DNA of 64,000 nt, taken from contig OZ252100.1 of assembly GCA_965248435.1 (NCBI GenBank), positions 5,440,001 through 5,504,000 of the forward strand, given 5' to 3'. Position numbers and translations under genes: made by a program. Positions 1-64,000 of the stretch are shown here, piece by piece; the first letter of the stretch is position 1, and every line of letters begins with the position of its first letter. The stretch comes from Candidatus Latescibacterota bacterium. Lineage in GTDB: Bacteria > Latescibacterota > UBA2968 > GCA-2709665. The notes under the pieces are model-generated. The model had not been told where the DNA came from. It saw nothing but the letters and a program-made list of their open reading frames with translations, and ran no database searches.

Positions 1-2691
1 TATACCACCCTCTGTATCGAAGACTTCATCAGGGTGATTGAGTATCTGGTGATGCTCTTTAAGGGCGAAGGCTACACGGACGATATAGATCATCTTGGCA
101 ACCGGCGAATACGCTCGGTGGGGGAACTGCTTGCCAATCAGTTTTCCATCGGACTCTCGCGAATGGTGCGGACCATCAGGGAGCGGATGAGCCTCAGGGA
201 TTCCGAGCAGCTCACCCCGCACGACCTCGTCAATGCCCGGACGGTATCTACGGTTGTGCAGGCGTTTTTCGGCAGCAGTCAGCTCTCTCAGTTCCTCCAA
301 CAGACCAATCCGCTGGATGAATTGACGCATAAGCGCCGGCTGTCCGCCCTGGGACCCGGGGGTCTGACGCGGGACAGGGCGGGCTTTGAGGTGCGCGACG
401 TCCACCACACGCATTACGGACGGATCTGCCCGATCGAAACCCCAGAGGGTCCAAACATCGGTCTGATTGCGTCGCTTTCGACCTACGCCGTTGTCAACTC
501 GTTCGGATTCCTGGAAACGCCATATCGGGTGGTGAAGAATGGGTCTGTAACGGAGGAAATCGAGTACCTCGCCGCAAATCAAGAGGACAAACATACCATC
601 GCTCAAGTCATACCGAACATTGGAAAACGGCGACGTCTTGCCGACAGTGTCGTCCAGGCCAGGCGTCGGGGAGATTTTCCTGTCGTCGGCCCCAAAGAGA
701 TCGACTACATGGACGTCTCGCCGTGCCAGCTGGTCAGCGCTGCTGCAGCGCTCATCCCATTCCTCGAGCACGATGACGCGAACCGCGCCCTAATGGGTTC
801 AAACATGCAGCGGCAGGCAGTTCCTCTGTTGAGAACCGAGGCGCCTCTGGTTGGCACGGGCATGGAACGAAAGGTGGCTATCGACTCGAAAGCTGTTATC
901 GTTGCCCGGTATCCGGGTACGGTCACGGACGTAAGCGCGGACCGAATCGTCGTCAAGCGCCATAAGGGAAAGGTCGCTGAAATCACCGACCTGTTCGACG
1001 AGGATATCTATCGTCTCGTCAAATTTAAACGTTCCAATCAGGATGTCTGCATCAACCAGCGCCCGATCGTCCAGGCAGGAGACAGGGTGGAAGCGGGCCA
1101 GGTGTTGGCTGATGGATGCGCGACGGATCGGGGTGACCTGGCGCTCGGCGCCAATGCCCTTTGCGCCTTCATGTCCTGGAACGGATACAACTTCGAAGAT
1201 GCGATCATCGTTTCCGAGCGGCTCACGAAGGCCGATATCTTCACCTCCATCCACATCGAGGAATTCGAGCTTCAGGTCAGAGATACGAAGCGAGGCGCCG
1301 AGGAGATTACTCGGGAGATTCCTAACGTAAGTGAACAGGCTGTCAGGAATCTGGATGAACACGGCATCATTCGGGTGGGCGCCGAGGTCAGGTCTGGAGA
1401 CATCCTGGTCGGTAAGGTCACGCCCAAGGGCGAGACGGAACTCTCTCCGGAAGAGCGCCTACTTCGTGCTATTTTTGGCGAGAAGGCCGGTGATGTTCGA
1501 GACGCCTCGCTGAAAGCCCCTCCCGGGATGGACGGTGTGGTGATGGACAGGAAGGTGTTTTCTCGCAAGGAGCGGGACGAGAAAACCCGAAAGGCGGACA
1601 GGGAGAAGGCTACCGCTGCGAAGAAGCGCACGGCTGTTAAAATCAAGGCGATCAAGGAGAGCCGTGACGAGCAGGTGTTCGAATTGCTGGAGGGACAACA
1701 GCTGAATCTGATCCGAAACACGGAAGACGGGTCTCTGGCGGCACGTTCGGGCAAGGTCTTTGACGAGAAACTCGCAGAACGCCTCGACCTCGATGTTGTA
1801 AGGCCGGATGAGCATTGGGTGGAGAACGCAACCATTTCCGATAAGGTCGAACGAATCATCGAGCTGGCACAGCAGCTCGTCCGGGAGGCCGAGGAAGGGT
1901 TGGAGCGCGAGTTGGAAAAGATCGCGCGAGGGGATGAATTACCTCCTGGAATCGTCCAGCTGGTCAAGGTCTACGTGGCGCGTAAGCGGAAGCTGATGGT
2001 AGGCGACAAGATGGCGGGGCGTCACGGCAACAAGGGGGTCGTCTCGATCATCGTACCAGAAGAGGATATGCCCTATCTGCCTGATGGTACCCCGGTGGAT
2101 TTCATCCTGAATCCACTGGGCGTGCCTTCGCGCATGAACCTTGGGCAGATCCTGGAGACGCACCTCGGTTGGGCCGCCCAAAAACTGGGCAGGCATATTG
2201 CAACACCCGTGTTTGACGGGGCCTCGCTGGAGAACATCAAGGAGGCCTTGAGGGAAGCGGGGCTGCCCGAATCGGGCAAGTCCGTTCTTTACGATGGAAA
2301 GACCGGAGAGCGCTTCGATAAGGAAGTCATGGTCGGTCAAATTTACATGTTGAAACTGTCACATCTTGTCAGTGACAAGATCCACGCCCGATCCATCGGC
2401 CCTTACTCGCTTGTAACACAACAGCCCCTGGGGGGCAAGGCGCAGTTCGGTGGGCAGCGGTTCGGGGAGATGGAGGTGTGGGCCCTGGAGGCCTACGGCG
2501 CCGCCTACATGTTGCAGGAGATGCTTACGGTTAAATCGGACGACGTCGCCGGGCGCTCCAAGGTCTACGAGGCTATCGTAAAAGGTGAGAACCCACCTGA
2601 GCCGGGCGTGCCCGAGTCGTTCAATGTGCTGGTGAAAGAGCTCCAGAGCCTTTGCCTAGATGTGGTGCTAGAAGATGGACGTCCTGAGTAG
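1..2691 (+). CDS. rpoB: RNA polymerase beta subunit, 5'-truncated by window edge
   Basis: Frame open from base 1; motifs [55 protein letters not shown]. Confidence 0.99.
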
Positions 2692-2724
2692 CTACGATTC
2701 ATTTGTAAAAAGGGGGCAATCCTC

Positions 2725-5700
2725 GTGGTCGACGTGAATCCTTCCAGGCGACCTGTAGACTTCAGTTCCATCCGCATCCAATTAGCATCATCAGATACCA
2801 TTCGGGGATGGTCTCACGGGGAAGTAACCAAGCCTGAAACGATCAATTACAGATCATTCAAGCCGGAAAGAGACGGTCTGTTTTGCGAGCGGATCTTTGG
2901 ACCCGTTAAGGATTGGGAGTGCCACTGTGGCAAATACAAACGCATCCGGTATCGGGGAGTGGTTTGCGATCGGTGTGGCGTGGAAATCACGCAGTCTCGC
3001 GTGCGTCGGGAGCGGCTTGGACACATCGAACTTGCAGTGCCCGTATCGCACATCTGGTTTTTCAAATCGCTTCCATCCCGGATGGGTTATCTCCTGGATA
3101 TGTCCATTCGCAACCTTGAACGTGTGATTTATTACGAATCCTACGTTGTGATGGATCCTGGGGACGCCCCGGACCTGAAGTATAAAGATCTGCTTTCCGA
3201 AGACGAGGTGATGGAACTCCAGGAAAAGGGCTATAACTTCGAGGTGGAGATGGGGGCCGACGCTGTGAATCTGCTCCTCTCCCAGATTGATATCGAGGAA
3301 CTCTCGGCCGAACTGCGGACGCAGGCCCGCATGGAAACCTCTGTCCAGCGCAAGCAGGAAGCCTTAAAACGTCTGAAGGTGGTCGAGGCCTTTCGACAAT
3401 CCGACAATCACCCCGGGTGGATGATCCTCGATGCGATTCCCGTAATTCCGCCGGACCTAAGGCCGCTCGTTCCATTGGAAGGTGGTCGATTTGCCACATC
3501 GGATCTAAACGATCTATACCGGCGCGTAATCAACCGGAACAATCGCCTCAAAAAGCTGATCGAGATCAAGGCGCCAGAAGTCATCCTCAGAAACGAAAAA
3601 CGGATGCTCCAGGAAGCGGTCGACGCCCTATTCGACAACGGGAGGAGATCCAGGGCTGTGCGCGGCGACGGAAATCGCTCGCTAAAATCCCTTTCAGATC
3701 TGTTGAAGGGAAAACAGGGGCGATTTCGTCAGAATCTTCTCGGAAAGCGCGTTGACTATTCGGGGCGTTCCGTAATTGTAGTGGATCCGCAGCTGAAGCT
3801 CCATCAGTGTGGCCTACCCAAGCACATGGCGCTCGAACTCTTCAAGCCCTTCATCATCAAGCAGCTCGAAGAGAGAGGGCTTGTGCAGACGGTCAAGAGT
3901 GCAAAAAAACTGGTAGAAAGAGAGCGCGTAGAGGTTTGGGATATTCTTGAGGAAATCATAAAGGATCACTACGTGCTGCTCAACAGGGCCCCGACGCTTC
4001 ACCGTCTGGGGATCCAGGCCTTTCAGCCCGTGCTGGTCGAGGGTAAGGCGATACGCATACACCCGCTTGTTTGTGCGGCCTTCAACGCCGATTTCGACGG
4101 GGACCAGATGGCTGTCCACCTGCCGCTTTCGTTTGAGGCACAGATTGAGGCTCGCGTACTGATGTTGTCTTCCAACAACATGCTCAAGCCTGCAGACGGG
4201 TCGCCCGTCATCGTGGATAAGCCTCACGACATTGCGTTGGGGTGTTATTATCTCACCCGAATCGTCCAGAAGGATGAGGGTACTCTCAAATCCTTTACCA
4301 GCCCCTTGGACGCCTTGATGGCGCACGAATATGAGTGCATCGGGCTCCACGAGGCTATTCGGGTCAGGATCGAGGGTGAATCCGTGACTACCACCGTCGG
4401 GCGTGTGATCTTCAATGAGATCCTCCCCGAGGGCATGCCCTTCGTGAATGAACTGCTGGACAAGCAAATGATCCAGAAGGTCACATCTGACGTCCATCGA
4501 CGCTTCGGGAACAGGGCGACCGCAGAATATGCCGACGGGCTCAAGCGCCTCGGGTATGATTACGCTACTCGTTCAGGAGTCTCGGTCGCGATGGACGACG
4601 TGGTTGTGCCTCCGCAAAAACAGGATCTGATCGACGAAGCTCAGGGGGAAGTGGAAAAGATCCTTCAGCAGTATGCGCAGGGGATCATTACCGACGGTGA
4701 GCGCTACAACAAGGTTATCGACGTGTGGCAACATACTACCAACAACATCGCCCAGGTTATGAACGAGGCACTTGAGCAGGCCGAAGACGGGTTTAACTCC
4801 ATTTACCTTATGAAGGATTCAGGTGCAAGAGGAAGCGACGACCAAGTGAAACAGCTCGGAGGTATGCGTGGATTGATGAACAAGCCCCAGAAAAAGATCA
4901 CGGGTGCGATTGGCGAAATCATCGAGACACCTATTCTCGCCTCCTTCAAAGAAGGACTCTCGGTTCTGGAGTACTTTATTTCGACCCACGGCGCACGCAA
5001 GGGTTTGGCTGATACGGCGCTGAAAACAGCGGAGGCGGGCTACCTGACTCGTCGCATGGTTGATGTAGCACAGGACGTCGTTGTTGCGGAAGGGGATTGC
5101 GAGACGATACTTGGAATCGAAATGGAGGCGTTGAAGGAAGGCGAAGAGGTTGTTGAGCCTCTGGCGGATCGGATTGTCGGGCGAACCGTCCTAGAGGACG
5201 TTGAAGATCCTATTTCCGGAGACACGATCGTCGAGGCCGGTACGCTCCTAAGTGAGGAGCTTGCTGCAGAAATCGCAGACGCGGGCGTTGAGCGTGTGCA
5301 CGTCAGGTCTGTGCTCACCTGTGAAGCGCGCCGCGGTATTTGTGCCAAATGTTATGGTCGGAATCTAGCTTCCACGCGTTTGGTGGATCTCGGGGAGGCC
5401 GTTGGGGTCATCGCAGCTCAGAGCGTGGGTGAACCGGGTACACAGCTTACCCTCAGGACCTTCCACATCGGGGGTACCTCCAGCCGTATTGCGGAGCAGG
5501 CAGAGATCACTGCAAAACGGGGGGGGGTCGTCCGGTTCAATCATCTGGATCACGTGTCCAGGGGCGACGGCAGATGGGTGGTCATCGGGCGAAACGGCGA
5601 ACTGGAGGTCCAGGACGATCAGGGAAGGCCTCGGGGTGGACGATATTTTGTGCCCTATGGGGCAGTCATCAAGGTTCAAGATGATCAGACGGTTGAGGAA

Positions 5701-6816
5701 GGGGATGCCCTCTATGAATGGGATCCCTACAACAACATCATTGTGACGAGCAAGGCCGGCACGGTGCATTTCGTAGATCTGGTGGAGAACGTCACTTATC
5801 GGGAAGAGGCCGATGAGACGACTGGTCTTGCAGCGCAGGTCGTCACCGAACATCGGGACCGTACTCTTTCTCCTCGCATCCAGATCGTGGACAAACAGGG
5901 GGAAGAGATTGGGCATTACATCATTCCAGTTGGTGCCAGGCTTGTTATACACGACGGCGATCAGCTGGAGGCCGGAGACACGCTCGTTAAAATACCACGG
6001 GAGCGTAGCAAGACTAGAGATATCACTGGAGGATTGCCTCGTGTCGCGGAGCTTTTCGAGGCACGTAAGCCGAAGGATCCGTCGGTCGTGACCGAAATCG
6101 ATGGAACCGTGAGTTTTGGAGGTCTCGTTCGGGGGTCCAGGACTGTTTTTGTCACCTCCGATGACGGGGAGGAGCGCAAGTATTCGATTCCCTACGGGAA
6201 GCACCTTCGTGTCCAGGCCGGCGATCGTGTTCTGGCTGGCGATCGGCTTTCCGAGGGTTCCGTGAACCCGCACGATATTTTGAGTATTCAGGGCATCCAA
6301 ATGGTGCAGGAGTATTTGGTCAACGAAATCCAGGCTGTCTACCGGTTGCAGGGAGTCGGAATTAATGACAAGCATATCGAGACCATTGTCCGCCAGATGC
6401 TCCAGAAGGTCCAGGTGACCGATCCCGGGGATACGAATTTTCTGGAGGGGGAGATGGTGGATCGGTTCCGCTTCCAGGAAGAGAACGAGAAAGTTATTTC
6501 GGAGGGCGGCGACCCGGCCACGTTCCAGCCTGTGCTCCTTGGAATCACGAAGGCATCTCTCATGACCGAGAGTTTTATTTCTGCTGCGTCGTTCCAGGAG
6601 ACGACCCGCGTCTTGACAGAAGCGGCTGTGCAAGGGAAGGAGGACGGCCTGCTCGGTCTGAAGGAGAATGTCATTATCGGGCATCTCGTTCCTGCGGGCA
6701 CGGGAGCAGAAAAGTATCGGGGGATATACAGTGTTCCGGTCGTAAAGGAGGCACCAGAAGGGTCAGCCGCAGAGGGAAGCGAAGAAGAGGCTGAGGTTCA
6801 AGAAGTGAGCGTCTGA
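2725..6816 (+). CDS. rpoC: RNA polymerase beta' subunit
   Basis: Catalytic NADFDGD, N-terminal Zn finger, [12 protein letters not shown]; GTG start. Confidence 0.99.
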
Positions 6817-6849
6817 AGCTGCTCTACACAACGATCCTCGGAGTTCAAT

Positions 6850-7224
6850 TTGCCTACGATCAACCAGCTTGTGCGTAAAGGTCGGAAGTTGAAGGCCAAG
6901 CGTTTTTCTGCTCCTGCTTTGCGGGGGTGTCCACAAAAGCGAGGGGTATGTACGCGTGTTTACACGACCACTCCCAAAAAGCCAAATTCCGCACTGAGGA
7001 AAGTCGCTCGCGTGCGACTGACGAATGGGATGGAGGTGACGGCGTATATCCCTGGCGAGGGTCACAATCTTCAGGAGCACTCAGTCGTGCTGATCCGCGG
7101 AGGTCGCGTGAAGGACCTGCCTTCCGTTAGATACCACATCATTCGTGGCGTCCTGGATACAACAGGTGTATCGGATCGTAGACAGGGGCGCTCAAAATAT
7201 GGGGCAAAGACCTCAAGGCAATAG
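6850..7224 (+). CDS. rpsL: 30S ribosomal protein S12
   Basis: [23 protein letters not shown]; TTG start. Confidence 0.99.
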
Positions 7225-7227
7225 ACC

Positions 7228-7695
7228 ATGAGAAAAGGACGCGCAGATAAGCGGGACCTTGTTCGCGACCCAAAGTTCAACAGCATTCTGGTCACCCAGT
7301 TTGTCAGCTGCCTTTTCCGTAAGGGTAAGAAAAGCGTGGGCGAACGCACGTTTTACAAGGCGCTAGATCTTATTGGAGAAAGAACCGGCAAGGATGGCGT
7401 GGAAGTCTTCGAGCGCGCCGTGGAGAATGTGAAACCCTTACTCCAAGTTCGATCCCGACGGGTTGGGGGAGCCACTTATCAGGTCCCTGTCGAGGTCAGG
7501 TACGACGAGCGGCTATCGCTGTCGTTGCGCTGGCTGATTACCTACGCGAGGGGGCGGTCGGAAAGGACGATGGCTCAGCGGTTGGCCGGTGAGTTCACGG
7601 ATGCTGCAAACAACCAGGGTCGGGCTATGCAAAGGAAGGAAGAAGCCCATCGAATGGCAGAGGCGAATCGGGCCTTTGCCCATTACCGGTGGTAG
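7228..7695 (+). CDS. rpsG: 30S ribosomal protein S7
   Basis: [28 protein letters not shown]. Confidence 0.99.
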
Positions 7696-7700
7696 TTAAA

Positions 7701-9806
7701 ATGGCTAGAGAATACGAACTTGGACTGATCCGGAACATCGGTATTATGGCTCATATCGATGCTGGAAAGACAACCACGACAGAGCGCATCCTTTACTACA
7801 CGGGCCGGCTCCACCGAATGGGCGAGGTGCACGACGGGGCAGCCACAATGGACTGGATGGAGCAGGAAAAGGAAAGAGGGATCACGATCACTTCAGCCGC
7901 AACAACGTGCGCATGGAATGATCACCGCATCAACATCATTGATACGCCCGGGCACGTGGATTTCACGGCGGAGGTTGAGCGTTCCCTTCGCGTTCTTGAC
8001 GGTGCTGTGGGGATTTTTTGCGCGGTTGGCGGAGTTGAGCCCCAGTCCGAAACGGTCTGGCGGCAGGCCGACAAGTATAGAGTCCCTCGAATTGCTTTCG
8101 TCAACAAGATGGACAGGACAGGGGCTGACTACTTCCGCGTATTGGACATGATGAGGGAGCGGTTGGCATCAAACTTCGTACCGGTTCAAATTCCCGTCGG
8201 TTCAGGTGAGATGTTCAATGCTTTGATCGACCTCGTCAAGATGAAGATGGTTAGCTATCAGGAGGATACGCTGGGTACGGTATTTACCGAGAGCGAGATA
8301 CCTGCGGACCTTCGGGAGGAGGCCAAGTTGCATCGTGAGCACCTCTTGGAGGCCGTTTCCGATTTTGACGATACGTTGATGGAGAAATTCTTAGAAGGTA
8401 AAGAAATCTCTGAAGAGGAAATCAAGGCTGCTATCCGAAAGGCCGTAATCAATGTGAGTGCGGTCCCTGTCTTTTGCGGAGCGTCATTCAAAAACAAGGG
8501 TGTCCAGCGCCTTCTCGACGGAATAATCGACTACCTTCCTTCTCCTATGGACGTTCCTGGAGCCGAAGGTCATCATCCAATAAGCGGAAACATTGAAGAC
8601 AGACCGGTTTCGGACGATGCTCCGTTTTCGTCGCTGGCCTTCAAGGTAGTAACGGACCCATACGTCGGCAGGCTGACCTATTTGCGTGTTTATTCTGGTT
8701 GTATCAAGTCTGGCTCGCGGGTTCTCAATATCAATAAGGACAAGAAAGAACGAATCGGGCGGATGCTACAGATGCACGCGAATAAGCGCGAAGAAATCCA
8801 GGAGCTCCACACCGGCGACATCGCTGCAGTGGTGGGCTTGAAGCAGACAGCCACGGGCGAAACCCTGTGCGCAGAAGAACAGCCTATCCTTCTTGAGTCC
8901 ATGGAATTTGCCAAACCCGTTATATCCGTGGCCATTGAGCCGAGGACGAAGGCCGATCAGGATCAATTGGGGTCTGCCCTTGGCAAGCTAGCGGAAGAGG
9001 ATCCAACCTTCCAAGTGACCCAGGACGAGGAAACGGGGCAGACGATCATCTCCGGAATGGGCGAGCTGCACCTGGAAATCATCATAGACCGGTTGATGAG
9101 AGAATTTCGGGTGGCGGCCAACGTGGGCAAACCCCAGGTTGCGTACAAGGAAGCCATTAAAAAGACCGTCAAGGTTGAGGGGAGATTCGTGAGGCAGTCC
9201 GGAGGACGCGGCCAGTACGGTCACGTTTGGCTCGAAATTGGACCAGGAGAACCCGGCACCGGCCTGTTATTCGAGAGCAAGATCGTGGGTGGCAAGGTCC
9301 CAATCGATTATGTTCCCGCGGTTCGACGGGGAGTGCGGGAGGCGATGTTGGGGGGCGCAGTTGCCGGTTATCCTATCGAGGATGCGGTTGTCACGCTGTA
9401 TGACGGGTCTTCTCACGATGTAGACTCCTCAGAGATAGCTTTCAAGATTGCCGCCTCCATGGCCTTTAGGGAAGGCGTGAAAAAGGCTGATGCGCACCTG
9501 CTCGAACCCGTAATGGATGTCGAAGTCGTCGTCCCGGAGAAATATGTCGGCGATGTGATCGGGGATCTGAATTCGCGTCGAGGGAATATTGTTGGCGTTG
9601 TGAACAGACCGGACGCGCAGGTGATTACCGCCATGGTCCCTCTAAGCGAAATGTTCGGGTATGCTACGAAGCTCAGGTCCGTTACGCAAGGGCGTGCCAT
9701 CTATTCGATGGAGTTTTCTAGGTACCATGAGCTTCCCGAGAGTATTTCCGAAGAATTGGGACTTCTGGCGAGGGGCACAAAAAGGGCACCAATCGTCAGA
9801 AAGTAA
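7701..9806 (+). CDS. fusA: Elongation factor G
   Basis: [21 protein letters not shown]; ATG at 7701 preferred to track start. Confidence 0.99.
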
Positions 9807-9862
9807 TATAGCAGTAGGCCAGTTCAGAAGGCATTGCGGGCCATTCCACAGGAGGATCGAAC

Positions 9863-11056
9863 ATGGCGAAGGAGAAGTTTGACAGGTCAAAGCCTCACGT
9901 CAATATTGGGACGATCGGGCATATCGACCACGGGAAGACGACGCTTACGTCCGCGATAACGAAGACCCTGGCGGCCAAGGGGTCAGCGGAGTACTCGCCT
10001 TTCGAGTCGATTGACAAGGCGCCCGAAGAGAAGGAGCGCGGTATCACGATCAATACGGCCCACGTGGAGTATTCGACAGAAAATCGGCACTACGCCCACG
10101 TAGACTGCCCTGGCCACGCAGATTATATAAAGAACATGATCACGGGAGCGGCACAGATGGATGGCGCCATTCTTGTCGTGAGTGCTGCCGACGGGCCGAT
10201 GATCCAAACCCGGGAGCACATTCTGCTTTCTCGCCAGGTGAACGTACCCTCGATTGTCGTTTTCATGAACAAGGTAGACATGGTAGACGACCCGGAACTT
10301 TTGGACCTCGTCGAACTGGAAGTCCGTGAGCTTCTGTCCCAGTATGATTTTCCGGGAGACGACGTCCCTGTCGTTAGGGGATCAGCTTTAAAGGCGCTGG
10401 AAACCGATGATGCGGATTCCGAAGACGCGAAATGCATTATGGAGCTGTTGGAGGCTGTGGATGACTTTATTCCCATGCCTGCTCGGGACGTCGATAGGGA
10501 CTTTCTGATGCCTGTAGAAGACGTGTTCACGATCACGGGCCGCGGTACGGTCGGCACGGGAAGAATTGAGCGGGGTATCGTCAACCTGAACGAGGAAGTG
10601 GAGATTGTCGGAATTCGGGACACCCGTAAGACGGTTGTAACTGGGGTCGAAATGTTCAGAAAGCTCCTGGATCAAGGCCAAGCCGGAGATAACGTCGGAC
10701 TCTTGTTGCGGGGTGTGAACAAAGAGGACCTGGAACGCGGGATGGTCGTAGCCAAACCGGGGTCGGTGAACCCGCACGTTCACTTCAAGGGTGAAGTATA
10801 CATCCTTACCGAGAAGGAGGGGGGGCGGAGCAAGCCTTTCTTTACTGGCTACCGTCCTCAATTCTATTTCAGGACAACGGACGTGACCGGTTCCATCGAG
10901 TTGCCCGAGGGCGTAGAGATGATCATGCCCGGCGACAACGTGACGATGGATATCAAGCTCATTGTCCCTATTGCCCTTGAAGAGCAGCTTCGCTTCGCAA
11001 TTCGTGAGGGCGGAAGGACAATAGGGGCTGGCGTGGTTACCGAAATCCTAGAGTAA
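9863..11056 (+). CDS. tuf: Elongation factor Tu
   Basis: [30 protein letters not shown]; SD AGGAGG. Confidence 0.99.
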
Positions 11057-11070
11057 TCAAAGGAGAGCTT

Positions 11071-11379
11071 GTGCCCGCACAGAAGATCAGGATTCGCCTG
11101 AAGGCCTATGACCACGTGGCATTGGATCGTTCTGCCGACGAAATCGTCCGTACGGCCAAGCGAACGGGCGCGTTGATTTCAGGTCCAATCCCCTTGCCGA
11201 CTCGCCGCTCTCTTTACACAGTGCTTCGGGGACCTCACGTCGACAAAAAGTCGAGAGAACAGTTTGAGATGCGCGTACACAAACGTCTAATCGATATTCA
11301 TAACTCTACGCCTCAAACGGTCGATGCGCTGATGAAGCTGGACCTGCCGGCTGGAATCGACATTGAGATAAAGGTATAG
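11071..11379 (+). CDS. rpsJ: 30S ribosomal protein S10
   Basis: [23 protein letters not shown]. Confidence 0.99.
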
Positions 11380-11381
11380 AC

Positions 11382-12011
11382 GTGCTCGGGCTGATAGGAA
11401 AAAAGGTGGGCATGACGCAGGCCTTCGGCGAGGGGGATGCACTTGTTCCAATCACGGTCGTTAAGGCAGGTCCGTGCCCCGTCCTGCAGATAAAAGACAA
11501 AGACCTCGACGGGTATTGTGCCCTGAGGCTTTGTTTTGGTGAGGTCCAGCCGGGTCGAGTAAACAGACCCTCTTTGAAGACATTCGAGAAGGCAGGGATC
11601 GCTGCCCATAAAGTCATTCGGGAATTTCGCCTGGAGGACGTATCGGGCTACGCAGTAGGTGATGTAGTAGATGTTTCCAAGTTCGAAGCGGGCGAAAAGG
11701 TGAACGTCACTGGGAAGTCGAAGGGGAAGGGTTTCCAGGGTGTCGTGAAACGGCACCATTTTAAGGGTGGACCGAAGACACACGGGCAATCGGACCGGCA
11801 CCGTGCGCCAGGTTCAATCGGACAGAGTTCCTATCCCTCCAGGGTGTTCAAGGGAATGCGCATGGCGGGCCATATGGGGGATCGCCGGGTTACTGTTAAG
11901 GGGCTGAGCGTTGTAGGGGTAGACAAGGACCGTGATTTGATCTTCTTGAAGGGCGCGGTGCCAGGTGCAAGGGGAGGCATTGTCGTCATCCAAAAACAGG
12001 GGAGCGCCTGA
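11382..12011 (+). CDS. rplC: 50S ribosomal protein L3
   Basis: GKKVGMTQ, KGKGFQGVVKRH, RAPGSIG. Confidence 0.99.
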   Translation: MLGLIGKKVGMTQAFGEGDALVPITVVKAGPCPVLQIKDKDLDGYCALRLCFGEVQPGRVNRPSLKTFEKAGIAAHKVIREFRLEDVSGYAVGDVVDVSKFEAGEKVNVTGKSKGKGFQGVVKRHHFKGGPKTHGQSDRHRAPGSIGQSSYPSRVFKGMRMAGHMGDRRVTVKGLSVVGVDKDRDLIFLKGAVPGARGGIVVIQKQGSA

Positions 12012-12643
12012 TGACGTCCGTTGAGGTGCAATCTTTCGAGGGGAAGGCTCTGGATAAGGTGGACCTTCCAGATGAAATATTTGGTGCCGAGCCCTCGGAC
12101 GGAGCAGTCTACCACGCGCTCAAGACCTATCATACCCACCAGCGTCAGGGCAACGCGTCCACGAAGACCCGGGGCGAGGTCCGGCTGACGAAACGGAAGA
12201 GGCATCGCCAGAAGGGCACGGGTCGCGCTCGCGTGGGAACCGCGGGTTCACCGATTCGGGTCGGTGGAGGCGTGGCTCACGGGCCGAAAACTCGTGATCT
12301 TAGGGAAAAAGTGAACAAGAAGACCAAACGGTCAGCGATTAGATCTTTGCTTTCGTCGAAAGCCGCAGAGGGCCAGATCCGCGTCCTTGAAGACTTCACT
12401 TTCGATGTCCCCAAAACGCGGCGCCTGGCTGATCTTATGAAGGTGTTCGAATTAGAGGACCGGAAGGCCCTCTTGCTGATGGAGGAGCCGTCTGATACGG
12501 TGTTCAAGTCTTCCAGAAATCTGAAGGGGTTGAGCGTACAGCCAGTCGCTCAGGTATCTGCTTTCGATCTGGCTTGGGCAGATACCGTCGTCTTTACACG
12601 GGCGGCGCTGAATCACCTCCAGATCCTTTGGGAGGCGGCATGA
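12011..12643 (+). CDS. rplD: 50S ribosomal protein L4
   Basis: RQKGTGRAR, GGGVAHGPK. Confidence 0.98.
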   Translation: MTSVEVQSFEGKALDKVDLPDEIFGAEPSDGAVYHALKTYHTHQRQGNASTKTRGEVRLTKRKRHRQKGTGRARVGTAGSPIRVGGGVAHGPKTRDLREKVNKKTKRSAIRSLLSSKAAEGQIRVLEDFTFDVPKTRRLADLMKVFELEDRKALLLMEEPSDTVFKSSRNLKGLSVQPVAQVSAFDLAWADTVVFTRAALNHLQILWEAA

Positions 12644-12933
12644 AGAAAGATCCAGGAAGCATCATTCGGAGACCCGTGATTACGGAGCGAGCTTCTCAGA
12701 TCCAGGAGACGAGCAACAAATATCTCTTCGAGGTTCGGAAAGACGCAAACAAGATTGAGATTCGAAAGGCAGTGGAAGAGATGTTCGCCGTCAAGGTCAC
12801 CGGAGTGAACACCACCACCGTTCACGGGAAAATGAAGCAGATGGGGCGCTTCCGAGGGCATAGTGCAAGTTGGAAAAAGGCAATCGTGACTGTGGTCGAA
12901 GGGCAGAGCATCGAATTTTTCGAGGGCGTTTAA
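12640..12933 (+). CDS. rplW: 50S ribosomal protein L23
   Basis: PVITE, ANKIEIRKAVE, WKKAIV; ATGA overlap with rplD stop. Confidence 0.97.
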   Translation: MKKDPGSIIRRPVITERASQIQETSNKYLFEVRKDANKIEIRKAVEEMFAVKVTGVNTTTVHGKMKQMGRFRGHSASWKKAIVTVVEGQSIEFFEGV

Positions 12934-12936
12934 AAG

Positions 12937-13767
12937 ATGGCAATCAAATCCTTCCGGCCAACGACGCCAACGCTTCGTTATAAGACCGTTTCCTCTTTTG
13001 AGGAGATCACCAAAACTAGCCCTGAAAAGGGGCTCGTTGAATTCAAGAAGAAGACCGGTGGTCGAAATAACCTGGGTCGCATTACGGCCAGGCGGCGTGG
13101 TGGGGGACATCGGAAGCGTCATCGGAAGATAGACTTTAGAAGGGAAAAACTTGGCATTCCTGCAAAGGTGCACGCGATTGAATACGACCCCAATCGATCT
13201 GCGCGGATCGCGCTGCTGCATTATGTCGATGGGGAAAAACGATACATCCTCGCTCCTGCCGAGCTTCGTGTCGGCGATCGTGTTTCGTCGGGGCCATCTT
13301 CCGATATTCGACCGGGAAATTCGCTTCCCTTGGAGAACATCCCCCTGGGCACAACCGTTCACAATGTCGAATTAAGGCCGGGTAAGGGGGGCCAGATCGG
13401 GCGGTCGGCGGGAAGCGCGATTCAGATCATGGCCAAGGAAGGAAAGTTCGCACAACTTCGGCTCCCATCCGGAGAAATGCGGCTTGTCCCAATCGTGTGC
13501 TACGCCACGGTCGGCCAGGTGGGTAACCCGGATCATGAAAATGTCGTATTGGGTAAGGCGGGGCGCTCCCGGTGGCTCGGGCGGAGGCCTTCCGTTCGGG
13601 GTGTGGCCATGAACCCTATCGATCACCCTCATGGTGGTGGAGAGGGGAAAAGCTCAGGCGGCGGGCATCCGCGTACGCCATGGGGAAAACCCACGAAGGG
13701 CTATAAAACGCGGAAACACAAAAAGTTATCAGATCGATACATCGTCCGAAGACGCAAGAAAGGTTAA
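12937..13767 (+). CDS. rplB: 50S ribosomal protein L2
   Basis: [29 protein letters not shown]. Confidence 0.99.
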
Positions 13768-13768
13768 C

Positions 13769-14056
13769 ATGGGTCGCTCGCTCAAGAAGGGTCCGTACGT
13801 GGACCCCAAACTGCTGGAGAAGATTGAGCAGATGAACAAGACGGGAAACAAGAGAGTGATTCAAACGTGGAGTAGGAGGTGCACGATCTCTCCCGAATTT
13901 GTTGGACACACTCTGGCCGTTCATAATGGAAATAAATTCATCCCGGTTTACATCACGGAAAACATGGTCGGACATAAGCTCGGCGAATTTGCGCCGACCA
14001 GAACATTCAGAGGCCACAGCGGGGCAGTAACGGAGCGGTCTACAACTCTGAAATAA
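13769..14056 (+). CDS. rpsS: 30S ribosomal protein S19
   Basis: [23 protein letters not shown]. Confidence 0.98.
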
Positions 14057-14073
14057 GAGAGTGGGCGGTATCG

Positions 14074-14415
14074 GTGGAAGCAAAGGCAATAGCACGCTAT
14101 GTGAAAATCTCGCCGCGTAAGGCCGGACAGGCGGCCGATTTGATACGGGGGAAGGCAGTTGAAGAAGCCTTCAACATCCTTCATTTCACCCAGAAAAAGG
14201 CCGCACGGTTGGTTGAGCGCACACTGCGATCCGCAGTGGCAAATGCAATCAACCGTGAAGAAGTTTCCGTGAACGAAGAAGATCTTTTTGTCAAGGAGGT
14301 CTACGTGAACGGAGCGATCGCATACAAGCGCCTGCGGCCTATGCCGAGGGGCGCTGCAGGGCAAATCCGAAAACGGTGTAGCCATATTACGCTCATCGTT
14401 TCAGACGTAAATTAG
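14074..14415 (+). CDS. rplV: 50S ribosomal protein L22
   Basis: ISPRK, SAVANA, KRCSHIT. Confidence 0.98.
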   Translation: MEAKAIARYVKISPRKAGQAADLIRGKAVEEAFNILHFTQKKAARLVERTLRSAVANAINREEVSVNEEDLFVKEVYVNGAIAYKRLRPMPRGAAGQIRKRCSHITLIVSDVN

Positions 14416-14427
14416 ACGGAGGCTACC

Positions 14428-15078
14428 TTGGGCCAAAAGACACATCCTGTCGGGTTTAGATTGGGAATCGTGAAAGACTGGAGTTCTAGGTGGTTCGCGG
14501 GCCGTGATTTTCCAGAACTGCTACAGGAAGATCTCATGTTGAGGTGCTATATCAAAAGCAGGCTGCAACGCGCGAGCGTAGCAGCAGTAGATATCGAGAG
14601 GGCCCCGAAGCGAGTAACGATTTCAATCCACACTGCACGGCCCGGGATTGTCATTGGACGCAAGGGCGCCGAAGTTGACAAACTTCGCGACGAATTGAAG
14701 CATATAACGGGGAAAGAAATCTACATAAACATCCAGGAAATCAAGCGTGCGGAGCTCACGGCACAACTCGTTGCAGACAACATTGCGCGCCAACTTGAGC
14801 AGCGCGTATCCTTCCGCAGAGCTATGAAAAAGGCAGTCGCCTCTTCTATGAGAATGGGTGCCGAGGGAATTAAGGTTGTTTGTGCAGGCCGCTTGGGCGG
14901 AGCTGAAATGTCACGAACCGAGAAATCGGAACCTGCAGGAAGGGTGCCACTTCACACTCTGCGGGCCGATATCGACTACGCCAGGTCTACGGCTTTTACG
15001 ACCTCTGGAACTATCGGGGTGAAGGTCTGGATTTGCAACGGAGAGATTGTTGATGCGGGAGAGCCTGTCCAGAACTAG
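14428..15078 (+). CDS. rpsC: 30S ribosomal protein S3
   Basis: [35 protein letters not shown]. Confidence 0.99.
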
Positions 15079-15105
15079 GTTTGAGCACTATGGGTGGCAG
15101 CCGAT

Positions 15106-15525
15106 ATGTTGATGCCCAAACGGATTAAATGGCGAAAGCAGCAAAGGGGGCGAATGCGAGGAACCCCTTTGAGGGGCTCCAGAGTGGCCTTTGGGGAGTT
15201 TGGGTTACAGGCCCTCGCACCTGCCTGGATCACTAGTCGCCAGATAGAAGCAGCAAGAATCGCGATTACACGTTCTTTGGGGAGGAGCGGAAAGGTCTGG
15301 ATTCGGGTCTTTCCAGATAAGCCGGTTACGGTCAAACCAGCCGAGACCCGAATGGGCAAAGGCAAGGGAAACCCTGAATTCTGGGTCGTCGTCGTGAAAC
15401 CGGGACGGATTCTATTCGAGATAGAGGGGGTCTTGCAGGACGCCGCCCGCGAGGCGATGCGCCTGGCTGGCCACAAATTGCCGATTAAGACCCGATTTGT
15501 GGAACGAAGAAGCGAGATCGAATGA
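15106..15525 (+). CDS. rplP: 50S ribosomal protein L16
   Basis: MLMPKR, RMGKGKG. Confidence 0.98.
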
Positions 15526-15773
15526 AACCATCAGAAATCCGTCAAATGAGCTACGGGGAAGTGAAGCAACTCCTCAATGATAAGGAAGAGGAGCTTTCTC
15601 ATCTTCGATTGCAGTTGGCAACTCGGCAACTTGATAATCCGCTGACGGTCAACCACGCACGTCGAGATGTGGCACGAATCACGACGGTTTTGCACGAGCA
15701 CGATCTCGGCATTCGAGCCCTGGCCGGGGGCAGTGAAGCGGATACGGGGGCTGAAGAGTCGAAGGAGGGTTGA
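15522..15773 (+). CDS. rpmC: 50S ribosomal protein L29 (acidic C-terminal tail)
   Basis: RRDVARITT and position between rplP and rpsQ. Confidence 0.95.
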
Positions 15774-15778
15774 TCTTT

Positions 15779-16045
15779 ATGGCTCAGAGTCAAAAGCCTG
15801 GGCAACGTAAGACCTTTACTGGAAGGGTGGTAGGTGATCGTTCGAACAAGACGATTGTCGTAGAAGTGTTGCGCCGCGTCCCCCATAGACTCTACGGGAA
15901 GGTGATTTCCCGTCGGTCCAAGTTTTCTGCACACGACGAAGAGAACAGCGCCAAACAGGGAGATCAGGTGTTGATTGCAGAGACGCGTCCGTTGAGCAAG
16001 AGTAAGCGTTGGCGACTCGTTGAAGTGGTGAAGAGGGCACAGTAG
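15779..16045 (+). CDS. rpsQ: 30S ribosomal protein S17
   Basis: [17 protein letters not shown]. Confidence 0.97.
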
Positions 16046-16057
16046 GCAGGAAACGTA

Positions 16058-16426
16058 ATGGTCAGAGAATACACAGTCCTAAACTGCGCAGATAACAGCG
16101 GCGCCCGAAAGGTTATGTGCTTCAGGGTGCTTGGTGGCACCAGGAGGAGATACGCCGGGCTGGGAGATACGATCGTGGTTTCAGTAAAGGATGCACAGCC
16201 GAACAGTGGTGTCAAGAAGGGGGAGGTTGCGCGCGCCGTAGTCGTCCGAACAAAGAAGGAAGTTCGTCGTATGGACGGGTCTTACATCCGGTTTGATGAC
16301 AATGCCGTTGTGCTGATCGGGACTGAAGGGGAGCCGCGGGGAACGCGAATCTTTGGCCCTGTCGCCAGGGAGCTACGCGAAAAGCGTCATATGCGCATCG
16401 TTTCTCTTGCTGCTGAGGTCGTTTAA
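16058..16426 (+). CDS. rplN: 50S ribosomal protein L14
   Basis: [25 protein letters not shown]. Confidence 0.99.
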
Positions 16427-16436
16427 GGATGCGACG

Positions 16437-16763
16437 ATGAAGACGCGGATTCGTAAAGATGATCTCGTTGAAGTCATTAGTGGTGTGGACAAGGGGCGGC
16501 GAGGTAGGGTCCTGAAAGTGTTTCCGAAAGACGACCGTGCGCTGGTGGAGGGGGCCAACTTTATTAAGCGGCATACAAAACCGAGCCAAAAGAATCAGCA
16601 GGGAGGTATTATTGAGAAAGAAGCACCCATGTACCTCTCCAAGCTGATGCTCGTTGACCCCCAAACAGAAGAGAGAACGCGTGTAAGGTATCAACAGCTG
16701 GAAGACGGCTCTCGCATACGAATTGCCGTGAAGAGCGGAGACCAGATTCCTGATCAAAGTTGA
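16437..16763 (+). CDS. rplX: 50S ribosomal protein L24
   Basis: KOW motif [21 protein letters not shown]. Confidence 0.97.
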
Positions 16764-16773
16764 GGAGAGAGAT

Positions 16774-17331
16774 GTGTCAACGCGATTAAAAGAGATGTAT
16801 GTGAAGGACATCACAGAGTCTATGATTAAGAGGTTCGGATACAAGAACAGGATGCAGGTGCCAAGACCGAAAAAGATCGTCTTGAACATGGGCATTGGAC
16901 AGGCCATTCAAAACCCCAAGGCGATGGACGGTGCTGTCTCAGACCTTTCCAAGATCACGGGCCAGCGACCATCTATTCGTCGAGCTAAGAAATCTGTTTC
17001 AAATTTCAAGCTTAGATCAGGCATGCCAATCGGTTGCATGGTGACCCTTAGACAGGACCGGATGTTTGAATTTCTCGATCGATTTCTAACCGTGGCCATT
17101 CCCAGAATTCGGGATTTTCGAGGTCTTTCACCCGACTCATTCGACGGACGTGGTAACTATTCTGTTGGAATCCAGGAGCAGATTATCTTTCCTGAAATCG
17201 ATTATGATGCGATTGACGAGGTTCGCGGACTTGATGTTACTATCGTAACAAGCGCCAAAACCGATGAAGAGGCGTTTGAACTCCTCAAGGGATTCGGAAT
17301 GCCCTTTCGGACTGTCGAGGCAGCAGCCTAA
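16774..17331 (+). CDS. rplE: 50S ribosomal protein L5
   Basis: [20 protein letters not shown]. Confidence 0.99.
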
Positions 17332-17346
17332 AGATCTGGAGTCGAT

Positions 17347-17532
17347 GTGGCGAAAAAATCACTGTTAGCCAAGGCTCAGCGGAATCCTAAGTTTAAGGTG
17401 CGCAAGTATAACAGGTGTAAACGTTGCGGTCGACCTCGGGCGTACCTGCGTCGCTTTGGGTTGTGTCGAATCTGTTTCAGAGAACTGGCGCTGGCGGGAG
17501 AAGTGCCTGGCGTGACAAAAGCGAGTTGGTAG
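17347..17532 (+). CDS. rpsN: 30S ribosomal protein S14, short Zn-binding (C+) type
   Basis: 61 aa; RCKRCGRPR...LCRICFRE. Confidence 0.98.
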
Positions 17533-17540
17533 GAGGTAGA

Positions 17541-17939
17541 TTGGGCAAAACAGATCCAATTGCAGACATGCTGACCCGAATTCGAAATGGTACGAGGGCC
17601 GGCCATCGGAAGGTAGATGTTCCGAGTTCCAAGATGAAACAAGAAATCGCCCGAATTCTAAGGGACAGAGGATTTGTCCACAACTTTGCCTACGTGGATG
17701 ACGACAGGCAGGGTTATCTGCGAATCTATCTTAAATACAATATGGAAGAGGAATGTGCCATCCAGGGGTTGAAGCGAGAAAGCCGGCCTGGGTTGCGGAA
17801 ATATGTCGGAAAGGGCAAAATCCCTAGAGTCCTGAACGGATTAGGGGTCGCAGTCGTATCCACATCTAGGGGAGTCATGGGCGGTGAAGAAGCCAGGAGG
17901 GCGGGCGTCGGGGGAGAGTTCATCTGCAGCATTTGGTAG
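17541..17939 (+). CDS. rpsH: 30S ribosomal protein S8
   Basis: [20 protein letters not shown]; TTG after SD AGGAGG. Confidence 0.97.
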
Positions 17940-17957
17940 TAGATTTGGAGATACTTC

Positions 17958-18524
17958 GTGTCTCGAATTGGAAAGCAGCCTGTATCCTTACCTGAAGGTG
18001 TTGACATTACCCTTAGTGATGGGCACGTGACGGTCAAAGGGCCGAACGGAGAATTGGGGGTAACGGTACACTCGACGGCCGAAATTCGGCAAGAAGGAAA
18101 CACACTCCATGTGGCGTCAAAACGCCCGGACGATCGGAAAGCCAGGGCGATTTGGGGTCTGACGCGCGCCCTGCTGGCCAACGCGGTGGAGGGCGTCAGC
18201 AAAGGGTTCGAAAAGAGGCTGGTTGTCGTAGGCATCGGATATCGTGCGGATGTGAAGGCCGAGAATCTCGAACTTCAGGTCGGATACAGCCACCCTGTTC
18301 TGGTCAAACCCGAAGCCGGCATTAATTTTAGCGTCGACGCGGCTCCGTCGAACCTGGAGGGCGCGCAGGCATCAATAATCGTGAGCGGGGCCGACAAAGA
18401 ACTTGTGGGCAGGGTTGCAGCCAATCTTCGAAAGGTTCGTCCGCCCGAACCCTACAAGGGAAAAGGCATAAGATACGACGGCGAATTCGTCCGACGAAAG
18501 GTTGGAAAAGCTTCAGTAACTTAA
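17958..18524 (+). CDS. rplF: 50S ribosomal protein L6
   Basis: [19 protein letters not shown]. Confidence 0.99.
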
Positions 18525-18540
18525 CGGGGCAGGACGGCAG

Positions 18541-18921
18541 ATGCGAGTCACAGGGTATAAGAACAAAAATGCTTGGCTACTCAGACGCCGACACTTGCGA
18601 ATTCGAAAGAAGATTGGCGGGACAGCCGATCGACCTCGTCTAGCCGTTTCCCGCAGCCTCAGGCACATCCAAGCACAACTCATAGATGACACGACGGGAA
18701 AGAGTTTCTTGGGATTATCGAGCTATTCTAAAGAGGTCCGCGAAAAGCTCGCATCGATAAAGGGAAAATGCGAAAAGAGTCGGGAAGTGGGTCGGTTGCT
18801 TGCCGCGAAGGCCCGTGAGGAGGGTATCACAAATGTTGTATTCGATCGCGGCGGATTTATCTACCACGGACGTGTAAAGGCTTTGGCCGAGGGCGCGAGA
18901 GAGGCTGGGTTGAAATTCTGA
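18541..18921 (+). CDS. rplR: 50S ribosomal protein L18
   Basis: [25 protein letters not shown]. Confidence 0.98.
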
Positions 18922-18936
18922 TAACTTGGAGGGACT

Positions 18937-19440
18937 TTGGCTAGAATTGACCCCGCGGGTCTGGATCTGACAGAGGTCGTAATCAACAATGCCCTAAAGC
19001 GAGTCTCGCACGTACGGAAGGGTGGGCGCCGCTTTGCGTTCAATGCGATGGTCGTTGTCGGCAACAAACAAGGGTGTGTCGGGGCCGGGATGGGAAAGGC
19101 AGGCGAAATCTCTGAGGCCATTCGAAAGGCTACCGAGAATGCAAAGAAGAACCTGGTGCGGGTGCCGATTCAAAATGGCACGATTCCCCATCAAGTGATG
19201 GGGCACTTTGGCGCAGCAAAGGTTCTATTGAAGCCTGCTGCCCCTGGGACCGGTGTTATTGCGGGTGGGGGTATCCGCGCCGTGCTGGAGCTGGCAGGCG
19301 TGCAAAACATTTTGACCAAGTCCCTTGGTTCACAGAACTCACACAATACCATCAAGGCAACGTTGGTTGGGCTCCAGGGGCTACGGGACGCAAAAGGGTT
19401 CGCAAAACTGCGGAATGTGGATGTAACCGAATTGAGGTAA
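18937..19440 (+). CDS. rpsE: 30S ribosomal protein S5
   Basis: [18 protein letters not shown]. Confidence 0.98.
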
Positions 19441-19446
19441 TGGTGC

Positions 19447-19638
19447 GTGGAAAAGAATGAGAAGACCCTGCGGATTACACAAGTCCGAAGCACTATCAAT
19501 CGGTTGGAAAAACAGCGTAGGACCCTCAGGGCACTGGGAATTCTTCGGATGCATCACACGGTTGAGCATCGGGAGACGCCGCAAATTCGAGGGATGTTGA
19601 ACAAGGTGTCTCATTTGGTTGTCGTGGAAGAGGTGTGA
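19447..19638 (+). CDS. rpmD: 50S ribosomal protein L30
   Basis: ITQVRS, TLRALG, IRGMLNKVSHL. Confidence 0.97.
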   Translation: MEKNEKTLRITQVRSTINRLEKQRRTLRALGILRMHHTVEHRETPQIRGMLNKVSHLVVVEEV

Positions 19639-20096
19639 TGAAACTTTCAGAGATCAAGGCTCCAAAAGGGGCGAGGCGGAAACGGAAACGGGTGGGATGC
19701 GGCCAAGGTTCTGGACACGGGAAGACGAGCTGCAGAGGGCACAAAGGCCAAAAGTCGCGCTCCGGTTCGAAGTCTAGAGCGTGGTTTGAGGGCGGTCAAA
19801 TGCCTCTGCAAAGGCGTCTACCAAAGGTAGGGTTCAACAATCGCTTCAGGACGGTTTATCAAATTGTCAATCTGGAAGATTTGGCCCGAGTGTCGGGCGA
19901 GATAACGCCGAAAACTTTAAAGGATGCGGGCCTCATTGGATCTTCGAAGGAGCTCGTCAAGATTCTTGGCAAGGGGGAAGTTTCTGAGGCTTTGAACGTC
20001 AGGGTCCATGCCATATCTGCGTCAGCGGCGGAAAAGATCTCCAAAGTTGGCGGAAAGGTAGAGATCGTGTCCAAAGGTGCCTCGAAGAAAGACTAG
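19638..20096 (+). CDS. rplO: 50S ribosomal protein L15
   Basis: GHKGQKSRSG, FEGGQMPLQRRLPK. Confidence 0.98.
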   Translation: MKLSEIKAPKGARRKRKRVGCGQGSGHGKTSCRGHKGQKSRSGSKSRAWFEGGQMPLQRRLPKVGFNNRFRTVYQIVNLEDLARVSGEITPKTLKDAGLIGSSKELVKILGKGEVSEALNVRVHAISASAAEKISKVGGKVEIVSKGASKKD

Positions 20097-20098
20097 AA

Positions 20099-21442
20099 AT
20101 GCCGCTTCTCAAAAGCTTTCAGAGCGCCTTTAAGATACCGGAGTTGCGCGGGAAGATCATTTTTACGTTGGCTGTCCTCTCTGTTTATAGGCTTGGGGGG
20201 CAGATACCCATTCCTGGAATCGACCGGATCGCGCTGCGGGAGTATTTCAGGGGAGCGGATCTCGGACCTCTTGGTCTTTATGACATGTTTGTGGGTGGGG
20301 CCTTTACGCGGGCGACTGTTTTTTCCCTCGGGATCATGCCCTATATCAGTGCCTCGATCATTCTGCAACTTCTTGGGGCCGTTGTTCCTTTTCTACAGAA
20401 GCTTCAAAAGGAGGGAGAAGAAGGCAGGAAGAAGATCACCCAGTATACTCGCTATGGGACGGTAGGCCTTGCCGCAGCTCAGGCTTTCGGGGTTTCATTC
20501 TTCCTGGAAAGCATCCAGGTGCCTCCTACGATGATGTCTGCTGTGCTTGATCCTGGGTGGGGATTTCGGCTGCTCACGGTGCTTACGATCACGGCTGGCA
20601 CCATATTCATCATGTGGTTGGGTGAACAGATTGATGCGCGCGGAATTGGAAATGGGATGTCTATGCTCATTTTCATCGGGATCGTCGCTCGTCTGCCCTG
20701 GGCGGTTGGCCAGGAGTATCGAGATTTCGTAACCAACGATAAGGGCATTCTTCTTGAGCTGTTCGTTATTGTAATCATTTGCGCAGTAACCGCACTTGTC
20801 GTCTTGATCACACAGGGCACTCGGAAGATCCCGGTTCAGTATGCCAAGCGGGTAGTCGGCCGGCGGGTCTACGGGGGGCAAAGTACCCACATCCCACTGA
20901 AGGTGAATACATCCGGGGTCATGCCTTTGATATTCGCTCAAGCCATTATGTTCTTGCCAAGTATGGCCGCGGGGCTCGTTCCGAACAGTGAGTTTATGCA
21001 GGAAGTCGCCGCTGGATTTTCGCCTACGAGTTCTCTACAGTCCCTTCCATATTGGACGCTTTACAGTCTGATGATCATCTTTTTTTCCTATTTTTATACA
21101 GCCATCGTCTTTAATCCAGTGGATCTGGCTGACAACATGAAACGTCACGGTGGGTTCATTCCCGGGATACGTCCCGGAAAACGGACGGCTACCTTCATCG
21201 ACCAGATTCTGACGCGAATCACTCTTCCGGGTTCGATCTTCTTAGCGGCCATCGCAGTATTTCCTTTCTTTGTAGTCGACTATCTGGGCGTACACCCAGG
21301 TTTGAACGATTTCTTCGGTGGGACGGGTCTCTTGATCATCGTGGGCGTCGCCCTCGATACGTTGCAGAGAGTTGAATCGCACCTATTGATGCGACACTAC
21401 GACGGTTTTATGAAAAAGGGTAGGCTTCGAGGGCGCAGGTAG
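20099..21442 (+). CDS. secY: Preprotein translocase SecY
   Basis: LGIMPYISASII, GIGNG, FIPGIRPG, GGTGLLI. Confidence 0.99.
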   Translation: MPLLKSFQSAFKIPELRGKIIFTLAVLSVYRLGGQIPIPGIDRIALREYFRGADLGPLGLYDMFVGGAFTRATVFSLGIMPYISASIILQLLGAVVPFLQKLQKEGEEGRKKITQYTRYGTVGLAAAQAFGVSFFLESIQVPPTMMSAVLDPGWGFRLLTVLTITAGTIFIMWLGEQIDARGIGNGMSMLIFIGIVARLPWAVGQEYRDFVTNDKGILLELFVIVIICAVTALVVLITQGTRKIPVQYAKRVVGRRVYGGQSTHIPLKVNTSGVMPLIFAQAIMFLPSMAAGLVPNSEFMQEVAAGFSPTSSLQSLPYWTLYSLMIIFFSYFYTAIVFNPVDLADNMKRHGGFIPGIRPGKRTATFIDQILTRITLPGSIFLAAIAVFPFFVVDYLGVHPGLNDFFGGTGLLIIVGVALDTLQRVESHLLMRHYDGFMKKGRLRGRR

Positions 21443-21463
21443 TGTGAATATGAGGGTGAAAAC

Positions 21464-21580
21464 ATGAAAGTTCAGTCATCGGTCAAACGACGCTGCCCTA
21501 GTTGCAAGGTTATCCGCAGGAAAGGTGTCGTGCGGGTAATATGCAAAACCAATCCACGCCACAAACAGCGACAGGGGTAA
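21464..21580 (+). CDS. rpmJ: 50S ribosomal protein L36, Zn-ribbon type (not in ORF track)
   Basis: Hand translation [38 protein letters not shown]. Confidence 0.98.
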
Positions 21581-21584
21581 TGCT

Positions 21585-21959
21585 ATGGCTCGCATTGCTG
21601 GGATAGATATACCACGAGAAAAGCGCGTAGAGGTTGCGCTGACCTACATTTTTGGCATCGGCTTTAGCGGTGCTCGGAAGATTCTCGAGAAGACGCAGAT
21701 TTCGCCCAGCACGCGCGTTGACGCGTTGACTGAGGAAGATGTGACCAAGCTCAGAAGTGTTATCGAATCTGAGTTTAAGGTCGAAGGTAACCTCAGAAGC
21801 GAAGTGGCGATGAATATCAAGCGTCTTATGGATGTCGGGTGCTACCGGGGTCTTCGATGGCGCCGCGGATTGCCCGTTCGAGGGCAGCGCACCCGAACCA
21901 ATGCAAGGACGCGCAAAGGCCCAAAACGTGGTCAAGTTAGCCGAAAGAAGAAGGTCTGA
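21585..21959 (+). CDS. rpsM: 30S ribosomal protein S13
   Basis: [24 protein letters not shown]. Confidence 0.99.
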
Positions 21960-21987
21960 ACCTTCACCTTGATTGAGGAGGGATAGT

Positions 21988-22377
21988 GTGCCGTCCGAGA
22001 AGAAGAGAGGAAGAAAACGGAATAAGAAGGTTGATTCCTTAGGGATCGCCCATATCAAGGCAAGCTTTAACAATACGATCATCACACTCACTGACCGGGA
22101 AGGTGGCGTCATCTCCTGGGCTTCGACTGGGAAGGTGGGCTTTAAGGGTTCCAAGAAGAGCACACCTTATGCGGCCCAGCTGGCTGGCGAGGCTGCGGCG
22201 AAGGAGGCGATGGCGATGGGGCTTAGACGAGTGGAGGTTTGGGTCAAGGGGCCTGGCGTCGGGAGGGAGGCAGCCGTTCGTTCCCTCCAGGGAGCGGGGC
22301 TAGAGATTTCCGCCATTCGTGATGTTACTCCAATTCCACACAACGGGTGCCGGCCGCCCAAAAGGCGGCGGGTCTAG
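21988..22377 (+). CDS. rpsK: 30S ribosomal protein S11
   Basis: [26 protein letters not shown]; GTG after SD GAGGAGG. Confidence 0.97.
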
Positions 22378-22391
22378 GGGGTATCCTAGTA

Positions 22392-23021
22392 ATGGCGAGA
22401 TACACGGAGGCGAATTGTAAACTTTGTCGTCGAGAGGGCATGAAGCTGTTTCTCAAGGGAGAGCGATGCTATCTGGAGAAGTGTGCATTTGAGCGACGCA
22501 GCTATGCTCCGGGAATGCACGGGCAGCGACCCAGTCGAAAGCCTTCTGAATACAATCTGCAGTTGCGTGAGAAGCAAAAGGCCAAGCGACAATACGGCGT
22601 TCTAGAGAGCCAGTTTCGAAGCTACTATTCCAAGGCTGCCAAACGCAAGGGTGTAACTGGCGAGCTGCTTTTGCAGGTTCTTGAATGTAGGTTGGACAAT
22701 GTCGTCTTCAGGATGGGGTTCGCTCCCTCGCGCAAAGCGGCAAGGCAGCTGGTCCGACATAGACACATAACGGTCAACAACAGAATCGTCAATGTACCTT
22801 CTTTTCAGGTGGATCCTGGCGACACGGTTCAGATTAGGGAGAAGAGCCGTCAGTTGCAAATGATTCACGATTCTCTGAAGCGTGTTGGAGAGGGGCCACA
22901 TTCATCTTGGGTCTCCCTGGATAAGGTTAATTTGAGCGGTACCCTTCTTGAACGCCCAGAGCGGGAAGAAATCCCTACTGTGGTAGAAGAGCAACTCATT
23001 GTCGAGCTCTATTCCAAGTAG
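22392..23021 (+). CDS. rpsD: 30S ribosomal protein S4 (four N-terminal Cys)
   Basis: CKLCRREG..RC..EKC, LECRLDNVV, IVELYSK. Confidence 0.98.
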   Translation: MARYTEANCKLCRREGMKLFLKGERCYLEKCAFERRSYAPGMHGQRPSRKPSEYNLQLREKQKAKRQYGVLESQFRSYYSKAAKRKGVTGELLLQVLECRLDNVVFRMGFAPSRKAARQLVRHRHITVNNRIVNVPSFQVDPGDTVQIREKSRQLQMIHDSLKRVGEGPHSSWVSLDKVNLSGTLLERPEREEIPTVVEEQLIVELYSK

Positions 23022-23049
23022 GCAATCGATGGGTTGAGGAGAGTCTTGA

Positions 23050-24066
23050 ATGAAACCTAAGAATTTTCAGATGCCTCGTTCTGTCCAGATCGACGAAGAA
23101 CGGCTTCGCGATACCTACGGCCTGTTTACAGTCCAACCCTTGGAAAGAGGGTTTGGGACGACTATAGGAAATAGTCTGCGGCGAGTGTTGCTCGCGTCAA
23201 TTGAGGGTGCGGCGATTAAGGCGATACGCATAGAGGGTGTGCAACATGAGTTTTCGGTGATTGAAGGTGTTGTGGAAGACGTAGCCGAAATCGTTCTGAA
23301 TCTTAAGGAAGTTTGCATCCGGATGCATTCTGATGAGGAGAAAATCCTGAGAATTACCATGCAGGGCCCCGGAAATCTAAAAGCCTCGGACTTGAGTGTG
23401 GACCCATCTATTGAGATCATGAATCCCGATCAACACATCGCAACTCTCGGGAAGGATAGTGCCACCGACATCGAGGTCACCGTCGGGAAGGGAAGAGGTT
23501 ACGTCTTGGCGGAGGAGAATAAAACAGCAGAGCAACCCATGGGAACGATTCCAATGGACTCTGCGTACTCACCCGTCAGAAAAGTACACTACGACGTTGA
23601 AAAGGCCCGAGTAGGCCAACAGATAGACTACGATAAACTTACCCTCGAGGTTTGGACAAACGGCGTTGTGCGTCCAGATGACGCTGTATCGCACGCAGCA
23701 AAGATCTTAAAGGACCATCTTGAGCTGTTCATTAGTTTTGAAGAAGAGCCTGAGGAGGAACCTGAAGAGGTTGTAGATGAGGAGGCCCAGAGAATTGCGA
23801 ACCTTCTAAAGATGCCTGTAGAAGAACTGGAATTGTCCGTTCGGTCTGCGAATTGCTTGAAGGCCGCGGACATCCTGGCGCTTGAAGACTTGGTTCGGAA
23901 ATCCGAAGCCGAAATGCTCAAGTTTAGAAATTTTGGCCGGAAGTCCCTTAACGAATTGACCGCAATCTTGGAAGGCGTGGGGCTCTCGTTTGGAATGGAC
24001 ATTTCGAGGTTCAAAGATTTGGCCGCAAAGGCGGAACACATGACCGTGCTTGAGGAGGAATTCTAA
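23050..24066 (+). CDS. rpoA: RNA polymerase alpha subunit
   Basis: PLERGFGTTIGNSLRRVLL, LELSVRSANCL, RNFGRKSL. Confidence 0.99.
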   Translation: MKPKNFQMPRSVQIDEERLRDTYGLFTVQPLERGFGTTIGNSLRRVLLASIEGAAIKAIRIEGVQHEFSVIEGVVEDVAEIVLNLKEVCIRMHSDEEKILRITMQGPGNLKASDLSVDPSIEIMNPDQHIATLGKDSATDIEVTVGKGRGYVLAEENKTAEQPMGTIPMDSAYSPVRKVHYDVEKARVGQQIDYDKLTLEVWTNGVVRPDDAVSHAAKILKDHLELFISFEEEPEEEPEEVVDEEAQRIANLLKMPVEELELSVRSANCLKAADILALEDLVRKSEAEMLKFRNFGRKSLNELTAILEGVGLSFGMDISRFKDLAAKAEHMTVLEEEF

Positions 24067-24069
24067 GAG

Positions 24070-24471
24070 GTGAGACACGCGAAGCAAGGAAGAAAACTCA
24101 ACCGCACCGCGAGTCACCGGAAAGCGACACTAAGTAATTTGGTCACGTCCCTTTTCCTACACGGTTCTATTCGAACAAGCCGTGCTAAGGCAAAAGAGTT
24201 GCGCAGCGTGGCGGAGCGGATGATTACCTTCGCCAAACGGGGCGATCTTCATGCCCGACGGCAGGTTTTGCGAAGGATTCGAAACAAACGGCTGGTGTCT
24301 AGGCTGTTCGATGAAATAGGCCCCTCATTTGCTGATCGAAATGGTGGCTACACACGATTGTTGAAGCTGGGAACTCGCCGGGGGGATAACAGCGAGGTTT
24401 GCTTGGTGAAGCTCGTAGCAGAGGAGCTCGCCTCCTCCGAGGAGACCGACGAAGAAGGAGAGAGAGTATAA
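24070..24471 (+). CDS. rplQ: 50S ribosomal protein L17
   Basis: MRH..GRKLNR, RNGGYTR, RRGD. Confidence 0.98.
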   Translation: MRHAKQGRKLNRTASHRKATLSNLVTSLFLHGSIRTSRAKAKELRSVAERMITFAKRGDLHARRQVLRRIRNKRLVSRLFDEIGPSFADRNGGYTRLLKLGTRRGDNSEVCLVKLVAEELASSEETDEEGERV

Positions 24472-24492
24472 GTGAAGCGCCCCGGAGGTAGA

Positions 24493-25761
24493 ATGAATAT
24501 TCGAGGGCAATCTGGCCATAGGGTCGGTTTGCCCTATTTTTTGAATCGCCCTTTTTGGTGTTGGGTTGCTCTGGCCTTATTGGCCGGAGGAGTATTTTCC
24601 GATAGCCAAGCGGCGGGATCTGATCGCGAGTTCAGAGCAGTGTGGGTCGTCCGGCACACGCTTACGTCTCAAGAGAAGATCCTGGAGGTAGTCAAGACCG
24701 CGCGGGAAGCGAAATTCAATGCGCTGCTGGTGCAGGTTAGGGGGAGGGGCGATGCCTATTATCGGAGCAGCATCATACCTCGGGGGGAAGACTTGCCAGA
24801 AGAAGCGTTCGATCCACTCGAGTTGGTGATTCGACAGGCCCGACAAGTAGGTATCGAGGTCCACGCGTGGATCAACATATTTCTCGCATGGTATCCAACA
24901 AACCGAATGCCCACATCCTATCGGCACATTCTACATCAACACCCCGAATGGTTTATGACTTCGGCTGACGGGATTCAAATGGGGCGAGCGGACCTTGGTG
25001 GTGTCGACCTGGTTAGCAGAGGCGTAGAAGGACGCTACCTTTCTCCAGGCGTGCCGGAAGTGCACGAGCATCTTCTTAAGATGATCGAGGAAATCGTCAG
25101 GCGCTACGAGATCGACGGTATCCACCTAGATTACATTCGCTATCCAAATTTCCTATACGATTTCAACACCGTGAGCCGATCAGAATTTGAAAAGCGTTAC
25201 GGGTTCGATGCTCCTGACGTCTTGGCTTCAGATGAGAACCAAGAAGGGGGAGATCAGAGGCGAAAGCTCTGGGATCGTTGGCGGACGGACCAAGTGAGTC
25301 TGCTGGTTGAAGAGATTCATAGACTGCTTCTGCGACTGAACCCCAGCATCAAGCTCTCTGCTGCGGTCAAGCCTGATTTGTTGAGGGCATACCATGAGCA
25401 TGGACAGGACTGGATTCGGTGGATCAACACACAGACGATCGATTTCGTCGTACCCATGTTCTATTCGGGCTCTACGGAGTCGATCATTGGTCAGATTTCA
25501 GAGGCTCGAAAGTACGTGAAGAAGGGCCACCTTTACGCCGGAATCGGTGATTGGAACCAACCTCCAGAGGAGACCGTAGCCCAGATTGAGCAGGCTCGGC
25601 GTCTTGGGATAAAGGGCGTTGTGCTATTCTCGTACGACAGCCTCTCCAAGCGCCCTGGTGGGCTTAAGCTGCTACAAGATGGTCCCTTCTTACGTCCTTC
25701 AAGGACGCCTCTCATGCAATGGAAAGAAATGCGCCATGGTGCTGAAACCGAAGCCAGGTAA
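24493..25761 (+). CDS. Exported glycosyl hydrolase-like 10 (GHL10, YddW/DigH-like) TIM-barrel protein
   Basis: Signal-like N-terminus; EFRAVWV, QVRGRGDA, EVHAWIN, DGIHLDYIRYP, QDW..W, PMFY; ATG after GGAGG. Confidence 0.85.
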   Translation: MNIRGQSGHRVGLPYFLNRPFWCWVALALLAGGVFSDSQAAGSDREFRAVWVVRHTLTSQEKILEVVKTAREAKFNALLVQVRGRGDAYYRSSIIPRGEDLPEEAFDPLELVIRQARQVGIEVHAWINIFLAWYPTNRMPTSYRHILHQHPEWFMTSADGIQMGRADLGGVDLVSRGVEGRYLSPGVPEVHEHLLKMIEEIVRRYEIDGIHLDYIRYPNFLYDFNTVSRSEFEKRYGFDAPDVLASDENQEGGDQRRKLWDRWRTDQVSLLVEEIHRLLLRLNPSIKLSAAVKPDLLRAYHEHGQDWIRWINTQTIDFVVPMFYSGSTESIIGQISEARKYVKKGHLYAGIGDWNQPPEETVAQIEQARRLGIKGVVLFSYDSLSKRPGGLKLLQDGPFLRPSRTPLMQWKEMRHGAETEAR

Positions 25762-27112
25762 GCAGGTTGAACTCGAGATCAAGTCGGTAGACCGTAAGGG
25801 ACGCGGTGTTGGGTGGATAGGAGACTACGCAGTGGGCATTCCTGCAACTGTCCCAGGAGACACCGTTCTTGCTCGCATAGGACGCGTCCGCCATCGGAGG
25901 CGGGAGGCGGAAGCAAGGAAAGAGGAGTTGATTCAAGCCGGTATTGAGCGAAAGACCGCAAGGTGTTCTCACTTCGGAACCTGCGGGGGTTGTCTGTGGC
26001 AGGATGTAGCCTATGACGAGCAGGTTGCCGTGAAACAGACCATGGTGCTCAACTGTCTGAGGGCTAACGGATTTCAGATAGAAATTGATGATCCGATTCC
26101 AGCTGGGGATCCGTTTTATTACCGAAATAAAATGGAATTTTCATTTGGTGTTTCACCCGAAGGGGACGTCTGTCTAGGACTGCATATTGGTGGGCGATTC
26201 GACAAGGTTTTCGATTTAGAGTCTTGTTATCTTCAGTCCGATCAGTCCAACAGAATCGTGAAACGAGTCAGGGAATTCGTGCGATCAAGAGGGCTGTCCG
26301 CCTACGACCTTCGCCGGCACACGGGTCTTTTGCGATTTCTCACGATTAGGGAGGGCAAGAAGACTGGGGAAACAATGGTCATTCTGACCACTTCTGCCGA
26401 AGATGCGCCTGAGCTGGCGGAGTTGGGGAGTCAGCTAGAAAGTGAATTTCCTGAGATAAAGAGTGTTATCCGGAGTGTGAATCGACGGAAGGCGCAGGTG
26501 GCGATTGGGGACGATGAGGAAATTGTGAGAGGCCAAGGAACGGTGAGTGAACGGCTTGGCGATTACTCGTTCGAAATTTCCCCCAGTTCATTCTTCCAGA
26601 CGAATACTGCTCAGGCTGAAAGGCTATACCAGCGTGTGGTCGAGCTGGTAAATCCGGGTCCTCAGGATAAAGTATTGGACCTCTATTGCGGCACGGGTGC
26701 GATTTCACTGCTTCTTTCGGAACACTGTGGGGAAGTGATCGGGGTAGAGATATCGAATACGGCCGTGCAAGATGCGCTTCGCAATAGTGTAAGAAATCGT
26801 GTAGAAAACTGTCGATTTGTCGAGGGGAGGGCTGAGCAGATCTTAGCTCGTTTCAGAGACGAAAGTGTCCACTTCGATGCTGCTGTAGTGGACCCTCCCC
26901 GTGCGGGTATGCACCCGAAGGGTCTTCAGGCTCTGGTGGACTTAAAGCCGGAGACAATTGTCTATGTGTCTTGTAATCTACAGGCCCTTGCCGACGACCT
27001 CAAGCAGATGGAAAGCGGTGGATATCGGCCCGATTATGTACAGCTGGTGGACATGTTTCCCCATACGCCCCACTGCGAAATTCTTTCGAGACTTCGCTAC
27101 CAGAAGAAATAG
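25736..27112 (+). CDS. rlmD: 23S rRNA m5U methyltransferase RlmD/TrmA family
   Basis: TRAM domain, Fe-S motif CSHFGTCGGC, SFFQTN, LDLYCGTG, DPPRAG, YVSCN, DMFPHTPHCE. Confidence 0.92.
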   Translation: MVLKPKPGKQVELEIKSVDRKGRGVGWIGDYAVGIPATVPGDTVLARIGRVRHRRREAEARKEELIQAGIERKTARCSHFGTCGGCLWQDVAYDEQVAVKQTMVLNCLRANGFQIEIDDPIPAGDPFYYRNKMEFSFGVSPEGDVCLGLHIGGRFDKVFDLESCYLQSDQSNRIVKRVREFVRSRGLSAYDLRRHTGLLRFLTIREGKKTGETMVILTTSAEDAPELAELGSQLESEFPEIKSVIRSVNRRKAQVAIGDDEEIVRGQGTVSERLGDYSFEISPSSFFQTNTAQAERLYQRVVELVNPGPQDKVLDLYCGTGAISLLLSEHCGEVIGVEISNTAVQDALRNSVRNRVENCRFVEGRAEQILARFRDESVHFDAAVVDPPRAGMHPKGLQALVDLKPETIVYVSCNLQALADDLKQMESGGYRPDYVQLVDMFPHTPHCEILSRLRYQKK

Positions 27113-27113
27113 G

Positions 27114-27140
27114 AAAAGCGCGAGGATGTCGACCTCGCGC
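27114..27140 (-). terminator. Intrinsic terminator of greA
   Basis: 8-bp stem GCGCGAGG/CCTCGCGC followed by TTTT on the minus strand. Confidence 0.7.
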
Positions 27141-27170
27141 CCTACTGTTCGGAGTCTGCGAATAATTGTT

Positions 27171-27647
27171 CTATTGGTCTCGAGTAATACTCAGAATTTC
27201 GTAGACCAATGTTCCGGCCGGGGCCTTCGCTGTCACGATCTCGTTAACACCCTTGCCCAGTAAAGAACGCCCTACCGGAGACTGCGTCGAAATCTTACTC
27301 TGTTCGAAGTCTGCCTCATCGGTGGAAACGAGCATGTATTGGACTTCCTCTCCGGTTTCCTTATTTCTCAACTTCACGGTGGCGCCAAGGTAGGCCTTGT
27401 CCTTTGGCATCTGGCTTTCATCTATGATCTCGGAGCGGACGAGCTTATCTTGAAGCCCCATGATCTTGGTTTCCAAGAACATCTGACGCTCTTTCGCTGC
27501 AGTGTACTCTGAGTTCTCACTCAGGTCCCCAAATGCTCTGGCTTTGGCAATCGCCTTGATTACATCGGGGCGCTCTTCCCTTTGAAGGCGTTCCAATTCA
27601 CTCCGAATCTTTTCATACCCTTCTTTGGTTAGGTAAACGCGACTCAT
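27171..27647 (-). CDS. greA: Transcription elongation factor GreA
   Basis: AFGDLSENSEY, ISTQSPVGRSLLG; start taken at MSRVYLT. Confidence 0.97.
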   Translation of the reverse strand: MSRVYLTKEGYEKIRSELERLQREERPDVIKAIAKARAFGDLSENSEYTAAKERQMFLETKIMGLQDKLVRSEIIDESQMPKDKAYLGATVKLRNKETGEEVQYMLVSTDEADFEQSKISTQSPVGRSLLGKGVNEIVTAKAPAGTLVYEILSITRDQ

Positions 27648-27700
27648 GGCGGTCTGGTTCGCCCCCTCGGCGTGGGTGGTAACAAGAAATTCAATGGCTA

Positions 27701-27729
27701 AATATAAGATTATCATACATTAAAGTCAA
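27701..27729 (-). promoter_or_regulatory. sigma70-type promoter of greA
   Basis: TTGACT-N17-TATATT. Confidence 0.75.
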
Positions 27730-27771
27730 GTTGTAAGGAATCTGAAATCCCTTCACGGACGAGCGAGGCCA

Positions 27772-30700
27772 GTGCATTCCGCAAGTCGTTGCGTCTCTCT
27801 GATATGTTTTCTTATGGCCTTGGAGACGGCTTTGGCCGCCAAGCCGGTTGAAACCTGGACGGCCTTTCGCACGGAGGACGGATTGGCTCACGACCTGGTT
27901 TCTTCCGTGATACAGACCACCGATGGTTCGTTTTGGTTTGGGACCCTTGGAGGAGGGATATCCAAGTACAACGGCCGTAGTTGGCGTACGTACACTGTAG
28001 AGGACGGTCTTCCAGGAAATGCCATAGGGGATCTCTTCGAAGCCGAGGATGGCAGCCTCTGGGCGGCGCTGGGAGGGCCCGCATCTGGCAGTTTGGGGCA
28101 CCGGCTGGCTAAGCTTGCCGGGGACCGGTGGGAAGCGGTAGACCTCCCCAAAACTTTAGCGAACGCCAACGTGGGTCATATCATCGGCGTTGGTGGAGGT
28201 GGGATATGTTTCGCGACACGCAGAGAGGGCATCCTACATTACGATGGCTCAGACTGGAACACGATTACGTCAAAGGACGGCCTGGCTTCGAACAATGTCC
28301 GCTGCATGCTGCGTGCCAAGGATGGGTCAGTCTGGGCGGCTTATGGATTGAGCAGGGGTTTGGGGTTCGGATTTTCCAGGGGCAGGGCGACCCTGGGTTT
28401 CGGAGCGGCGTCGCCCCCGGACCGCTTCGATCCAGTTCTAGGGCGATGGACCCGCTCGCAGCAAGGGGGGATTAGTCGATTGGATCCAAAGACGGGCCTC
28501 TGGACCGCAGATCCCGCGCTGGGGCAGCTTCGAGAAAAGTCAGTCGTTGCCATGACGCAGGCACGTGATGGTTCGATCTGGTTTGGGACGCTCAATGCCG
28601 GGGCGCTACGCTACGACGGCGAATCCTGGAAGACCTTTACGGAGGCAGACGGTTTGCCATCGAACAGAATTAATGACGCCGTATCGGCGTCCGATGGATC
28701 TGTTTGGTTCGGCACACCTGCGGGAGCTGCCAGGTACAGTCCAGGGAATGGTCAGCAAGGAGATGCTGCCTGGACTGTGTTTTCTGAGGAAGGCGGACTA
28801 CCGCACAACCACGTAACTTCTTTATTCGCAAGTCTGGATGGATCAGTGTGGGCCGGAACTTGGGGAGGCGTGGCACGCTTTGGAACGTCAGGGCTTGTGG
28901 TCCACGACAATGTCGAGACGCACGGTGGCGATGGAAGGTTTGTGTTGGCCCTTGATGTTGAGGGCGATCTTTGGACAGCGGGTGGGTCGTCCATTTATCG
29001 ATTCGAGGGTACCGCTTGGGAAGAGTCGCTCCGACTGAGTGAGCGAAATCGGGGACGCATCGTTGATCTGAGGCTGAGTCCTGATGGCGCGCTGTGGGCA
29101 GCCACGTCAAGGGCGCTCCTGGTTCATCGAAATGGAGAGTGGCGTGTGCCCCCAAAGTGGTACGAAATGCCGCGGGGACCGATCCTGTCCATCTGTCCGA
29201 CAAAGGATGGAGGGCTTTGGATGGGCACCCGTTCGGGCGCATACAAGTTTGATGGTGAGACCTGGGCACGCCTTCGTCTTAAAGTTGCAAGCCCGGTTTT
29301 CGCTATCGAGGAGGCCGATGATGGCTCTGTTTGGTTCGGGGTACAGCGTGGAGTCGTGCAGGTCGCGGCTGGCGTCCAAAGACATTTCTCTGAGTCAGAC
29401 GGACTACCTGGCGGCCCGGTAATTGACGTGCTGAAGTCTCGGGAAGGCGAGGTTTGGATCAGCACGCTTCTTGAGGGCGTCGCCCGTTTTGACGGACGAG
29501 AGTGGAATCCCGTCCCGAAGGGAAAGGGGACCATCTTCAACGGAGTGAGCAGGATGTTTCAGGCCCACGACGGGTCCTTTTGGCTGGCTTCTCCCGTTGG
29601 AGGAGCAGTCCAGACGGATGGTGAAATCTGGACCCACTACACGACCCGACAGGGCCTCCCGGGTAGTTCCGTATGGGATGTGTGTGAGGACGCGAAGGGA
29701 CAGGTCTGGTTTGCCACAAGCGGGGGATTCGGCTGCTACCTCGGCGACAGAGATCCACCAGAAACGGTCTTGATTACCCCTCCGGGACGGTTCGCCCCAA
29801 ATCAGGCTGTACTCATACGGTTTGCCGGACAGGATGTTTGGAAGCAGACACCAACAGAGGAGTTGCGTTATGCCTGGCGGCTGGATGGAGGCGCCTGGTC
29901 ATTCTTCAATCACGAAGATTGGGCGTTGCTGCCCGACTTGAATTTCGGCGAACATAAATTCGAAGTCAGGGCCATGGACAGAGAGTTCAATATGGACTCG
30001 AGTCCGGCCGTGCATTCTTTTGTTGTATTGGCCCCTGTATGGCTGAGGCCATGGTTTATCTTATTGAGCCTGGTTTCATTGGCTGCAATCGGGGTTTCAT
30101 CGGGCTATGCGTGGGTCAGGCATCGCCATTGGCGTAGGGCCCAAGTACTTCTGATCGATGAGTTGGAATCAGAGCTTGAGAGGGCACACGACCTACAGAT
30201 GGGCCTGCTTCCCACCGGACCGATTAAAAACGATCGCCTCGAGATCGCGGGCGGGTGTGCCCCCGCCAATCACGTAGGTGGCGATTATTTCAGCTACTTC
30301 TGGCTGGACGAATCGCAAAACATGCTGGGGTTCGGGGTCGCTGACGTCTCTGGAAAGGCAATGGATGCGGCAGTTCGCGTTATGCAGTTGAGTGGTATCT
30401 TTCGGCATGAATTCTCGCAATCCCGTAGATCTTTGGTGACTATGGAGAGGCTGAATTGGATCATGCAGGAACAGCTGGATGAGGCGAGTTTCATTACGTG
30501 CTGTCTCGGCAAGTTAGACCTCCGCACGGGCACGTTGGACCTGGCGAACGCCGGCCACCCCTTTCCTTACCACTTTTCTGCGGCGGCTGAAGAACTCAGA
30601 GCCTTGGAGATGCCGTCCCTGCCCCTGGCAGTCAAGCTGCCGCCTGGGAGTGCTGGTGGTGTCACGGAGAAGGAAGTTCAGCTAAATCCCGGAGATCTCG

Positions 30701-30927
30701 TGATTTTGTATAGCGATGGCATTACCGACACTCGGGACGAAGCGGGAAGTTTCTATGAAAATTGGAGACTGGAAGCGTTGATTAGAAAACACGTGAACAC
30801 GAAAGTCGAGGAGCTTGTCCAGCTGCTTCTGGATGATCTGACTCGGTTTAAGGGCGGCGCTCCTCAACTCGATGACCTGACAGTCCTGGCGCTGCGGGTT
30901 CCCTTTGAAGGAGGGGATGTGGGTTAA
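27772..30927 (+). CDS. Membrane sensor phosphatase: exported beta-propeller (Reg_prop repeats), Y_Y_Y domain, TM helix, SpoIIE/PP2C domain
   Basis: Many DGSxWFGT and DGLP repeats; YAWRLDG..W; PVWLRPWF TM; VGGDYF, ADVSGK, NAGHP, YSDG, DDLT. Confidence 0.92.
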   Translation: MHSASRCVSLICFLMALETALAAKPVETWTAFRTEDGLAHDLVSSVIQTTDGSFWFGTLGGGISKYNGRSWRTYTVEDGLPGNAIGDLFEAEDGSLWAALGGPASGSLGHRLAKLAGDRWEAVDLPKTLANANVGHIIGVGGGGICFATRREGILHYDGSDWNTITSKDGLASNNVRCMLRAKDGSVWAAYGLSRGLGFGFSRGRATLGFGAASPPDRFDPVLGRWTRSQQGGISRLDPKTGLWTADPALGQLREKSVVAMTQARDGSIWFGTLNAGALRYDGESWKTFTEADGLPSNRINDAVSASDGSVWFGTPAGAARYSPGNGQQGDAAWTVFSEEGGLPHNHVTSLFASLDGSVWAGTWGGVARFGTSGLVVHDNVETHGGDGRFVLALDVEGDLWTAGGSSIYRFEGTAWEESLRLSERNRGRIVDLRLSPDGALWAATSRALLVHRNGEWRVPPKWYEMPRGPILSICPTKDGGLWMGTRSGAYKFDGETWARLRLKVASPVFAIEEADDGSVWFGVQRGVVQVAAGVQRHFSESDGLPGGPVIDVLKSREGEVWISTLLEGVARFDGREWNPVPKGKGTIFNGVSRMFQAHDGSFWLASPVGGAVQTDGEIWTHYTTRQGLPGSSVWDVCEDAKGQVWFATSGGFGCYLGDRDPPETVLITPPGRFAPNQAVLIRFAGQDVWKQTPTEELRYAWRLDGGAWSFFNHEDWALLPDLNFGEHKFEVRAMDREFNMDSSPAVHSFVVLAPVWLRPWFILLSLVSLAAIGVSSGYAWVRHRHWRRAQVLLIDELESELERAHDLQMGLLPTGPIKNDRLEIAGGCAPANHVGGDYFSYFWLDESQNMLGFGVADVSGKAMDAAVRVMQLSGIFRHEFSQSRRSLVTMERLNWIMQEQLDEASFITCCLGKLDLRTGTLDLANAGHPFPYHFSAAAEELRALEMPSLPLAVKLPPGSAGGVTEKEVQLNPGDLVILYSDGITDTRDEAGSFYENWRLEALIRKHVNTKVEELVQLLLDDLTRFKGGAPQLDDLTVLALRVPFEGGDVG

Positions 30928-31318
30928 ACGCTTTATCCATGCGCATTTCGAGTCTAAGTGCGAGGCTCGGCGAAACGCGACTCCGTGTTTATGAACTCAG
31001 CCGCTTTGTATCTGAAAGGGGTTATTTTTTTTGGGTTTATACAAATTCTCGTGGTCGAGAGCAGAGCTTTTCTCTCCTCTCCGTTGGCTCTTTTTCGGAT
31101 GCGCGGCCTCGGTTCATAGCGTATATTGTGCGATACTTGAGGCGAAACCGAAGGGGCGGTCCTTTTCGATACCGAAAAGGAAGGCCCTATTTCATTGGTA
31201 AGGCGATTCACTCGCCCTTCTGACGGATTACGAATGCTCACGTCTCTTCCACGACCGACTACCGATGCTGCCGATCGGATCATTCCGCATTGGCGCCGAA
31301 GGCAGGCAGGCTGATCTA

Positions 31319-33883
31319 ATGGCTCGGTCAATTCTCCATCGCAGGCTAACGGGTCTCGTGGATATTCGCCAGGGTGAATTCGGCCGGCTGCTGCCCCTTG
31401 CGACGGTGAACGGGCTCGTTCTGGCATCGAGTTATATCTTGAAACCCATGCGAAATGCACTTTTCCTGGATCGTCTCGGGGTCGAGCAGCTCCCGTATGT
31501 ACTAATTCTTGTCGCGTTGGTCGGTGGGGTCACGGCCAGCGTCTATGCGCGATTCGCCGGCTCGCTGCAAGTCAATCGACTGGTCTATGGGACCTTTTTG
31601 GTAATGATATCCAATCTGCTCATTTTTCGTTTCCTACTTCCGATTGGCTCGGGCTGGCTATTCTATGTCTTTTACGTGTGGGTGAATCTATTTGGCCTGA
31701 TGGCCATCTCGCTGCTCTGGCTCCTTGCAAACGCCGCGTTTGATCCAAGAGAGGCGAGACGGCTGTTTGGATTCATACTGATCGGGGGAAATGCGGGGGC
31801 GATCTCCGGGGGACTCTTCACCCGCTGGGCCGTGGAGCGAATCGGGACCGAAAATCTCCTTTTCGTATGTGCGGTCTTGCTGGGGATCTGCGTGCTGCTC
31901 ATCCGACGGGTGAAACCTTCTGAGGTGCCGATCGGCAATGTTCTACGCCAGACACGGGGCGCGCTTGCCACCATTGTGCGCTCCGACCTCCTGCGGATTA
32001 TGGCGATTCTGGTCGGGCTCGCTGGAATGGTCGCTGCCATCGCAGATATTCAGTTTAATGAGCTCGCGAGTGCGATCTTTCCCTCAAAGGATGCCAAGAC
32101 AGCATTCTTCGGAGAGTTTTTCGCCTATTTGAACGCTTTCGTGTTTCTATTTCAGCTTTTCCTGACTCCACGCATCTTGAAATCGTGGGGTGTAGGTCCG
32201 GCCCTGATGTTTCTTCCGCTTACCCTGGCTTTCGGCTCGGTTGGAATATTGCTTGTTCCAGGACTCCTGGGAGGGATCGCGGTCAAGGTGGGAGACGTAG
32301 GCTTTCGTCACTCGATCCATAGATCAGCAACGGAGATCCTTTTTGTTCCGGTCTCAGCAGAAGTGAAGAAACGCACGAAGGTCTTTATGGACACCACCAT
32401 GGACAACCTGGCCACCGGTCTTGGAGCGCTTCTCGTGCTGCTGCTTACTGGAACCTTCGGACTGGCCCATCGGCAACTTGGATTCTTTTCACTCCTTTTG
32501 ATAGCCTTGTGGATTTCTCAGATCTTCAGGCTGCGCAGGGCATATGTCGATACGTTTCGAAGGGCCCTTGAGCACAGAGAAATCGACCCAGCTGATTTTC
32601 AGATGAATCTTTCTGAGCCGGCTATTGCCTCTGCCCTCAAGACTGCGTTGACATCCAACAACGGTCGGCAGGTTGGCTATGCGCTCGATCTACTAGCGTC
32701 CGGAAGTAGTGGTGCATTCGCGGATTCGATTGAACCATTGTTCGCGCACCACGCTTCGGATATTCGAGTCAAGGCCATAAAGGCAGTACTTACTGAAGGA
32801 AATGGCCTGATGGTCCCCAAGGTCGAACCTCTCTTGAAAGATCAGGACCCGGAAGTTCGACTTGAGGCGGTCCATTACTTGTGGAGACACGGCGAGGGGG
32901 AAGGGCTCCAGCGAATGAGGAGCTACTTGAACCATTCGGAGCCGGCCATCCGGGCGGCGGCACTCGGAAGCATCGCGGCATACGGTAGTTCTGAGGAGAA
33001 GGCCCTCGTTGACGAACAGGTGATTGAGAATGTCTTTGAAGGCTGTAGAGATGTCTTTAACCGGGCGCAGGCAGCACGGGCGTTGGGTGCATTCGATCGA
33101 CCGGAGTTAAGAAGAATCCTCGAGGTCTTGATGGAGGATTCTTCTGAGCCGGTTGTGAGGGAAACGATTTACAGTGTCGGCCGCTTCAAGGATTTATCCT
33201 ATGTACCCTGGCTCTTGGAGAAACTAGGCGACCTGAGGTACAGGGCGAACGCGCGGGACGCGTTGTCAGCATACGGGTTCGACCTGCTGGACACGCTTTC
33301 GAAGACGTTAGACGAGGAGGAGGGAGACGAGCGGATAAAGCGTTATATCCCGCGAGTATTGAGCCAGGTAAAGGTCCAAAAGTCAGTGGACATCCTTCTT
33401 TCCCGTCTGGACGGAGCTCCATCTTCTATGAAGTATCTCATGGTAAAGGCATTGAACAAACTTCGAGTTGGTGCTCCCGAGCTCACCTTCAATTCGAGTC
33501 GCGTAGAAGCCTCTCTGATACAGGAAACCGAGGCCTACTACGAGGTTCTGCACATCCGTTACATCGTCGGAGAGAGGCTGGATGGGAGCGGGGTGACGCT
33601 CTTGGATAGAGCGCTTTCGGAAAAACTGAACCAAACCATGGATCTAATCTTTAGATTTTTAGCGCTCTCCTATCCTCCGGATGATATCTACAACGCCTAT
33701 CTGGGGATCATCAGCGATCGAAAGTCGATCCGAGAAAGTGCCATAGAGTTTCTGGACAACGTGCTCGGGAAGAACGAGAAGGCCCATTTGTTGCCTTTCC
33801 TGGATTCGACTTCAGTAGAAACCGCGCTTGATCGGGGCCGTGAGTTGTTCAATCACCAGTTTAAAGAAGCTTACAAATGCTAG
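31319..33883 (+). CDS. NTT/Npt (TLC-like) nucleotide-transporter-like MFS domain fused to HEAT repeats
   Basis: About 12 TM segments with YILKPMRNALFL, FDPREARRLF, RHSI..ILFVPV..K.K.FMD; C-terminal DPEVRLEAV/IRAAAL repeats. Start uncertain (31265 or 31319). Confidence 0.85.
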   Translation: MARSILHRRLTGLVDIRQGEFGRLLPLATVNGLVLASSYILKPMRNALFLDRLGVEQLPYVLILVALVGGVTASVYARFAGSLQVNRLVYGTFLVMISNLLIFRFLLPIGSGWLFYVFYVWVNLFGLMAISLLWLLANAAFDPREARRLFGFILIGGNAGAISGGLFTRWAVERIGTENLLFVCAVLLGICVLLIRRVKPSEVPIGNVLRQTRGALATIVRSDLLRIMAILVGLAGMVAAIADIQFNELASAIFPSKDAKTAFFGEFFAYLNAFVFLFQLFLTPRILKSWGVGPALMFLPLTLAFGSVGILLVPGLLGGIAVKVGDVGFRHSIHRSATEILFVPVSAEVKKRTKVFMDTTMDNLATGLGALLVLLLTGTFGLAHRQLGFFSLLLIALWISQIFRLRRAYVDTFRRALEHREIDPADFQMNLSEPAIASALKTALTSNNGRQVGYALDLLASGSSGAFADSIEPLFAHHASDIRVKAIKAVLTEGNGLMVPKVEPLLKDQDPEVRLEAVHYLWRHGEGEGLQRMRSYLNHSEPAIRAAALGSIAAYGSSEEKALVDEQVIENVFEGCRDVFNRAQAARALGAFDRPELRRILEVLMEDSSEPVVRETIYSVGRFKDLSYVPWLLEKLGDLRYRANARDALSAYGFDLLDTLSKTLDEEEGDERIKRYIPRVLSQVKVQKSVDILLSRLDGAPSSMKYLMVKALNKLRVGAPELTFNSSRVEASLIQETEAYYEVLHIRYIVGERLDGSGVTLLDRALSEKLNQTMDLIFRFLALSYPPDDIYNAYLGIISDRKSIRESAIEFLDNVLGKNEKAHLLPFLDSTSVETALDRGRELFNHQFKEAYKC

Positions 33884-34320
33884 CCGTCATCGAAAAGGTG
33901 ATGGTGCTGCAGAACGTAGACGATTTCTCTGAGGTGTCTACCGAACAGCTAGCCAATCTGGCGGCGATCTGTGATGAGGTAGAGTTTCCTTCTGGAAGAG
34001 CGATCTACAACGAGGGAGACCCGTCAGATGCAATGTACCTGGTATTGGAAGGCAAGGTTCGTCTACACGTGAACGAACTCGATGTCTCGATCGCGGGCCC
34101 GAACGCGGCATTTGGAACCTGGGCGCTGTTTGATGACGAGCTGCGCGTGACGACGGCCACGACGCTCGAGGAAACACGTCTTCTACGGATCTTCAAGGAG
34201 GATTTCATCGATGTGCTTGCCGAGCACGTGGAAGTCACGCGAGGGGTCCTGAAAGCCATGGTCAAAAGGCTCAGGGGTCTTGTGGGACGGGTGACTCCGA
34301 GAACAGGGAGTACGGGGTGA
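33877..34320 (+). CDS. Stand-alone cyclic-nucleotide-binding domain protein
   Basis: IYNEGDPSDAMYLVLEGKV, FGTWALFD...RVTTA; no HTH. Confidence 0.9.
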   Translation: MLAVIEKVMVLQNVDDFSEVSTEQLANLAAICDEVEFPSGRAIYNEGDPSDAMYLVLEGKVRLHVNELDVSIAGPNAAFGTWALFDDELRVTTATTLEETRLLRIFKEDFIDVLAEHVEVTRGVLKAMVKRLRGLVGRVTPRTGSTG

Positions 34321-34376
34321 GCGGCGCTGAAAATTCATTGGCTCGGAAACATCCACTAATCTCAGAGGGATAAACG

Positions 34377-34859
34377 ATGGAAAATCAGGAAGAGACTGGG
34401 CAAATTGTGATCGTCGATGACGAGGAGATGGTCCTGACAAGTATCAGATCATTTCTGACACTGGAAACCTCGTATGAAGTCGAGGCCTTTCTTTCGGCAA
34501 AAGAGGCCCTTCAGTTTATCGAGAAAGGTGATGTTGATCTTGTCATTTCGGACTACTTGATGCCCGAGATGGACGGAATCAGCTTTCTTGCCCAGGTCCG
34601 AGACCTCAAACCGGAAGTGCCTCGGATTATACTGACGGGCTATGCAGATAAAGAAAATGCGATTAAAGCCATAAACGAGGTCGGGCTTTTCCAGTACATC
34701 GAAAAGCCCTGGGAAAACGAAGATCTGCGAATCATCATCCGGAACGGACTGGAGAAGAAGAGGCTCATGTTGAGCCTCCAGGATAAGATCGATCAGATCA
34801 ACAAAGCCTACTCCGAACTCCAGTCTATCCAGCAAGAAGTGTTGAAGACGTTTGCATGA
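34377..34859 (+). CDS. Response regulator: receiver plus short coiled coil
   Basis: IVDDE, ISDYLMPEMDG, LTG, EKPW. Confidence 0.93.
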   Translation: MENQEETGQIVIVDDEEMVLTSIRSFLTLETSYEVEAFLSAKEALQFIEKGDVDLVISDYLMPEMDGISFLAQVRDLKPEVPRIILTGYADKENAIKAINEVGLFQYIEKPWENEDLRIIIRNGLEKKRLMLSLQDKIDQINKAYSELQSIQQEVLKTFA

Positions 34860-34887
34860 TCCGCGCAGCATTGCCCATAGGTCCCTG

Positions 34888-36447
34888 ATGAAACCCTCAA
34901 ACGAACAACTGCAAGCAATACTCGATGCAGTTCCGATTCCCCTGGTTATCACCCGGATGTCCGATGGAAAGGTCCTTTACGCAAACAGGCACCTCGGATC
35001 TCTCATGGGCTTGGAGCCATCTGAGTTGGTTGGACGCATAAGTCCGGATTTCTACCATGATCCCGAGGACCGAAAGATAATTGTGGAAAAACTGAAAGTG
35101 GATGGGCGTCTGGAGAACCACCAAGTGCGTCTTAAAACGAACGACGGCCGGGTTATCTGGACCCTTTTCTCACTGATTACCATGGAAATCGATGGCGAAA
35201 ACGCAATTGTCGGTGGTTTGTATGACATCACGACGCGGAAAGAGACCGAAGATGCCCTCCGCGATAGCGAGACACTGTTCCGCCAGTTGACGGACAACAT
35301 CAATGAGGTCTTCTGGATACGCGACCTCAAGAGGGATCGGGTTATCTATATCAGCCCTGCATATGAGAGAATATTTGGAAGGGATTCCGAAGAGATACTG
35401 AGGGATCCAGATGCGCTTATGGACGCTGTCCATAAAGATGACCGAGACCACCTGGAGCGGCACATCGCTCAGGAGCTACAAACGGGCCGTCGTGTAAGCC
35501 ATGAAATGGAGTTTCGAATCCTCCGGGGCGATGGAGAGGTTCGCTGGATGAGGACTCGAATCTTCCCGATTCGAAACGATGAAGGAGAGGTCGAGCGTGT
35601 CTGCGGGGTAAGTGAAGATTTCACAGAGCGAAAAGAGGTCCAGGCATCGCTGGAAAGGGCGAATCGAGAATTGAAGGAGACGCAGTCGCAATTGATACAG
35701 TCGGAGAAGATGGCGGCACTGGGCAATCTTGTTGCCGGCATTGCCCACGAAATCAACACACCGGTGGGGGCGATCAACAGCATGCACGATACGCTGGTTC
35801 GGGCTGTGCAGAAGCTGACAGCGTCGGTCGAAACGTCCACAGATCTCTCCGAAGATCAGACCATGCAGTCGACCCTGAAGGTGATTTCCGACGCGAACCG
35901 GGTGATTTCAACCGGCACAGAGCGTGTGATGGAAATCGTACGCGGTCTCCGGAGTTTCGCCAGGCTGGATGAGGCTGAGATGAAGGAGGTGGATATCCAC
36001 GGTGGTATTGAAGACACTCTGCCCCTGGTTCAGCACGATATGAAAGACCGAATAAGTGTCGTCAAAGATTACGGCGACATCCCGCCCATCGTCTGCTTTC
36101 CCAGCCGACTGAATCAAGTTTTTCTGAACATACTCGTGAATGCTGCGCACGCTATCAAAGGGGATGGCGTAATTACGATTTCGACGTCCGAGAAAGCAGG
36201 CAAGGTCTACGTAACGATCAAAGACACCGGAGTTGGCATTCCACCTGAGAATCTGGACAAGGTTTTCGATCCCGGATTCACGACAAAAGGGGTGGGTGTC
36301 GGAACGGGACTGGGCCTTTCGATCTGCTACCAGATCGTACAGGACCACAAAGGCGAGATTAAAGTGGAAAGCCGAGTCGAAAAAGGGACGACGTTTACTG
36401 TCGTCCTTCCGACTGACCTCGAGGAAGGCCCGGGGACCCAAACATGA
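34888..36447 (+). CDS. Cytoplasmic PAS-PAS histidine kinase
   Basis: Two PAS/PAC domains, AHEINTP, NQVFLN, DTGVG, FTTK, GTGLGL; start 34888 (ATG) or 34852 (TTG). Confidence 0.93.
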   Translation: MKPSNEQLQAILDAVPIPLVITRMSDGKVLYANRHLGSLMGLEPSELVGRISPDFYHDPEDRKIIVEKLKVDGRLENHQVRLKTNDGRVIWTLFSLITMEIDGENAIVGGLYDITTRKETEDALRDSETLFRQLTDNINEVFWIRDLKRDRVIYISPAYERIFGRDSEEILRDPDALMDAVHKDDRDHLERHIAQELQTGRRVSHEMEFRILRGDGEVRWMRTRIFPIRNDEGEVERVCGVSEDFTERKEVQASLERANRELKETQSQLIQSEKMAALGNLVAGIAHEINTPVGAINSMHDTLVRAVQKLTASVETSTDLSEDQTMQSTLKVISDANRVISTGTERVMEIVRGLRSFARLDEAEMKEVDIHGGIEDTLPLVQHDMKDRISVVKDYGDIPPIVCFPSRLNQVFLNILVNAAHAIKGDGVITISTSEKAGKVYVTIKDTGVGIPPENLDKVFDPGFTTKGVGVGTGLGLSICYQIVQDHKGEIKVESRVEKGTTFTVVLPTDLEEGPGTQT

Positions 36448-38966
36448 AATTCGTTAAGTCCCTTTCCCTTACCTGTCTAGGCTTGCTCTTGACGGCTTCT
36501 TCAGCCGGCGCAATCGTGCTGTCGGAGGAAGATCTGACCACCGGTGAAACAAACATTCACATCTTAAATTGGATTTCGAGTGGGTGGAAATATCGGCTCG
36601 GAGATGATCCAAGCTGGCGCGAGCCTGCGTATGATGATACCGGTTGGGACAGCCTGGCGACGCGTGACGATCCCTGGGCGATTCCAGACATCGATTGGGC
36701 GGGTCTGGGTTGGTTCCGACTGAATCTCTCTGTAGATCCGACGCTACTGGATCAGCCTCTGGTGATACTCTACTCACAGTACGGCGCAATGGAACTCTAC
36801 CTGGATGGGGAGCGGATCTACGGCCTCGGCAAAGTCGGAGACTCCGAAGCGACGGAGGAGGCCCACTTAATTTCAGTTAACCGGCCGAGGATGATTCCGA
36901 TTCGATTCAGCCATCATTCAGATCACGTGATCGCGATTCGGTATTCCAATTTTTGGAGCTTAGGGTATCGTCATTTAGATCCCCCTGCCCTGTTTGGTCT
37001 GGCAATTTCGAGGCCATCCGAGGGCCTGAAACAGTTGACGGCCCACAACAGAACCTTGACGGTTTATCAGATGCTTTTCTGTGTGCCACTGGCCTTCGCA
37101 CTCCTTCACCTTTTGCTTTTCCTTTTCTATCCCCAAACCAGGGAAAATCTTTACTACGCTGCCTTTGCAGCTAGTATTGCCGCACTCGTCTTCTCTCCCT
37201 TTCAAGCGGGACTTCAACAGAATCTTACGAATTTCCTGGTCGTTTTATGGGTATTCAAGCTCTCACTGATTCTTACTGCCGTATCGGGTGTCTACTTTCT
37301 CTATCAAGTATTTTTTGGTAGTTCACCTCGATTCTTCAAAGTCCTCCTGACAATTGGAATCATTCTGCTGCTTCTTGCCTGGTTCATTCCAGTCGAGTAT
37401 GTGTACGTCTTCGTCATCACGGCCTTGGCGGAGATGCTAAGAATCATATTCATCGCTGCGTGCAAGAGGAAAGAAGGTTCGAGGATCATTGGAGCGGGAT
37501 GCCTGGTATTCGTCGCGGCGTGCACCTATCAGGTTCTCATGGAAGTCCAAATGGTCGAGCAGAACTATGCCTTTCCCTACATCTATGGCATCCTCTGCTT
37601 TGTCGTGTCCATGTCGATTCATCTTGCACGGAGGTTTGCTCAGACAAGCAAAGACCTGAAGTCTCAGCTGATTCAAGTCCAGGAATTGTCCGGGAATCTG
37701 GAGGAAGCGAACGCGCGCCTCGAGGGTTACAGCCAAACCCTGGAACAGAGGGTAGACGCGCGAACTCGGGAAGTAAACGAAAAGAACGTCAAGCTGGAGG
37801 AAACCCTACACCGACTTGGTGAAAGCGAGGAACGATTTCGATCCTTAACGCAGTCTGCCAGCGATGCGATCGTTGTCGCAGACAGCTATGGGATCGTTGT
37901 TTCGCTAAACCGGGGTGCCGAGAGGATCTTTGGGTATAGAGAGGAGGAGGTTTTGGGCAAGGCACTGTCTCTGCTGATGCCTGAACGCTACAGAGAGGCC
38001 CATCTAAGGGGGATCAACCGCATGAGAGCCACGAGTGAATCCAAGATTATCGGAAAAGCGGTTGAGTTGCACGGGCTGAGGAAAGATGGTAGCGAATTTC
38101 CCCTGGAACTCTCCTTGGCGACCTGGACGACTGGAGAAAAAACCTTCTATGGCGGTATTATCCGTGACATCGCAGAGCGCAAACAGGCAGAGGAGGACCT
38201 CAAGGAGAAAGAAAGCCAACTTGTCGTACAGGAAAAGATGGCTTCACTGGGGAGTTTGGTTGCTGGCGTTGCTCACGAGATTAATACACCGGTTGGCGCA
38301 ATCAACAGCATGCACGACACATTAGTGAGAGGAGTAGACAAACTAAAAGGTGCCCTGCGGACGAGCTATCCTGTTGAGTTTGAGGAGAATAGAACCGTGC
38401 AATCTGCCATTCGGGTGATCGACGACGCGAATCGGGTGATTTCTACTGGCACGGATCGCGTGACAGAGATCGTCCGAAGTCTCCGGACTTTTGCACGGCT
38501 TGACGAAGCTGAGATGCAGCGGGTAGACATCCACGAAGGGATCAACAACACCCTGACGCTGGTCCATCATGATTTGAAAAACCGAATAGAGGTCGCAAAG
38601 GACTTTGGAGAGATCCCGCAGATTGTCTGTTATCCAAGCCGGTTAAATCAAGTGTTTCTGAACCTCCTCGTCAATGGCGCTCAGGCGATTGAGGGAGAGG
38701 GACAAATCACGATTTCGACCCGGCTGGTGAATGATATGCTGCACGTGGCTTTCAAAGACACGGGCGCAGGCATCCCGGAAGAAAATCTTGGCAAGGTCTT
38801 CGTTCCTGGATTCACGACTAAGGGTGTCGGCGTTGGGACGGGACTGGGGCTCTCTATCTGTTACCAGATCATTCAGGATCATCAGGGAGAAATCCAGGTC
38901 CAGAGCAAGGTGGGCGAGGGGACGACCTTCACAGTCATCCTTCCCATCGATTTGAAGGAAGACTGA
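36444..38966 (+). CDS. Membrane histidine kinase: extracellular sugar-binding-like domain, 7TM-DISM-like region, PAS, HisKA/HATPase
   Basis: Signal peptide, WKYRLGDD..W, GWFRL, about 7 TM, PAS, AHEINTP, GTGLGL. Confidence 0.9.
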   Translation: MKFVKSLSLTCLGLLLTASSAGAIVLSEEDLTTGETNIHILNWISSGWKYRLGDDPSWREPAYDDTGWDSLATRDDPWAIPDIDWAGLGWFRLNLSVDPTLLDQPLVILYSQYGAMELYLDGERIYGLGKVGDSEATEEAHLISVNRPRMIPIRFSHHSDHVIAIRYSNFWSLGYRHLDPPALFGLAISRPSEGLKQLTAHNRTLTVYQMLFCVPLAFALLHLLLFLFYPQTRENLYYAAFAASIAALVFSPFQAGLQQNLTNFLVVLWVFKLSLILTAVSGVYFLYQVFFGSSPRFFKVLLTIGIILLLLAWFIPVEYVYVFVITALAEMLRIIFIAACKRKEGSRIIGAGCLVFVAACTYQVLMEVQMVEQNYAFPYIYGILCFVVSMSIHLARRFAQTSKDLKSQLIQVQELSGNLEEANARLEGYSQTLEQRVDARTREVNEKNVKLEETLHRLGESEERFRSLTQSASDAIVVADSYGIVVSLNRGAERIFGYREEEVLGKALSLLMPERYREAHLRGINRMRATSESKIIGKAVELHGLRKDGSEFPLELSLATWTTGEKTFYGGIIRDIAERKQAEEDLKEKESQLVVQEKMASLGSLVAGVAHEINTPVGAINSMHDTLVRGVDKLKGALRTSYPVEFEENRTVQSAIRVIDDANRVISTGTDRVTEIVRSLRTFARLDEAEMQRVDIHEGINNTLTLVHHDLKNRIEVAKDFGEIPQIVCYPSRLNQVFLNLLVNGAQAIEGEGQITISTRLVNDMLHVAFKDTGAGIPEENLGKVFVPGFTTKGVGVGTGLGLSICYQIIQDHQGEIQVQSKVGEGTTFTVILPIDLKED

Positions 38967-39007
38967 TCGAACAGGGCATAAAGCGAGGCGGTAGTCAAGG
39001 AGATCAT

Positions 39008-41347
39008 ATGAAGCATAGGTTCTGGATCGGTTTCCTGGGGTTTGGCGGGGTAGGGGCCCTTCTCCTCCTAAGTCCACTGAATGCAGCTGACCTTCCTGTC
39101 GTCACCATCGGGATTGTCATAGACGGACCTTGGGAACGAAATGACGAGATCCTGACCCAATTTCAACACGAGATACTTGAGATTACACGAGGAGAATTCG
39201 ATGTGCGGTTTCCCCGGGAAAAGCTCATCCAGGCGGACTGGACTCAGCCTGGCGTCCGGTCCGCTCTGGACCGTCTGCTTGCCGACCGCGAGGTTGATCT
39301 TGTTGTCGCTTCGGGTGTCCTCGCTTCGAGTGACGTCTGCCGCCGCGGGCCACTGCCAAAACCCGTTGTTGCCCCTTTCATACTGGATCCGGCCGTACAG
39401 GGTATTCCACTAAGGAACGGGACAAGCGGCGTTCCTAACCTGAGTTACATCACCTTTCCTGCCGATTTCAAGTACGCCTTGAAAATTTTTCAGGATGTGG
39501 TTCCGTTCAGGCGGATGGCCGTTCTCTCGAGCCAGGCGATCTACGAAGGCATCCCTGAACTCAGAAGCAACCTGATCAAGGCAGCCGCTGAAACATTGGA
39601 TCTTACGATCGAAGTGATTCCGGTCGAACAAACCGTAGAACCTGCTCTGGCCGCGCTTCCGGAAGATGTGGAGGCCGTCTTTGTAGCGCCGCTGCTTCAA
39701 CTTTCTCCAGGCGAGTTCGACCGACTCGTTTCCGGGCTGATCGAACGACGTCTACCCAGTTATTCCGTGGTCGGAACAAGCGAGGTGAAGCGGGGTCTTT
39801 TGGTTGGGATCTCCCAGGACTTCGACATCCCCCGACTGGCAAGGCGTCTCGCGGTCAATGTTCAACGTATCCTTCTCGGGGAAGACCCCTCTTCGTTTTC
39901 TGTGATGTTCTCCCGTGGAGAGCGTTTGACGATCAACATGGCTACGGCTCGGGCGATAGGTGTCTCTCCGAGCTGGGGGGTGTTGACCGAGGCGGAGCTC
40001 GTCCGAGAAACGCGGGACGTACCCAGGAGGCTCACGCTGCTCAAGACGATAAAGGAAGCGCTCACCGCAAACCTCGATCTGGTAGCTCAAGGGCACTTCG
40101 TGGAGTCAGGTGTGCAGGGAGTGAACGAAGCTCGCTCCGTTCTACTTCCCCAGTTGGACGCCTCGGGCCTCGGGGTTGTGGTGGATGAAGATCTGGCGTC
40201 GCCCTTTCAGTCCGAGCGGAGTTTTTCGGGCTCGGCGAAGTTCCGCCAGCTGATCTATTCGCACACGGCATTTAAGAACTTTCAAGTTCAGAAGCGGCTC
40301 CAGCTATCTCGAGTGGCCGAAAGGGACCAGGTCAGGCTGGACATCATCCAGGAGGCCGCGACCGCCTACCTCAACCTGCTGCGCGCCAATACGTTCGAAC
40401 AAATCGGGAAAGACAACCTGAAGTTGACTCGTTCCAACCTCGAGCTGGCAAGGGTCCGCCAGTCTATCGGCTATTCTGGCCCCGGGGAGGTCTACCGGTG
40501 GGAAAGCCAGATCGCAACCGACCGTAACTCGGTGATTCAGGCCAATTCTCAGAGGAACCTCGCGGAGATTTCCGTGAATCGGGTCCTGCATCGCCCGTTG
40601 GAAGAGCCTTTCCAGACTGAACAGGTCGACACCCGAATGGAACGATACCGGAGCTACATGGGAGACCCCGGTGGCTTCAGGTTTTTCAGGAGCTTCATGG
40701 CGGATGAGGGGCTTGCCGCCTCACCGGAGCTGAAGCGACTGGATGCCGCGATCGCTGCTCAGAAGCAGGTGCTGCGGTCTGCGAATCAGGCATTTTGGTC
40801 TCCAACGATCACAGCAGAAGGGGAAGTCACCAACTTTCTTACCAGAGCTGGCGCCGGATCGGATCAACCCGCTCTGGGTGGAGATCGGTCTTGGACCCTC
40901 GGAATAAATATTTCCCTGCCAATTTTCAGTGGGGGTGGCAGGGTTGCAACCCGCCGGAAGGCCCAGGAGGACCTCACGCGGTTGAGACTCGAGCGGGAAG
41001 CCGCACGGGAGCGGATCGAGCAGCGCATTCGTTCTGCCATGCACGTTATGGGTGCTTCTTACGCGGGCATCAAGCTGTCACGCGATGCTGCTGACGCCGC
41101 AAGGAGAAACCGAGAGCTTTTGACGGATGCCTACTCCCGCGGAACGGTCTCCATTCTGGCCCTTTTGGACGCCCAGAATGCCGCCCTGGTGTCAGAACAA
41201 CGTGCGGCAAACGCAGTTTACGATTTTCTGATCGACTTGATTGAGGCGGAGCGTGCGGCTGGCAGGTTTACGCTCCTGATGGATGCGGAGGAGGTGGCGG
41301 CCTTCTTTGGTCGGCTGGATGCTTACAGGGAGCGGGCGGATGACTAG
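39008..41347 (+). CDS. TolC-family outer-membrane factor with N-terminal ABC substrate-binding-like domain
   Basis: N-half ends RLTINMATARAIGV (ABC_sub_bind-like); C-half OEP repeats AYLNLLRA, ISLPIFSGG, YSRGTVSILALLDAQ. Confidence 0.82.
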   Translation: MKHRFWIGFLGFGGVGALLLLSPLNAADLPVVTIGIVIDGPWERNDEILTQFQHEILEITRGEFDVRFPREKLIQADWTQPGVRSALDRLLADREVDLVVASGVLASSDVCRRGPLPKPVVAPFILDPAVQGIPLRNGTSGVPNLSYITFPADFKYALKIFQDVVPFRRMAVLSSQAIYEGIPELRSNLIKAAAETLDLTIEVIPVEQTVEPALAALPEDVEAVFVAPLLQLSPGEFDRLVSGLIERRLPSYSVVGTSEVKRGLLVGISQDFDIPRLARRLAVNVQRILLGEDPSSFSVMFSRGERLTINMATARAIGVSPSWGVLTEAELVRETRDVPRRLTLLKTIKEALTANLDLVAQGHFVESGVQGVNEARSVLLPQLDASGLGVVVDEDLASPFQSERSFSGSAKFRQLIYSHTAFKNFQVQKRLQLSRVAERDQVRLDIIQEAATAYLNLLRANTFEQIGKDNLKLTRSNLELARVRQSIGYSGPGEVYRWESQIATDRNSVIQANSQRNLAEISVNRVLHRPLEEPFQTEQVDTRMERYRSYMGDPGGFRFFRSFMADEGLAASPELKRLDAAIAAQKQVLRSANQAFWSPTITAEGEVTNFLTRAGAGSDQPALGGDRSWTLGINISLPIFSGGGRVATRRKAQEDLTRLRLEREAARERIEQRIRSAMHVMGASYAGIKLSRDAADAARRNRELLTDAYSRGTVSILALLDAQNAALVSEQRAANAVYDFLIDLIEAERAAGRFTLLMDAEEVAAFFGRLDAYRERADD

Positions 41348-41371
41348 CAGTTACCCTAGCCTTACGGAGGG

Positions 41372-42475
41372 ATGAAGATGCAACGGATTCAGCTTAACTG
41401 CTGCTTCACTGCGGCTCTGGCCGGTGCTTTACTCTTTTCTTGTGGAGAGGATAAGGAGCCACCCGCGCCGCTCATCCGACCCGTGCGTTACGTGCAGGTC
41501 TTTGCGACAGGGGGCGGTCGGGAACGCACGTTCTCGGGTATTTCAAAGGCCGCGCTTGAGTCCAAGCTCAGCTTCAAAGTCGCCGGGACGATCAGCAGGG
41601 TTGGCGTCAAGGTTGGCGACCGGGTCAAAGCGGGTGAAATGATCGCGGAGCTTGATCCGAAGGATTATGAATTAAAGGTGCAGGAGGCCGAGGCTTCTCG
41701 ACAGCGGGCAGAGGCCCAGGCTCGCAATGCAGAGGCGAGCTACAGTCGCGTAAGGGCACTTTACGAGAATCACAATGCCTCCAAGAACGACCTGGATGCC
41801 GCAAGAGCAGGTGCCGAATCGGCCAGTGCGCAGGTCAAATCTGCACAAAAGCGCCTTGAGTTGACCACCCTCCAATTGGGCTACGCGCGGCTGACTTCAC
41901 CCGTCGAGGGATCCATCGCCTCTGTTAACGTTGAGGAGAATGAGAATGTCACTACCGGACAACCGATTGCACTGATTACTTCGGGTTCCCAGCTGGAGGT
42001 GGAAGTCGCCATCCCGGAGATGCTGATTGCCCGGATTCAGGAGGGTGACCCTGTCTCTATCGGATTTGACGCGATACCCAAGGAGTCCTTCTCGGGAACG
42101 GTTACGGAGGTCGGCGTTGCATCTGTTGGAATGGCTACGACCTACCCGGTGGTCGTGACTTTGAATCGATACCATCCGGATTGCCGGCCCGGGATGGCGA
42201 CCGAAGTTCGCTTCGTATTTGGTTCCAGGTCAGGAAAACCGCGGATCATTGTGCCAGCGGTCTCCGTTGGAGAAGACCGGGACGGCAAATACGTCTACAC
42301 AGTGGATCGTGAAGAGGAAGGATTCGGGACAACAAGGCGGAGGAACGTCATGATTGGTGAGCTAACGGAGGCCGGCCTCGAGATTCATTCCGGGGTCGAC
42401 GACGGCGCACTCGTCGTAACGGCCGGCGTAACACGTATTCGAGATGGACAAAGGGTGAGATTGTTGGCGCAGTAG
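41372..42475 (+). CDS. RND periplasmic adaptor (MFP) lipoprotein
   Basis: Lipobox LFSC, LSFKVAGTI, VKVGDRVKAG, LTSPVEG, PGM. Confidence 0.93.
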   Translation: MKMQRIQLNCCFTAALAGALLFSCGEDKEPPAPLIRPVRYVQVFATGGGRERTFSGISKAALESKLSFKVAGTISRVGVKVGDRVKAGEMIAELDPKDYELKVQEAEASRQRAEAQARNAEASYSRVRALYENHNASKNDLDAARAGAESASAQVKSAQKRLELTTLQLGYARLTSPVEGSIASVNVEENENVTTGQPIALITSGSQLEVEVAIPEMLIARIQEGDPVSIGFDAIPKESFSGTVTEVGVASVGMATTYPVVVTLNRYHPDCRPGMATEVRFVFGSRSGKPRIIVPAVSVGEDRDGKYVYTVDREEEGFGTTRRRNVMIGELTEAGLEIHSGVDDGALVVTAGVTRIRDGQRVRLLAQ

Positions 42476-42549
42476 TGATTGATGACCCTGGATAGTGCTG
42501 TGAACCTGCTTTCCACGACACCCAACAGCCAAGACCCGACAACTACCTC

Positions 42550-45500
42550 ATGTCTCTAACCAAACAAGCCATCGAAAAAAACCGCGTCACCGCGGCCGCC
42601 CTCCTCGTCGTCGTCTTAGCCGGGATCAGCTCCTTTCAAAGCATGCCCCAAAACGAGGACCCGGGCTTCACCATCCGCGTGGCGCAGGTCCTCACCTTTT
42701 TTCCCGGTGCGAGTCCTGATCGCGTCGAACTGCTCGTCTCCGACAAACTCGAGAAGGTCATCCAGGAAATTCCACAGCTCGACTTCGTCACCAGCACCTC
42801 CCGGGACGGGGTGTCGATCGTATTGGTCAACATCCTGGAAAGCGAGCGAGAAATGCGTCCCATCTGGGACGATCTCCGGCGCAAGGTCGAGCGCGGAAGC
42901 CGGGAATTACCCGACGGCGTCATCGGACCCTTCGTCAACGACGAGTTCGGGGATGTCTTCGGAACGATCGTCTCGCTGACGGGCGAGGACTACACCTACG
43001 CAGAGCTGAAGGAAGTCGCCGACCAGGTTCGCAACGTCCTGCTCGAGATCTCGGACGCCGCCAAGGTCGAAATCAAGGGGATCCAGGATGAGCGGATTTT
43101 CGTTCAGTACAACAACGCGCGTCTGGCCGATCTGGAATTGTCCGCATTCCAGCTGAAGAACATTCTCTCCGCCCAGAACATCCTTCTCCCCGGCGGCGAC
43201 ATCAACACCGGCAAAGAGCGAATCATCCTCGAACCCTCCGGCAATTTCGAATCCGTCGAAGAGCTCCGAAGGACCGTCATCAATCTGCCTGGCCGGAACG
43301 ACCTCGTCTATCTCGAAGACATCGCAGAAGTCTACCGAGGCTACGTCGATCCCCCCACTGAGATCGTTCGTTCTTCTAACACGCCTGCACTCGTTCTTGG
43401 AATCTCGCTTCGGGAGGGCGGGAACCTCATCACGCTCGGCGAAGACGTCCAGCGCACGATCGGAAAACTCCAGGAACGCTACCCGATTGGTCTCGAATTC
43501 GACACCATCTACTTCCAACCTCAGATCGTTGAAAGGAAAGTCGACGAATTCGTCTCCAACCTGATCCAGGCAATGATCATTGTCATGGCCGTCATGCTCC
43601 TCAGCCTTGGCATCCGGACTGGACTGATCGTCTCGTCGCTCATCCCCATGACAATGGTCATGAGCCTGTGGGTCATGACCTTGTTCGACATCGGACTCGA
43701 TCAAATGTCCTTATCCGCGCTGATCATTGCGCTCGGGCTCCTGGTCGATAACGCGATCGTTATGTCCGAGTCCATCCTGGTCAGAATGTCGGAAGGCAAG
43801 GGGGCTGTCGAGTCCGCCGTCGAATCGGCCCAGGAATTGCGGATTCCGCTGCTCACTGCATCACTCACAACATCGGCTGCCTTCCTTCCGATCTACCTTG
43901 CCGAATCGACGGTAGGAGAATACACGGCGCCGTTGTTCCAGGTTGTGAGCATCGCGCTCCTGTGTTCGTGGATCCTCGCGCTTACGCTCATCCCGATGCT
44001 GAGCGTCCAGTTCATGCGTGTCAAGCCCGCTGCGAGTGAAAGCTTCAACACACGAGCTTACACAGTTTATCGCAACTTCCTCCAGAAATGCCTGAGTAAT
44101 CGAATCCTCACCGTCATCGCCACGATCGTCATCTTCTTCGTCGCCATGCAGGGCTTCAGCTTGATCCCCAGCGTCTTCTTCCCGGCCAAGGACCAGGCCA
44201 CCTTCACGGCAGAATTCGAGTTCCCCGTTGGATCGCCGATCGAACGCACCGAAGCGCTGGCAAAGGAGATCGACGCCTTCATCGAACAGGAGCTCATGGC
44301 TGGTCCGGATCGCCCCGAAGGCGTCTCCAACTGGGCGACTTTCATCGGCCAGGGTCCCCCAAAGTTCGCGCTTCCATTCAACTCCAGATCTGCGAGTCCC
44401 GAATACCTCATGATCCTCGCCAACACGACAACCTACGATGTCCTCTTTGATCAGATGGATCGCCTCGAGACCTACGTCAGCGAAAACTTTCCTGATGTCG
44501 ATCCAGACATCCGCAGTCTCCTCAACGGCCCCCCGGTCGCCGATCCAATTGAAATCCGAATCTCCGGTCAGGTGGAAGACCAGGTATTCTCGATCGTTGA
44601 CAACGTTAAAGCCGAACTGGCGAAAGTGGCAGGAACCAAAAACATCAGCGACAACTGGGGGGCTCGAACCAAGAAACTCGCAGTCAAAATCGACCAGCCT
44701 CGTGCCCGTCGCGCGGGACTCACGAGTCAGGACGTTGCCGTCTCTCTGCAGACAGGTCTGAGCGGATTCGAAACCACCCAGTATCGTGAGGAAGACGAAA
44801 TCATCCCAGTCACTCTCCGCTCTGTAGAAGCCGATCGGCGGGATATCGGCAAACTCGAAAGCCTTAACATTTTCTCGCAACGAACGGGCCGGACCGTGCC
44901 CCTCAAGCAGGTGGCAGACATCGAAGTCGTTTGGCAACCCTCCAAGATTCTCCGCCGTGACCGGCTGAAAACCGTCACCGTTGCCTCCGGCCTTCAGCCT
45001 GGTGTGAACGCGATCGCCGTCTTTCAGAGCATTCAGCCATGGCTCGACGCTCAAAGTGAGAACTGGCCCGTCGGTTACAAGTACGAGTTCGGCGGCGAAT
45101 ACGAAGCTTCCGTCGAAGGGAACGAATCGATCGGCGTCAAGGTCCCGGTCGCCGGACTCATCATCGTTCTCCTGCTCGTCGGACAGTTCAACTCATTGAG
45201 GCGCCCGCTGATCATCCTCCTCACCATTCCTCTGGGCCTCATCGGCGTGGTCATCGGCCTCATCGTCGCCCGGTCCTACATGGGCTTCGTCACCTTCCTC
45301 GGCGTCATCGCCCTGGCCGGTATCGTCATCAACAACGCGATCGTGCTGATCGATCGGATCAAGATTGAGATAGATGAGAACGGTCTTGCGCCGGCCCGCG
45401 CCGTGATTGAAGCGGCCCAGCGGAGGCTGCGACCCATCCTGCTTACGACGATGACGACCATCGGAGGCATGTTGCCACTCTGGTACGGCGGCGGTCCCAT

Positions 45501-45624
45501 GTTTGAACCCATGGCCATCGCCATCATCTTTGGACTGTTCTTCGCAACGGGGCTTACGCTGGTAGTCGTTCCGCTCCTGTACTCACTATTTTTCCGTGTG
45601 AGTTTCAAGGATTTCCGGTATTGA
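42550..45624 (+). CDS. RND efflux permease (AcrB/AcrD/AcrF family)
   Basis: ALGLLVDNAIV, GIVINNAIVLID, RLRPILLT; 1024 aa. Confidence 0.96.
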   Translation: MSLTKQAIEKNRVTAAALLVVVLAGISSFQSMPQNEDPGFTIRVAQVLTFFPGASPDRVELLVSDKLEKVIQEIPQLDFVTSTSRDGVSIVLVNILESEREMRPIWDDLRRKVERGSRELPDGVIGPFVNDEFGDVFGTIVSLTGEDYTYAELKEVADQVRNVLLEISDAAKVEIKGIQDERIFVQYNNARLADLELSAFQLKNILSAQNILLPGGDINTGKERIILEPSGNFESVEELRRTVINLPGRNDLVYLEDIAEVYRGYVDPPTEIVRSSNTPALVLGISLREGGNLITLGEDVQRTIGKLQERYPIGLEFDTIYFQPQIVERKVDEFVSNLIQAMIIVMAVMLLSLGIRTGLIVSSLIPMTMVMSLWVMTLFDIGLDQMSLSALIIALGLLVDNAIVMSESILVRMSEGKGAVESAVESAQELRIPLLTASLTTSAAFLPIYLAESTVGEYTAPLFQVVSIALLCSWILALTLIPMLSVQFMRVKPAASESFNTRAYTVYRNFLQKCLSNRILTVIATIVIFFVAMQGFSLIPSVFFPAKDQATFTAEFEFPVGSPIERTEALAKEIDAFIEQELMAGPDRPEGVSNWATFIGQGPPKFALPFNSRSASPEYLMILANTTTYDVLFDQMDRLETYVSENFPDVDPDIRSLLNGPPVADPIEIRISGQVEDQVFSIVDNVKAELAKVAGTKNISDNWGARTKKLAVKIDQPRARRAGLTSQDVAVSLQTGLSGFETTQYREEDEIIPVTLRSVEADRRDIGKLESLNIFSQRTGRTVPLKQVADIEVVWQPSKILRRDRLKTVTVASGLQPGVNAIAVFQSIQPWLDAQSENWPVGYKYEFGGEYEASVEGNESIGVKVPVAGLIIVLLLVGQFNSLRRPLIILLTIPLGLIGVVIGLIVARSYMGFVTFLGVIALAGIVINNAIVLIDRIKIEIDENGLAPARAVIEAAQRRLRPILLTTMTTIGGMLPLWYGGGPMFEPMAIAIIFGLFFATGLTLVVVPLLYSLFFRVSFKDFRY

Positions 45625-45740
45625 GGTTACGCACCGAATGCGGGAGTAGGCACGTGGGCGTCATTGCAACACACTCCAGCAATGTATTATGATGAGTTGA
45701 GATCTTCGAGAATTTCGTCCGTCACGAAGGAGGAGACAGA

Positions 45741-46256
45741 ATGAGAACGCTTATCATGCTGGTGCTTTCTGCCCTGTTCGTATCGCCGGCGGTTGCGGAC
45801 GACATGAACATGCCGCCCTACAAAGGCTCCGTTCCGTTCGAACGGCTCAAGGGGCTTGTCGGAAGGTGGGAAGGCTCTGACACGATGAACAAACACGGTG
45901 GAAAGTTCGTCGTAGAATACAAGCTGACCGCCGGCGAGAGTGCGATCATCGAAACCCATTTTCCGGGTACGCCCAAGGAGATGGTCTCGGTGTATCACGA
46001 CGAAGGTGGCAAGTGCGTGATGACCCACTACTGCATGCTTGGAAATCAACCGCGGATGAAGCTACAAACGGCTGGCGAAAAGCAGATGGCTTTCTTGTTG
46101 GTGGACGGCCGCGGGATCAGTTCTGCGACCGAGCCTCACATGCAGGCGGTGACAATATCCTTCGTGGATAAAGATAACCTAACTCAGGAATGGACGATGT
46201 TCGAAGGAGGGAAGGAGAAGGCTAAGAATACCATGAAGTTGACTCGGGTACGCTGA
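45741..46256 (+). CDS. Exported hypothetical protein with THYC..GNQPRM motif
   Basis: SD AAGGAGG, signal peptide ending AVA, beta-rich sequence; possible promoter TTGCAA-N18-TATGAT at 45664-45693. Confidence 0.85.
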   Translation: MRTLIMLVLSALFVSPAVADDMNMPPYKGSVPFERLKGLVGRWEGSDTMNKHGGKFVVEYKLTAGESAIIETHFPGTPKEMVSVYHDEGGKCVMTHYCMLGNQPRMKLQTAGEKQMAFLLVDGRGISSATEPHMQAVTISFVDKDNLTQEWTMFEGGKEKAKNTMKLTRVR

Positions 46257-46264
46257 CCAAGGAG

Positions 46265-49200
46265 TCAACCACACCAGTTCCTTGCGTTCTGAAACATCTT
46301 GAGCCAGGGAGAAGCCTGCAGATCGCGTTTCCAGTCCGATGGCATCCACGCCCACTGCCATTTGAGGAACGTCCTTTCAGGATGCGGCATCATGGCCAGG
46401 TGTCTGCCATCGGGTGAACAAAGCGCGGCAATGCCCGCCGGGGATCCGTTTGGGTTGGAGGGGTAGTTCTCAGCTATGGATCCGGTGTCGTCCACGTATC
46501 GGATGGGGGCGACACTCTGAGCCCTTATCCGGTCGAGGATCGCCGGGTCTGGGAAAAAGGCTCGTCCCTCACCGTGGGCGACCCATACTCCGAGCCGGGA
46601 GTTTTCCATGCCCCGCAGCATCATCGCGGGGCTTTCTTCTATCCTGACCGAAACAAATCTCGATTCGAAACGCCCCGAAGCGTTTTTGATGAACCGGGGC
46701 TGAATGGTATCAGAGACCCCTCTCCACGGAACCCAACCCAGGAGCGCCATCAACTGGCAGCCGTTGCAGACACCGAGGCTAAACGTGTCGGGGCGACAGT
46801 AAAAGGCCTCGAATTGACTCGATAGCCCTGCGTTGAAGCGGATTGTCCCTGACCAACCCTTTGCTGAATCGAGGACATCCGCGTAGCTGAACCCACCCAC
46901 AAACGCAATCCCCCGGAACCGTTCCAGATCAACTTTCTCGTCCAAGAGGTCAGACATCGTGACGTCCCAGGACTCGAATCCAGCGGCGTGAAATGCCGAT
47001 GCCATTTCCCGGTCGCCATTGCTGCCTTCTTCCCTCAAGATGGCGACCGGCGGTTTGGAGCGGCGATCCAGTATTGAAGGCGCGGTGGGTTCGGGGCTAA
47101 AAGACAGGGAAAACTCGAGTCCCGATCCCTTCCGTAATCTATTGCGTTCCTGATCCACACAACCAGGGTCGGCCTGAAGTCGATCGAGCCGGCTACTGGT
47201 CTCTTCCCACAGATCTCTCAGCTCTCCGACTTCCTCATCGAGAATCGGATTTCCGTTCTGGCTAATCCGCACTCTCCGACCGGTCGAAGTGGTTCCGATC
47301 CGCAGGCAGGGGACGCTTGCCTGCTCGAAGACCTGGCGAACGGCAGATTCGTGGTCTGATGAGACCTCAAGGACCAAACCCAGCTCCTCGGAAAAGAACA
47401 GGGCAAGGCTGTCTGCGGAGGATTCAAAGTCGACGTCGATCCCACAGTTGCCAGCGAATGCCATTTCGAGCAGGGTCGTGATCAGGCCGCCGTCGCTTCG
47501 GTCGTGACCGGAGGCAATCGACTCTGCTGCAATAAGTCGTTGAAGGCAATCAAAACTGCGCTTGAGAAGCTCAGGGTCCTCCAGATCGGGGCAGCCGTCT
47601 CCCAGCTGCCCGAAGACGTGGGCAAGAGCGGAACCGCCAAGCCTCTGCCTTCCCTGGCTCAAATCGATGTAGAGGAGGTGTCCCTGGCCTGGAAGTTTGA
47701 GATCAGGCGTAACGGTTTTCGTGATGTCGGGGGACGTGACGTATGCGGATATGACGAGCTCACCAGGCGCCTTCACAGATTCGTCCCCTCCGTTGCCGTC
47801 AGGGGCAAGTGCGGCCATGGAGAGACTGTCCTTCCCACCATCGATCGCAACGCCGAGTTGAATCAGCGTTTCACTCAAGGCCTTCGCGGCGTCGTAGAGG
47901 GCCGCGCCCTCGCCGGGTAACTTTGCAGCCCACATCCAATTCGCTGAACATTTGACGTCTTCCAACGAGGTCACTTGTGCCCAGGCCAGGTTGGTGAGCG
48001 CCTCCCCGACACTCATCCTTGCCATCGAGGCCGGATCGATCAGGCCGATGACAGGCCGCTCGCCTATAGCCGTTGCTGCGCCGGTTTGGGAAAAATGACT
48101 CTGAGCGATAACCGCCACGTCTGCCACGGTCAACTGCAACGGGCCGGTACATTGCTGTTGGGCAACGAGGCCGGTGACCGAACGGTCGACCTTGTTCGTG
48201 AGGAAGCGTTTAGACCCGACGGAGACCAGACGCAGCACCCTTTCGAGGGCCTCTCTGACCGTAAGCCCCTCCGGGAGTTGAAGCGGACGAAGAACCGGCG
48301 TGACCCTTTGGAGATGGAATGTTTTTTGAGGCATGTCCCCGAGTACGCTGCCCAGATCCAGGTCGACCGGCGTCGCGCCATCACGGTCGTCGTGGAGCAC
48401 GATTTTCCCATCGCCGGTAACGCGCCCCACGATGGCGTAGGGAGCCCCTTCCCGTTTGCAGATGCCCGCGAACAGGTCCGATGTCTCGGGCTTGATAAGG
48501 AGTGCGTCCTGTTCCTGGTATTCCGCTCCCCATATCTCGAGGATGGAGAGTGTCTCGTCGCCCACGGGGATGTCCCGCACCTCGATTATGGCGCCTTGAG
48601 GGTCGACAATCTCCTTCAGGACGTTGCAGTTTCCTCCGGCTCCCTGATCGTGAATGCTGACGATCGGATTCCGGTCACCAAGCTCTATACAGGCCCGAAT
48701 CGCCCGGTTGACCTTCTGCTCCATCTCGGCGTCGCCCCGTTGAACGGCGTTGAAATCGAGCTCGGCGACATTTTCTCCCTGAAACATGCTTGACGCGGCA
48801 CCGCCACCCATCCCGATCCTGTAGGCCGGTCCGCCAAGCTTGATCACGAGCATATCGGGCTCCGGAGCTCCTTTTTTCACGTGGCGAGCATCGATTTGCC
48901 CGATGCCCCCACTGAACATGATGGGCTTGATCCATTCTCTTCGCTCCCCGTTCGGCATCCTCAGGCCGAAAGACCGGGTATACCCCTGAATGACCGGCTC
49001 TCCGAATTTGTTGCCATAGTCGGACGCCCCGTTGCTGGCCTCGATTTCGATCTGCAGGGGTGAAGCCAGATTGGAGGGGTAGATAAACTCGGGGTCTTCC
49101 CACGGCAGGTCGTAATCGGGAATGCGAAGATTTCCTACGCAGTAGGCCGCTGTTCCTCCCACGACAAGCCCCCCTCTCCCCGCTGCGTGCACGTCTCGAA

Positions 49201-50176
49201 TCCTGCCGCCCGTTCCTGTTTCCGCGCCCGGAAAAGGTGCAACAGCGCAGGGGAAATTGTGGGTTTCGGCGGTAAAGATGATATGATATTCGAGGTTAGA
49301 CCGCACATAGGGGCCTGGTCCGCCGGGATCAGTGGGCAAAAGGGTGTCGATTTCGCAGCCCCGGATGGCGCTCGAGTTGTCTCTGAATGCGATCACGCTG
49401 TTGCCTGGATTGCGGCGAAGGGGTGCCTGGACCATGCCGATCAGGTTTTCGGGCACCGGCTGATCATCGATGACAAGCTGTCCCTTGAAGAACCAGTGGC
49501 GGGAATGTTCGCTGTTTGACTGCGCGATGTCGAAACACTCCACGTTTGTGGGATTCCGTGCCATGGTTTCGACAAAGAGATCGGTGTAGTACTCCAGATC
49601 CCACGCGTCAAACGCCAGGCCCATCTCTGTGTTTAGCCGCCTAAGGGCTGCTTTGCCTTGTTGAATCAGAGGCACTTCGCACACCGGATTCGGTTCGACC
49701 CCGGGGTCGAATGACTCCAGGGGTTCCAGATAGGTACACTCGGTCATGCGGTCGTGAACGAGATTGAGAAATTCATCTCTTTGCTTTTCATCAAAAGGGT
49801 TGCTGGATTTGATCAGATAGCGCCTCGATCGCTCGATCCGAGAAATTTTTCCCAGGCCGCACGCTTTGCAGATGGAGGCGGCGTTCGTCGACCATGCCGT
49901 CGTGAAGTTCATTCGGGGACCGACTTCGAGCAGGGTGCCCTTCCCGTCCAGAAGCGAGTTGGAGCCAAACCGATCAGGTGCGAAAGTCTCACTTAGCAGC
50001 CAACGGAGCGCCCTCATTTCATCTTCGCTGAGACCTTCGTAGGCCAACACGTTGAAGCAATATTCCGTCGCAAGGTCGCCTATCTCACCGGAGACGCGGC
50101 GCTTTGCTTTCTCGAGAAGATCCTCTCTCTCCGATGGAGAAAGTGCTGGAGCCCTGAAAAGATGGAATAGGATCAT
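46265..50176 (-). CDS. purL: Phosphoribosylformylglycinamidine synthase, large single-chain form
   Basis: QSNSEHSRH, ETHNFP, DGGKDS, GGFSYAD, LGVCNGCQ, MMPHPER; 1303 aa. Confidence 0.98.
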   Translation of the reverse strand: MILFHLFRAPALSPSEREDLLEKAKRRVSGEIGDLATEYCFNVLAYEGLSEDEMRALRWLLSETFAPDRFGSNSLLDGKGTLLEVGPRMNFTTAWSTNAASICKACGLGKISRIERSRRYLIKSSNPFDEKQRDEFLNLVHDRMTECTYLEPLESFDPGVEPNPVCEVPLIQQGKAALRRLNTEMGLAFDAWDLEYYTDLFVETMARNPTNVECFDIAQSNSEHSRHWFFKGQLVIDDQPVPENLIGMVQAPLRRNPGNSVIAFRDNSSAIRGCEIDTLLPTDPGGPGPYVRSNLEYHIIFTAETHNFPCAVAPFPGAETGTGGRIRDVHAAGRGGLVVGGTAAYCVGNLRIPDYDLPWEDPEFIYPSNLASPLQIEIEASNGASDYGNKFGEPVIQGYTRSFGLRMPNGERREWIKPIMFSGGIGQIDARHVKKGAPEPDMLVIKLGGPAYRIGMGGGAASSMFQGENVAELDFNAVQRGDAEMEQKVNRAIRACIELGDRNPIVSIHDQGAGGNCNVLKEIVDPQGAIIEVRDIPVGDETLSILEIWGAEYQEQDALLIKPETSDLFAGICKREGAPYAIVGRVTGDGKIVLHDDRDGATPVDLDLGSVLGDMPQKTFHLQRVTPVLRPLQLPEGLTVREALERVLRLVSVGSKRFLTNKVDRSVTGLVAQQQCTGPLQLTVADVAVIAQSHFSQTGAATAIGERPVIGLIDPASMARMSVGEALTNLAWAQVTSLEDVKCSANWMWAAKLPGEGAALYDAAKALSETLIQLGVAIDGGKDSLSMAALAPDGNGGDESVKAPGELVISAYVTSPDITKTVTPDLKLPGQGHLLYIDLSQGRQRLGGSALAHVFGQLGDGCPDLEDPELLKRSFDCLQRLIAAESIASGHDRSDGGLITTLLEMAFAGNCGIDVDFESSADSLALFFSEELGLVLEVSSDHESAVRQVFEQASVPCLRIGTTSTGRRVRISQNGNPILDEEVGELRDLWEETSSRLDRLQADPGCVDQERNRLRKGSGLEFSLSFSPEPTAPSILDRRSKPPVAILREEGSNGDREMASAFHAAGFESWDVTMSDLLDEKVDLERFRGIAFVGGFSYADVLDSAKGWSGTIRFNAGLSSQFEAFYCRPDTFSLGVCNGCQLMALLGWVPWRGVSDTIQPRFIKNASGRFESRFVSVRIEESPAMMLRGMENSRLGVWVAHGEGRAFFPDPAILDRIRAQSVAPIRYVDDTGSIAENYPSNPNGSPAGIAALCSPDGRHLAMMPHPERTFLKWQWAWMPSDWKRDLQASPWLKMFQNARNWCG

Positions 50177-50242
50177 CGTATTATATCGCTCTGATACTGG
50201 CGGTTCCTCTCAGCCGTAGACATGAATGTAGACCTCATTGAA

Positions 50243-50271
50243 AAACTATCAGTAGCATTACCATTTTGCAA
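50243..50271 (-). promoter_or_regulatory. sigma70-type promoter of purL
   Basis: TTGCAA-N17-TAGTTT with extended -10 TG and AT-rich upstream tract. Confidence 0.6.
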
Positions 50272-50371
50272 ATGTATTAATTTGATCATATGGATAAATT
50301 ATTATTATATATTGTTCTGGTTTTCTCGGTCGACCAGTTAATGCATTTCAGTCCAGAATACGTCTTGCTCA

Positions 50372-50559
50372 AGAGTCACGGGATTTAGACGGGCTGCGAG
50401 CGTCAAGGCGACCCCGGAAGCGCGACGTTGGTTTGAACTCGCGCAAGCGGTGTGGATTTGGGTAGGGTTAGGGAGGCAAAGTCAGCTATTCTGCAGGCGC
50501 GCGCATTGGATCCAGGCAACAATTTCAGGAGAGTAACCCGGTTTTCTGTAAGCAGTTAG
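50372..50559 (+). pseudogene. Frameshifted TPR-repeat gene remnant
   Basis: FRRAASVKATPEARRWFELAQA then frameshift at about 50450 to VDLGRVREAKSAILQARALDPGN. Confidence 0.55.
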
Positions 50560-50601
50560 GAAATTGTAAGCATCCAGGGGGGAGGAGTTTCCGGGCACAT
50601 C

Positions 50602-50630
50602 TTGACAACATACATTAATTTTCATAGGTT
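50602..50630 (+). promoter_or_regulatory. sigma70-type promoter P1 with no downstream ORF
   Basis: TTGACA-N17-TAGGTT, followed directly by TATAAT. Confidence 0.65.
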
Positions 50631-50636
50631 TATAAT

Positions 50637-50711
50637 ACGCGGGGCTCCGTGCCACCTCTGTTTATTTCCTCCCTCCCGATAAATGGAGCAAGTCACGTTG
50701 AGCCCCGTTTT
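50637..50711 (+). ncRNA. Candidate small RNA 1: long hairpin with C-rich (anti-SD-like) loop
   Basis: Stems CGGGGCTC/GAGCCCCG, CGTG/CACG, CTCTGTTTAT/ATAAATGGAG (2 GU); loop TCCTCCCTCCC; TTTT tail; promoter P1 upstream. Confidence 0.55.
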
Positions 50712-50714
50712 ATG

Positions 50715-50744
50715 TTGACAACATTCTGAATGAGTCTATACATT
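50715..50744 (+). promoter_or_regulatory. sigma70-type promoter P2
   Basis: TTGACA-N18-TACATT; first 10 nt (TTGACAACAT) identical to P1. Confidence 0.55.
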
Positions 50745-50750
50745 TGCCCC

Positions 50751-50809
50751 AGGTTCGTAAACGGCCTTCGAAGGTGATTCCCGGGAGGGAGTCTTCGAAG
50801 GCCGTTTTT
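50751..50809 (+). ncRNA. Candidate small RNA 2 and/or bidirectional terminator hairpin
   Basis: Perfect 15-bp stem AAACGGCCTTCGAAG/CTTCGAAGGCCGTTT, apical ATTCCC-GGGA-GGGAGT, T5 tail; 22 nt from the stop of the convergent gene. Confidence 0.45.
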
Positions 50810-50831
50810 GGTTCCGGCAAAATAGCTGTTG

Positions 50832-51890
50832 CTAGAACTTGAACGGTTTGTCGTGCACGGATTCATATTCTTGGCGCAGTCGAGCCAGTTTCTCATTCGG
50901 AAGCACGGTCCTCCGATTTAGCCCTCTGGCGTTTTCCGAGAGCTGCTGATGAATTTCTCTAAAGCGGGTGTACCCGTTCTTGATGTTTTCCAGTGTGATG
51001 ATGCCGTCGCCATCTGTATCAAAGAGCGCGTCAACAATCAAACGAATCGTGCGCGTCTCCATGGCATCGTATGTCCGCTGGAGAAGGCTGTGTTCATCCG
51101 CAATTTCGCGAAATCGATATCCGTGGATGTCGGTGAAACCCGTGGTGGCACTATAAACAAACCCGATTCGCTGCCTAAGTTCCTCCTGCATTTCTTGCTC
51201 GCCAAGCTGGTTTTCATTTCGGACGATCGGTCGGAAAACGTAGTTCAGCTCGAGCCCCAGTACCAATCGCGCGGGAAGAGAACCGTCCTCGTAAGCCTGG
51301 ACCTTTTTGATGGCTGTCTGCTTGAAGGCTCCGAGTTCCTCTAAAATGGACTGATAACCCACTTCCTGTATGAATGCGGTTATCCCGCTTTCGATTTGCA
51401 CCTGGTACTGTTCAAGGATGTCGATTGTCTGTTCATTCAGATCGAAGCGGCGTCCTTCGATAAAATAGTAGTCCTGCCTGTCAATTCCGTCCAGTCCGAC
51501 ATCCACGAATTCAATATACGTGGCCTTATAGTATCCCTCTGGCTTTGTTGTGTCAGGTTCGGCAGGAATGCGATAGCGCCGCGTACCCAGCCAATCTCCC
51601 GAATCTATCGTACGGTTGCCGTTGTCAAAGTAGCGAAGCAGATATCCAACGATCCCGGCTCTGACCTCCTGGGAAACGAACGTACTTCCTTCCCTTCTAT
51701 CTCTGTTGATGAGATAAAGTGCGATCTGTCCAAGCGTTTCGTCAATCCCAGCGCTGTTGCTGTACGAAAAAATACCCGATTGAGGGTCAACCTCACACCA
51801 TCCCTCTGTCGGCAAGCACCAGAGAAGAGGTATCAGACAGAGCGTTCTCGCCCAGTGAAGCGCTTGGTTAGATCGAGAAAGATGAATCAT
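50832..51890 (-). CDS. Exported hypothetical protein with EF-hand-like loop
   Basis: 352-aa ORF, SD GGAAGG upstream, signal-like N-terminus, DTDGDGIITLEN. Confidence 0.8.
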   Translation of the reverse strand: MIHLSRSNQALHWARTLCLIPLLWCLPTEGWCEVDPQSGIFSYSNSAGIDETLGQIALYLINRDRREGSTFVSQEVRAGIVGYLLRYFDNGNRTIDSGDWLGTRRYRIPAEPDTTKPEGYYKATYIEFVDVGLDGIDRQDYYFIEGRRFDLNEQTIDILEQYQVQIESGITAFIQEVGYQSILEELGAFKQTAIKKVQAYEDGSLPARLVLGLELNYVFRPIVRNENQLGEQEMQEELRQRIGFVYSATTGFTDIHGYRFREIADEHSLLQRTYDAMETRTIRLIVDALFDTDGDGIITLENIKNGYTRFREIHQQLSENARGLNRRTVLPNEKLARLRQEYESVHDKPFKF

Positions 51891-51939
51891 TCGGACCGCT
51901 TACCTTCCGATAGAGAGATTTCACGCCTTGATTCAATTC

Positions 51940-51973
51940 AAAGGGGCGGGAAACTGCCCCGCCCCTCTTTTTT
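51940..51973. terminator. Intrinsic terminator hairpin (stronger T-tract on plus strand)
   Basis: 9-bp stem AGGGGCGGG/CCCGCCCCT; CTTTTTT on plus strand, only TTGAATT on minus strand. Confidence 0.7.
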
Positions 51974-52011
51974 GGTAGATGGTTAAGGTACCAGGCCGCT
52001 GGCTTATCGAT

Positions 52012-52161
52012 TCACTTAACCCCTCCGCTACCCAGGTCGGTCCCATCCCCACAGGCTTGCTTTGCGTCGTCCATGAAGCGGCCGATGCGATCTTGGAGGA
52101 TCTGAAGGTCCTGTTCAAATTGGTCCAACTCTTCCACCAGGTCTTCGAATAGATGTTCCAT
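52012..52161 (-). CDS. Small acidic coiled-coil protein, 49 aa (not in ORF track)
   Basis: MEHLFEDLVEELDQFEQDLQILQDRIGRFMDDAKQACGDGTDLGSGGVK*; SD AAGGGAG; own promoter and downstream hairpin. Confidence 0.72.
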   Translation of the reverse strand: MEHLFEDLVEELDQFEQDLQILQDRIGRFMDDAKQACGDGTDLGSGGVK

Positions 52162-52239
52162 AACCGTTGCTCCCTTCTACCAAAGGAACGGGGGAGCGGG
52201 GAGGAGCGTTAAAGCAGAAGGTAGGCCAAAGGGATCTAA

Positions 52240-52268
52240 AATATAGGAAAACCCGAAGATACGGTCAA
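52240..52268 (-). promoter_or_regulatory. sigma70-type promoter of the 49-aa gene
   Basis: TTGACC-N17-TATATT. Confidence 0.7.
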
Positions 52269-52297
52269 GAGAGAAGCCGGAACAGATTCTGGGGGCT

Positions 52298-52346
52298 GGG
52301 ATTGCCTGCTAAACCAAGTCAGAGGCTCAGGGCAGCGGGCAATCCC
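52298..52346. repeat. Inverted repeat near the ribokinase breakpoint
   Basis: GGGATTGCC(T)GCT ... AGC(G)GGCAATCCC. Confidence 0.6.
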
Positions 52347-52755
52347 TTCTCGCCAGGGAAGCGAGGGCTGCGGTGCTGCAGCATCCAGTTGGGTAGGCGA
52401 GAGCGCAGCGTTCGCGCCGGGAGCCACAACAATCGTATTCTCTCCCTGCTCGTCCACCAGAATGAACGCAACACCCGAGGGTAAGTCAGGGTCGGTCAAT
52501 ACATAGCGCGTATCGATCTCCTCCTTCTCCAGTGTTTCGATCGACGTGCTACCGAAGTCATCTCCTCCGACCCTTGAGACGAACGCGACCCTTGCACCAG
52601 CGCGCGCCGCAGCCACAGCCTGGTTTGCCCCTTTACCCCCCGAAGCCGTGAAAAACCTGTCTCCAAGGCGAGTTTCTCCGGAGGAGGGCAGGCGTCTCAT
52701 CCGGATCACTAGGTCGGTGTTTGAGCTTCCGACCACCAAGACCTCGGGCTTTAGC

Positions 52756-53523
52756 TCAGTTCCCACTCATCAAATCCGGTTTTCGTGCGACATAGAATTT
52801 AAAATCTGGATCGAAGTCCACATACCAGCCAGGGGGAGCGCAACGCTCGATTCTCTCTCGGCTATTGTAATAAACGAGTTCGAAGCCTACGTCTGAAAGG
52901 ATCTTGCGAATCGAGCGTGGGGAAATAACCTGGAGGTAGTAGACTTCTAGGTTCTGCGTGGGGTCATAAATAACCTCTCCGATCTCCATTTCCGCGATAG
53001 GATGTCTCGTGAGTCTGGAGAACAGATACCGCACGAGCTGCCGAATCCTGAACGGCAGAAATCGGTTGAGGGCTTCAAGAGAGTGGGTTGTGAAGACGAG
53101 ATGACCTCCCGGCCGAAGGATTCGCCAGGCCTCTCGCAGCATTTGCCTCTTCCCTTCCTTGCCAGGTATGAGTTCAATCCCGTTGTAAGAGAAGAGGACA
53201 CCCGTATAGCTGTCGTCCGAGAAGGGAAGATCAGTTGCGTCAGCGACCACCCAGGTTGCATCGGCGCCCAATCGCCGGGCCTGAAGGCCCCCCTGAAACA
53301 CCATGGGAAAAGAAAAGTCCAGCCCCGTGACATTGAATCCCTTTTCGGCCAGTGGAATCGTCGTGCGTCCGGCCCCCGAGCCAACATCCAGAATTCTGTC
53401 TCCCAGATCCCAATAGGCGTCACAAAGCATCTCTTCAGAGGGCCACAGTCCGACTACTGTGTACTTCTTCACGACCCAATAGCGGGAGTAGCCTTGCCTT
53501 ACTCGGTTCTTGAACAGTTCCAT
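52756..53523 (-). CDS. Class I SAM-dependent methyltransferase
   Basis: ILDVGSGAGR, GLDFS, ADATDLPF, RILRPGG; start taken at MELFKN. Confidence 0.9.
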   Translation of the reverse strand: MELFKNRVRQGYSRYWVVKKYTVVGLWPSEEMLCDAYWDLGDRILDVGSGAGRTTIPLAEKGFNVTGLDFSFPMVFQGGLQARRLGADATWVVADATDLPFSDDSYTGVLFSYNGIELIPGKEGKRQMLREAWRILRPGGHLVFTTHSLEALNRFLPFRIRQLVRYLFSRLTRHPIAEMEIGEVIYDPTQNLEVYYLQVISPRSIRKILSDVGFELVYYNSRERIERCAPPGWYVDFDPDFKFYVARKPDLMSGN

Positions 53524-53605
53524 ATGGGCTAAGGTAGGGGGTCGAATCAGGTGGGTCAAGACGAATGTGAATCGAACCGAATCTGTCGCATCTGGTTATT
53601 TTCCC

Positions 53606-53634
53606 TTGACTTGCGAAAAACGTTTGCCTATTTT
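53606..53634 (+). promoter_or_regulatory. sigma70-type promoter of the cpoB-like gene
   Basis: TTGACT-N17-TATTTT. Confidence 0.6.
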
Positions 53635-53707
53635 TCTGGTGAATGTTCAGACTTTCTACGTCCGGGCAGGAGTTCGGGTTTCGCTCGCGCAGTACAAGGT
53701 GGAACGA

Positions 53708-54457
53708 ATGGGTACACCCACCGTTAAAAGGGATGTTTCGTGTGTCCTCTTGGCCTGCTGCATCATCGCGCTTCTGGGCGCGGGTTGCGCAACGACGCGT
53801 TACGAGGAGTACGGTCCACCCTCTGAAGCCCCGGAAGCTGCGAGGGCTCCTGAACAGATGGCGTCAGCTTCGCAGGCGGTAGGGATTGCCGAACTCGAAG
53901 CTCGAATCGAGCTATTGGAGGCTGAGCTTGCGAATCGCTTGGCCGCAATGGAAGCGGCGAACGCGGGCCTGGCTACACGGTTCGAGTCTTTGGCCGAGCA
54001 GATTGAACACCTGCGAAATCAGTTACGAGCGAGTCGGAGAGATCCTAAGGCAAAGCCTGAACTACAGGACCCCAGCAGAATTTACGAACAGGGACTGATG
54101 CGTTACAATGCTCGGGAATACAAAGACGCCAAGGAGAGATTCAAGGATGTACTAAGACTGGATCCTAAGGGTGATCTTGGCGATAATGCGCTCTACTGGA
54201 TGGGGGAAAGCGACTACGCCCTGGGGGATTATCAATCGGCGCTCGAAGCGTTTACAAGGGTTCTCAACTACGCGACAACCGAAAAAGACGATGATGCCCA
54301 GCTAAAACTCGGGCTTTGTCATCTCCGCATAGGGGATCGTAGCACCGCACTCATTGAACTGAAGCGACTACTTGTGGACTACCCAGAAAGTGAGTACGTT
54401 CAGCGCGCAGAGGAATTGATTCGGAGCGTAGGAAAAGAGCACAAACCTGAACCCTAG
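53708..54457 (+). CDS. cpoB: Tol-Pal associated CpoB/YbgF-like TPR lipoprotein
   Basis: Lipobox GAGC, coiled coil, TPRs DNALYWMGE, DAQLKLG, YPES. Confidence 0.8.
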   Translation: MGTPTVKRDVSCVLLACCIIALLGAGCATTRYEEYGPPSEAPEAARAPEQMASASQAVGIAELEARIELLEAELANRLAAMEAANAGLATRFESLAEQIEHLRNQLRASRRDPKAKPELQDPSRIYEQGLMRYNAREYKDAKERFKDVLRLDPKGDLGDNALYWMGESDYALGDYQSALEAFTRVLNYATTEKDDDAQLKLGLCHLRIGDRSTALIELKRLLVDYPESEYVQRAEELIRSVGKEHKPEP

Positions 54458-54569
54458 TGCCCACTCCCGGGAGAGGAAGCGATTCCATCGATCAAGATCG
54501 AACCTTTTCAGACATTCCTCAAGGGTGCTGGCCTTGTGGAGATATGGGATATGGCAGGGCGGAGGCAGG

Positions 54570-55379
54570 ATGCGTCTGGCCATCTTATTGAGACTTTGCC
54601 TCGTTGTGGGGTTGATGGGCTGTGCCAAGGGCAAGTATCGGATGCAGAGTCCGGAGACCTATTACGAAGAAGCGCAAGAGGCCCTGGGCGAGGAGGATTG
54701 CTGGAAGGCCGAGCAGCTTTTTCGCAACCTTCTCTCGGACTTTCCGGGGTCTCCTCTCGTTGATGATGCACAATTCGGGCTGGCGCAGTCGAGCTACTGC
54801 TCCAAGGACTATGTCACATCGATATTCGAGTATGAGCGACTCCTGGATGAACATCCCGCGAGTCCCTTCGTTGATGAAGCCCGATATCAGATCGGGATGT
54901 GCTACTACAAAGAATCGCAAAGTGTTCATCACGACCAGGAGGATACGTACAAGGCCATTCGGGTGTTCGGGCGATTCGTTGAAGACTATCCCCGAAGCAA
55001 CCTGGTTTCAGATGCTGACAGGCGCATCAAGGAATTACAGGGCAAGCTGGCCGATCACAAGTTGGTCATTGCTGAGAACTATTTCAGATGGAAAAAGCCC
55101 AATTCGGCAGAAGTCTACTGCGAAATCATCCTGAGGGAGTTCCCGGACGCTGAGGCCGCGCCGGGCGTTCGTTTCCTTCTTGCCAGGATTAAGCGCAGTT
55201 TGGGGAACCTTGACGAAGCCGTAGAGCTTCTCAGGTTTCTTGCCAGGGAGGATTTCTCTGGTGAGTTAGAAGAGAAGGTTTTGAAGGAAATCCGTGAAGT
55301 GGAACAGGATCTCGCGAAACAAAAGTCCTCAAACCCTCTATCCTCGCAGAAGGGGAGAGGAGAACCAGGCACCAGGTAA
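54570..55379 (+). CDS. bamD: Outer-membrane assembly lipoprotein BamD
   Basis: Lipobox LMGC, FPGSP, DQEDT..AI..F, YPRS, IAENY. Confidence 0.88.
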   Translation: MRLAILLRLCLVVGLMGCAKGKYRMQSPETYYEEAQEALGEEDCWKAEQLFRNLLSDFPGSPLVDDAQFGLAQSSYCSKDYVTSIFEYERLLDEHPASPFVDEARYQIGMCYYKESQSVHHDQEDTYKAIRVFGRFVEDYPRSNLVSDADRRIKELQGKLADHKLVIAENYFRWKKPNSAEVYCEIILREFPDAEAAPGVRFLLARIKRSLGNLDEAVELLRFLAREDFSGELEEKVLKEIREVEQDLAKQKSSNPLSSQKGRGEPGTR

Positions 55380-55384
55380 GTGGT

Positions 55385-55972
55385 ATGGGACGCAGGATCG
55401 GTATTCTGGGCGGCACGTTTGATCCGATTCACAATGGACATCTGATCGTCGCTCAGGAAGTCGTTTCGTCCCTCGAGCTGGATCGGATCCTTTTCGTCCC
55501 CTGCGGCCAACCGCCCCATAAACAGTATCCTGAAATGGCGAGCGCGGAAGCTCGCGCTGAGATGGTAAGGCTCGGTGTTGCCGATAATCCTCTCTTCGAA
55601 TTTTCTCCCCTAGAGCTTCAAAGACCCGGCAAGTCTTACACGATCGAAACCCTTCGTGAATTGAGAGAACAGTTTGGATTGGAATCGGAAATCTATCTGG
55701 TTATCGGTGCCGACAATGCTGGAGAGTTATCGTCCTGGTGCGATCCTGAAGGGGTTCTAGAAACATCGCGGGTGGCCGTTGTTCTTCGGGATGGATTCGA
55801 TCGTTCACGGATCGACCCTGCTCAAGCAGAAAGGATGACCTTCTTGGATACACCGCGGATTGAAATATCATCCACAGACATTCGGAGCAGAGTGTGTCGA
55901 GGCTTTCCAATTAGGTACCTTGTTCCGGAAAAAGTAGGGGAGTATATTAGAGAAGAGGGTCTTTATCGGTAA
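55385..55972 (+). CDS. nadD: Nicotinate-nucleotide adenylyltransferase
   Basis: GGTFDPIHNGH, PPHK, SYTIETL, IGAD, ISSTDIR. Confidence 0.97.
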   Translation: MGRRIGILGGTFDPIHNGHLIVAQEVVSSLELDRILFVPCGQPPHKQYPEMASAEARAEMVRLGVADNPLFEFSPLELQRPGKSYTIETLRELREQFGLESEIYLVIGADNAGELSSWCDPEGVLETSRVAVVLRDGFDRSRIDPAQAERMTFLDTPRIEISSTDIRSRVCRGFPIRYLVPEKVGEYIREEGLYR

Positions 55973-56004
55973 GACTGAATTCACACCGTGGTCGGAGGGT
56001 CCGA

Positions 56005-56265
56005 ATGTCCGCTGAGAAGACCTCTTCGTCGCCGGCCAAATTGGGAGGTGCTCCCGAAGGCCGCACTCACAGGTATTTCTGCATTGACGATGATCAGTGC
56101 AGGGCATTTTCCCGGGTGTCCAAGGAAGCGATGCACATCCGCAAGATTCCGAAGAGAGTAAATGTCTTTGGAAAGGAAATAGACGGCTGGATCATCGAAT
56201 TGAGGGTCCCTGCTACGGACGGGGTCGTTCGTGTAGACCCACTCAAGGAGTCCAGAAGCACGTGA
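56005..56265 (+). CDS. Small hypothetical protein
   Basis: SD GGAGG before ATG; lies between nadD and a terminator. Confidence 0.55.
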   Translation: MSAEKTSSSPAKLGGAPEGRTHRYFCIDDDQCRAFSRVSKEAMHIRKIPKRVNVFGKEIDGWIIELRVPATDGVVRVDPLKESRST

Positions 56266-56300
56266 ACTCCCCATCATCGTTACGACTCTCTTAAGAACAG

Positions 56301-56334
56301 AAAAGGAGGCGATCGAAAGACCGCCTCCTTTTTT
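56301..56334. terminator. Bidirectional intrinsic terminator
   Basis: AAAAGGAGGCG-(ATCGAAAGAC)-CGCCTCCTTTTTT between convergent ORFs. Confidence 0.85.
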
Positions 56335-56364
56335 GCGATGTGGTTGAAACACTTGAAGCGAATG

Positions 56365-56880
56365 TTACAGACTGTTTAGCAGGGCAAGGTTCTGATCGAT
56401 GATCCGAGAAAGCGATGTTCGTGCATCCACGTTAGAGGTCGCTTCCGAAGGATTGGGATTGGCGTCATCGTAGGAAGCTCTGAAGAGGGCTGAATAGGCA
56501 GTCCTTCCTCCGGAAATCCCTATGAGTTGATTTTCAATGCTTTCTCGAGGACCGTAGGTTGAGCTCGCAGTGCCACTGCTGCGCGATCTCAGGGCACTAA
56601 ATCTGAGGCTTTTGTCGAACATGCCGTTGGCGATATCGAAACGGAAGCGTTCGTCCAGGCTTGGAGGTGCATATGTTGGGCTCGGCTCCGAACTGGAGAT
56701 TTCGACAGTGTCGCCGTCGGTTGTTTCGACGAGAAGCTCTAAAGCCTTGACCGGAATGACCATATCGAATGAGGAGCCGCCCTGATGTGTGACTATGGTT
56801 TCCTGAGGAGGCGGTGTGGAGGCCTGTGGCGAGGTGTCGAACGTCGTGCCTGCAGACTGACTCGATACGGGAAGCGGCAT
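56365..56880 (-). CDS. Ser/Thr/Pro-rich hypothetical protein, putatively sigma28-dependent
   Basis: 171-aa ORF with GGAG SD, downstream terminator, upstream sigma28-like promoter. Confidence 0.7.
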   Translation of the reverse strand: MPLPVSSQSAGTTFDTSPQASTPPPQETIVTHQGGSSFDMVIPVKALELLVETTDGDTVEISSSEPSPTYAPPSLDERFRFDIANGMFDKSLRFSALRSRSSGTASSTYGPRESIENQLIGISGGRTAYSALFRASYDDANPNPSEATSNVDARTSLSRIIDQNLALLNSL

Positions 56881-56998
56881 TGCTCCGGTCCTTTAAGATT
56901 TGTTGCTACGTTCACGCTCTCGCGGGGATTCGTGCGTGAAGTCGGTAGCGTATTTCAGGGAGACGAGACTGGCTCAGATGTATTCCCCCTGTCAGAGT

Positions 56999-57026
56999 AG
57001 ATCGGCAGGTCGAGGACCAATCTTTA
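56999..57026 (-). promoter_or_regulatory. sigma28 (FliA)-type promoter
   Basis: TAAA-N16-GCCGATCT. Confidence 0.6.
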
Positions 57027-57125
57027 GCCTTTTTTGGGGAAATCTTCGTGATTATTGACAAAAATGTGATTTTTCTTCTTAGATTAAATGGGATCGAGCG
57101 GTGAGAGCCAGATTGGGGTGAAGAG

Positions 57126-57443
57126 ATGAGTCAAAATGACGATTTGAGACCAGAGATCACCAGTGTTAACATCTACGGAACTGAATATCCGCTTTCCAGC
57201 GGTGAGTCCACTGGATATACGCAAAAGATAGCGGAGTTCGTCGATCACAAGATGTCACAAATCGCCTCAGAGGAGAATCTTTCAGACCTGACAAAGGTCG
57301 CAATTATGACGGCGATGGATATCGCTGGTCAGTTACTCAGGCAAAAAGAGAGGGGCAGATTGGAGAGAAAGCGTACCGTTGAAGCCATTGATCGGCTTGG
57401 TCGGCATCTTGATGAGGCAAGTGGAAGCAGCCGTGGCATCTGA
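57126..57443 (+). CDS. zapA: Cell division protein ZapA
   Basis: VNIYGTEYPL, IAEFVDHKM, KVAIMTAMDIA, coiled-coil tail. Confidence 0.88.
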   Translation: MSQNDDLRPEITSVNIYGTEYPLSSGESTGYTQKIAEFVDHKMSQIASEENLSDLTKVAIMTAMDIAGQLLRQKERGRLERKRTVEAIDRLGRHLDEASGSSRGI

Positions 57444-57903
57444 CCCCAAGAACGAAACCTCTACCCAGCAGGAGGCTCCGGCCACCGACCTTGAGGAACC
57501 GCTCGGCCTGACACAGGTGATTGCGGGTGGGATGAAGCAGTGGTTCCTGATGGTGGCACTGGGACTGGGAATCGTGGGGAGCGCTGCCGCATTTCTGGGA
57601 CTGTTTGTGGTCGCATCAACACTGGTCTCAATCGTTCTAATCTCTCTTACTCTATATCTGTTTCTCAGACTTTGGCCAGAAGAAGAGCGGCCAAAAAATT
57701 CGACCGCAAGAATATCTGAAGAAAAGGTAGAACCGAAAACGGCCATGGTTCCGGCGGTCAGGCTGAACGGCCATCCACGGAGCCGTTTTATGATCGCGCT
57801 CAAAGAGGTCGCCCGAAGGCAGGAAACATTCCGAATAAGCCCACAGGGTGCTGAGCGATTTGCCAAAACGATCCGGTATCTTCTTCGTGCCTCTAGACAA
57901 TAG
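57433..57903 (+). CDS. Hypothetical membrane protein (2 TM)
   Basis: Long hydrophobic stretch; overlaps zapA stop; start uncertain. Confidence 0.7.
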   Translation: MASDPKNETSTQQEAPATDLEEPLGLTQVIAGGMKQWFLMVALGLGIVGSAAAFLGLFVVASTLVSIVLISLTLYLFLRLWPEEERPKNSTARISEEKVEPKTAMVPAVRLNGHPRSRFMIALKEVARRQETFRISPQGAERFAKTIRYLLRASRQ

Positions 57904-57915
57904 TCCAGGGGCAGA

Positions 57916-58599
57916 TCACGCTTTCCAGAGACCGTATTTCAAGATCGAAAAAAGGATCTTGCACCCTGCCTGAAGCGTGCCTTTTAGGGTTCCGCTTATC
58001 TTTGATACTCCTATGCGACGTTTGTAGCTAACCGGAATTTCGACTGTCTTGAGGCCCAATTTCTTTGCCTTGATCTGCATTTCTATCGTCCAGCCAAACG
58101 TTTTGTCCTCCATCTGCAACCTAGCCAGTGCCGGATAGCGGATTGCCCTGAAGGGACCCAGATCGGTGTATTGGGCGCCAAATAGGAGACGAATGAGCTT
58201 TGTGGCCAACCAGTTTCCGAATCTGGCGTGGATGGGAAGTGCCCCAGGCTCCCTTCGTCCTCGACTGCGAGAGCCGATCACCAGATCTGCACGACCCTGG
58301 AGGATCGGGTGAACCAGAAGTTCAAGCTCCTCAGGATGATCGCTATAATCTCCATCCAGAAAAACGACGATATCGGGCCGATCGAGCGCCTCGATGCCGG
58401 CCATGCAGGCCCAGCCGTAGCCCTGACGCGCTTCGCGGATGACACGTACGCCCATCTCTGAGGCCATCTTTGCCGTTTCGTCCGTGGAGCCATTGTCAAC
58501 GACGAGGATTTCAGCTATAAGGCCGGACGGAATGTCGGCAATGACCCGCTGAATCGCGTTCTGCTCGTTGAATGCAGGTATTACGACGGATATACGCAA
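57916..58599 (-). CDS. Glycosyltransferase family 2 (DPM-synthase-like)
   Basis: VVIPAFNE, VVDNGSTD, FLDGD, TDLGPFRA. Confidence 0.93.
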   Translation of the reverse strand: MRISVVIPAFNEQNAIQRVIADIPSGLIAEILVVDNGSTDETAKMASEMGVRVIREARQGYGWACMAGIEALDRPDIVVFLDGDYSDHPEELELLVHPILQGRADLVIGSRSRGRREPGALPIHARFGNWLATKLIRLLFGAQYTDLGPFRAIRYPALARLQMEDKTFGWTIEMQIKAKKLGLKTVEIPVSYKRRIGVSKISGTLKGTLQAGCKILFSILKYGLWKA

Positions 58600-58696
58600 G
58601 GGACAATACGTCTTTCTTTCAGGTGGGATCAGGTCGTTTTCTCACCTGAAGAGGTTTGCTGTCTCTTATTCTTCCAAACCTGTCTGAGAGAATTTC

Positions 58697-59254
58697 GTGG
58701 CTGAAGAAGAGGAAACTGAAGAAACTGAGAGTGAGGCGCCCGCAAAGCCTTTAGAGCAGCCGAGCCTGCTCCGGTACCTCCCACTCGTGTTGGTGATCAT
58801 CGCGCTTCAGGCTGCAGGTGCCTACTACCTGATCGAGTTCGTCGTTTTTGCACCGCCAGAGACGACTTCGGAGGTTCAGGATGAAATCGGACGGCCGAGG
58901 ACGATCCCGGAAGGGGATGAGCCCGAAGCGAGCGTGAATCTCGGAGAGTTCTTTGCCAATCCGAGGGGGACAAGAGCGAGGCTGCTGGTGAGGGCCGTTG
59001 TTACGCTGGGGGTCGCTCCGAGTGGTGCGAGGTCGGAGATCGAGAGCCCGGATAACGAGGATCGAGTAAAGGACGCGATCGTGAGGGCGCTGGGGAATGC
59101 GACTTATGAGATGCTCCGTAGCCCCAGGGGACGGCAGAAGGTCAAACTGGAGATCAAGGACCGCTTGAATCAGATACTTTATAGGGGACAGGTTCAGGAG
59201 GTCTATTTCGGAGAGTTCTACCTGCAGGCCATGCCCGGATTCTCGGGTGGCTAG
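58697..59254 (+). CDS. fliL: Flagellar basal body-associated protein FliL
   Basis: Acidic N-terminus, single TM, LGEFFANP, RVKDAI, G...K.EI..RLN, VYFGEF. Confidence 0.8.
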   Translation: MAEEEETEETESEAPAKPLEQPSLLRYLPLVLVIIALQAAGAYYLIEFVVFAPPETTSEVQDEIGRPRTIPEGDEPEASVNLGEFFANPRGTRARLLVRAVVTLGVAPSGARSEIESPDNEDRVKDAIVRALGNATYEMLRSPRGRQKVKLEIKDRLNQILYRGQVQEVYFGEFYLQAMPGFSGG

Positions 59255-59260
59255 GTCGAT

Positions 59261-59806
59261 TCATGGGTTTGTCTCTTCAGACCGGTCAAGCAGCTCGACG
59301 ATTCTGACGCCGAAAGTGTCACCCACCACCACGACTTCCCCCCGGGCGAACAGCTTACCGTTTACCAGGACTTCCACAGGTTCGTGTTCCTCGGGCACAA
59401 GCTCAACGATAGAATCTCGCGTCCAGGATAGAATGTCTTTGATCGGGATGAAGTTGCCCCCCATCTCGACCGTTATGGAAACATCGACATCGGAGAGCCG
59501 GTCGAGCCCTTCGGCTGCCTCGGCCAGGCCTGCTGGTTGGGCTGCGAACGGGGCGACGGCAGCCTCCGGCCCCGAAGTTTCCTCATTCATGGCACGAAGC
59601 ATCTCCTGCTCAAGCATTTCATCGACGCTGCCAGCATCGCCGCCCCCTGCTGTCCCTTCTGCCTGATCGCCCTCCGCTGCAGCTCCGGCCGCCCCACCAC
59701 CATCCTCGCCCCCGACTTCCTCCTGCATCATACGGAGCATTTCAGCCTCGACGTCAGCGTCTTCCGGGGATTCCTCAGACGATGCATCGGATGTTTCATC
59801 CAGCAT
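59261..59806 (-). CDS. fliN: Flagellar motor switch protein FliN (SpoA domain)
   Basis: DVDVSITVEMG, PVEVLVNGKLFARGEVVVVGDTFGVRI. Confidence 0.9.
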   Translation of the reverse strand: MLDETSDASSEESPEDADVEAEMLRMMQEEVGGEDGGGAAGAAAEGDQAEGTAGGGDAGSVDEMLEQEMLRAMNEETSGPEAAVAPFAAQPAGLAEAAEGLDRLSDVDVSITVEMGGNFIPIKDILSWTRDSIVELVPEEHEPVEVLVNGKLFARGEVVVVGDTFGVRIVELLDRSEETNP

Positions 59807-59860
59807 TTGAAGCCTCCGTTTGGTCCACAGTTGGGTAGAAGCGCTAGAACCTATTATAAA

Positions 59861-59889
59861 AACTTAAGATAAACGAGCTCCAAAATCAA
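59861..59889 (-). promoter_or_regulatory. sigma70-type promoter of fliN
   Basis: TTGATT-N17-TAAGTT, with TATAAT just downstream. Confidence 0.55.
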
Positions 59890-59909
59890 GACTATGTTCC
59901 AAAAAGCTC

Positions 59910-59936
59910 TAAAGCAGTTTTGGAAGGTGCCGATAA
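59910..59936 (+). promoter_or_regulatory. sigma28 (FliA) promoter of flagellin
   Basis: Exact consensus TAAA-N15-GCCGATAA. Confidence 0.9.
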
Positions 59937-60041
59937 GTATGGACGCAAGTCATTAAGAAACAAACGGTAATACTAACTTAAGTAGTATTTTGAAATACTA
60001 AGTCGTATCAAACTCGATGGAAGGGACGTCACTCGACGTGA

Positions 60042-60097
60042 CCGGCAAGGAAGCCGGAAGGTGTGTAAGAACCGCACACCTGAGTAAGACAAGGAGG
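60042..60097 (+). promoter_or_regulatory. CsrA-type binding sites in flagellin leader
   Basis: CCGGC-AAGGAA-GCCGG hairpin with GGA in the loop, and ACAAGGAGG overlapping the SD. Confidence 0.7.
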
Positions 60098-60102
60098 TTA
60101 AG

Positions 60103-61293
60103 ATGGCGCTTCGTATCAATCAGAACATCCCGAGCATCAACGTTCAGCGTCTCGGGAAGATCAACAACCGAGAGCTGAAGGTGCACATTGAGCGCCTCTC
60201 GTCAGGTCTGAGGGTGAACAGGGCGGCGGATGACGCCTCCGGGCTGAGCGTTTCGGAGGGTATGCGCGCAGAGATTTCGGGTCTACGCCAGGGCGCAATG
60301 AACACCCAGGGCGCAATCGATCTGATCCAGACGGCCGAGGGGGCCCTCAGCGAAGTCAGCGACATGCTCATCCGGATGAGGTCACTGGCCGTTCAGTCGG
60401 CCTCATCTACGGTGAACGATGGCAACCGCGAGTCAATCAACGCGGAATTCGCCCAGCTGATTACCGAGATCGATCGGATCGCCAGTGTCACATCCTACAA
60501 CAACTCTTCGATTCTGTCCGGATTTGGCAATGTGCTCGATGAAGCTTCCTCGACGGCGCTGGCTTCCTTCACGACTGGTGTGATCAACGTTCAACTGACT
60601 GGGGCGGCCTCTGGCACCTATCAGTTCATCGACTCATCGAACAACGACAGGGAAATCACCCTCGGCAACGGCGTCATCTCGCAGACGATCGATATCGGGA
60701 CTGCCCTGGATGTAGATGGAGCCGCGGGAGGTGTGGTTGCTTCGGGCAGCGCCATCGTCGCCAACTTCGACAGGCTGGGTATCCAGCTTGTGATGAGTGG
60801 ACAAAGGGCAGCGGAGGGGATCAACCCGGCCACCGATGGCTACCGGGACGGCGAACTAGACGGGCGTTCGCTGGTCGTAAACCAGGGCGTGGGCGGTACC
60901 TTCCAGATCGGTCCTGACGACGGGGCCGTGCATCGCCTCGAGGCCAACGTGTCCGACATGCGCGCCACGGCTGGGGTGATCAACCTGGGAGGCGTTTCGC
61001 TCTCCACCCAATCGGCGTCACAGAACGCGATTACAAGCATCGAGCTGGCCATCACGAATGTATCTCAGGTCAGAGGAGATTTGGGAGCCCTCCAGAATCG
61101 ACTTTCCCATACGTTGAGAAATACGGAGAACTCGGTCGAGAACATTCAATCCTCCGAGTCCTCGATCCGGGACGCTGATATAGGGGCGGAAGTCAGCGGA
61201 TTTACCAGGTCGCAAATCCTTGTTCAATCCACGACGGCGATGCTTGCGCAGGCCAACGTGATTCCCCAAAATGCCCTGACCCTCTTGCAATAG
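60103..61293 (+). CDS. fliC: Flagellin
   Basis: RINQNI, RLSSGLRVNRAADDASGL, RGDLGALQNRL, SSIRDAD, MLAQAN..PQ..L.LL. Confidence 0.97.
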   Translation: MALRINQNIPSINVQRLGKINNRELKVHIERLSSGLRVNRAADDASGLSVSEGMRAEISGLRQGAMNTQGAIDLIQTAEGALSEVSDMLIRMRSLAVQSASSTVNDGNRESINAEFAQLITEIDRIASVTSYNNSSILSGFGNVLDEASSTALASFTTGVINVQLTGAASGTYQFIDSSNNDREITLGNGVISQTIDIGTALDVDGAAGGVVASGSAIVANFDRLGIQLVMSGQRAAEGINPATDGYRDGELDGRSLVVNQGVGGTFQIGPDDGAVHRLEANVSDMRATAGVINLGGVSLSTQSASQNAITSIELAITNVSQVRGDLGALQNRLSHTLRNTENSVENIQSSESSIRDADIGAEVSGFTRSQILVQSTTAMLAQANVIPQNALTLLQ

Positions 61294-61311
61294 AATCAGA
61301 CCAGGTCCCCG

Positions 61312-61355
61312 AAAGAACGGCATCGATCCCAGTGATCGATGCCGTTCTTTTTTTT
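61312..61355 (+). terminator. Intrinsic terminator of flagellin (may also serve the convergent MFS gene)
   Basis: 17-bp perfect stem AAAGAACGGCATCGATC/GATCGATGCCGTTCTTT ending in a T8 run. Confidence 0.92.
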
Positions 61356-61416
61356 CCTACCCCTTCAGATCAGGAAGTTTGGCCGCCGATAACCTTAGAT
61401 TGGTCTTGAGAAATCA

Positions 61417-62652
61417 CTATTCTGTCGTATTATGCGACGTCCGCTGGGTCTTGTCTGCTGTTTTCGGTCCCTCTTGCAAGGTCTCCGGTACGAGAAATGC
61501 GAATACGCCAGCAGCCAGAAGGCCAGTGACGGACATGGCGATTGCGGCAGCGCCGAGACTGAGGATGTCGGCGAGCTTCCCGACGACGAGCGGACAGCCC
61601 ATGTGGCCGACATCTCCGATGAGGCGCCATATGCCCAGAAATTCTGCCGTTGAGGCCCTGGGTGCAAGGTCCGCACCCAGGGTCATCATCGTTCCTGAGC
61701 CCAGGCCATTTCCCAGTCCGATCGTAGACGTGACGACCAGAAGCCCTAGAAAACCATCTGTTTGGGCAATGGCAGCGGTGCCAGCGACCTGAATCAGGAA
61801 ACTGGGCACGATGGCGTACTTTCTGCCATATCGGTCCATGATTTGGCCGGCGGGATAAAACATTGACATGTCGACAAATGAGGAGATGCTCAGGATCCAG
61901 CCCAGGGACTGAACATCGAGACCGATGACGTCGGCGCCATATAGGGGAATGATAATCGGACGGGCGCTTCGAGTCATCTGAGCCAGCAGCTGCCCGGTTC
62001 CGGCGACGGTGAGCTGTCGAAACTGGGCCCGGACGATGTCCAGAAGACGAAAGGACTGCGCCCCAGAAGGCGGAGGGGTTGTCACATCCCTGTCGACGCC
62101 TTCCACAAAGATGGCGGATGCGATCATCGCCAGAGCCGCTAGACAGGCATAGACAAAGAAGGGGGTGCGAAGATTGAACGCGACTGCCAGCGCCCCGCCC
62201 ACGGCCGGGCCGGCGAAACTGCCGATGCGGTTGACACCGCCGAAGACGGCGATCGCCCGGCCCCTTCTGTGGGGAAGTGTGATGCCGGTCAGGTAGGCAT
62301 GCCTGGAGATACGCCACAGCGCGTTGCCAAAACCTGTCACCAACCTAAGCGCGACCACCTGGAAGATAGATTCTGCCCAGAAGAGGGCCAGCACGGAGAG
62401 CACCTCGAACATGATGCCGATCATCATCACGCGCTTTCTGCCTAGTTTTCTGATGAGGATTCCGGCGGGAAGGTCGCCGAGCAGCGTGCCGATGCCATCG
62501 GACGCCAGAATGATCCCAATGAGGGTATAGGAGGTGTCGAAGGTCCTGGCGTAAATCGGCAGGACAGGGATCAGCATGCCGTGGCAGAACGCGAGGATAA
62601 ACGTTGGAAGGTAGACCTGAAGGAACAGCGGGGGTTGACTTTCCGAGCTCAT
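61417..62652 (-). CDS. MFS transporter
   Basis: About 12 TM; motif A GILIRKLGRK and GQIMDRYGRK; GPAVGG. Confidence 0.92.
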   Translation of the reverse strand: MSSESQPPLFLQVYLPTFILAFCHGMLIPVLPIYARTFDTSYTLIGIILASDGIGTLLGDLPAGILIRKLGRKRVMMIGIMFEVLSVLALFWAESIFQVVALRLVTGFGNALWRISRHAYLTGITLPHRRGRAIAVFGGVNRIGSFAGPAVGGALAVAFNLRTPFFVYACLAALAMIASAIFVEGVDRDVTTPPPSGAQSFRLLDIVRAQFRQLTVAGTGQLLAQMTRSARPIIIPLYGADVIGLDVQSLGWILSISSFVDMSMFYPAGQIMDRYGRKYAIVPSFLIQVAGTAAIAQTDGFLGLLVVTSTIGLGNGLGSGTMMTLGADLAPRASTAEFLGIWRLIGDVGHMGCPLVVGKLADILSLGAAAIAMSVTGLLAAGVFAFLVPETLQEGPKTADKTQRTSHNTTE

Positions 62653-62697
62653 GGCAGTTCGTAACCAGTCAAGTTCGTGGGCGGAAGACAGGGGGCA

Positions 62698-62726
62698 ATG
62701 GTAGCATCAACACCAATTCTTGTCAA
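62698..62726 (-). promoter_or_regulatory. sigma70-type promoter of the MFS gene
   Basis: TTGACA-N17-TACCAT with extended -10 TG. Confidence 0.7.
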
Positions 62727-62790
62727 GAAATGAGACAACGGAGGTGGATTTTGGGACGGTTTTCTATCCCGCTAACCCTGGTGGGTGACC

Positions 62791-64000
62791 GTGTCCGTTT
62801 CTGAAGGACCCGAACCCTCCCAACATCGCCGGATTCTCAGGTTGGCCGCTCCGAATTTAGTGGCCAATCTCTCCGTACCCCTCGTGGGAATCGTGGATAC
62901 GGCACTCGTCGGACATCTTCCAGAAGTGGCCTTAATGGGGGCTGTGGCCGTAGCGAGCGTGATCTTCGATGTCTTCTACGCGGGCCTTGGATTCTTGCGA
63001 ATGGGTACGACCTCGTTGACTGCGCAGTATCACGGTGCGAGGCAGCGTGGCCGGTGTGCGGAGGTACTCTGTCTCGCTGGCGTCCTCGCCATTTGTCTTG
63101 GGCTCGTGATCATCCTGCTCAGCGGGGGAATCGCGAACCTTGGGTTCAAACTGGTGGGGGCGTCTGAGGCCGTTGAATTCTGGGGGAAGGGCTATTTCGA
63201 AGTCCGAGTCTACGGCGCGCCGTTTGTCCTGCTAACCTTCGTCCTGATTGGATTCTTCAGGGGCATCGCAGACGTCGTCACCCCGATGTGGATGACTGTG
63301 ATTATCACGGCGCTGAACGTGTTTGGGGATTACGCGTTAATCTACGGCAAGTTCGGTGCACCGGCGCTCGGTATTCAGGGCGCTGCCTGGGCATCGGTTC
63401 TGGCCACACTTGCCGGCCTGCTCTATGGGTGTTGCGTGCTCGCGTGGAGGTATCGTGGCTACCTGGCCCTCCGAGTCGGGGATCGAAAACAGATCAGGCG
63501 GCTGTTGGTAACGAACCTGGACCTGTTTGGGCGCACGGCCTGCCTTCTATTCGCCCAATTTTTCGTACTGACGGTCGTGGGCCGACTTGGAGAGACTGCG
63601 CTGGCGGCGAACGCCATCGTGTGGCAGGTCTGGTTTCTGGTGAGCAACTCCGTGGATGCGGCTGCCTATGCAGCAGAAACGCTGGTGGGAAATTACCTGG
63701 GGGCACGGGAGTTTGTGAAGGCCAGGCAAATCTCGGGCAGATGCCTGCTCTGGGGTGCTGTGATGGGTCTTGGATTTGCCGGGGCCTATGGAGTGGCGAT
63801 GGAACCGATTGCCAGGGGGTTTACGCGCCACGAGGATGTCGTGGTTTTGGTCGTCTCCCTCACGTTCTGGGTCGCTGCCGTCCAGCCTCTAAACGGACTC
63901 GCCTACGTGCTGGACGGGATCTTCATTGGGGCAAACGATACCCGCCATCTCTTCCTGGCGATGGCCATCTCTGCGTTCGGGGTTTTCCTGCCTGCAACCC
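62791..64000 (+). CDS. MATE (DinF-like) efflux transporter, runs off window end (not in ORF track)
   Basis: Hand translation ILRLAAPNLVANLSVPLVGIVDTALVGHL, FLRMGTT, QPLNGLAYVLDGIFIGA. Confidence 0.93.
   Translation, partial: MSVSEGPEPSQHRRILRLAAPNLVANLSVPLVGIVDTALVGHLPEVALMGAVAVASVIFDVFYAGLGFLRMGTTSLTAQYHGARQRGRCAEVLCLAGVLAICLGLVIILLSGGIANLGFKLVGASEAVEFWGKGYFEVRVYGAPFVLLTFVLIGFFRGIADVVTPMWMTVIITALNVFGDYALIYGKFGAPALGIQGAAWASVLATLAGLLYGCCVLAWRYRGYLALRVGDRKQIRRLLVTNLDLFGRTACLLFAQFFVLTVVGRLGETALAANAIVWQVWFLVSNSVDAAAYAAETLVGNYLGAREFVKARQISGRCLLWGAVMGLGFAGAYGVAMEPIARGFTRHEDVVVLVVSLTFWVAAVQPLNGLAYVLDGIFIGANDTRHLFLAMAISAFGVFLPAT

Follow-up and report, generated by a model that had tools for sequence, protein, structure and literature searches.

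Two adjacent hairpins at 50602-50809 of the window, the whole stretch of 64,000 nucleotides that was analyzed, are very probably independent, conserved small-RNA genes on the + strand, each running from its own promoter to its own terminator, as judged from sequence comparison among relatives. These genes, designated here u1 and u2, each define an RNA family that is absent from Rfam and was encountered in a single order of Candidatus Latescibacterota only. The reading that we favor, with a probability of roughly 0.55, is that the two RNAs pair functionally and that u2 antagonizes u1; in this reading we infer the transcription boundaries, the actual pairing, the direction of control and the mRNA targets.

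The source is an uncultured marine bacterium. Its genome has a second copy of each type, and the copies in the window are accordingly labeled u1A and u2a. The features are as follows:

50602..50630, + strand: predicted sigma-70-type promoter of u1A, with -35 TTGACA at 50602-50607, a 17-nt spacer and -10 TAGGTT at 50625-50630
50637..50712, + strand: u1A small RNA of ~76 nt, one long imperfect hairpin at 50639-50708 and then a U-run at 50708-50711
50669..50678, + strand: C-rich (anti-Shine-Dalgarno-like) box of u1, CTCCCTCCCG as DNA and CUCCCUCCCG as RNA
50715..50744, + strand: predicted promoter of u2a, with -35 TTGACA at 50715-50720 and -10 TATACA (16-nt spacer) or TACATT (18-nt spacer)
50750..50809, + strand: u2a small RNA of ~58 nt, a terminator-type hairpin and then a U-run at 50805-50809
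50782..50791, + strand: G-rich (Shine-Dalgarno-like) box of u2, CGGGAGGGAG, located at the apex of the hairpin and exactly reverse-complementary to 50669-50678
contig C1 1115003-1115078, - strand: paralogue u1B, the second u1-type copy in the source genome
contig C1 3326891-3326953, + strand: paralogue u2b, the second u2-type copy in the source genome

Both units begin with the 10-mer TTGACAACAT (50602-50611, repeated at 50715-50724), which is confined to the source genome, the relatives having only the hexamer TTGAC(A/G) in common. These starts, the hairpins, the T-tracts and the exact complementarity of loop and apex had all been described in a sequence-only reading of the locus and were borne out by inspection and folding, as was its statement that there is no convincing ORF, the ORFs overlapping the locus all being at most 67 aa. 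Its suggestion that each unit has a plausible -10 held for u2a and needs a correction for u1, where 23 nt, too long a distance, separate the -35 from the TATAAT at 50631-50636. The predicted u1A -10, TAGGTT, is a weak consensus match, and because it agrees at only 3 of 6 positions the u1A promoter was not flagged by the consensus scan. In all 10 of the u1A representatives compared, drawn from 8 genera or clades, the -35 and -10 keep their positions and their spacing, one of the ten having TTGCCT as its -35. The start is predicted near 50637. The u2a promoter scored 10/12 in the same scan, and its -35 lies directly 3' of the u1 terminator.

Unit 1 (50639-50708) has a predicted folding energy of -31.0 kcal/mol (z -5.4) and unit 2 (50759-50807) one of -34.3 kcal/mol (z -4.8), with none of 200 shuffles folding equally well in either case. 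The fold of u1A leaves open an 11-nt loop, UCCUCCCUCCC, at 50667-50677. The u2a stem pairs 50762-50773 with 50793-50804, extended to 50759-50807, and part of its G-rich box pairs within the apex in the source genome, with a more open apical region predicted by folding in most relatives. The core of the u1 box, CCCUCCC, is near-invariant across the u1 family and the CCUCC within it is the core of the genome's own 16S 3' end, GGAUCACCUCCUUUCU; the GGAGG in the u2 box is complementary to that canonical 16S 3' end. Scored against covariance models, u1A reached 66 bits with R1 and 75 bits with R3, and u2a reached 51 bits with R2.

The hairpins are conserved as structures. Among 86 u1 homologues, 93% of pair cells are paired, as against 73% in shuffles and 43-54% when the partners were slid, and double-sided changes were seen in 17 of the 18 pairs; the strand of u1 can be fixed as + because G-U pairs are abundant and work only on that strand. 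For u2, compensatory changes were found in 8 of the 16 stem pairs across 32 homologues, and the core GGGAGGG is kept in 47 of 48 copies, the exception being one copy of genome G044 that reads GGGAGAG. All 48 u2 copies have TTGACA without a mismatch and, after a spacer of 16-18 nt, a -10 of the form TAnnnT, and a T-run follows 47 of them; a T-run also follows 75 of the 86 u1 copies and is missing in 11, including u1A of four genus g3 genomes. Each of the two hairpins in the window is followed by a + strand T-run, at 50708-50711 for u1A and at 50805-50809 for u2a. By prediction, u1 is a small-RNA unit with its own promoter, a Rho-independent terminator and no conserved ORF, and its C-rich motif is open in the folds and conserved while the stems covary. 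The sequence-only reading had proposed an anti-Shine-Dalgarno sRNA of ~75 nt with a decoy of ~58 nt encoded beside it; the comparative evidence supports the two small-RNA genes, and the roles of regulator and decoy are ones that we infer.

In searches with blastn, each hairpin was matched separately in relatives. Of 53 genomes from the order searched with covariance models, 48 have u1 (family f1, 22/22; family f2, 26/31) and 45 have u2. All 45 u2-positive genomes were also positive for u1; three had u1 only (G002, G006 and G038, in which u2 was not found even at E up to 1), five had neither and none had u2 only. A sample of 102 genomes belonging to other families of the phylum gave no u1 and a single u2, a doubtful match that scores on both strands and resembles a plain terminator. 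The first u1 model, R1, missed most of family f1 (5/21 found with strict filters, 12/21 with lax ones) and gave many weak 34-nt matches that were ordinary terminators; the rebuilt R3 found u1 in 22/22. Weak matches of the u2 model R2 at L105, L107, L108 and L113-L116 were ordinary terminators without a G-rich box and were excluded from the u2 count.

In 26 of 45 genomes, from both families (G000, G008, all 21 of genus g6, G042, G043 and G044), u1, its terminator, TTGACA and u2 follow one another on a single strand, and u1 and u2 were non-adjacent in 19 of 45. Tandem neighborhoods differ between lineages: in the source genome the pair sits between purL and an ORF without a Pfam family, and in genus g6 it lies after an M16-like ORF (read by eye from the translation) and before a transporter ORF. 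Genus g6 also has a third G-box hairpin, for which no consistent matching with the g6 u1B loops was apparent by eye.

The complementarity between the two RNAs, a point on which the sequence-only reading had staked its proposal, is conserved in the relatives. The best contiguous Watson-Crick run between u1 and u2 is at least 8 in all 45 genomes having both and at least 9 in 44 of them (8 in one genome, 9 in nine, 10 in nine, 11 in 19, 12 in four and 13 in three), and the duplex energies across genomes range from -18 to -32 kcal/mol. In the source genome, u2 is a stand-alone RNA, as a sponge would be, complementary to the u1 loop box over 10 bp, and an 11-nt loop cannot make 10 bp without strain or stem opening. 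Any anti-SD-like box will by nature complement an SD-like one, and such a match by itself is therefore no demonstration that the two are partners.

Evidence for co-evolution of the u1 and u2 flanks is weak and weakly significant. When cognate and non-cognate combinations were compared across 16 lineages, the mean Watson-Crick run was 10.1 versus 9.6 (permutation p 0.03) and the duplex energy -24.4 versus -23.8 kcal/mol (p 0.08), p values that are generous because the lineages are related. Compensatory apex changes, for which the sequence-only reading had advised searching homologues, are present in some flanks. In G008, u1 CUUCCUUCCCA stands opposite UGGGAGGGAAG of the adjacent u2, so that relative to the window a G-C pair has become A-U on one side and a C-G pair U-A on the other; in genus g3, the u1A box CUCCCUCCCGGCG is a perfect 13-nt complement of the g3 u2; and in G009, UUCCCUCCCG pairs with CGGGAGGGAA. 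The complementary cores never vary and therefore cannot covary, with the consequence that classical covariation cannot prove pairing. Other changes are uncompensated: the GGGAGAG of the adjacent u2 in G044 creates a central mismatch, and G050 has GGGAGGGAA opposite an unchanged u1. In addition, a variant from an RNA library has the loop UUUCUCCCCUCCCG with an unchanged u2 apex, and for the u1 of the window, the u2 of genus g6 would be a better pairing partner (11-13 bp) than the window's own u2 (10 bp).

In the mechanism that we propose, u1 would be transcribed from its own promoter into a single long hairpin presenting UCCUCCCUCCC in an open loop, and it most likely pairs with G-rich ribosome-binding sites of mRNAs and blocks translation initiation, a role suggested because the loop contains the anti-Shine-Dalgarno core CCUCC. 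This action would be Hfq-independent, as in the cuckoo/CcsR, RsaE/RoxS and RNAIII-type RNAs. The second RNA would be made from the strong promoter directly after the u1 terminator and would consist of little beyond a terminator hairpin with CGGGAGGGAG at its tip; most likely it acts as a decoy (sponge) that meets u1 loop-to-loop over 9-13 bp and sets the level of free u1.

The simplest objection is that the hairpins are mere terminators or insulators, hairpin 2 serving the convergent 352-aa gene and the loop match being a chance product of low complexity, as the sequence-only reading had itself cautioned. Hairpin 2 does end 24 nt from the stop codon of that - strand ORF (at 50832) and could also stop its transcript, and the loop match is of low complexity. 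Nevertheless, we find this view hardly credible, given that beyond hairpin 2 the - strand offers only UUU and beyond hairpin 1 no U-run, that the stem G-U pairs function on the + strand alone, that the promoters are conserved, all 48 u2 copies having their own TTGACA, and that u2 homologues follow u1 or their own promoter in unrelated gene contexts. Loop sequences have been kept in two families whose stems have drifted, and the plain terminators caught by the models differ in look and have no boxes. As for chance, CGGGAGGGAG occurs 10 times on the + strand and 21 times on the - strand of the 5.66-Mb contig, or ~3 per million positions, which gives an expectation of ~5 in 100,000 for its occurrence in a 20-nt apex 113 nt downstream; we do not regard the match as a chance one. 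A BLAST search of the 271-nt region against its own genome matched only itself, so the locus is not a dispersed repeat. We also consider it very improbable that u2 acts in cis on the downstream gene, as a leader or attenuator, with u1 modulating read-through by binding at the terminator apex. The arrangement in genus g3, where an aldo/keto reductase ORF follows u2 in the same orientation at a distance of ~40 nt, would suit such a role, as would genus g5, where the start of the ORF downstream of the G008 tandem and of the G005 u1A resembles, by eye, an aldo/keto reductase N-terminus. Against this, the next gene in the window is convergent and leaves nothing to attenuate, u2b precedes a pentapeptide-repeat ORF, the g6 copies precede other elements and no downstream gene is common to the whole family.

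A more serious alternative, though still an unlikely one in our judgment, is that these are independent sRNAs: u1 would repress mRNAs, u2 would have partners of its own (C-rich mRNA segments or an unknown protein), their complementarity would be a by-product of SD-like and anti-SD-like boxes and the tandem a matter of genomic history. Invariant cores are what would be expected if many other partners hold each RNA, and the weak flank co-evolution, the uncompensated changes, the three genomes with u1 and no u2 and the separation of the genes in 19 of 45 genomes point the same way. Yet u2 is never found without u1 (0/45), both are restricted to the same order, and the tandem has been retained in both families though its neighbors changed; moreover, abundant RNAs with 9-13 complementary apex bases should meet if they are co-expressed. 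The roles could also be reversed, u2 being the effector, as an SD mimic that competes for the 16S anti-SD of the 30S subunit or for a G-rich-RNA-binding protein, and u1 its antidote. Such a reversal would account for the u2 promoter being the strongest and most uniform (perfect TTGACA in 48/48), for the complementarity of its GGAGG to the 16S 3' end and for the extra G-loop copies that some genera appear, from our reading of the matches, to have. We regard it as improbable in view of the 5-6 bp that u2 could form with the 16S tail versus 9-13 bp with u1, of a search of the genome in which a CsrA homologue was not found and of the occurrence of u1 without u2 and never the converse, which fits u1 as the primary actor. 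The reading of u2 as an antagonist of u1 is the one carried forward below.

In terms of known systems, u1 and u2 would be an anti-Shine-Dalgarno-type sRNA and a G-rich decoy working like RoxS/RosA. The roxS and rosA genes are not known to be adjacent, unlike u1 and u2 in the 26 of 45 genomes with the tandem. In RoxS/FsrA with RosA (Bacillus subtilis) and RsaE with RsaI (Staphylococcus aureus), C-rich sRNA regions pair with the SD regions of mRNAs, and a stand-alone G-rich sRNA of the RosA/RsaI type pairs with the C-rich regions and neutralizes them, with no known RNA hub protein such as Hfq (PMC8216469); the logic is the one proposed here for u1 and u2. There is no sequence or structure homology between the systems (no Rfam match), and u1/u2 belong to a different and uncultured phylum. 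RosA, as described in the same text, is ~229 nt long, processed and has 2-3 G-rich regions, unlike u2 with ~58 nt and one box in a terminator apex (PMC8216469). The cuckoo RNAs of alphaproteobacteria (CcsR/RSs0680, SmelC397/NfeR1-type) have compensatory stems and a C-rich anti-SD-like loop motif, CCUCCUCCC, are often in tandem and include one family member that is directly Hfq-bound (PMC4615179). They resemble u1 in its variable stems and invariant CCCUCCC, and differ from it in having, according to that text, 2-4 like hairpins per RNA where u1 has one (PMC4615179). In addition, u1 differs in that its tandem partner has a complementary G-rich motif, unlike the cuckoo tandems, and that it has no Rfam match; in contrast to the Hfq-bound cuckoo member, Hfq was not found in the source genome.

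To our knowledge, Latescibacterota (WS3) are known only from MAGs, and a literature search found no described regulatory RNAs for them, nor was there an Rfam match; u1 and u2 would be the first candidate trans-acting sRNAs of the phylum. They offer a testable module of an anti-SD-type regulator and a complementary decoy, usually head-to-tail. If the favored reading is true, the Firmicutes logic of a C-rich sRNA with a G-rich sponge arose independently in a distant Hfq-less lineage, and regulator and antagonist are inherited as one compact cassette. The two covariance models can serve as markers to find and quantify u1 and u2 in marine metatranscriptomes, and at 130 nt the cassette lends itself to direct in vitro and heterologous work.

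A scan against Rfam 15, one of the checks suggested in the sequence-only reading, was run and gave no matches at gathering thresholds in the whole window and none at E up to 10 in 50150-50900. Across five paralogue loci, the only model to score was MmgR/suhB (RF00519), on the u1B of a relative, at 21.9 bits where the gathering threshold is 41 (E 0.28). MmgR is an sRNA of ~77 nt, a size like that of u1, and has a C-rich single-stranded motif; membership of u1 in that family was rejected on the score, and the u1 of the window was unmatched. The small RNAs CsrB, RsmY and RsmZ resemble u2 in having GGA motifs in hairpin loops, a strong promoter and a terminator, and differ in having many GGA repeats where u2 has a single hairpin. 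A CsrB/RsmZ-type sponge for CsrA was ruled out as a reading of u2 by family searches of the 97.5%-complete genome, in which neither CsrA (PF02599; positive controls matched in three reference genomes) nor Hfq (positive controls matched) was found.

Among sequencing runs recorded as RNA, only one contained any part of the stretch. A close relative is represented in it by one 206-nt metatranscriptome contig, which spans 50605-797; within the 601 nt compared, it takes in the two units alone. The contig is unstranded and could be DNA carry-over; it starts ~10 nt upstream of the u1 -35 and is for that reason not a clean primary transcript. Run X6 gave no cover and run X9 has a gap in cover at 50610-50714, neither of which carries weight as an absence. 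With respect to targets, perfect complements of at least 9 nt to the u1 loop region occur at 695 genomic sites, the best being a 13-nt match 12 nt upstream of a 688-aa ORF, where ~1.5 such matches are expected by chance. We take this ORF, by eye, to have nucleotidyltransferase / CDP-alcohol-phosphatidyltransferase / HAD-like domains; its homologues in relatives are shorter and ~40% identical. It was dropped as a u1 target, the match being at chance level and there being no close orthologue in which to assess conservation of the site.

With two copies of each type in the source genome, the proposed system is a small network in which C-loop and G-loop RNAs both take part. We speculate, with little confidence, that the G-loop RNAs mimic ribosome-binding sites and the C-loop RNAs the 16S 3' end, the two neutralizing each other in a protein-free SD:anti-SD mimicry circuit. 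Translation initiation, global or class-specific, would then be set by the ratio of C-loop to G-loop RNAs, each would depend on the other for its synthesis through the overlap of terminator and promoter in the tandem, and matched flanks (C...G in the A/a pair and U...A in the B/b pair of the source genome) would create partly orthogonal channels. A home-made genome scan for terminator hairpins with C- or G-boxes recovered u2b; its limits on loop size made it overlook u1 and u2a, and so it has no bearing on whether further copies are absent. Within the source genome, u1A:u2a and u1B:u2b each form 10 Watson-Crick pairs and the cross pairs form 8 plus wobbles, and the best duplex of either u1 with either u2 has an RNAduplex energy of -23.0 kcal/mol.

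Both units lie within a 655-nt gap on contig OZ252100.1 (C1) of a 5.67-Mb genome in two contigs, and inspection of the window sequence bore out every coordinate in the sequence-only reading, which had proposed a small RNA and its anti-RNA encoded in tandem. Unit 1 (u1) is a C-loop RNA and unit 2 (u2) a G-loop RNA; each has a second copy in the same genome outside the window (loci L174 and L175). The features are as follows:

46265..50176, minus strand: purL (FGAM synthase, by Pfam), the start of which forms the left edge of the gap
50602 and 50715, plus strand: TTGACAACAT
50637-50712, plus strand: predicted u1 RNA, about 76 nt
50669-50678, plus strand: u1 box, CTCCCTCCCG
50750-50809, plus strand: predicted u2 RNA, about 58 nt
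50782-50791, plus strand: u2 box, CGGGAGGGAG, complement of the u1 box
50832..51890, minus strand: 352-aa ORF without Pfam family, the stop of which forms the right edge of the gap
C1 1115003-1115078, minus strand: u1B, second u1 copy, loop UUUCCCUCCCA
C1 3326891-3326953, plus strand: u2b, second u2 copy, apex UUGGGAGGGAAC, with its own TTGACAAG promoter and a T-run

Unit 1 folded into a long hairpin at 50639-50708 (-31.0 kcal/mol, z -5.4) whose loop, UCCUCCCUCCC, is open, and unit 2 into a terminator-type hairpin at 50759-50807 (-34.3 kcal/mol, z -4.8); for neither unit did any of 200 shuffles fold as well. T-runs stand behind both hairpins on the plus strand only, and the reverse strand folded more weakly, with loss of the unit 1 apical stem. 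Only ORFs of at most 67 aa overlap the region, in agreement with the earlier judgement that it holds no convincing ORF, and the RNA lengths estimated at that time were close to those predicted here. The u2 box occurs 10 and 21 times on the two strands of the genome, compared with 11 expected per strand; given this lack of enrichment, its position 113 nt downstream of its complement is unlikely to be due to chance.

Judged from comparative sequence evidence, u1 and u2 are well supported as candidate genes rather than mere hairpins. In an alignment of 86 u1 sequences (82 distinct) fitted to the covariance model, a procedure that favours the structure, 93.0% of pair cells were standard pairs, versus 73.4% in column shuffles and 43-54% with slid partners, and double-sided changes were present at 17 of the 18 pairs. 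An independent MAFFT/RNAalifold alignment of 25 u1 sequences gave compensation at 14 of 18 pairs, and 32 u2 sequences at 8 of 16. The u1 stems are rich in G-U pairs (for instance, UG at columns 8/73 in 47 sequences and GU at columns 26/51 in 39), and since these would be A-C mismatches on the opposite strand, the RNA strand is the plus strand. Within the 60 nt upstream of each of the 48 u2 copies stand a perfect TTGACA and, after a spacer of 16-18 nt, a TAnnnT -10; a T-run follows 47 of the copies. For u1A, the paralogue type found in the window, all 10 representatives had a -35 (CTTGAC[A/G]) and a TA(C/T)nTT-type -10 separated by an unvarying 17 nt; in the window these elements are TTGACA and TAGGTT. 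The conserved element is not the TATAAT, 23 nt away from the -35, that was probably taken as the -10 previously. A T-run follows 75 of the 86 u1 copies, the 11 others including u1A of four genomes of genus g3.

In blastn searches of 40 relatives each hairpin was matched independently of the other, with 97% identity for the unit 1 apex in genus g6, which belongs to another family, and 83-87% for the unit 2 hairpin in genus g3. Covariance models were built for unit 1 (R1, alignment A1) and unit 2 (R2, A2), and the u1 model was rebuilt after divergent copies had been gathered (R3; 25 sequences, A3). With R3, u1 was identified in all 22 genomes of family f1 and in 26 of 31 of family f2, and, under strict filters, in none of 102 genomes sampled across the phylum's 12 other families. 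R2 identified u2 in 45 of the 53 genomes of the order and, at E up to 1e-5, in one of the 102 sampled genomes outside it; that sole match scored on both strands and resembles a plain terminator. Every one of the 45 u2-positive genomes has u1, three genomes (G002, G006 and G038) have u1 without an R2 match even at E up to 1, and five genomes of the order have neither. All 13 matches to a unit 1 loop sequence pattern were in Candidatus Latescibacterota or Latescibacteria MAGs, and the compared runs that contain close relatives carry a marine label.

Loci of family f2 show the same tandem (promoter, C-loop hairpin, T-run, TTGACA, G-apex hairpin, T-run) with outer stems that differ in sequence from those of the window. 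An arrangement in which u2 follows u1A on the same strand and the u2 -35 abuts the u1 T-run was found in 26 of the 45 genomes with both RNAs: the window's genome, G008 (genus g5), all 21 g6 genomes, G042 and G043 (g10) and G044 (g11). The tandem thus occurs in both families while its flanking genes differ, being purL and the ORF without Pfam family in the window, and in g6 a transporter ORF and a 934-aa ORF that reads by eye like an M16 peptidase. Genomes of genus g3 have the two genes widely separated, with u2 some 40 nt in front of an aldo/keto reductase gene, and u2b of the window's genome is flanked by a dihydroxy-acid/6-phosphogluconate dehydratase-type ORF and a pentapeptide-repeat ORF. 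Because no downstream gene is common to the family, a trans-acting RNA is favoured over a cis-acting leader. On the purL side, a promoter-like site (50304-50333, minus strand; TCGACC, 18-nt spacer, TATAAT, 10/12) lies about 130 nt upstream of the gene. Read towards purL, this site comes after the cassette, so that purL is probably transcribed from a promoter of its own, with the cassette outside its leader.

The complementarity proposed for the two apices was upheld in relatives, with a run of at least 8 bp in 45 of 45 genomes, mainly because both cores, CCCUCCC in u1 and GGGAGGG in u2, are nearly invariant. The longest contiguous Watson-Crick run per genome (the best of any u1 against any u2, using the loop regions of all copies) was 8 bp in one genome (G044), 9 in nine, 10 in nine, 11 in 19, 12 in four and 13 in three, and RNAduplex energies for same-genome pairs were -17.6 to -31.9 kcal/mol. 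Frozen cores fit mutual pairing, and fit equally well each core being held by other partners. Some changes in the flanks look compensatory. These include the following: in G008, u1 CUUCCUUCCCA faces the adjacent u2 UGGGAGGGAAG, with G-C to A-U on one side and C-G to U-A on the other relative to the window, plus one G-U; in g3, the u1A box CUCCCUCCCGGCG and the u2 of that genus are perfectly complementary over 13 nt; in G009, UUCCCUCCCG pairs with CGGGAGGGAA; and in the window's genome the flanks of u1A match u2a, the window's u2 copy (C...G), and those of u1B match u2b (U...A), giving 10 Watson-Crick bp each versus 8 bp plus wobbles for the cross pairs. The signal is nevertheless not clean: in G044 the u2 next to u1 reads GGGAGAG, with a mismatch in the centre, an uncompensated change occurs in G050, and the window's u1 would pair better with a g6 u2 than with its own. 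In a 16-lineage matrix, in which the lineages are not independent, cognate sets were only slightly ahead of non-cognate sets, with mean runs of 10.1 versus 9.6 (permutation p 0.03) and energies of -24.4 versus -23.8 kcal/mol (p 0.08).

Among 22 runs listed, 20 contain at least part of a 601-nt stretch around the cassette, and one of these is recorded as RNA. In this metatranscriptome a single 206-nt contig (depth 4.1) covers 50605-50797, with 13 further letters matching 50592-50604, and thus spans the two units but no other part of the stretch; its seven substitutions and two indels indicate that it derives from a close relative. The contig starts roughly 10 nt before the u1 -35, contigs carry neither strand nor true ends, and it may be DNA carry-over; as a sign of transcription it is a weak positive. 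Its u1 loop reads UUUCUCCCCUCCCG with the u2 apex unchanged, another uncompensated change.

The 16S rRNA 3' end of the genome is the canonical GGAUCACCUCCUUUCU; CCUCC, the anti-SD core, is present in the u1 loop, and GGAGG, the SD core, in the u2 box. Neither Hfq nor CsrA was detected in this 97.5%-complete genome, whereas the positive controls of the searches were, a result that speaks against a CsrB-like protein sponge and favours direct action between RNAs. Cuckoo RNAs are C-rich-loop sRNAs that occlude ribosome-binding sites and have an invariant CCUCCUCCC loop with freely covarying stems (PMC4615179). RoxS and FsrA act likewise, and RosA is a stand-alone G-rich sponge that neutralises and destabilises RoxS; RsaI of S. 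aureus may be a similar sponge, a role that the same paper describes as still to be proven (PMC8216469). By analogy with these systems, we read u1 as a putative anti-SD-type translational repressor that would target the ribosome-binding sites of mRNAs, and u2 as its likely decoy, which would lower u1 activity through pairing in vivo. The finding of u1 without u2, and never the reverse, fits u1 as the primary actor. A search for an mRNA target of u1 in the same genome gave no convincing candidate. The kind of system, a C-rich sRNA plus a G-rich sponge, is already known; new are both RNA families, their occurrence in an uncultured phylum without Hfq, and a compact head-to-tail cassette kept in two families. 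Rfam gave no match at the cassette region even at E up to 10, and the only score was that of a relative's u1B copy to RF00519, at 21.9 bits, far under the threshold of 41; a literature search on small or non-coding RNAs of this phylum returned nothing relevant.

The C-loop RNA has two paralogue types, u1A and u1B, and two C-loop RNAs are also present in all 21 g6 genomes. In many genomes of the order the distance from u1B to a gene of about 494 aa is constant at 10-17 kb (for example G001, 2351016 versus 2340645; G013, 327287 versus 344268), a conserved synteny rather than adjacency. That gene is a homologue of a 688-aa ORF of the window's genome, which reads by eye as a putative nucleotidyltransferase/CDP-alcohol phosphatidyltransferase. 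In run X5, record 3, a 5.1-kb contig with a g6-type u1 occurs at about 8-fold higher depth beside the window's close relative, so members of both families co-occur in that sample. Within the window, a 176-aa ORF (52236-52766, minus strand) aligns with the PfkB carbohydrate-kinase profile over no more than its initial 121 positions out of 302, which may reflect truncation or a frameshift in a kinase gene, or a mis-called start.

Genus g6 has a third conserved hairpin, GAGGCGCUGGU[C/U]GGGAGGG[A/U]AUAACCAACGCCUC, with the G-rich box in its loop (L011 6128-6161; L004 about 2857-2890; also L019 and L037). It is located directly after u2 or about 1.2 kb off, some 400 nt ahead of a transporter ORF (L011 6571..), without a T-run behind it; 10-11 bp are possible with the g6 u1A loop, for which the hairpin may serve as a target site or an additional decoy. 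In genus g5 (L102 and L103), another promoter (TTGACA, 17-nt spacer, TATTTT) and a short GC-rich hairpin behind it lie about 40-110 nt past u2b, and may represent a further small RNA gene adjoining it.
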